From a cyanobacterium endosymbiont of Epithemia turgida isolate EtSB Lake Yunoko (lineage in GTDB: Bacteria > Cyanobacteriota > Cyanobacteriia > Cyanobacteriales > Microcystaceae): a stretch of 32,000 nt of DNA. The notes beneath the pieces are model-generated. The model searched no databases, was not told where the DNA came from, and saw only the letters and a program-made list of their open reading frames with translations. The translations under genes and the position numbers were made by a program. Shown piece after piece: positions 1 through 32,000 of this stretch. The number at the start of each line of letters is the position of its first letter. Position 1 is the stretch's first letter. The stretch covers positions 510,001 to 542,000 of the forward strand of contig NZ_AP012549.1 in assembly GCF_000829235.1 (NCBI RefSeq), given 5' to 3'.

Positions 1-1
1 T

Positions 2-223
2 TTTGGGATGGAACCTTGGGTTTCTAAGTCTAATCTCGTCTTACCTAACGGTTTAAGAAATAATGACCGCGATAGCTCTTTTCATTTCGAGGCAATTTAT
101 GAATATGCAATCAATGATAATATTTCAATTACCCCTGGCATAATTATCATTACTTCTCCAGATTATGATAACAGCAATAATTCTTTATTTATTGGAACAA
201 TTCGCACAACTTTTACTTTCTAA
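2..223 (+). CDS. C-terminal end of an outer-membrane beta-barrel porin (OprB/SLH-porin-like); the 5' part lies outside the window
   Basis: The frame is open from the window edge (F-G precede the first M at 8) to TAA at 221-223. The tail ...FEAIYEYAINDNISITPGIIIITSPDYDNSNNSLFIGTIRTTFTF ends in the terminal F typical of OM beta-barrels. From memory it resembles the conserved C-terminus of cyanobacterial OprB-type porins. Confidence 0.6.
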   Translation, partial: FGMEPWVSKSNLVLPNGLRNNDRDSSFHFEAIYEYAINDNISITPGIIIITSPDYDNSNNSLFIGTIRTTFTF

Positions 224-735
224 TTGCTGTATATAATTTCTTTATATTGATTCTTCTTATAAAGAAATTATCTCAATAAAAATCAAAATTCAATTTAATT
301 ATCATTCAATAATAGTAATTATACAAGACAGGTTTAGTATAATTATTATTATTGATGTTTTTAGTTTCTTATCATTTAGGATAATTATAGTTGCTGACAG
401 TTAAGATTATTATTCTTGCCAAATTAAGCTCTGTTAATATTTGGTATACTTTTGTTATTATAAACTTGATATAGGCAAAATAATTGCCGTTTTTATTCTT
501 TTCTCTTGATTGTAGTTTTAGTTTTATCTACTTCTTTATTGAAAAATTTTCTGTTTTTAGGGGTCTTCTTCTTTAGAAGATAGATAGGTTCTTATCTTCA
601 CTTTTGTTCTTTAGTTATTTATGACTTTTTTTGACTTACTGATTCTCTTGTAAGCATAATGTTTTTGTCCTTGTTCGTGTTCTGAAGAAAATTTTTAGCG
701 TAGGTCAACGTTGATAGTTCTTACTCTTCCAATGC

Positions 736-774
736 TGTTCGCTGGATATCAGTTTACTTGGTGTCCAGCGAACA
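736..774 (+). terminator. Terminator-like hairpin with no intact gene upstream
   Basis: An 11-bp stem, tgttcgctgga (736-746) / tccagcgaaca (764-774), has a 17-nt loop. It is followed on the + strand by a T-rich tail, ctcttttaaaattattttttt. The nearest + strand gene ends about 500 nt upstream, so if functional it is orphaned. Confidence 0.25.
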
Positions 775-1577
775 CTCTTTTAAAATTATTTTTTTGTATT
801 TTTTAAAAAAAAGATCACCTATTTTAACCTTTAAAAAAAATACCACAAAAGTAGTCATTCTAGACCGAATATGATATGTTATTTATTAAAAAATGCTAGA
901 ACTCTTATTATGAATATATTCTGCAAATTCAGAGATTTAATTTCTATAAAGATAAAATTTTTTTATTCTTTGATACCTGACAAAGTAATACTCTTTTGTT
1001 CACTATATTTTTTAATGGTTGACACATAAAAACTATAAAAGTAAACTTATGTAAGTACTGCAGTATTTAATTAATTTTGATAAACTTCTGATTCATAGAA
1101 AAAATCTCTATTAGTTTTGCTATATTCTCAATAGTCAACCATAAAAATTAAGAACCCTATACTTTAAAAGTATTGTACTAAACTGATATTGTAACTAACG
1201 TTTCCAGCATGACCATATAAATATAATAAAACGCGATAACTGTTTAAAATCAGTAGATATACACCATACATAGATGTGTTTCTTTTCATTATTTGTAATC
1301 AATATATTTATTTAACCTAAAATATTGATAATTTAATCCTAACTTTAATAAATATAATTTACCTTACAAAAGGTAACAAAAATTGATTGCTTTTCTTGAA
1401 TTATCAACCCCAAATAAGCGACTTTTATTTTGATTGGTTTCAGTTTATTGACTATCTGTCTTTGAATAAAATTAAGAATAGATACCCCAAAAGTCTTATC
1501 TGGATAATTATTAAAAAATTAATAGCTTTAATTTAAAATATATGTTTAATCAGTTATTAAAATTAATTAATTGTTAA

Positions 1578-3026
1578 CTACTTTAACGTTGGTTTTTGAT
1601 TATGCCAATCAGTGGCTTGTTCATAAGCGTAACCGACTTGAAATAGTTTCCCCTCTTCTAAAATATTTCCAATCAACTGTAAGCCAATGGGTAAGCCATT
1701 TACATCGAAACCGCAAGGAATACTCATTCCTGGAAGTCCAGCTAGATTAACAGGAATTGTCGTTAAATCAGACAGATACATACTTAAAGGATCATCCGTT
1801 TTTTCACCTACTTTAAATGCTGTAGTGGAAGATGTAGGACAAACTAAGACATCAACGGTTTCAAAGGCTTTATTAAAATCCTGTTTAATTAAAGTGCGAA
1901 TTCTTTGCGCTTTTAAATAAAAAGCATCATAGTAACCAGCAGACAACGCATAAGTTCCAATCATAATGCGTCTTTTAACTTCAGGACCAAAGCCTTTAGC
2001 ACGGGTTTTAGTGTACATTTCTAAAAGGTTTTCTGCTTCTTCTCTAATACCGTATCTAACCGCATCGTAACGGGCTAAATTAGATGATGCTTCCGAGGGC
2101 GCAATGATATAATAGGCAGGTAAACCGTAGCGGAAATGAGGACAAGAAACCCTCTTAACTTTTGCTCCCAATACTTTTAATTGATCAACAGCGTTATTAA
2201 CGGTTTTAGCAACCACAAAATCTAAACCTTCTTCAAAAGTTTCTTCAATAATGCCAACTGTTAACCCTTTTAAACTACTTTTAAGAAAAGTAGTATAGTC
2301 TGGAATAGGAACATTGAGACTAGTAGAGTCTTTAACATCATAACCCGCAATCGCTCCCAAGAGAATTGCTGCATCTTCAACACTTCTTGACAACGGACCG
2401 ACTTGATCCAAGGATGATCCATAGGCAATTAACCCAAACCGTGAGACTAGTCCATAAGTTGGTTTTAGTCCGACGATACCGCAAAAAGAGGCCGGTTGCC
2501 GGATAGATCCTCCTGTATCTGAGCCCAAGGCTACTACACACTCATCAGCTGCCACCGCCGCTGCAGACCCGCCAGAGGAACCACCTGGAATACGTTCAAG
2601 ATCCCAAGGGTTAGCCGTGACCTGATAGCTGGAATTTTCCGTAGAACTTCCCATAGCAAACTCATCTAAGTTCGTTTTTCCTACTATAACTGCCCCAATT
2701 TCCTGTAATTTCTGAGTGACAGTAGATTCGTAGGGAGGAATAAAATTTTCTAGTATTCTCGAGGCACAAGTGGTAGGAATACCTGCAGTACAAAGATTAT
2801 CTTTTATACCGATGGGAATACCCGCTAACAGGCCAATTTCTTCTTTGGCGGCAATTCTTTTATCTACTGCTTTAGCGGTTTCTAAAGCGTGATTGGCCGT
2901 GACACAGAGAAAACTCTTGACCTTTGGTTCTACTATTTTGATACGTTCTAATACTTCTATAGTAGTTTCGACGGCAGAACGTTCTTTGTTGATTAATTGT
3001 CTATGTAGTTCGCGGATAGATGTCAT
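1578..3026 (-). CDS. gatA: Glutamyl-tRNA(Gln) amidotransferase subunit A
   Basis: 482-aa ORF with ATG at 3024-3026. It carries the amidase-signature stretch [13 protein letters not shown]...[16 protein letters not shown], and its length and N-terminus ([11 protein letters not shown]...) are typical of GatA. Confidence 0.95.
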
Positions 3027-4072
3027 AAATATAACCTAATATGTTTTGGATGGTATAACTTAACACTCCAACGGTTTAGATAATACTAGCATTAAATGCT
3101 ATCATTTTTCAGGGAATAAGGCACCGATGATTGACCACTAAAAGGATGCCTTAATTAATAAAAATTCTAGCTTAACAATTAAGTCTAATTTTTATAGTCT
3201 AATTGAGTTAATTTGATAACAAATAGTGATATTATATTCATATGATTTAGACTGCTATCTGAAAACTAAAATTTTATAGAATAAATACAATATTTTAAAA
3301 CGTGAAACTATCCATAAAAATGATTGTGGGTAATTTGTAATTTTTATTGTTATTATTAATAGTGTTATTATGTTATTTTTTTCTAGACTTTTAAAGAAAA
3401 AATAGACATTGTTAGCATAGAAGTAGCTAGTTTATGTCCTTTTTGATTCTTGTTTTCTTCTAGTTTAAGTTTATACAAATTTACATTATGGTAACTACAG
3501 TTATCAATAGTTACTTGATCAAAATCTTATATTATTGCTATATAATTATTTTTTATATCTTAGAGACTACCGTGGTAAGTGCCAACTCAATAAAAATTAT
3601 GCCAAACTAATTACGCTTCAGCTCTTTATTTTATTTCCTAATACATTTTGATATTATCTAATTTATGATTAAGCTATTTTACCATACAAAGCTTATATAC
3701 TAGTACTTTATTATATGAAATTATTAAAAAGCTATAGTAACCTATTTTGATTTTAGGAAAAAGAGAGATGTTATTAAATTAAAACTACTTTAATGCTTCC
3801 TTATATGTTCTTATTTATATAATTTATATACTTACTCGTTTATCTAAATAAACTCACATTCTGTAATATTTTTTTTCTTTAATTTAACTATAGTGATTTT
3901 ATTAGTTGTCAAGTATTTAAATTTTTAATATTTTCTATAAATTCTTGATTACTTATTTTATTTAGCTGAATTTTTAATGCCACTATTTTAAACTTTTTCA
4001 GATTTTATTATCTTACATGTTTAAGTGCATGTTCTTTTATTTTTAAGTCAACTTAATTCTTTTGTGAGTTTG

Positions 4073-4125
4073 TTTATATCTTAAGATTAAGTCTCATGTG
4101 ATGAGACTTAATCTTAAGATATAAA
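4073..4125. repeat. Perfect inverted repeat (25-bp arms, 3-nt spacer gtg)
   Basis: Arms tttatatcttaagattaagtctcat (4073-4097) and atgagacttaatcttaagatataaa (4101-4125) were checked base by base. All 25 pairs are complementary, and the match breaks at 4072/4126. Confidence 0.95.
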
Positions 4126-5353
4126 GCTTTTTCTACTCAAGGTCAATTGATCGTAGTTAATTTATAATTTTGATGAAATTTATTGATGACTTTACTAGAA
4201 TAGAAAAATTAAAGAGTCATGTTGTTTTTTAAAAAAAACTATACCATTACTATCTCTTCTAAGCTATGAATAATAGATAATATTTATTCCGTCTAAATTT
4301 AGAACCTCATTCATTAAACTGATTAGAGGATTTGATGCAGTTGGTATAAACTAAGTGAAAATTTTAAGTTTCATATAATTTGATTCAAATATTAAATATC
4401 TCGGAATACCATCTATAATGGTAATTATAGTTTTTAATAAACCTATAAGTGATAATAAAACTTTAGCTTTTGGTTTTTATTAAGCTAATAATAGCATAGC
4501 AAATTTTAGGTTTTATATTATATTATAAGCTATCTATTTATCATTATTATTAATATTTTATAATTTATAATTTTATACAAATAAAATTATAAGTAAATTA
4601 ATTATTTTATAAAAATAATTTTTAGTTTATTTTTATAGCATTACAGCGAATAATTCTCTAAAAATATTATCTGTTTAAATAAATATTGGCTATTCAATAG
4701 ATACATTAGATTGCCCAATAAGACCTTTAGTATAGTAAAATCGCTGGAACTATGTCAAACTTAAATTTAAAATTTTGCCAAAGAAATATTAATAGTTGTA
4801 TTCAATAAGTTTTAAAATTAAGGTTAATTTTAAATATTTTATAAAAGATAAAAAGCTATTTCTCTAAGTTACTAGAATTTTGATAAAGTCATTACTAAAG
4901 ATAAAAATAATTTAATTTATAAAATAATTTTAGACAGTGGCAGTGACATCTTATAATTGGTTCTCTCAATATAGAATAAATTTTTAAACAACAATAAAAA
5001 ATTTGCATAAATTAAAGCTTAAATAAATTTCTTTGTAAGTTTACAAATGTTATAAAAATACATAGCTTAATAATAAAGAGAATACAAAACTACACAAGTA
5101 GTTTTAAAAACTGTTTTAAAAACTATTCATCTTAACCTTTATCTTGCTATTTAAAATTTATTTGTAGCTACTATTTTTAGTTATTAAAAATTGGCTTTCA
5201 TCTTTTATGAAATCAATTTAAAATCCATAAAATGTGGATATAGTTTAGAATTTGTTTATTTTTTAAAAAATTAAGAATCATCATACATGATAAATTCTGG
5301 TTATTAAAACTAATGGCTAATCTAGTTTTCAGAAAATATTAATTTTAATAAAA

Positions 5354-5377
5354 AATAATTATGCTAGCATAATTATT
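5354..5377. repeat. Perfect 24-bp palindrome with no spacer
   Basis: aataattatgct|agcataattatt is self-complementary over all 12 pairs, with gctagc at the centre. Confidence 0.9.
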
Positions 5378-5780
5378 AACATGATAAAGGACTTAATTTT
5401 ATCTTTTTATCGAAAAGTAATGACTGGCAAATAGTTCTAGAAAGCACTATTTTTATTTAGTTTATTTAAATTATTTTTATTACTTGCTTTACATTCAATA
5501 TTTTTTGTCAAGTTAAGTTGATGTAAAAATTAGATCTATAAGGTTATCAATTATTATCGTTACTTTTTTAAAAAAATATTAATATTGATATTAATTTTAT
5601 TACCATTAATGCTTTTACTAAAAGTTCGAATATTAACCTAGTAGGATCATCAGCCAGTTTTGAAATTCGAGGTTTGACAGTTACCTTTGTGGTACAGTAA
5701 TTCTCTGAACAACTATTTGTTTTCTTGAATGAGTTCTGTGACCTCAGTTCTAGATATTAAAATCTTAGATTTAATACGTA

Positions 5781-7187
5781 TTAAGCTACTTCTCCCCCTA
5801 CCATAACCTCTTTAATCCGTAGACTTGGTCCCCCACAACCAACGGCTAGACCGCTTTGTCCCTCTTTACCGCAGCCTCCTGATTCATCCCAATAAAAATC
5901 ATTTCCGATCGCTTCAATATTACCTAGGGTTTTAAACACATTCCCTGATAAAGTTACATCTCTGACAGGTTCAGCTAACTTTCCATGCCGAATCATCCAA
6001 GCTTCCCCTGCACTAAAAGTGAACATTTCCCCATTTGTCATTCCTCCTAACCAATTTTTGGCATAAATTCCCTCTTGAATATCCATAAATAAATCTTTTA
6101 CTGGAGTCTTTCCACGTTCGATCCAAGTGTTTGTCATTCGTACTAAAGGAGGATAATGATAGTTTAAACAACGAGCATTTCCAGTAGGTCGTTCGTTCAA
6201 TTTTCCGGCAGTTTCCCGTGAATGTAACCGTCCAACCAAGACCCCATTATGAATTAATTGGGTCTTGGTTGCAGGAACTCCTTCATCATCATAAAAATAA
6301 CTCCCTCTGTGACCTTGAGGAGCAGCCCCATCAAAAATTTGCAGAATCTCAGGTCCAAATTGTCTCCCCATACTCATCAACTCTAAAAGCTCAGGATTTT
6401 CGTATAACATATCCGCTTCAGAAAGGTGGCCAAATGCTTCATGAACAAACAAACCTGTAAGAACAGGGTCTATCACAACTGTATAGTTATTTCCCTTCAC
6501 AGGGGGCAAAACTAAAGCATTTAGCGCGCGTTGGGCTGCTCCTTGTATCTGTTGTTCTAAACCTGTTAAGTCTTCATACCCCCGACGAGAACCTATGGTT
6601 TCCCGTCCTGTTTGTAAGTTTTCACCACTTCTAGCCGTTGCTGAAAACCGCATTTCCAAATCTGCCCAAGATTGTTTGATCAATGTCCCTTCAGAGCTAG
6701 CGAAAAGGATGTTTTGGGTACTGTCTTTATAGTGAACTGAGGTAGTTGCAATTTGGTTACTCAAACTGCGAAGGATAGCATTGTAATGTTCACACAGGGC
6801 TTTTTTTTGTGCTATTGGAACCTGGCGAGGATCAGTTCCGGTTAAGGGCAACTGACAGTCAATCTGGACGGGTTCAATGGGAGCTAATCGAGTTTCCTTA
6901 TCCCCCACCAAACGTGCTGCTGCGACCACCTCTTCCACTCGCTGGTTTAAAGTTGATAATTGATTAAAGGTGGCAAAACCCCACCCCCCTCTATAACAGG
7001 CTCTAACTTGACCTCCACTGGCAATACCTTCGCTCAGAGTATCTATTTTATTCCCTCGCAATATAATATTTGTCTCTTCAGAGTATTCGACCCGAATTGC
7101 TAAAAAATCTACGTAATCTCGGTGACGGTGGATGATTTCTGTTAGTTGATTTTTGTAGGTGTTAATCTCAGTCATAGAGGCAGCCAT
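5781..7187 (-). CDS. tldD: TldD-family metalloprotease (peptidase U62, TldD/PmbA superfamily)
   Basis: 468-aa ORF with ATG at 7185-7187. It has the HEAFGH metal-binding motif and a Gly-rich C-terminus (WDESGGCGKEGQSGLAVGCGGPSLR) characteristic of TldD. Confidence 0.85.
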   Translation of the reverse strand: MAASMTEINTYKNQLTEIIHRHRDYVDFLAIRVEYSEETNIILRGNKIDTLSEGIASGGQVRACYRGGWGFATFNQLSTLNQRVEEVVAAARLVGDKETRLAPIEPVQIDCQLPLTGTDPRQVPIAQKKALCEHYNAILRSLSNQIATTSVHYKDSTQNILFASSEGTLIKQSWADLEMRFSATARSGENLQTGRETIGSRRGYEDLTGLEQQIQGAAQRALNALVLPPVKGNNYTVVIDPVLTGLFVHEAFGHLSEADMLYENPELLELMSMGRQFGPEILQIFDGAAPQGHRGSYFYDDEGVPATKTQLIHNGVLVGRLHSRETAGKLNERPTGNARCLNYHYPPLVRMTNTWIERGKTPVKDLFMDIQEGIYAKNWLGGMTNGEMFTFSAGEAWMIRHGKLAEPVRDVTLSGNVFKTLGNIEAIGNDFYWDESGGCGKEGQSGLAVGCGGPSLRIKEVMVGGEVA

Positions 7188-7689
7188 AGCTAATTGTGAT
7201 TCTAATTTCTTTTAGTTTAAAGGACATATGGAAAGTATAGGATGCGGGAATAAATAACCTTTAAATATAAAAATAAACAATAATTTAGTTCTTGTTTTAT
7301 TAATACCTTTAGTTAAATTTTCATTAATCGCTTAAGCGGTGGATTTGCTAAAAAAATGTCAACGCTTAATCCACATACCTATATTGTTTATAACAAAGAA
7401 TTCCTGACTGCAGGTTTTGTTTTTTGGGATTTAAATGTCATATAAGGAAGTGTTTTTGTCACTACTGTGAACATAGTTACATTAAAATCAAAGCCATGAA
7501 ATATTGCATTATCAGAGTGCACCTTATTTTTTACCACATTTTTACCTTGGTCATTTTCACTATCTCTTAAATTTTGTCAATATTTCATTATAGTAGTCAT
7601 CAAGTTTGCTTTATTAGAAACATGGACACAGAAAACCTTTAAAGGACTCAATTTTATTAATCCTACCATAAGTTTATTCATGTAGTTCT

Positions 7690-8960
7690 GCCTTGGCTTT
7701 CAGTTTACTTGTGAGTGTTCAGACCCTTCAAGCTTCTTATTGTTTCTAAAAAGTTTTTGTTCATAAAATTAGTATTACTTTGATCATTAAAAGTATTTCA
7801 TTGCATCCACTCATTCTACAACTGATAAACTTGTTTTAAATCGGTGTTATCGCTCATTTTTTTCTTATAAATTCTATTAGAATAGGGAAATAGTTTTAAT
7901 GCCACTTCCAAGGATAGATTTGAAAGTAACTCAAATCTTGACATCGTCAGCTTCTGAGATATCCAAGATATTTTAATTATCCTCCCTAGCCTCCTTCATC
8001 GCCACTGTTTTTATAATTTATTGATACTTCTTTGGTAATTTACTCCAAACAGGTTCATTAATTGGAATTTTTAAAATTTTGTCTAATTTTGACTATACTC
8101 GATAGTAATAATGAGAATTAACTTTAATTTTAGCTTAGTTTTTTACCCTTAATCAGCGACTATCCACCCTACTGTATTGATCGCTTTTTTATCTAGAGCT
8201 AGAAAAATTTTCCCTGGTAAAACTTAAACATCAATCCCGAAACTGGACATCATCTCACCCTCCAACCCAGAAATATACATTTTTAACTCTTTGAGATCTC
8301 TTATCGACTTAACTTTTATTTTAAACTATCTCCCATTTTTGCCCCATATTACTAGTCGGGAAATTAATCACATTAAAATCAGCATAAAATATGTGCATAC
8401 CTTCTAGTTCACTTCCGTGATACAGCCAAGAAATGTATTGCTGACAACTTAACTCAAAAGGCATAGACTTCCCAAACTCTAAAACTAGATTGTTGCCTAT
8501 GTGCCTATGTAATAATGACTTGCTGTGTATCTACATTCAACAGTAAAATACTGTTGAATGTAGATACACTATAACCTTAGTGTAATTTTTTCCTTGCATA
8601 AGCAATAGGCAGCAATGGTAATCTTTCCTTTCATCATATCCAGAACTCGATTGCAAACTGTTTGCACTCCCCAAAATTGTATGGAGAGACTTAGTCCAAC
8701 TGGTGGTCACTTCTAGCAAAAACAGGGAAGCTGTTTCTGGTCACTTCTTCTGAGCTAGATCGAGCATCACAAGAGTTAAAAATCATAGTAGTGGCAGCTC
8801 CCAATTCAACATTACTAAATAGAAGATCGGCGTTTCGTTTATATATGGATAAATTATCAAGAGGTTTATGACTAAATTATTCTTCAGCTATAGTTATCGA
8901 CTATGTTAAAGTTTATCTTGATTTATAAGTTTCCTAACCAAATTAAATGAAAGGTTGGTA
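7690..8960 (-). pseudogene. Decayed TRAP-type transporter periplasmic solute-binding protein (DctP family); boundaries approximate
   Basis: Minus-strand hand translation gives fragments in several frames, interrupted by stops. They are LLFSNVELGAATTMI (~8780-8830), TSWTKSLHTILGSAN (8660-8704) and EFGKSMPFELSCQQYISWLYHGSELEGMHIFYADFNVINFPTSNMGQKW (8324-8479). Further fragments are IKVKSIRDLKELKMYISGLEGEMMSSFGIDV*VLPGKIFLALDKKAINTVGWIVAD (~8150-8319) and INEPVWSKLPKKYQ*IIKTVAMKEA (~7990-8065). These follow the order and pattern I remember for DctP-like TRAP binding proteins (..VPF.L......W.Y.GGG..L..E....FPGGNTG.QMGGWFRKEI....DLKGLKMR..G......LG..P....GG.I.PALE.G.IDA.EW.GP..). Confidence 0.55.
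8525..8569. repeat. Perfect inverted repeat (21-bp stem, 3-nt loop) inside the TRAP-binding-protein pseudogene
   Basis: gtgtatctacattcaacagta (8525-8545), aaa, tactgttgaatgtagatacac (8549-8569). All pairs were checked, and the match breaks at 8524/8570. Confidence 0.95.
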
Positions 8961-9054
8961 TTGTCTAGCAACAGGTTTTTATTTATTAAATAATCCTGAA
9001 ATCTCTGTTAAAATGTTCTGAACATATAACTTAACTTTTTTAAAAAACATTCTT

Positions 9055-10563
9055 ATGTTTAATTGGTTTTACAGTAAAGTTGAAGCGCCGGCTAAATCTC
9101 AAGAATTAGAACCTGTTGAAAAAAAAACTCCTACTGATTCTTCACAAATCCAAAAACAAATCCCAGAACAAACATCCCAGCCAAGTCAAGAGGATTATCT
9201 GACTTGGGCTAAGTTAGCTTATAAAAACATTCAACAAAGCAAAGAAGAGTCTCAATCAGAAGAAACTCCAGAAACGCTTGAAACAGAAGCTGATTTACAA
9301 CAAGAAACTCCCACCAAAATCGAGCCTTCAAAGACTCCTAAAAACCCAGTCTCAGAAGTTTTTGAAGGACCCGTTTTCACCACCAGTGCAACCACTACTA
9401 CCGTTGAAACTCCTAAACCCTCAGTACAAGAAGTTAGTGAAGAATCTGCTTCCGTTGAAGAAAGAACCAGTCCTGCTTGGATGCAAAAATCAGATCGTTT
9501 AGAGATCCTTAAAGAGACAGCGATAGAGAAGGAAAAGGTAGACGAATTAGGATTAGCCTTTGATGAAGAATTTGTTTGGTCAGTCAAAGTTCTTGCAGCT
9601 CAAGGCCGTGCACCTAAAGATATTTCTGCCGAAGAAATCAGCTGGTTAAAAAAACTGCGTCAAGGACTCGGTAAAACCCGTCGAGGATTAGTTAACAAAC
9701 TTAAAGCGGTTGTTGGACAAGGACCCCTCAACCAGGATGCGGTAACAGAAATTGAAACTCTGTTGCTACAAGCGGATGTGGGTTTAGAGGCTACTGAGTA
9801 TATCATTACAAGTTTACAAAGTAGATTTCGCGAAGAGACATTACCCCCCGAACAGGCGATTGCCTATCTTAAAGAAATTCTACGCGATATTCTTGATGCT
9901 CCCTTGAAACAAATAAAGAATCCAGGGTTTGCTCCTGAAAAAAATACCCTCAATATTTGGTTAATGACAGGGGTTAATGGTGCTGGCAAAACAACCACGA
10001 TTGGAAAACTCGCCTATTTATCCCAAAAATCTGGGTATAGTTGTATAATTGCTGCGGCGGATACTTTTCGAGCAGCAGCCGTGGAACAGGTAAAAGTATG
10101 GGGACAGAGAAGTAATACTCTAGTCATCGCTAACCCAGGTAAAAATACTGATCCGGCGGCAGTAGTGTTTGATGGCATTGTGGCTGCCCAATCTCGTCAG
10201 ATAGAACTCTTGTTAGTGGATACGGCAGGACGGTTACAAAATAAAAAGAATCTAATGGAAGAATTGTCTAAAATTAGGCGAATTATTGACACAAAAGCCC
10301 CTAATGCCCAAGTTGAAGCTTTACTAGTTCTTGATGCTACTTTAGGACAGAATGGATTACGCCAAGCTGAAGTTTTTTCAAAATCAGCCAACTTAACGGG
10401 AGTGGTGTTAACTAAATTGGATGGAACTGCTAAAGGTGGAATAGCCTTGGCTGTTTCTCAAAAACTTAATTTACCTATTCGCTTTATCAGTGCAGGAGAA
10501 GAAATTGAAGATTTACATCCCTTTTCTAGTTATGAATTTATAGAGGCCTTACTCAATACTTAA
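9055..10563 (+). CDS. ftsY: Signal recognition particle receptor FtsY
   Basis: 502-aa ORF with ATG at 9055. A long acidic, low-complexity N-terminus is followed by an SRP-GTPase NG domain (GVNGAGKTTTIGKLA, DTAGRL, TKLDGTAKGG). Confidence 0.95.
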   Translation: MFNWFYSKVEAPAKSQELEPVEKKTPTDSSQIQKQIPEQTSQPSQEDYLTWAKLAYKNIQQSKEESQSEETPETLETEADLQQETPTKIEPSKTPKNPVSEVFEGPVFTTSATTTTVETPKPSVQEVSEESASVEERTSPAWMQKSDRLEILKETAIEKEKVDELGLAFDEEFVWSVKVLAAQGRAPKDISAEEISWLKKLRQGLGKTRRGLVNKLKAVVGQGPLNQDAVTEIETLLLQADVGLEATEYIITSLQSRFREETLPPEQAIAYLKEILRDILDAPLKQIKNPGFAPEKNTLNIWLMTGVNGAGKTTTIGKLAYLSQKSGYSCIIAAADTFRAAAVEQVKVWGQRSNTLVIANPGKNTDPAAVVFDGIVAAQSRQIELLLVDTAGRLQNKKNLMEELSKIRRIIDTKAPNAQVEALLVLDATLGQNGLRQAEVFSKSANLTGVVLTKLDGTAKGGIALAVSQKLNLPIRFISAGEEIEDLHPFSSYEFIEALLNT

Positions 10564-12751
10564 CATCTCGAAGAATTCTAGTCTTTAGGTAAGCATTGTT
10601 CAACTTATTTTCATTGATTGAACTTTAGTAATTACTCACAAGTTGATTGTTTATACAAACAATACTAATTTTTTATATCCAATTATAACCTAGCAAACTG
10701 AAATTTGAAACTTTAGCTACTTGTAATTTTAAATGTTATTAGCTAAGGTAAGTTGAACTAATGTTGTTATCTGAGCATAAATGCTTTTATCCGCGGATAC
10801 AAGATTAATAGTGTTTTTACTTTTTTAATTTTTTGACAGAGTTATGGAATAATAACAGTTGACAATAGATTTAACAAAAGTGCTACACACAGAATTCACA
10901 ATATTTAGAAAATTTTATTTCTTGGATATACAGTAGATAAAAAAACAACCCATTTTTTTAAAATTTTTATCAACTTTAATTAAGAGAATTAATGTCTTCG
11001 TAATATTTTCAATATTACAGAAATAGTCAACATTGATAGTTCTATTAAACTGGTAATGTTAAATTAAATAGTTAAATCTCAAGTCAAGAAACTTTGGAGT
11101 TAAAAATAGACTAAATTTTTGAATCTATGAGCTTTTGTTTCAATCAACTTCAACTTATTATTAATACTGTTTACCGTTCCCTAAATTGTTCTTTAGTCAG
11201 AACAGATAATAAATTCTATAATCCAATGTTTAGCCTAATTGTTTCACGAGTATTTAGCTACAATAAATAAGTTTTATGACACATATTAGTTAAGTTCAAT
11301 AGTCATGATATTAAATATTAATTTTTATTAAAAATATTTGTTTATTGATATTGAATTTTAAAAAATAAACCTAAATTAACTTTTAATTTTTTTGTAATTA
11401 TTTCTATCCCTGATCTACTTATTCGATTTCTTTTCGCAGTATTCTTGATATCACTATTTAAAGTCTCTTGAATTAGTTTTTTTAAAAATTTTTAGTATAT
11501 GTTATCTTCTTTTAAAGAAAATTAACTTTTCTATAAATTTATTTTTATGTTAATTAAATCTAATTCAACGAAAATTAATTATGATATGAACGGTTGTCTT
11601 TGATTAAAGTAATTCAATAATAGTTAATTTATAAATATAAAGTCTCTAAGAGATGAATTTTTTTAAAGAATTTTAAAAAATAGTTTAAAAACTTTTATTA
11701 ATTTATAAACTTTTTAAAAAATATTAAAACCAATCAAAATTAAGGCTAGTGGATAGAATATCATAGGCATAATTTTACATTTTTTTGCAAAATAATAGAA
11801 AAAATATAAATCATCAATATATATTATCTAATAAAAGTTTATATGCTCATATTAAAGTAAAAAATAAACCTAAAAAATAGAAATAGATAATTTTTAAACT
11901 TTTTAAAGTAAACTTTTAAAAAGTTTAAAAACCTAAAAAATCTACATTTAAAAGCCAATATAGATATATGTTTTTTTCAATGAACTTAGAGCAGGATTGA
12001 AGCTAATCTCGTTTAAGAAAGATAAACTTTTTCAAAGATACTACAAGGCTATAAATAGTCATATACTTATGAATTTATTAAACTTTTAACAAAAAAATTT
12101 TATAATATAAGACTCAAAGAGGAAATATAAAATAGTTGAGTTTAGTTTATGAATATTTGATTAAGAATATAGCTCTATCTAAAAAAAGTTTTATTGATAT
12201 AAGATAATATAGTCTAGTTTTAGAGCAAAAAGAGAAAAATTTATTTAGCAATTACTAAAAAGTGTTTGCTGGGTTTCTATTTATAATTCAAGCCAGCATA
12301 AAGATTATAGATGTTAATATGCAAGCCTTGAGTCAATGAGTATTTTTGAACAATTAATGAAATGAAAGAAGTATTACTGAATCGTTATCATATATTCAAT
12401 AAAATAAAAAAAATTAAGAATATAACTTATTTTAATTGGCTAAATTTTCAATTTCTTTTTCTAGGAGAATGTGTCCGTCGCATTTAGTATCAGACAATAA
12501 GTAAAGAAGTTGAAAGAATTGTAGTATATTTTTATAATCGATTTTCCTAAGTAGTGATCGAAAAAATTAATCAAGAAATTAAATTGATTATAAAAGATAA
12601 GCTTATAGCTGAACTAACTTCGAGAGGTTTAGAAAAAAAAAGAAGAGTTTGATTAAATAAGTATTTCTCCTATAAACTTATAACACTCAATATAGAAAAG
12701 CTTTATTCATTAAGATCTTTTGAGTTAAACCGAAAAATTAGAGTTAAACAA

Positions 12752-14272
12752 TTAAGGCAACCATTGAGGATGAAATCCAATTAGAGGTAATTCTTTTAGT
12801 TCCACTTGAGTATTCACAGTATTTTGTGTTGGTGGAATCAGTAGCCATAATTGTCCGCCGACAATTGCTTCTCCTGAATTACTAGTTAATTTATCATTAA
12901 AAATGGGATTGTCACTAGTTACAACCTGATCAAATAAAAGAGCTAAACCGTCGGGGGATAAACTAATCTTTATATCCCGATAATCGGATAAAGTTGCCAA
13001 AGGGACCATAGCTCCTTTTTTAAGATCAAACTTCGCAAAATAAGGTTGTTCTTTGTATTCTTCAGTATTTACCAATTCGGTTAGTAAGCAATAAAGAATA
13101 GTTCCCTTTAAATTGAACTGACAATCAATGATAGACCCTTCAGTTGTTAGGAGTTCTTTTTGCACCCCTTGATTATTCACATAAAAAAGTGATCGCATGT
13201 AACGCAAATTAGCATCATCTGTATTGAAGTCTACCATAGCTGCCGCTGAACCATTAGGAGCAAAATTGAGTAATTGACCGAATTTAGGTAAAAAATCCAA
13301 GGGTTCAGCCAGAGGTTCTAGGGGTAAAATTCCAATTCCTTCTCCCCTAGCTACTGCTAACGTCTGGCTATCAGGAGTAATGGAAAACTCTCCCCCCGTT
13401 ACTTTTAACCGTTCCGGTTTGTCTCCAGATTTCAGCATCCACAGATCAAAATCAGCTGGATTTTGGCGGTTAACTCGTTGTACTACAATAATTTTTCCAT
13501 TATCTGACAAATCAAATTGGTTATTTTGATAGTCTTCATTATCAAGTATCAGTTCTATTTTCCCTGGTTGATTAGCCGTAGGGTTATCCACCCCATTATC
13601 AACTCCTGTTGTCACTTTATACAGTTGCAATTCTCGTAATCCCTCAATTCCTCGACCTTGAGAGGCAGCCGAAAAAAGGATGTAATCACCTTGAGGATAA
13701 AATTCAAAGTCAATGACAACTAGCTCTCTAGGAGTTAAAATTCGCTTATTCTGTCGGGTTAAATTATAAAAAACCAGTCTTCCTTCTTCTTTCCCTTGAG
13801 TTCCAATGTAAGCTAAAGCGCGATCACGACTTTGAAACTCTCCCATAAATGGTTCCATTACTTCCCCTGGTTGTCCTTGTTGTCTAAACCGTTCCCTGGC
13901 CCCAGAAAGATGGATTTGATAGGTTTGTCCGTAGGGAACTGGATTTTTTAAGGTGTAAGCCAGTCGTCGTCCAGCCCAACTGAATTTACCAGGAACAGGA
14001 GGATCAATCACTAAATTTTTTTCAACACTAACAGTATCCATCGGGCGATCAAAGGTTAAAATAAATGCTCGATCTTTGGCCCCAATTTGCTTATTTTGCC
14101 AGGTTAAACTTTTAACTCGCGGTCCTTTTCTTAAAAAACATTGACTTCCACAGTTTTTTTCTCCTATGATCAAACCTACAATGACCAACATTAAGGCGGC
14201 CATGATAAATAAAGAAATTCTGTCAATAGGTCGCAATACTAACTTATTCATAAGAACATAGTTAAACAACAA
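12752..14272 (-). CDS. Membrane-anchored protein with an Ig-like domain and TolB/PD40-like beta-propeller repeats; function unknown
   Basis: 506-aa ORF. The TTG at 14270-14272 is probably an ORF-caller start, and ATG at 14249-14251 (MNKLVLRP...) is more likely. It has an N-terminal TM helix (ISLFIMAALMLVIVGLIIG). An SbsA-Ig-like segment follows (FDRPMDTVSVEKNLVIDPPVPGKFSWAGRRLAYTL). After that come repeated beta-strand-rich blocks reminiscent of PD40/TolB propellers. It lies 32 nt downstream of the TIGR03943 gene. Confidence 0.6.
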   Translation of the reverse strand: MLFNYVLMNKLVLRPIDRISLFIMAALMLVIVGLIIGEKNCGSQCFLRKGPRVKSLTWQNKQIGAKDRAFILTFDRPMDTVSVEKNLVIDPPVPGKFSWAGRRLAYTLKNPVPYGQTYQIHLSGARERFRQQGQPGEVMEPFMGEFQSRDRALAYIGTQGKEEGRLVFYNLTRQNKRILTPRELVVIDFEFYPQGDYILFSAASQGRGIEGLRELQLYKVTTGVDNGVDNPTANQPGKIELILDNEDYQNNQFDLSDNGKIIVVQRVNRQNPADFDLWMLKSGDKPERLKVTGGEFSITPDSQTLAVARGEGIGILPLEPLAEPLDFLPKFGQLLNFAPNGSAAAMVDFNTDDANLRYMRSLFYVNNQGVQKELLTTEGSIIDCQFNLKGTILYCLLTELVNTEEYKEQPYFAKFDLKKGAMVPLATLSDYRDIKISLSPDGLALLFDQVVTSDNPIFNDKLTSNSGEAIVGGQLWLLIPPTQNTVNTQVELKELPLIGFHPQWLP

Positions 14273-14303
14273 TTAATTTCTTTTCAAAAAGTTATATTTT
14301 AGT

Positions 14304-15152
14304 TTAATATCCATAAGGAGAATCAGGAGTCGGAATAGTCTTAATAGACGTAGCTTCTAACACCAATTGACGTTTTTCTGTAGGGTTTTCTTTCATAGTT
14401 TGTGTATCAATTTTTAGAGTTTCTGTCATCATTAATGCTTCTACTTCTAACCAAGTATCAGGAGGATAAGCACTGCGATCACCCTCTAATTTTAAAGGCA
14501 ACCCTACCGGATAAGCATCTACTGCACAACAAGTAATAATAAAACGACTTAGAAAAATGTAATTGTTAGGTAGAATAGGGGAGTGAACGACAAATCCTGT
14601 GACTTTAGCCTTTTGTCCTTTATAGGCATCAGGTTCAGGATAAGCATTCAAGGTACGTATCCATTCTATGAGGGATCTCTCCTCTGGTTTCACAGTAGTT
14701 CTAAAGGTTTGGGTTTGAGTTTGAGTGATGGGCAAAGATTCAGAAATTCCCCTTTGTAGTGCCATTTGACTGTTGAAAATGGTTGGAGGAATCACTAATC
14801 CAGTAATCGCTGTCACAATTAACAAACCACTGCTCCATCCAGGTGGAAATAAAGTAATATGTTGAACGGACTCAAAATTTGCTATATTAGTGTTTTTGCG
14901 GCTGATATTCTTAATAACTTGCCAGGTTTTGAGCCCAGCTAACAAAAAGAGGATAATACTGGTGACAAAAACCAGCCAAAAGTAATTGGGGTGAATCAAT
15001 AACTTCAACTGACCAGTTACCCAATATTTAAATAATAAAATCGCCCAAGTCAGTAAGGCTAAAACATCTAACCCTGGTAGGAGACGCCTTAGAAAAGATT
15101 GTAATTTCGAAAGAAAATTCATTATTATAGCTAGTATCACCTGATTAGGCAC
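14304..15152 (-). CDS. TIGR03943/DUF1980-family protein, the putative second subunit of a two-component permease
   Basis: 282-aa ORF with a GTG start at 15150-15152; an alternative ATG lies at 15120-15122 (MNFLSKLQ...). Three N-terminal TM helices are followed by a soluble C-terminal domain with the paired-Cys motif FIITCCAVDAYPVGLP. It lies 10 nt downstream of a PF03773 permease, which is the canonical pairing for this family. Confidence 0.7.
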   Translation of the reverse strand: MPNQVILAIIMNFLSKLQSFLRRLLPGLDVLALLTWAILLFKYWVTGQLKLLIHPNYFWLVFVTSIILFLLAGLKTWQVIKNISRKNTNIANFESVQHITLFPPGWSSGLLIVTAITGLVIPPTIFNSQMALQRGISESLPITQTQTQTFRTTVKPEERSLIEWIRTLNAYPEPDAYKGQKAKVTGFVVHSPILPNNYIFLSRFIITCCAVDAYPVGLPLKLEGDRSAYPPDTWLEVEALMMTETLKIDTQTMKENPTEKRQLVLEATSIKTIPTPDSPYGY

Positions 15153-15162
15153 TGTTTTTATT

Positions 15163-16203
15163 TTAGAAAAAATAACTATGATATAAGGCTAAGATAAAGG
15201 TTAATTGAGCAATTAAGACAAACAAATAAATCAACATTCTGGGTTTAAAGATTGAAAACATCAAACCGATTGCTTTAATATCAATCATGGGACCAAAGAC
15301 CAAAAACGCGAGCAAAGAACTTGTCGTGAAGGTAGACGCAAAGGAAAGGGCAAAAAAGGAATCTACTGTTGAACAAATAGACACAATTGCCGCTAAGAGC
15401 ATCATAGCTATAATAGAGCTAATGGTTCCCTGACCTAAGTCAAGAATCATTTCACGGGGAACAAAGACCTGTAAACAAGCAGCAATTGAACTCCCTAAAA
15501 TTAGCATTCCTCCCAATTCTCTTAATTCTTGTACAACATTATCCAAAACTAGTTTAAATCGTTTAGTTGAGTCTGGAGTAGAGTTTGTGGATGAGGCAAT
15601 CGCTGTTTCTGCCATTGCCTCGATTGATAAGGGTTTTCCTGGTTTATCAAGTAAAAAAGTTCCTGACTGCAGCAATGTCAGGCTATCTTGACGAAAGCCT
15701 TCTTGAGTTGACAAATTCCTTTTACTTATCTGATGGCGTAATCTAGTGACTCGTTGTGCTAAAAATGGTTGCAACAGAGGGCGGGAATCTTTTTCGACAC
15801 TGAAAACACAGCCCATGAACACAGCAATGCTTAAGGAAAATACAATCCTAAAAACAACAATTTCTGGTTGTCCCCGAAAAGCTACCCAAGTTGACCAAAT
15901 AACAACAGGATTAATGGTCGGGGCAGCTAATAAAAAACCAATAGCTGCTGAAGTAGGTATTCCCTGCATCAACAGTCGTCGCGCTACTGGAACGTTTCCA
16001 CATTCACACACGGGGAACAAAAAACCAATACAACTACCGGCCAATGCTCCTAAAAAGGGATTTTTAGGCAATATTTTGATTAATCTTTCCTCATCAATCA
16101 ATAGCAGTAAAATACTTGATAGTAATACTCCTAATAAAAGAAAGGGAAAAGCTTCTATCAGCAGGCTAAGAAATAATGTGAAGGCGTTATATAGTTGACT
16201 CAT
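15163..16203 (-). CDS. PF03773 (ArsP_1/DUF318) family predicted permease
   Basis: 346-aa polytopic membrane ORF with ATG at 16201-16203. It has the family motif FPVCECGNVPVARRL and a second hydrophobic half after a hydrophilic loop. Confidence 0.75.
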   Translation of the reverse strand: MSQLYNAFTLFLSLLIEAFPFLLLGVLLSSILLLLIDEERLIKILPKNPFLGALAGSCIGFLFPVCECGNVPVARRLLMQGIPTSAAIGFLLAAPTINPVVIWSTWVAFRGQPEIVVFRIVFSLSIAVFMGCVFSVEKDSRPLLQPFLAQRVTRLRHQISKRNLSTQEGFRQDSLTLLQSGTFLLDKPGKPLSIEAMAETAIASSTNSTPDSTKRFKLVLDNVVQELRELGGMLILGSSIAACLQVFVPREMILDLGQGTISSIIAMMLLAAIVSICSTVDSFFALSFASTFTTSSLLAFLVFGPMIDIKAIGLMFSIFKPRMLIYLFVLIAQLTFILALYHSYFF

Positions 16204-16351
16204 TATCAGTGATTTGAGGATTTCTTTAGGCTGAACTTATCCTAAACCTTAAAGGATATGAGCACCTTAACAAATCCCTTGATTGGTTTATTATGGAAGC
16301 CCGTGCAGCACAAATTTATAGTTCAGTATTGATAGAATAATAAATAATGCC

Positions 16352-17617
16352 TTACGTCTTCAATAAACTTAAGGACGCCCGTAATAGCATAATAGGATTT
16401 AAAGAAGAAAATCGGGTTAAATTACAGGCGGAGGCAGAACGAGTAACCTGTAGGTTTAATAGCTGATAATCCCAGGATCTTTTCTTAAACCAGTCTATAG
16501 CAACAGCTAAGTTTTCCACTGTTGCTAGTGCTATAACTAAGATTCCATCTTTAGCCAACTTATCTTTGCAGACTTCTAAAATTGGAATAATGTTTCCCCC
16601 ACTTCTTCCCATAAAAATACGATGAGGTTGGGGTAAGTCAGCTAGAATACCAAGGGCTTTTCCATGAATGGGGACAACATTAAAAGCTTTAAGATGCTGC
16701 CAGTTTTTTCAATAAATGTAATTACAACTGCTGTTTTTTCTAGAGCATAAATTTTGGAATTAGGACATAATCTGGCAATTTCAACAGATACATATCCTGT
16801 TCCTGCGCCAATATCCCAAACAATTTGTTTATTATCTAGGGATAATTATCCCAGAATGCTAATGCAACTTTCTTGTTTTGTAATCAATCCTGGTCTATCT
16901 TTAAAGGTAGAAAATAAATTATCAGGCAGACCAAATAAAGGTAAGTCATTAAGATCAATTTATAAAAAGTTATTTAAAGGTTTTTGTAAAATAACAACAA
17001 TATTAAGAGAAGCAAATATATCAGGTTTATTTTCTGCTAAAGAATTAGCAGAAAATAAACCTGTATTTTTTCAGTATAATATACTTTGTTTTTACAAACT
17101 AAAAATTAATAATAATAAGATAAATTTAAACTAAGATAAAAACGAGTAATTACTGATAGATTGTGATTGTGAGTGCGATATGTTAAAATAACATTTTTAT
17201 TAACTCCCTGTTTAAATAAATAATGCAATTAAGTTATCTATTTATCGTCCGTAAATGCTGATAGTTTTAGTGTCTTGCCAAGGTATTTTAGGTAAATTAA
17301 GTACTAATTGTATACTACTTATATGAGTATAAAACTTTAAATTTTTTGTTGGCAAATACTCTATCAATAATCCTCCTAAAAAAAAATAGATCTCCAGTCA
17401 CTAAGATAAGAATCCAATTCTGATTGTCTTTTTCTTTATTAATTTCTTTGATATTTTTAAGTAAATCCTTCATGACTATTATTTTAGCAGGATACTCAAG
17501 AAAGTAGCTTAAGTGTTATTTACTTCCAACCAATAATGTAGCTTTATTGACAATTTCTTGGACTAGTTTAGTTAGTCCCATTACTCTGTTTAAACTAATT
17601 ACTATTACTTTAATCAT
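16352..17617 (-). pseudogene. cobL: Precorrin-6Y C5,15-methyltransferase (decarboxylating), CbiE+CbiT fusion, inactivated
   Basis: From ATG at 17615-17617 the minus strand reads MIKVIVISLNRVMGLTKLVQEIVNKATLLVGSK*HL.., with an in-frame TAA at 17516-17518. It continues ..NWILILVTGDLFFF, where a frameshift occurs in a 9-nt homopolymer (A9 on the + strand, 17378-17386). Then comes GGLLIEYLPTKNLKFYTHISSIQLVLNLPKIPWQDTKTISIYGR* (CbiE pattern). Further on is ..QIVWDIGAGTGYVSVEIARLCPNSKIYALEKTAVVITFIEK, with a second frameshift in the T6 run at 16704-16709. The last stretch is NWQHLKAFNVVPIHGKALGILADLPQPHRIFMGRSGGNIIPILE... (CbiT pattern). The total span of about 422 codons matches cobL. Confidence 0.8.
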
Positions 17618-17619
17618 AA

Positions 17620-18277
17620 TTATTTTAGACAATAGAGGTAATTTATTGATTTCCTGTTTTCTTGAAATGCTACTATCAATAAAATTTTAAAAATAGCAGA
17701 GGTAAGTGTTAATATCCCTTTGCAACCTTATACTCTAATCTGAGGCATACTAGTTTTAGCTAATATTTTTTGTGAGTAAACTACAGAAACAAAACCAACA
17801 GAGTAATCAATAATCAAGGTTGATTTTACTTTAGAAGTGACCAATTCTTTACATAAAGCTATTAAAGCAGTGGGGACATTTCCAATTACATAAATAGATT
17901 GAGGATATTGGTTAAAACAATTTAACAATCCAGTTTCGGTATGAGGTTTTCCAGGTAGGGCGTTGCTGACTTGTTCTATAGCAGCAATAATAGTATTTTG
18001 AAACGTTTTATTGACTAAAGTAAAGATTCCTTGTTTAACTATTGTAATATCGGTTACGATAGTCTTTACTTTTGGGCAAAAATTTGATGGTTTTAGTAAT
18101 TGCATCAGGGCTAAATTTAAGTAAATCAATAAAATCAAAATCTGTGGTAGAATGGATAACACGACGAGCAATTGCATACTCAAATTTATTAAGATTACAA
18201 TCTCCAACTTCACGATCAATAATCGCAAAACTTTTTTTAACAATTGTATGATTAAATTGTTGATTTATTTTTGGCAA
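17620..18277 (-). pseudogene. cobH: Precorrin-8X methylmutase, inactivated
   Basis: Two overlapping ORFs in different frames carry the N-terminal and C-terminal parts. The N-terminal ORF is 18035-18277: ..SFAIIDREVG..YAIARRVIHSTTDFDFIDLLKFSPDAI. The C-terminal ORF is 17728-18243: ..KTIVTDITIVKQGI...SIYVIGNVPTALIALCKELV..KSTLIIDYSVGFVSVVYSQKILA. The frame switch is at about 18070-18085, in short homopolymer runs. An in-frame TAA at 17728-17730 interrupts ..PQIRV*GCKGILTLTSAIFKIL, where I remember ..P.ItvrGrkGGS.vAaAivNAL. There is no ATG start; the ORF begins with TTG. Confidence 0.8.
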
Positions 18278-18723
18278 AAACCTTCATCAAAATAAAAGGA
18301 AATAAGAGATTTATTATAAATTTTTTAGTAGGTTTATAGAACATTGCCATTATGGATAGATTGATTAACTACCAGAAAAGACTTGGTGAATATCTACAAA
18401 ACTGAGAAAAATACGTTGCCCTGATACTAAAAAAAATTGGTAAGTAACATAGAAATAGTTATCCCTATTGTTTATTAATAAATAGACTTTTTTATCCTCT
18501 ATTTTGGGGTTATCTTATTACTGTTGCCTTGACGAATATTAGTTTATGGAAACAGAGTTTGAGACTATTTATTATGTCTCAGTATCTTCTACTCCTGATA
18601 CCTATGCTGTTACGCTTAAAACTAAGTAAGTTTCCGTTAATTCTTTCACAATGTAGATAACTTCTCTATGTGCACCTATGGCGCAACGACTAAAACTAAC
18701 TAGCTGCTGAACAGTAATAGTTT

Positions 18724-19896
18724 TTAACGTTCTTTAAGCCGTACGATTGCGTTAAGTTGGTTCATCGCCGTAGATATAATCAAATTAAAAACCAGATAAG
18801 TTATCATAACAATCAATAACATTTCTACTGCCTTTCCAGTTTGGTTGGAAACAGTATTAGCGACAGCATAAATGTCATTATAACCAATAGCAACTGCTAA
18901 ACTAGAATTTTTAGCTAGATTGAGAAATTCACTTGTTAATGGCGGAATCATAACTCGTAACGCTTGGGGAAAAATTACTAACCGCATTACTAAACTTGGG
19001 TTAAGTCCTAGTGCTTTAGCTGCCTCCCATTGTCCTTTAGACACTGATTGAATACCGGCCCTAACGATTTCAGCAATAAAGGCCGCCGTATAAATGGTTA
19101 GTCCCAATAACAATGTCGCAAATTCGGGGGATAAATTTAATCCTCCTTGAATGAGATTAATGTCACTATTATATTGAGGCAATTGCCAATCAATACCAAA
19201 GATAAAAATTAATGAAACAAAGATTAATATCCCCAGCATTAGTCCTTGATAAGGTCTTTCTTTTTTTTTCAACTGAACTATCATTTGATTCCGTTTACGC
19301 CAAACTAATCCAGCTAAAAAACTATTGAAAATAATAAATCCCAAAAACAAGAAAGTTTGTAAGTTACCTAAAGGACGAGGAAGATAAATTCCTTGATTAG
19401 AGAAGAAAATTAAATTATAAAAGTTACCAGGCTCATAAATTTTAGGGAATTTTAAAAAAACGGCAAAATACCAAAAAAATAATTGCAATAGTAAAGGAGT
19501 GTTTCGTACAGTTTCTACGTAAATTGAAGCCATTTTCCGGACTAACCAATTATCAGATAGTCTTCCTAATCCGACAGTAATACCGACAATAAAAGCTAAG
19601 ACAATACCACTAATCATTACTCTTAAAGAATTAAGTAATCCCACTAAAACTGCCCTGCCGTAGGAATCAGTAGAATTATAAGGAATCAAAGAGTCAGAAA
19701 TACTGAAAGATGCTGTGCGATCAGAATCAATTAAAAAAAATAATCCAAAATTTAATCCTAATCGTTTAAAATTATTAACCAAATTATTACTTAAAATTAA
19801 TATAACTAATCCTAAAACCAGGACAATGAATACTTGAAAGAAAGTCTTCAGAAAACGAGAGTCTCGCCATAATAGTATTTTTTTTTTGTCAATCAT
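18724..19896 (-). CDS. Polar amino-acid ABC transporter permease (AapQ/BztB/NatG-like)
   Basis: 390-aa polytopic ORF with ATG at 19894-19896. The long N-terminal membrane extension and the EAA-type loop region (..KGQWEAAKALGLNPSLVMRLVIFPQALRVMIPPLTSEFLNLAKNSSLA) are typical of the general L-amino-acid (Aap / cyanobacterial N-II) permease family. It lies directly downstream of the matching binding protein. Confidence 0.85.
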   Translation of the reverse strand: MIDKKKILLWRDSRFLKTFFQVFIVLVLGLVILILSNNLVNNFKRLGLNFGLFFLIDSDRTASFSISDSLIPYNSTDSYGRAVLVGLLNSLRVMISGIVLAFIVGITVGLGRLSDNWLVRKMASIYVETVRNTPLLLQLFFWYFAVFLKFPKIYEPGNFYNLIFFSNQGIYLPRPLGNLQTFLFLGFIIFNSFLAGLVWRKRNQMIVQLKKKERPYQGLMLGILIFVSLIFIFGIDWQLPQYNSDINLIQGGLNLSPEFATLLLGLTIYTAAFIAEIVRAGIQSVSKGQWEAAKALGLNPSLVMRLVIFPQALRVMIPPLTSEFLNLAKNSSLAVAIGYNDIYAVANTVSNQTGKAVEMLLIVMITYLVFNLIISTAMNQLNAIVRLKER

Positions 19897-20032
19897 TTTA
19901 GTTAGTAATTAATAGTGAATAATTTTAAAATTGTTAATAGCTTTAAAGCATAGTACTTCATGTTTAAAAGTTAGCAGTAAAACAGCTTCGACATCAGCTA
20001 TTAAGTATTACTCCTTAACTATATATAACATC

Positions 20033-21121
20033 CTATCTAAACGGTGGGGAATAAAGCAAACCGCCATCAGTCCAAAGTTTATTAAGTCCTCTATTTAATT
20101 TCAATGGTTGACCAATGTTGCGTTCATAAATTTCACCATAATTTCCGACATGCTTAATAATGCGGAAAGCAAAATCATTAGGTAATCCTATGTCCTCACC
20201 TAATTTATTATCCAATCCTAAAAACCTTCTGATATTAGGATCTTCACTAGATTCAAAGGTTTTTATATTTTCGGACATAATGCCAAATTCCTCTGCTTGC
20301 ATAGTAGCAAAAGTAATCCATTTCACTGCATCAAACCAATCAGGATCTCCATCGGCGACAACTGGACTGAGTGGTTCTTTAGACATAAAAACCCCCAGTA
20401 TAACATGATCATCTTTTTGAGGAAAAACAGAACGACGGGCTACTAATTGAGACCGATCTGCAGTAACCGCCTCGCAGCGACCTTCCTGATAGGCAGCATA
20501 AAGAGCGTCCACATCATCAGAAATAACGGAATTATAGTTTTCTACTCCCCTTTTACGCATCTGATCAGCTAAATTCTGTTCTGTAGTAGTTCCAGCTAAA
20601 ACACAAATTGATTTAGCTGCCAAATCTTCCAATTTAGTTGCCCCACTCACTTTAGTCACCATGATGCCTTGTCCATCATAAAAAACTATAGGGGCAAATG
20701 CCACACCTACTGAGATGTCTCGACTCACTGTCCAGCTGGTATTGCGATTGAGAATATCTACTTCCCCTGTCTGGACAGCCGTAAAGCGCTCTTGTGCACT
20801 AAGCTTACGGTATTCAACTTTGGAAGGATCATCAAATAAGGCTGCCGCGATTGCTCGACAGATGTCCACGTCCAAACCAGAATATTGCCCATTTTCATCT
20901 ACAAAACTAAACCCTGGCACTTCCCCATTAACTCCACAAATTAGGTGTCCTCGTTCTTTAACTATTGCTAGACGACTTCCATTAAGGTCTGTTTTTCTCT
21001 TCTCGGCAGTGGGTTGAGTAGTCCTTTGTTGGCTTCCACAAGCCGTTAATGGAACTACTGAACATAAAGTCGCCAAAACTAAGGACAGCCATTTAGCCAT
21101 AAACCAGGTTTGCTCAAACAT
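20033..21121 (-). CDS. Amino-acid ABC transporter periplasmic binding lipoprotein (AapJ/BztA/NatF-like)
   Basis: 362-aa ORF. It has a signal peptide with a lipobox (..LVLATLCSVVPLTAC), so the true start is probably the internal M (MAKWLS..). The body (..GHLICGVNGEVPGFSFVDENGQYSGLDVDICRAIAAALF..) matches the AapJ-type binding-protein pattern as I remember it. Confidence 0.85.
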   Translation of the reverse strand: MFEQTWFMAKWLSLVLATLCSVVPLTACGSQQRTTQPTAEKRKTDLNGSRLAIVKERGHLICGVNGEVPGFSFVDENGQYSGLDVDICRAIAAALFDDPSKVEYRKLSAQERFTAVQTGEVDILNRNTSWTVSRDISVGVAFAPIVFYDGQGIMVTKVSGATKLEDLAAKSICVLAGTTTEQNLADQMRKRGVENYNSVISDDVDALYAAYQEGRCEAVTADRSQLVARRSVFPQKDDHVILGVFMSKEPLSPVVADGDPDWFDAVKWITFATMQAEEFGIMSENIKTFESSEDPNIRRFLGLDNKLGEDIGLPNDFAFRIIKHVGNYGEIYERNIGQPLKLNRGLNKLWTDGGLLYSPPFR

Positions 21122-21194
21122 TTGTTACTTTTAGGATTAATGTGATGTATCGATACTAAGTTATCCCTTCAAAGGATTTTAAAAACTTTCAGCT

Positions 21195-22075
21195 TTATAC
21201 TAAATCAGATTTAGAGTAATTCAATGATGATGTTAGAGTAAGAATTGTTCTTTGATTCAAGCTACTGCTTATGATGATCTGTCTTTGATGATTTTTGACA
21301 ATCGCCTCAGCAATAGCTGATCCTAAACTAGATTCTTCTGAACTTCGATGAATATGAGACCGGTTAAAACGATATAAACGGTCCAATAGATGAATTTTAG
21401 GGTTTTCTAAAATGCCTTTACCATTATCTTTAACAGCAACCTGTTGTAGGCGAACAAGATGGTCGCGCTTGATTAGTTCTTGTCTCGCCTTTTTTATTGA
21501 TGCTTTGGTTTTCTTGACGTTGGTCATATTTTTTCCTTTATCTAGGTTGCGCTAAAAACAAAAGGTTATTGACCATATTTCCTAACTGTTAAGTTAAGTT
21601 AAGTATCCTACTACTTCGAGCTGTCGTTGTTGCATTTAAAAATCTGTTTCAAAATAAGCTAAGTCTATCTGAACATTAGGTTGAACGATGGCGATGGGGC
21701 TTCCCAACTTATTAAAAGCATCGGTAGCAGATTATAATTATTTAGGATTTTAGGCAAGATTCCCAGGCAGGTTCGATCACCAGCTTTAAAAGGAACTTGA
21801 GTAATAGCCCTCACCATCCTAATCTATACTCAATAGCTGGATAGATTTAATTATCTTAAACTAGGGATAATTTGCTGTTAGATATTTTAATACATAACGA
21901 TTACGGTCAGTCTTTTGAGTAATTTCTTCTGAAGATGTGAGCGCCTTCCATAAGTGTTTCAGGATATTGTAAATCTAGTTTACTAGATAAATTCTAACGC
22001 AGAAAAAGACCTCTCTTACAAACAGTAACAACAGGATAGCTGTCACAGCAGTATATCAAATCGCTAAACGAGTGA
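21195..22075 (-). pseudogene. Sensor histidine kinase remnant (TM / HisKA / HATPase_c), heavily decayed and shortened; 5' limit approximate
   Basis: The 110-aa ORF at 21195-21527 carries a degenerate HATPase_c domain (VAVKDNGKGILENPKIHLLDRLYRFNRS...SSLGSAIAEAIVKNHQRQIIISSSLNQRTILTL; compare D.G.GI....IF.RFYR.D.S...G.GLGLAI...IV..H.G.I). Upstream on the minus strand there is an H-box remnant SATDAFNKLGSPIAIVQ (21681-21731), in which the phospho-accepting His has been lost. Further upstream is an N-terminal TM remnant RLAI*YTAVTAILLLLFVREVFFCVRIYLV (21981-22070). Stops and frame changes separate the pieces. Confidence 0.65.
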
Positions 22076-22344
22076 TTTATATTGATTAATCTCTTTAGTT
22101 TAATACTTTTAAAGAGTCAAACAAGCATGGATTTTTTAGTCAAGCTGCGATGAAATTACAACAAAACAAACTGATTCTTTAACTTGCAAGGTTTTTAAGA
22201 CTTCAAATATTTTACCTTTTAATAGTTTTCAAACTTATCATCCACTAATTTATCACACTCAGTCTAGAAGAGCCATAATTGTTTAATTATGGATAGGTAA
22301 TTAAATTTTATTATAATCTTTTTTTTTAAAAAAAAATCGTTTCT

Positions 22345-22812
22345 TTAGTTTTCTTGCTGTATCTTAACCATGGCGTTTTGGATTTTTTGTTTTAAGGTTT
22401 CGTCTCCTTGTGCTTTTTGAGTCATGATATTAAACTTACTCGCGGTAAATCCGCGTCGTTCAGCAATAGTTTTAGAACTATTGCAAAAATCAACTGCAAT
22501 TTTTTGCGCTTCGCCGGGTAATTTTCTAAAACTTTTAGGACTATCACAAGCAATTTCTGGGGGAGAATCATTGATAATATCTTCAATTTTTTGGTATGCG
22601 ATTTGACGTTGAGATTCTATAGTTAACACAGTTCTAGCATAATTAATAATATCGCTATCAGTGATCTCCGAAATTGACGACGGATCTTGTCGAGAAAAGA
22701 TGGGGACAATATTACATCCGTGGAGGATACCGATAAGTGCTAGTAAACTAGCCATTAAAGAACGAGTCAATGTTCTGTTCAAATTCAATAGGGAACAGTG
22801 AATAAACACCAT
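22345..22812 (-). CDS. Small lipoprotein, DUF4168-like
   Basis: 155-aa ORF with a lipobox (..LLALIGILHGC), so the real start is probably the internal MASLLA. The body (..IINYARTVLTIESQRQIAYQKIEDII...PEIACD....LPGEAQKIAVDFCNSSKTIAERRGFTASKFNIMTQKAQGDETLKQKIQNAM) fits my recollection of the cyanobacterial DUF4168 family. Confidence 0.55.
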   Translation of the reverse strand: MVFIHCSLLNLNRTLTRSLMASLLALIGILHGCNIVPIFSRQDPSSISEITDSDIINYARTVLTIESQRQIAYQKIEDIINDSPPEIACDSPKSFRKLPGEAQKIAVDFCNSSKTIAERRGFTASKFNIMTQKAQGDETLKQKIQNAMVKIQQEN

Positions 22813-22963
22813 GCGCGCTAACCGTCAAGTATATAATACTATTGGAATCTCCGCCCGAGTTTCTTCTTTGTTTTGAATTATTTTAAGTATTATAAGTTCC
22901 TGTGATCTCCAAAAGAAACTTAGACTACATCGTTCATAATTTTTCCTGTTTCTATCCATCTGT

Positions 22964-23905
22964 GTGATTCTCAATTATCTATTTTTTTTTATGACTTACT
23001 TAAATAATTCTGTTTCAACAACTTTTACCAATATTCAAGAGACTTCATTTATCCATATTCCTGTTTTATCGCAAGAAGTCATTGCCGGATTAAAAATTTG
23101 TCCGGGAGGACATTATCTGGACGCAACAGTGGGAAGTGGTGGACATAGCTCCTTAATTTTAAATGCCTTTCAAGATGTGCGGATAACTGCTATTGATCGC
23201 GATCAACAGGCAATTGCGGCAGCTAATGCCAATTTAGAAAAATTTGGTCGAGAACGAGTTCGGTTCTGGCAAGGAAACTTTGCTGATTATCCAGGAAAAC
23301 AAGCAGAATTTTCGGGCATTATCACTGACTTGGGTGTCAGTTCTCCACAATTTGACCTTCCTGAACGGGGGTTTAGTTTTCGTCATGAAGCTTCTTTGGA
23401 TATGCGGATGGATCAAAACCAGTTGCTAACGGCGGCTGAAATTATTAATTGTTGGAATGAAAAGTCTCTAGCTGAACTTTTTTTTCATTATGGAGAAGAA
23501 CGGCAATCACGACTTATTGCTAAACGCATCGTACAGCAAAGGCCATTTTATACCACAATCCAACTAGCCCAAGCCATTGCTCATACAGTTTCTACTAAAT
23601 ACCGTTATGGACGTATTCATCCTGCTACTCGTGTTTTTCAAGCGTTACGAATTGCAGTGAATGAGGAACTCGTGTCTTTAGAAAGATTTTTAGATCGGGT
23701 TTCCCAGTGGCTAAAACCTGGAGGAAGGATCGGAGTTATTAGTTTTCATAGTCTCGAAGATCGTATTGTAAAGCATCGTTTTCGTGACTCTTCAACACTG
23801 AAAATAGTAACTAAAAAACCAATTATTTCTCAACCCCAAGAAAAAGCTATAAATCCTCGTTCCCGTTCAGCTAAACTCCGATTTTCTCAGCGTATGAAAG
23901 ATTGA
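22964..23905 (+). CDS. rsmH: 16S rRNA (cytosine1402-N4)-methyltransferase
   Basis: The motifs HIPVL..EV...L......[16 protein letters not shown] and [11 protein letters not shown] are present. The ORF-caller start is GTG at 22964, and ATG at 22991 (MTYLNN..) is more plausible. Confidence 0.92.
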
Positions 23906-24052
23906 GGATATCGAGAGTAAAGATTTAGCTTTTCGTTATTTGAATTGATAATTTTGACTGTGAGAGAACTTTGGAGCAGGAAAGAAAAGCGTTAAACGTC
24001 TATAATTGAATCTCTAATAAGCGATTCAAATGCACAACAGCTTAACCATTAA

Positions 24053-25615
24053 CTACTCATCAAGAGATTTATCTTTAACTTCGCGAACAATACGGAAAAA
24101 TTCATTTTTTTCATCGATAGTAATTCGAGTAGGAGAACCACTGATGATGCCTTCGTAATTACGGAATGAACCCTTAATTCTTGGACCGCCTTGATCAATA
24201 GTGTATTCTCGAATCCCTTTATCATGCCAAGACCCTCGCATTTTAAAGACATTAATCGCTCTGGACATTTTCCCTCTAATTTCCACATATTGCAGCATGA
24301 GAATGGTATCAGTAATGGTGGAAATATGAGATTCCGTAATAGAATGAGAACCCATAAATTTATCAGTTGTGTTGGTAAAAAACCCTGTTATTTCTTCTTG
24401 TTTTGCATAACCTGTTACCTCAATTACAAACTGACGAAAGGCGTTGTGAGTAACTCCTCTTGCTAATGCTGAGAGAGAATCAATAGCAATTCGTGAAGGT
24501 TTAAATTCAGAAATCTCTGATTTAATGATCTGTAAGTGATCCTCCAATCCTGCAGATTCAGGATAGCTACATAATAATTTCAGTAGTCCCTTCTGTTCCA
24601 TTTTTTCAAAATCAATTCCCCAGGAAAAAGCATTTCGAGATAATTGGGCATGAGACTCTTCATAAGCAAATAAAATTGACCTTTCTCCTTGACTACAACC
24701 TTCTTCCAAAAACTTATTTACCAGCAAAGTTTTACCAGTTCCTGTTGCTCCAGTTACCAGAATAATTGAGTCTTTAAAAAAGCCTCCTCCACACATTTCA
24801 TCAAGAGTTTCAATTCCAGAAGAAGCTCGAGTATTTGAAGAACGCTGAGTAAGTCGCATAGCTCCTAACGGAAAAATATTAATTCCATCATTAGTAATGG
24901 TGAAAGGATATTCTCCTTTCATATGGGTTGTCCCGCGCAATTTAAGAATTTCAGCTGTTCTTCGACGACGTTCTCCTTCTAAAACATTTCGTAAAATGAC
25001 TACATTATCAGAAACGAATTCTTCTACCCCAAAACGAGCGATTTGCCCGTATTCTTCCACCCGTTCTGTAGTCATAATTGAAGTAACCCCTAGGAGTTTT
25101 AACCGTGCTACTAAACGGAAAATCTCTCGACGTACCACGGATGCTGCATTATATTGTTGAAACACTGCCGTTACTGAATCAATAGAAACGAGTGTTGCTT
25201 TGTACTTGTGAATTGCATACTGGATACGTTCAATTATAGCCGAGAGATCAAAACTTCCTACCACTTCTTGTCCATCAGGATCAGGGGAAGCATCAAGAAT
25301 AAATAGTTGACCCTTATCAATAATTTCTTGTAAATCCCAACCAAAACTATAGGCATTTTGAATAACGTCTGCTGGCGATTCCTCAAAGGTTACAAATAAT
25401 CCCGGATAATCAAAATATTTAATCCCATGATAGAGAAACTGAATTGCTAGTAACGTTTTACCAGTTCCTGATGTTCCACTAACCAAGGTGGTTCTTCCAA
25501 TGGGAAGTCCGCCATGGCTAATTTCATCAAACCCTTCAATCATAGTCCGAATCTTACAGACTCCTTTAGGAGGTAGTTTTTTTGGTATTTGCCTATTAGG
25601 AAGCGATTCATTCAT
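24053..25615 (-). CDS. kaiC: Circadian clock protein KaiC, apparently intact
   Basis: 520 aa with ATG at 25613-25615. It has duplicated RecA-like halves with both Walker A motifs (GTSGTGKT, GATGTGKT). Both catalytic EE pairs are present (VTFEES, FAYEES), as is the phosphosite context ESHISTITDTILMLQYVEIRG. The C-terminal A-loop/tail region is IISGSPTRITIDEK. Confidence 0.97.
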   Translation of the reverse strand: MNESLPNRQIPKKLPPKGVCKIRTMIEGFDEISHGGLPIGRTTLVSGTSGTGKTLLAIQFLYHGIKYFDYPGLFVTFEESPADVIQNAYSFGWDLQEIIDKGQLFILDASPDPDGQEVVGSFDLSAIIERIQYAIHKYKATLVSIDSVTAVFQQYNAASVVRREIFRLVARLKLLGVTSIMTTERVEEYGQIARFGVEEFVSDNVVILRNVLEGERRRRTAEILKLRGTTHMKGEYPFTITNDGINIFPLGAMRLTQRSSNTRASSGIETLDEMCGGGFFKDSIILVTGATGTGKTLLVNKFLEEGCSQGERSILFAYEESHAQLSRNAFSWGIDFEKMEQKGLLKLLCSYPESAGLEDHLQIIKSEISEFKPSRIAIDSLSALARGVTHNAFRQFVIEVTGYAKQEEITGFFTNTTDKFMGSHSITESHISTITDTILMLQYVEIRGKMSRAINVFKMRGSWHDKGIREYTIDQGGPRIKGSFRNYEGIISGSPTRITIDEKNEFFRIVREVKDKSLDE

Positions 25616-25689
25616 TGTTGATTTATTGATTCTTCTTATTTAAAATTAACGATAATTTCATATACAAATATATGTAAGTTGCTCTTACT

Positions 25690-26033
25690 ATATATTAGCA
25701 AATAACATGGAGATTTTTTTTGTAAATTATCTTCTCTTTCTTTAATTTTTTCATAAAAAAGATATAAGCCAATAATAACTTTTTCTCTATCTGAAATATC
25801 GCCTATAATCTTACGAACAAGGAAAAATAAAATTTTAGTTAAAGTGGTTTTTTCTAAAATTTTATTTTCCTCAGGTAGTTGAGGGTTTTTAGGATATCAA
25901 TAACTTTGAAAGCATAAACTCCTTTAAATTTATCTTCAAGACTATTTTAAAGTATTTTAAAAGCTCTGACACAGTTAGTGGTATTGCCTGCTACATAAAG
26001 CTTAAGACCATAGGGAATTTTGAATTTTTTCAT
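25690..26033 (-). pseudogene. kaiB: Circadian clock protein KaiB, inactivated (premature stop plus frameshift); 3' limit approximate
   Basis: From ATG at 26031-26033 the minus strand reads [48 protein letters not shown], with a TAA at 25947-25949. Only after a -1 shift at the 5-nt homopolymer (T5 on the + strand, 25886-25890) does it continue [46 protein letters not shown]. Compare my remembered KaiB: ..[83 protein letters not shown]. Confidence 0.88.
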
Positions 26034-26340
26034 CGGCTAAAAATCAGGAGATTTTGATATAAAGAATATTGTTTAAAAATATTTTTTTACTTCTGTAGAT
26101 CAGCTACAATAAAACCATAATTAATACAAACTTCAGGTCTTATTTTGCAAGATTATTAAGGCTTATAAGACTTGTTTTTTAGAAGAAATATAGTTTCTAT
26201 TTTTATAGAATGAAGTTAAACTAAAAGTTTTATAAGTTATTAGTAATTAATTTATCGTACTTAATCTAGAAGAGCTAATTTTTTTATTTCTCAAAAAGTC
26301 TGGGATGGTAACAATGCCTTTATATTTTTGGTAAAGTTAA

Positions 26341-27225
26341 TCAAACATAAAGATTTTCCCTGGGAACTGAGCAACGATACATTTCTCCCAAATGTGCTAA
26401 AACATCAATGATAGTGAAGCGGTAATCTAAAAGAATTTCATCACTGCGGCCTTCTATCTTAAGCTGCTGAGAAAATTCGTCTATTAACTCCATATGAATT
26501 TCTAAAATTTTAGAAATTGCAATATTGGCAAAAAAAGCTTTGTTCACAAACTGATCAATAAACTGGTTAATTTCAGTCTCATCACTAAAGTAATTAAGAA
26601 CAATTTTTCGATATTTTTTAGTTAAATAATTAATAAGTTCTTCTTGCTGTATTTTGGAAATATTTCGAAAAAAATATCTGGGATTTCTCTTGTAAAACAC
26701 TCCTAAATAGCCCAGTCTTTCCTTGAGCTTTTTTGCTAACCGACGTTGTTGTAAGAGCACAAAACTTAACTGTTTATCAGGAACTAAGACTTCGGGCAAA
26801 GAAACTGGACTTTTTGTTAAAGAATAACTTGGTCCCAAACGTAAAAATTGCGCAATAGCTAGATCAAGAGATTTTGCCATATTATCTAAGGTCGTTACTG
26901 GCTGTCGTACCTCCGCACTATGATAGAGACACGCTAGGGTTCCAACTTTATCTGGAAAAACGTCTGTATCTAACTCTGGTTCAATAATAACCACCGGAAG
27001 TAGGATTTCTTGTTCGTAAAGTTGATTAAATAAAGAAGAGACCGTAGTATCTCGGAAAATAACGAGACAGTCAATTTGTACGTCACGACTGTTTACTAAG
27101 TCGAGCAACTCCTGAGAAGAGTCAACTAGTTGAATAAAATAAGACGTACTGCTCAGAATATTTGTCAAATACTGGGCAATATGGTGATTACTGATATAGA
27201 GACAAATTGATAATCTAGATTGCAA
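26341..27225 (-). CDS. kaiA: Circadian clock protein KaiA, full length with a non-ATG (TTG) start
   Basis: The 294-codon ORF ends at TGA 26341-26343. An N-terminal pseudo-receiver-like half (QSRLSICLYI...IDCLVIF) precedes the conserved C-terminal KaiC-binding half. That half reads LLQQRRLAKKLKERLGYLGVFYKRNPRYFFRN...IVLNYFS...IDQFVNKAFFANIAISKILEIHMELIDEFSQQLKIEGRSDEILLDYRFTIIDVLAHLGEMYRCSVPRE. Confidence 0.9.
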   Translation of the reverse strand: MQSRLSICLYISNHHIAQYLTNILSSTSYFIQLVDSSQELLDLVNSRDVQIDCLVIFRDTTVSSLFNQLYEQEILLPVVIIEPELDTDVFPDKVGTLACLYHSAEVRQPVTTLDNMAKSLDLAIAQFLRLGPSYSLTKSPVSLPEVLVPDKQLSFVLLQQRRLAKKLKERLGYLGVFYKRNPRYFFRNISKIQQEELINYLTKKYRKIVLNYFSDETEINQFIDQFVNKAFFANIAISKILEIHMELIDEFSQQLKIEGRSDEILLDYRFTIIDVLAHLGEMYRCSVPRENLYV

Positions 27226-27381
27226 GGTTTTAAGATTAAGAACTAGGTCACTAGAGAATTATAAAAGAAAAAACTGAATAGTATTAGCAACTCCTTCACA
27301 TAAAAGTTAACATAAATACTTTGTTAACACAAATACTTTCATATCAGATAATTCAGCGTCTTCGACTAAACTCTTTTAAAC

Positions 27382-27426
27382 AAAATTAAGTGATCATTTA
27401 CTAGTTGACTATGATCACTTAATTTT
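27382..27426. repeat. Perfect inverted repeat (16-bp stem, 13-nt loop)
   Basis: aaaattaagtgatcat (27382-27397) / atgatcacttaatttt (27411-27426). All 16 pairs were checked. Confidence 0.9.
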
Positions 27427-27447
27427 CGTTATAAAAATATATCTGCA

Positions 27448-27489
27448 TTTTATAGAAGGTAAGATTAAATAAGCCTACCTTCTATAAAA
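27448..27489. repeat. Perfect inverted repeat (14-bp stem, 14-nt loop)
   Basis: ttttatagaaggta (27448-27461) / taccttctataaaa (27476-27489). All pairs were checked. Confidence 0.9.
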
Positions 27490-27923
27490 GCAGTTAAAAA
27501 CTAGTAATTGCTAAATACTAGTCTATCCAAAAATATAGTTAACAGAATTAAAAGAGCAAGAACTTTAAAAGTTAACTAATGAACCCCCAAAATTAGTCCA
27601 GAACAAGGATGAGAGCCCAAATTTTATACGTAAATTTTAAAAAATAAAATTATAACAATAATTTATAGATATATTATTAAAGTAAAAGAAGAATTGTGCT
27701 TGGTTTTTTTTAAAAAAAATAATTAGGAATCAAGAAGAGGTAAAATCTTTTGGATATTTTTTATATGAATGATGATAAAAATTTATTATAGCCAATAATA
27801 ATCTAATTTTTATAAAAAAATAAAAGTTTAATTAACTCTTTCCAGGATTTCTATTTTTTTATAAAAGAGCCAGAAATAAGCAATAATTAAAACAAAAAAT
27901 AATGATTTTATCAAAAAAATATT

Positions 27924-27967
27924 TAAAAATACATGTAATTATGTCAATATAATTACATGTATTTTTA
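27924..27967. repeat. Perfect inverted repeat (19-bp stem, 6-nt loop gtcaat)
   Basis: taaaaatacatgtaattat (27924-27942) / ataattacatgtattttta (27949-27967). All pairs were checked. A further 12-bp AT-rich palindrome follows at 27992-28017 (gagttaaattta tt taaatttaactc). Confidence 0.9.
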
Positions 27968-28172
27968 TCTAAAAGATAACTATAATCATGGGAGTTAAAT
28001 TTATTTAAATTTAACTCTACTTAAATAAAAAATAGTTGTTCGAAACCACTCTACTCATTATCTACATAAATAGACCATAAACTTCTGTTATTATCGAATA
28101 TGAATATTAAGTATCTTAAAAAAAGTTCAATTAATTAGTAGTCAATAGGTTTAAATTTAACTGTGCTATGTG

Positions 28173-28214
28173 ACTCCAAAAAATTAATTTTTATAGAGAT
28201 TAATTTTTTGGAGT
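28173..28214. repeat. Perfect inverted repeat (16-bp stem, 10-nt loop)
   Basis: actccaaaaaattaat (28173-28188) / attaattttttggagt (28199-28214). All pairs were checked. Confidence 0.9.
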
Positions 28215-28420
28215 TTATAAAGTTGCACAAAACAAAATTTTATAGCTGATTTAGATAGTTTATAAGTTTTTTAACAAACAAATATTTGTAAATTTATTAC
28301 ACTAATTAATCATTTGTAATTTATGAGCCTTCAAAGACCACTAATCAGGGCAAGATCAAGATTAAAATATAGGACAGAGATACCTATCTTGATTTGGACA
28401 GAATTACTCCCGCTAGTCCG

Positions 28421-29900
28421 ATGCTGACTCTAAAACAATTTCTTCACCCTGTCCCGATTTGTCAATATTCTATCACCATTAAAGAGATTACTACCCTATT
28501 TCGCTCAGGGAAGTATGAGGGGCTAGTAATAGTAGATTGTGCCTAAAAGCCATTAGGTATGGTCTGTGTCCATTATCTTCTTTCTTTACTCCTAAAACAA
28601 TCTTTTGAGGCTATGCCTTCGTCGTTTAGGGTTTTTCAAAACGATAGTCAAGTATCTCAATCGTTGATGCTAGATAACCTAGAGAACTTGTCAATTCCTG
28701 TAGTACTTATTCCTTATGACTTAAAAGTAATAGATTTTTTTGCCTATTGACAAGACAAAAATATTGACCGAAGAATTTCTCCCACCTATGGACTTGTAAA
28801 TGACAGTGGAGATTTTCAGGAACTTCTCGATAGCTAATGCTAAAAGCTTTTTTAACTCAAACTCTTCCTATTACCCCTCAACCGTCTTTATTATTCACCT
28901 ATCGTTACTGATCGAATTGTTAGAGCAATTTCCCCTACCCGTTCCGTTACAAACACAACAGAAAAACATGATACAATAAAATTACTTGTGGCGTGAGCCA
29001 ATTGAGAAGTTAATTCTCTCCAATAATACTAGTGTTTGCTTCTTATCAAGTCAAAAATTACAATTCCTTTCGGATCAAGTTGTCGCATTGGCCCAAACTC
29101 CCACCTTTTACTTTCCTTCCCCTACTACTTAGCAGAGGGGTTTTCTCTAACAAGTCACCCTTCTTGTTCTCAATGGTTTCAATCTGTTCCTGAAAAGCTT
29201 AAACCTCAATATTTTCTAACCGATACCAATTCTTTACATTCTCTTTTGCCTTCTCCTAGTTCATTAATAGAGTATAATCTGGGCAAAGAAAGAGTTTCGA
29301 CCATCGTATTCGTGAAGGCGATAATATCGAACAAGTCCAAATATTAACTAAATGTTTGGCAAGTAGATGTAGTAGTCTTACATGAACGTTATCTTGATGA
29401 TCCAACCGATTAGGTGCAATCACTTTCTAAACAACTCAGACTAGCTGAGTTACTCTTAGTCACCCTAGACCTAAAAACAACCAAAGCAGCCAATCGAGTT
29501 AAAAATCCATCTGTTTTTCCTTGCTTAAATCCTTGAAATCAGCAAAATATTTAGCAATTATGGCAGGTAATTTATATTGCTGCCTCAAGTACCCTTTAAG
29601 ATCCCTAAGTAATAAGGTACATAGTGTAAGGCGGTTGATCAACTCCTTCGATGAATTCCCAATGAGTTAATTGGGTCTTTAGCTCCCGCGCGGAGTACCT
29701 CATGGTATAAACAAAAGAGAACGCATCGAACTGTAGAGGAATTTCGCAATATCTTAGGTCTGAGATGAAAACACACTCAAGGCTCGGCGACTAAAGCTGA
29801 TGAAAAGTTGACGATACTGACTGTGGAGGTATTTGGGTGGGATAGATCAATAGGAGTGTTTTGTATCTATAAAATATAGTTGAAATAGCAGGGTTTTATG
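28421..29900 (+). pseudogene. Large sensor histidine kinase remnant (CBS-like N-terminus, sensory region, degenerate H-box), 3' part deleted; limits approximate
   Basis: From ATG at 28421 the + strand reads MLTLKQFLHPVPICQYSITIKEITTLFRSGKYEGLVIVDCA*KPLGMVCVHYLLSLLLKQ.., a CBS-like pattern with an in-frame TAA at 28544-28546. Later fragments, separated by stops and frame changes, include IELLEQFPLPVPLQTQQKNMIQ*NYLWREPIEKL (28911 onward). Around 29490-29560 there is QPIELKIHLFFLA*ILEISKIFSNYG, which resembles a HisKA H-box (..LK.EFLA.ISHELKTPL..I.G) with the His lost. No HATPase_c region fits before plsC at 29943. Track ORFs 28559-28750 and 29036-29347 are fragments of this remnant. Confidence 0.45.
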
Positions 29901-29942
29901 GCGAGGAACAAAAAGCCCGCACTTATCAAAACTGTCAATAGT

Positions 29943-30593
29943 CTAACGCCCTAAATCATGCATTTTATTAATGGCCATAGTACATTGTTGGGTAACGGCT
30001 GTTAATTCTGTACGTTTAACTGATGCAGGGGGATCGATTAAGGTTCCAATGCGGAGAGTAACAGGAACAGGAAGGGGAATACTAACCCCTTTAGGTAGAA
30101 TTTTATGCGTTCCCCATAAACAGACTGGAAGTAGGGGAAGTTGAGCTTTAGCAGCAATCATGGCTGCTCCTAATTTTGGGTCATGAATACGACCATCTGT
30201 TGTGCGAGTTCCTTCAAGGAAAATACCTACAATCCATCCTTCTTTGAGAGCATTCAAGGCCGCTCGAATTGCCCCGCGATCACCTGAACTTCGTTTGACA
30301 GGATAAGCTCCATATAACTTAATTCCCTCCTTTAGAAGGGGAATCTCAAATAACTCTTGTTTAGCCATATATGCCACAGGACGACCAACTCCACTGCCCA
30401 AAATAGGAGGATCAAAATAACTAGCGTGGTTACTGACAATAATTAAAGGATGTTTTAGCGGAACATTTTCCAGTCCATAAATCTTTCCTCGGAAATAAGT
30501 ATAGAAGATTGGAGTAATAATAATTCCCTTAAATAAATAATAAAGAATTAAATTTTTAAGAGTTTCTCGTTCACGAAATTCACTGTTAGGCAT
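29943..30593 (-). CDS. plsC: 1-acyl-sn-glycerol-3-phosphate acyltransferase
   Basis: 216 aa with ATG at 30591-30593. It has the acyltransferase H(X)4D motif (VSNHASYFDPPIL) plus FLEGTRT and a downstream PVxP block (IPLPVPV). Confidence 0.85.
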   Translation of the reverse strand: MPNSEFRERETLKNLILYYLFKGIIITPIFYTYFRGKIYGLENVPLKHPLIIVSNHASYFDPPILGSGVGRPVAYMAKQELFEIPLLKEGIKLYGAYPVKRSSGDRGAIRAALNALKEGWIVGIFLEGTRTTDGRIHDPKLGAAMIAAKAQLPLLPVCLWGTHKILPKGVSIPLPVPVTLRIGTLIDPPASVKRTELTAVTQQCTMAINKMHDLGR

Positions 30594-31269
30594 GGTGATT
30601 ACTTATTTTTTTCTGAATTTTTTCCCCTTAATCAAACCATCCTATATTCTCATCGGTTAGTTCCTCATTAAATAACGAGGGTGCAACATAACGTCTAAAT
30701 GAGCACAGTGGTTGACTTGTCTGAGATTTTTTAGTTTTGATAAACATTGCTACTTGAGACTTAAGAGAAGATCTGAAGACATGTGATTTTTAGGCTGCTT
30801 CAGTTTTGAGTTTATCAATAAATTATTGTTATTGAGTTAATTGAATAGATATCTCTTCCTTTTTGTTAGTTACGTGTAAAGCTTTTTAACTAGTTGTCTT
30901 TGTGCTTCTAATTCTATCCGGTATTGATTCACTTTTTGAGTATCTAGCTCAAGAGTTGTGAGCAATATTTTTTTGTCATAAGCTCATTTGTAGATCATTG
31001 ACTTGTTAGTTGGTTTTATCTAAAATTTTAGTTTATTCCCTAATTTTAACTTCAAGTTCAGCTTTAATCGTGTGAATTAACCTAGAATTAATTGGTCGTG
31101 GATTGTGATGATGCGAGATCCTGAGGACTTTTTTTGGCTGTGTCTGAAGTATTTTTAGGCGCATCTAAGAAAACCTCTTCCTTGAAGAAATCAGATAAGC
31201 TTTTCTTTGTCATAATTTACTTCAATCTCATTGGAACTCTTCTGTTAGCATGCGATAATCCCCTTGGGC

Positions 31270-31792
31270 TTATTTGGCAGGGTTATCCCGCAATTCTGTA
31301 AGAGAAACTCCTTCTAATACCACTTGTTCATGAGCTTTATACTGACGAATAAAAGTATAGCCAGTGGGAATTGTCAATGGATTGAATAAAACTCGGTGAG
31401 CAGTTTTAAGCGATACTCCCATGGTGTGTACTATCTCAATTAAAGTTTTTAAATCCATCGGGGCTACTGGAGTAGTAAAAATTAAATAATCAGCAGACAT
31501 AATTACAGCTTTTAGAGCTTCTGAACACAAAGCTGGAGGTGTATTCACAATAATAAGTCTATAATTGCTGACGTGCTAGATTTTCGCTAATAATTTAGGA
31601 TTATTTTTTGCCGTTAAATCAAAGTTCATACATTCTTTTCCACGTCTAGTCCAACAAGTTGTATCCTTCTGAGGATAAAAATTTACTAACAAAACTTCTT
31701 GTTTTTTAACTACTACAGCCGTAAATTTAGCGGCTGTAGTAGTTAGTTTTACTTACGTCCCTTTACCGTTACCAACGGCAAGAAGTGATCAT
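31270..31792 (-). pseudogene. ParA/Soj-family ATPase, inactivated
   Basis: From ATG at 31790-31792 the minus strand reads MITSCRW, then changes frame to GNGKGT*VKLTTTAAKFTAVVVKKQEVLLVNFYPQKDTTCWTRRGKE...LLAKI*HVSNYRLIIVNTPPALCSEALKAVIMSADYLIFTTPVAPMDLK... This matches the ParA pattern (KGGVGKTTTA..LA......VLLVDLDPQ....W.....YD.IIIDTPP.L......AL.AAD.VI.P). The Walker A motif is destroyed by an in-frame TAA (31753-31755) and substitutions, and a second stop (TAG) lies at 31576-31578. The track ORF at 31270-31548 is only the C-terminal piece. Confidence 0.7.
31707..31745. repeat. Perfect inverted repeat (15-bp stem, 9-nt loop) inside the ParA remnant
   Basis: taactactacagccg (31707-31721) / cggctgtagtagtta (31731-31745). 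All pairs were checked. The arms encode ..LTTTA.. and ..TAVVV.. of the remnant. Confidence 0.9.
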
Positions 31793-32000
31793 TATCTCTC
31801 ACCATATCATGGGGGCTGACCTTTGGTCATTAATTGTCATTAAGCTAAATTGAATAATAGTGTTTCACTATCACTTAGAAAATCCTTCTTTAGGAATATT
31901 CTCTAAGTGATTAATCGCCGCTTCACATCCAGCATGAGTCAGTGAGTTTAGATAAATATGAAAATAGAAAAGTAGTTAAAGAAAAGCGATCTTCTATATG

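Follow-up and report, generated by a model that had tools for sequence, protein, structure and literature searches.

What do KaiA and KaiC still do in an endosymbiont whose kaiB gene no longer encodes a protein? This question is raised by the kai locus of the Epithemia turgida endosymbiont (EtSB, AP012549), which lies within the 32-kb stretch of DNA analysed here (the window) and shows the gene order kaiA-kaiB-kaiC, with all three on the minus strand. The spheroid body (diazoplast) of E. turgida is an obligate, non-photosynthetic, N2-fixing endosymbiont in the process of genome reduction. All seven of the window proteins that were looked up matched deposited EtSB proteins exactly, and the region was collinear with four other spheroid-body genomes at 82–88% nucleotide identity. 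A reading made from the sequence alone had claimed that kaiB was dead through two independent lesions while kaiA and kaiC were intact, and had left two alternatives, a clock caught in decay or a repurposed KaiA-KaiC pair; it had also suggested a comparison with close relatives and an estimation of dN/dS for kaiA and kaiC. The features discussed below are collected in Table 1.

Table 1. Positions of the features of the EtSB kai locus within the window.
Feature	Position	Strand	Remarks
kaiC	24053..25615	-	Intact 520-codon ORF; exact match to BAP17208.1 / WP_044105888.1
kaiB-kaiC spacer	25616..25719	-	3' end before the kaiC ATG conserved among spheroid bodies
kaiB pseudogene	25720..26033	-	314 nt, vs 315 nt for the intact gene with its stop codon
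Native kaiB stop position, now CAA	25720..25722	-	TAC in the E. adnata endosymbiont (alignment)
FFLVR codons in place of conserved PPPVR, kaiB	25813..25827	-	PFLVR in the E. adnata endosymbiont
kaiB A5 run	25886..25890	-	A6 in every intact orthologue; 1-nt deletion causing a frameshift
TAA at kaiB codon 29	25947..25949	-	In frame; EtSB-specific, secondary lesion
kaiA-kaiB intergenic region	26034..26340	-	Length conserved (R. sterrenbergii excepted); presumed kaiBC promoter region
kaiA	26341..27225	-	Intact 294-codon ORF with TTG start; WP_044105889.1

A tblastn search with the S. elongatus KaiB as the query recovered two collinear pieces in different frames (26012–25887 and 25890–25729, E=2.5e-25), and the remnant, which begins with an ATG at 26033, was aligned at the nucleotide level to eight orthologues. 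The TAA (25949–25947) sits opposite the AAA (Lys) of the ..K(T/M/I)LKNILE.. stretch in nine orthologues, and the E. adnata endosymbiont (EaSB) likewise has AAA at this site. Intact orthologues read ..GAT GTx CTA AAA AAC CCT.. around the A-run, and inserting one extra A at 25886–25890 of EtSB restored the KaiB reading frame downstream. The positions given in the sequence-only reading for the TAA and the A5 run were verified, as were the change from PPPVR to FFLVR and its claim of two independent lesions. The loss of the native stop codon is an additional lesion absent from that reading. The ORF is hence disrupted in at least three ways despite its clear homology, in place of the unbroken ORF of ~102–108 codons under purifying selection that characterizes a KaiB (Pfam PF07689) coding gene. 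The annotation contains no CDS between KaiC (BAP17208) and KaiA (BAP17209), and no second KaiB copy was found by tblastn within the 32-kb window.

Comparison with close relatives revealed the identical A-run deletion in EaSB, both in CP076462.1 and in an independent Logan assembly from the same reads. Since the frameshift is common to EtSB and EaSB while the TAA occurs only in EtSB, the frameshift is the older lesion; and because EaSB has the same frameshift without the TAA, the lesions do not represent sequencing error, which removed a worry attached to the earlier reading. Non-synonymous to synonymous (N:S) counts, here and below obtained by parsimony on a hand-built tree and small in number, were 22.5:3.5 for the frame-corrected kaiB translation on the branch common to EtSB and EaSB and 12.5:3.5 on that of EtSB; intact endosymbiont kaiB genes gave 0–4.5 : 5–9 per branch. 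On the shared branch kaiB accumulated 0.084 substitutions per site, compared with a dS of 0.056–0.094 in neighbouring genes, and it has gathered ~35 amino-acid replacements since its inactivation, some at residues invariant across ~50 cyanobacteria (e.g., D91Y and PPP to FFL). The gene lost its function to the 1-nt deletion early on the branch that leads to the endosymbionts of E. turgida and E. adnata, has been neutral for essentially the entire shared branch, and in EtSB is a real, old pseudogene.

Poly(A) slippage rescues frameshifted genes in insect endosymbionts, and the kaiB frameshift does sit in a homopolymer, so that a functional KaiB could be imagined to arise through transcriptional or translational slippage on the A-run, or the lesion itself to be an error of sequencing or assembly. 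Against both stand the recurrence of the deletion in the independently sequenced endosymbiont of a second species, the shortness of the run (merely 5 A), the in-frame TAA and missing stop codon of EtSB, and the neutral N:S of the corrected frame with its replaced invariant residues. The shared frameshift, the further lesions and the neutral counts refuted this explanation, to which we assign virtually no probability.

The surroundings of the remnant have changed little in length. In EtSB and EaSB the slot from kaiA to kaiC measures 725 nt, compared with 728–731 nt in four genomes with an intact or nonsense-containing kaiB; the exception is R. sterrenbergii, with 663 nt and a gap of ~64 nt in the kaiA-kaiB intergenic region. 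By analogy with the kaiBC operon of S. elongatus, a promoter within this intergenic region presumably now serves kaiC alone. In an alignment of seven endosymbiont genomes the last ~40 nt of the kaiB-kaiC spacer, ..TTATCGTTAAT.TT.AATAAGAA.AAT.AATAAATCAACA ATG, were nearly identical. The 843-aa hybrid kinase gene adjoining kaiA is a pseudogene in both EtSB and EaSB, and cbiC is truncated.

The claim that kaiA and kaiC are intact held, as evidenced by their full ORFs, motifs and Pfam domains. KaiC is a double-domain protein that matched the Pfam KaiC ATPase model twice (E=6e-124) and the KaiC structures in PDB with E-values of ~1e-270 to 1e-277; it retains two Walker A boxes, two EE pairs, the phosphorylation sites T426/S431/T432, the B-loop and the A-loop. 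On the branches lacking kaiB, the kaiC N:S was 23:40 (omega ~0.17, p=7e-12 against neutrality), and on the terminal branches alone it was 6:19 (p=3e-8). In neutral simulations with d=0.09, the kaiC ORF was still open in 0.35% of the runs. The dN/dS analysis proposed earlier thus showed no relaxation of kaiC to neutrality: the gene has been under strong purifying selection long after the death of kaiB, and KaiC still performs some function that matters.

These data bear directly on the decay of the whole clock, according to which no kai gene is functional and kaiA and kaiC have merely not yet been struck by disabling mutations. The genome is indeed shedding genes, as the hybrid kinase beside kaiA and the truncated cbiC illustrate, and residues never seen in free-living relatives number 20 in KaiC and 29 in KaiA, compared with 2–7 and 18–20, respectively, in other endosymbionts. 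However, this excess fits a roughly two-fold rise in omega which was also observed in the neighbouring control genes rsmH and DUF4168, and which is therefore lineage-wide and not specific to kai. Neutrality of kaiC was rejected as described above, the chance of both ORFs remaining open under neutrality is <1e-3, and sasA is intact as well. For kaiC, strong purifying selection largely refutes this scenario, and as a whole we consider it improbable.

Selection on KaiC has nevertheless not kept every conserved position. Replacements at otherwise invariant sites comprise L127I, A287V, R322H, N390H and G399E in the shared lineage, and S300N, E449K, S507F and G512E in EtSB only. Residue R322 corresponds to R321 of S. 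elongatus, the site of the known period mutant R321Q. The replacements R322H, G399E, N390H and the EtSB-specific E449K could alter or cripple activities of KaiC. Three of the six KaiC replacements that followed the split lie within the KaiA-binding C-terminal tail (p=0.004).

KaiA, for which the original annotation (BAP17209.1) had used a later start and a length of 275 aa, contains an N-terminal pseudo-receiver and a C-terminal KaiC-binding domain. It matched both Pfam models over their full length (KaiA_N at 5–132 and KaiA at 169–290) and the PDB KaiA over its entire length (E=1.6e-66). The kaiA N:S was 33:24 (p=3e-4 against neutrality); on the shared branch it was 25:18, with an omega of ~0.38 next to 0.47 for the control rsmH, and kaiA was hence constrained along this long branch. 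On the three recent kaiB-dead branches the ratio was 14:6, counts that are very small and compatible with neutrality (p=0.24), but higher than those of the control genes (9:15, p=0.04) and far above those of kaiC (6:19, p=0.003); the terminal branch of R. gibba contributed six non-synonymous and no synonymous changes. Replacements at invariant KaiA sites were L156V and R285C on the shared branch and D234N and L270F in EtSB only. The dN/dS of kaiA therefore gave a divided answer, constraint on the shared branch and hints of relaxation on the recent ones.

This recent pattern, together with the changes in the KaiA-binding tail of KaiC and the EtSB-only replacements in KaiA, could mean that the locus is in transition to the KaiC(+SasA)-only type of system known from UCYN-A, a related N2-fixing endosymbiont that has KaiC and SasA without KaiA or KaiB. 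KaiC would then act without KaiA, e.g., as an ATPase or as an hourglass-like sensor of energy cycles imposed by the host, and the kaiA ORF would be a leftover, drifting without purpose and next to be lost. Against this, kaiA evolved on the shared branch much like rsmH while kaiB was already neutral, its ORF is open in both descendants (2.7% of the neutral simulations with d=0.09, i.e., a chance of ~3%), both of its domains match their models in full, and the recent counts are very small. We regard such a transition as a possible, though clearly a minority, explanation.

Since kaiB is dead, the canonical three-protein oscillator cannot run, and from the gene content a self-sustained oscillation in EtSB is not expected. 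The output kinase has been kept: SasA is intact in EtSB (WP_044107092.1, 394 aa) and in EaSB with its H-box and ATP-binding boxes, and the EtSB protein contains a KaiB-like N-terminal domain (PF07689), HisKA and HATPase_c, with HDLRSP conserved, as required for a KaiC-SasA-RpaA pathway. Between the two alternatives left by the sequence-only reading, the selection on kaiC and the intact SasA argue against simple whole-clock decay and favour a retained module: KaiA, KaiC and SasA in EtSB are probably a non-oscillating signalling module. For this explanation in its entirety, with kaiB dead, kaiC, kaiA and sasA kept and the output locked on, we estimate a probability of roughly 60%.

The mechanism that we favour, in which KaiC is locked on and drives SasA, is inferred from the biochemistry of S. 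elongatus. With no KaiB to sequester KaiA, KaiC would stay hyperphosphorylated and would keep the kinase SasA engaged at the B-loop of CI, and the KaiB ring that activates CikA, the RpaA phosphatase, would never assemble. According to Welkie et al. (bioRxiv 10.1101/283812), phosphorylated KaiC stimulates SasA, and CikA depends on the KaiB ring for its phosphatase activity. The output would be fixed in the dusk/night programme of sugar catabolism, oxidative pentose phosphate pathway, respiration and nitrogenase, a constant state that would suit a heterotrophic N2 fixer timed by its host. Two observations temper this mechanism. Because S. elongatus lacking the entire kaiABC still contains ample phospho-RpaA (bioRxiv 10.1101/283812), KaiC may be dispensable for the RpaA output; and because of the 14:6 ratio of kaiA and the three of six KaiC changes in the KaiA-binding tail, the KaiA arm of the locked-on model may already be failing. 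The recent branches hint at relaxation of both KaiA and the tail with which KaiC binds it, and the lineage may be heading toward a UCYN-A-like state with KaiC and SasA only.

A working oscillator would require KaiB from elsewhere, either from a paralogue in the endosymbiont or as an imported host-encoded protein. Free-living Crocosphaera subtropica and Rippkaea have several kaiB and kaiC copies, and spheroid bodies retain one extra "KaiB family protein" gene (PMC11070190). In EtSB, this sole other KaiB-family gene is also entered as "pseudogene?" (Moulin et al., 2024, Table S2, PMC11070190), and the diazoplasts of E. clementina, R. gibberula and E. turgida all lack the second kaiBC operon (same table); a KaiB was likewise not found in the EtSB proteome by Schmelling et al. 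(2017; PMC5520375). The B-loop of KaiC, a binding site for both KaiB and SasA, is unchanged, but its conservation is explained equally by SasA binding, and the literature consulted offers no pointer to protein import of clock components. Rescue by a KaiB paralogue is unlikely, and a supply from either source we hold to be highly improbable. The kaiB-less configuration, which the sequence-only reading took to be unknown, is in fact already in the literature: Schmelling et al. (2017; PMC5520375) singled out EtSB as a kaiA-containing cyanobacterium without kaiB, and Moulin et al. (2024, Table S2, PMC11070190) entered its KaiB as "pseudogene?". The novelty of the present work lies in the analysis of how the locus evolved.

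Compared with canonical KaiABC loci (S. elongatus PCC 7942, and the first operon of Crocosphaera subtropica ATCC 51142 and Rippkaea orientalis PCC 8801), EtSB shares the gene order, a KaiC with all motifs, a full-length two-domain KaiA and SasA, yet its broken and neutrally evolving kaiB makes the KaiB-dependent sequestration of KaiA, the dephosphorylation phase and the activation of the CikA phosphatase impossible. The Prochlorococcus KaiBC timer is likewise a natural simplification of the clock during genome streamlining; it represents the reverse loss, with kaiA lost and kaiB kept, and its KaiB-KaiC hourglass chemistry is impossible in EtSB, where kaiA is present and kaiB is dead. Laboratory kaiB-null mutants of S. 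elongatus have the same KaiA+ KaiC+ KaiB- genotype, and on their account arrhythmia and constitutively high KaiC phosphorylation are predicted for EtSB. These mutants are, however, engineered, short-term and phototrophic, whereas the EtSB state has been fixed over long evolution in a heterotroph in which KaiC sequence changes accumulated afterwards. The sister spheroid bodies (RgSB of R. gibberula, EcSB of E. clementina / R. musculus, R. sterrenbergii, R. fuxianensis and uoEpiScrs1), with orthologous and syntenic loci in the same identity range, are also reduced to one kai operon and have a slot of similar length (~730 vs 725 nt), but unlike EtSB and EaSB they possess a kaiB of 103–104 codons under purifying selection.

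The loss of kaiB has occurred independently in the R. gibba endosymbiont (CP067995), in which CAA has become TAA at codon 5. Besides the genome, RNA-seq assemblies and two environmental metagenomes show this nonsense codon, and the sister R. fuxianensis has CAA at the site and an intact gene. As in EtSB, kaiB is dead and kaiA, kaiC and sasA are intact; the lesion is far more recent than that of EtSB, with no frameshift and a nearly intact gene body. Diel transcription in this kaiB-null endosymbiont is damped (PMC11131595). UCYN-A, or nitroplast (Candidatus Atelocyanobacterium thalassa), is likewise a Crocosphaera-related N2-fixing endosymbiont with KaiC and SasA and without kaiB; it differs in having lost kaiA too, with no remnants reported, while in EtSB kaiA is selected or was so recently and the kaiB remnant is recognisable.

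Counting at least two losses in spheroid bodies (the ancestor of the E. turgida and E. adnata endosymbionts, and R. gibba) together with UCYN-A, we tentatively raise the possibility that the loss of KaiB is a repeated and possibly adaptive step on the way from a Crocosphaera-like cyanobacterium to a N2-fixing organelle, although we think it rather doubtful. If this were true, the KaiC-SasA(-RpaA) output would be frozen at dusk/night by the removal of KaiB, with sugar catabolism, respiration and nitrogenase permanently on and timing handed to the host, and the KaiA-KaiC pair of EtSB would constitute a "clock locked on" module that arose in nature and is under selection.

The slot between kaiA and kaiC is 725 nt long with a G+C content of just 24%, and its longest ORF does not exceed 28 codons. 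KaiB is recognisable in its translation, with 48 residues in one frame and 54 in another, and S. elongatus KaiB used as a tblastn query matched the slot with an E-value of 2.5e-25. The remnant contains a premature in-frame stop, a shortened A-run and an altered PPPVR motif (see the table), and the native stop codon of kaiB is likewise lost. The sequence-only reading had described the stop, the A-run deletion, FFLVR and the intact state of kaiA and kaiC, and each of these statements was correct on re-check. An exact protein look-up identified KaiC as BAP17208.1/WP_044105888.1 and KaiA as BAP17209.1/WP_044105889.1; since BAP17208 and BAP17209 are consecutive accessions, no KaiB protein is annotated between them. 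The two KaiA records differ at the 5' end of the gene, BAP17209.1 (275 aa) beginning 19 codons later than the RefSeq protein (294 aa). The longer model is favored because other spheroid-body KaiA proteins measure 293–295 aa and align from residue 1. Searching the window for Rfam families and tRNA genes gave no matches.

Features of the kai locus and neighboring gene remnants (positions counted from the start of the window)
Feature	Position	Strand	Remark
kaiC	24053-25615	minus	ORF, 520 codons
kaiA	26341-27225	minus	ORF, 294 codons, TTG start
kaiA 5' end	27169-27225		stretch in which the two KaiA models differ
kaiB remnant	25720-26033	minus	split over two frames; E. adnata endosymbiont counterpart at 5583-5896 of L060 (CP076462)
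In-frame TAA, kaiB codon 29	25949-25947	minus	AAA in all orthologues aligned
A-run in kaiB	25886-25890	minus	five A in EtSB, six in nine orthologues
FFLVR replacing PPPVR in kaiB	25827-25813	minus	
Hybrid histidine kinase pseudogene	28421-29596	plus	adjoins kaiA
110-codon ORF	21195-21527	minus	end of a HATPase_c domain only
171-codon ORF	17728-18243	minus	CbiC (precorrin-8X methylmutase), N-terminally truncated
ORF-free stretches (1.9-2.8 kb)	3027-5780, 7188-9054, 10564-12751		no ORF of at least 90 codons; between gatA, tldD/pmbA and ftsY

All seven window proteins tried matched exactly an accession of the cyanobacterium endosymbiont of Epithemia turgida (EtSB, Lake Yunoko, 2,794,318 bp). In reference genomes, the closest relatives of its KaiA are those of other rhopalodiacean diatom spheroid bodies, or diazoplasts (82–87% identity), followed by those of free-living SU2 (71%), Cyanothece UBA12306 (60%) and Crocosphaera (approximately 54%). 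The kai locus is collinear with those of other spheroid-body genomes at 82–88% nucleotide identity.

The identical 1-nt deletion in the A-run was found in the endosymbiont of E. adnata, which comes from a different host and was sequenced by a different group (CP076462; reads SRR25945676; PMC11131595); the deposited genome and a Logan assembly built independently from the reads both show it. This agreement removed the concern over sequencing error that had been attached to the pseudogene call. A deletion common to both endosymbionts implies that the frameshift is older than their split, whereas the E. adnata endosymbiont has AAA at codon 29, so that the TAA is a later lesion of EtSB only; its motif reads PFLVR where EtSB has FFLVR. 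Substitutions were mapped by parsimony on a neighbor-joining tree of ten endosymbiont genomes and an outgroup, after the kaiB frame had been restored. On the branch shared by the two endosymbionts, kaiB accumulated non-synonymous and synonymous changes (N:S) in a ratio of 22.5:3.5, at 0.084 substitutions per site, and the synonymous divergence of four adjacent genes on that branch was 0.056–0.094. The terminal branches gave 12.5:3.5 (EtSB) and 3:0 (E. adnata), with 3.5 as the neutral expectation for N:S in kaiB. A rate close to the synonymous rate of its neighbors, with N:S neutral or above, indicates that kaiB evolved neutrally over essentially the entire shared branch, and on this substitution pattern we place its inactivation near the base of that branch. 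Sequencing error, programmed frameshifting and rescue by slippage, any of which would leave a functional kaiB, are excluded by the shared deletion, the additional TAA of EtSB and the neutral N:S. The substitutions in the remnant are unevenly distributed (16 on the EtSB terminal branch vs. 3 on the E. adnata branch), which may reflect chance or a local mutational effect; those of kaiC are equal (10 vs. 10), and kaiA has 5 vs. 9.

A uniform decay of all kai genes is rejected for kaiC. On the three kaiB-less branches (shared, EtSB and E. adnata), its N:S was 23:40 (omega approximately 0.17; neutrality rejected at p = 7e-12), and the terminal branches alone, R. gibba included, gave 6:19 (p = 3e-8). 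KaiC retains both Walker A boxes, both catalytic EE pairs, T426/S431/T432 (residue numbers in the window being those of S. elongatus plus 1), the arginine-finger triplets of CI and CII, the B-loop and the A-loop, all identical to the motifs of relatives with an intact clock. For kaiA, N:S was 33:24 (omega approximately 0.38; p = 3e-4 vs. neutrality), and on the shared branch alone its ratio of 25:18 matched the constraint on the housekeeping control rsmH (19:12). In a simple simulation of neutral substitution over the same distance, the ORF was still open in 0.35% of runs for kaiC and 2.7% for kaiA. Using sasA from one Crocosphaera locus as the query, we found a full-length SasA with its KaiB-like domain, the H-box HDLRSP and the ATP-binding boxes in EtSB (WP_044107092.1); full-length SasA is also encoded by the endosymbionts of E. 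adnata, R. gibba and R. sterrenbergii and by uoEpiScrs1. The constraint on kaiC and kaiA, taken together with an intact SasA, indicates that a KaiA-positive, KaiB-negative, KaiC-positive and SasA-positive set has been maintained by selection. The sequence-only reading had proposed relaxed selection on kaiA and kaiC as the sign of whole-clock decay; both genes reject neutrality overall, and only kaiA, on its recent branches, looks neutral. The SasA proteins of EtSB and the E. adnata endosymbiont (P0327 and P0309, respectively) carry C in place of the R of MNRLITD, a motif that is invariant elsewhere, one inserted residue (HDVLLLQ) and a change of TLAGSN to IFVGSN in the KaiB-like domain, in agreement with a lineage-wide rise in amino-acid replacement.

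That rise is also evident in the kai genes, in which omega on the kaiB-less branches exceeded that of other endosymbiont branches by a factor of 2.2–2.5 (Fisher p = 0.004 for kaiC and 0.008 for kaiA). KaiC of EtSB and of the E. adnata endosymbiont contains 20 and 17 residues, respectively, that are unseen in 51 free-living relatives, vs. 2–7 in other endosymbionts. However, a relaxation of selection specific to the kai genes was rejected, since omega of the control genes rose approximately two-fold as well (rsmH, 0.39 vs. 0.20; DUF4168, 0.42 vs. 0.18), and this rise in adjacent controls points to stronger drift across the lineage. Among the KaiC replacements, R322H corresponds to S. elongatus R321, a residue whose replacement in R321Q is known to alter the period (PMC7205874), and N390H, G399E, A287V and L127I affect sites that are invariant or nearly so (96–100%) in the 51 free-living sequences. 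Three of the six replacements that arose after the split lie in the KaiA-binding C-terminal tail (S507F and G512E in EtSB, E505K in the E. adnata endosymbiont; binomial p = 0.004). On the three recent kaiB-dead branches, kaiA showed N:S of 14:6, indistinguishable from neutrality at these small counts (p = 0.24), above the controls (9:15, p = 0.04) and far above kaiC (p = 0.003). Small as these counts are, they point to a possible ongoing loosening of the KaiA arm. The stronger proposition, that KaiA is already dispensable and the lineage is on its way to a KaiC-plus-SasA state like that of UCYN-A, would account for the tail replacements and the recent kaiA ratio, but we regard it as rather doubtful given that kaiA was constrained along the long shared branch.

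A kaiA-plus-kaiC locus without kaiB had been taken for an unknown configuration, which is incorrect. Among 94 cyanobacteria, Schmelling et al. (2017; PMC5520375) named just two without kaiB, one being a "kaiA-containing cyanobacterial endosymbiont" for which they cited the EtSB genome paper, and Moulin et al. (2024) tabulated EtSB KaiB as "pseudogene?". Dvornyk and Mei (2021) described two strains with truncated KaiA and KaiC and no KaiB. The supplements of Schmelling et al. (2017) and Abresch (2024) contained nothing on Epithemia kai genes. These records also bear on whether a paralogue or the host supplies KaiB, which is unlikely: EtSB is counted as lacking kaiB (Schmelling et al., 2017), and in Table S2 of Moulin et al. 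(2024) both its KaiB and an extra KaiB-family gene are marked "pseudogene?", while the second kaiBC operon is absent from all three diazoplasts compared. The window locus is orthologous to the canonical kaiABC operon but lacks the intact KaiB that defines it; nor is it of the Prochlorococcus type, in which the opposite loss occurred, or as yet of the UCYN-A type, in which kaiA is gone.

The endosymbiont of R. gibba has lost kaiB by a different lesion. Its gene begins ATG ATC AAC TTT TAA (7187-7201 of the CP067995 locus, L001), a nonsense mutation at codon 5, and with no gap between its KaiC and KaiA accession numbers, no KaiB protein is annotated. The truncated 78-aa ORF is indexed in 34 Logan blocks, and the TAA was present in all six inspected (L069–L074), which are assemblies of RNA-seq runs of the strain; the kaiB locus is thus transcribed. 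Two environmental metagenome assemblies (L079, L080) of slightly different sequence carry the same stop. The sister of this endosymbiont, that of R. fuxianensis, has CAA at codon 5 and an intact 104-codon gene, as scored from its Logan assemblies (L076/L077) with the genome record (L075), in which the gene calls look broken, left out. Because (E. turgida, E. adnata) and (R. fuxianensis, R. gibba) form sister pairs on the tree, the two inactivations are independent, and the one in R. gibba is, judged from sequence, recent. The gene is intact in the endosymbionts of R. gibberula, R. sterrenbergii and E. clementina/R. musculus and in uoEpiScrs1. An apparently broken kaiB/kaiC in the R. yunnanensis endosymbiont (L066, 5354-7897) was rejected, because a stretch of N covers part of the kai locus in the stored sequence and the genes cannot be scored from it. 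UCYN-A, a separate Crocosphaera-related N2-fixing endosymbiont, is without both KaiA and KaiB (PMC5520375, PMC8139342); it retains a full SasA with the KaiB-like domain (P0233, P0239, P0331), and thus keeps SasA without KaiB as do the kaiB-less spheroid bodies.

The low G+C of the window (32.5%), its long ORF-free stretches and the adjacent pseudogenes are consistent with a genome in active reduction. Next to kaiA lies the remnant of an 843-aa hybrid histidine kinase (HisKA, HATPase_c and REC domains), intact in the endosymbionts of R. gibba, R. gibberula, E. clementina and R. sterrenbergii, in uoEpiScrs1 and in free-living SU2. The EtSB copy is interrupted by stops and frameshifts and has lost approximately 435 codons, and that of the E. 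adnata endosymbiont keeps its full length yet is riddled with stops; this gene and kaiB died in one and the same lineage. By domain content, with those three domains only, the kinase is not CikA, and its best NCBIfam match is HrmK-like, far under the cut-off. Likewise, the 110-aa HATPase_c ORF, called as a gene in several assemblies, is not a remnant of SasA; it represents the tail of a membrane sensor kinase of 462 aa, which SU2 encodes intact (L024, 8498-9886) and which is degraded in EtSB and R. gibberula, the two spheroid bodies compared. The 171-codon ORF matches only positions 61–176 of the 196 in the CbiC profile and is probably another cobalamin-pathway pseudogene; that pathway has been treated in both spheroid-body genomes and reported to be in use in the R. 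gibberula endosymbiont (PMC5638926). The ORF-free stretches are probably heavily degraded gene remnants.

With kaiB broken, production of KaiB is impossible, and KaiC and SasA are under selection, as KaiA was at least until recently. In S. elongatus, KaiA drives KaiC autophosphorylation, phosphorylated KaiC stimulates SasA, and CikA, whose phosphatase activity opposes SasA, depends on a KaiB ring bound to KaiC (Welkie et al., bioRxiv 10.1101/283812). Judging from this biochemistry, the most likely mechanism in EtSB is a KaiC/SasA output that is locked on: KaiC would be highly phosphorylated throughout, SasA would stay on and the KaiB-dependent off-switch could not form, which would keep the output in the dusk/night program. 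A permanent "night" metabolism would be plausible for a non-photosynthetic N2 fixer that is fed on host sugar, with timing coming from the host. Damped diel transcription has been reported for the R. gibba endosymbiont, the one spheroid body with such a published record, the cause having been left open and the kai genes not mentioned (PMC11131595), and a locked-on output would fit this observation in a kaiB-null strain. Two caveats apply, namely that S. elongatus without any kai genes retains ample phospho-RpaA (Welkie et al., bioRxiv 10.1101/283812), and that the KaiC replacements may have changed KaiC activities.

That EtSB carries kaiA and kaiC without kaiB was in itself already in print, which tempers the interest of the finding. 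To judge by the searchable literature, the new results are the evidence from the shared frameshift together with the order of the lesions, the contrast between neutral decay of kaiB and selection that persists on kaiC, kaiA and sasA, the nonsense mutation of R. gibba as an independent event, and the parallel with UCYN-A. No biochemical oscillator is better understood than the Kai clock, and to our knowledge the sole well-studied natural simplification of it is the removal of KaiA. In EtSB it is the antagonist, KaiB, that was removed, which makes this endosymbiont a natural experiment on the role of KaiC once oscillation is impossible. The loss of kaiB is a concrete candidate cause of the damped diel transcription of the R. 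gibba endosymbiont, and the contrast between hosts whose endosymbionts have an intact kaiB (E. clementina, R. gibberula and R. fuxianensis) and those in which it is dead (E. turgida, E. adnata and R. gibba) makes the idea directly testable. Three separate losses of kaiB in Crocosphaera-related N2-fixing endosymbionts suggest that dismantling of the clock is a regular part of host integration.
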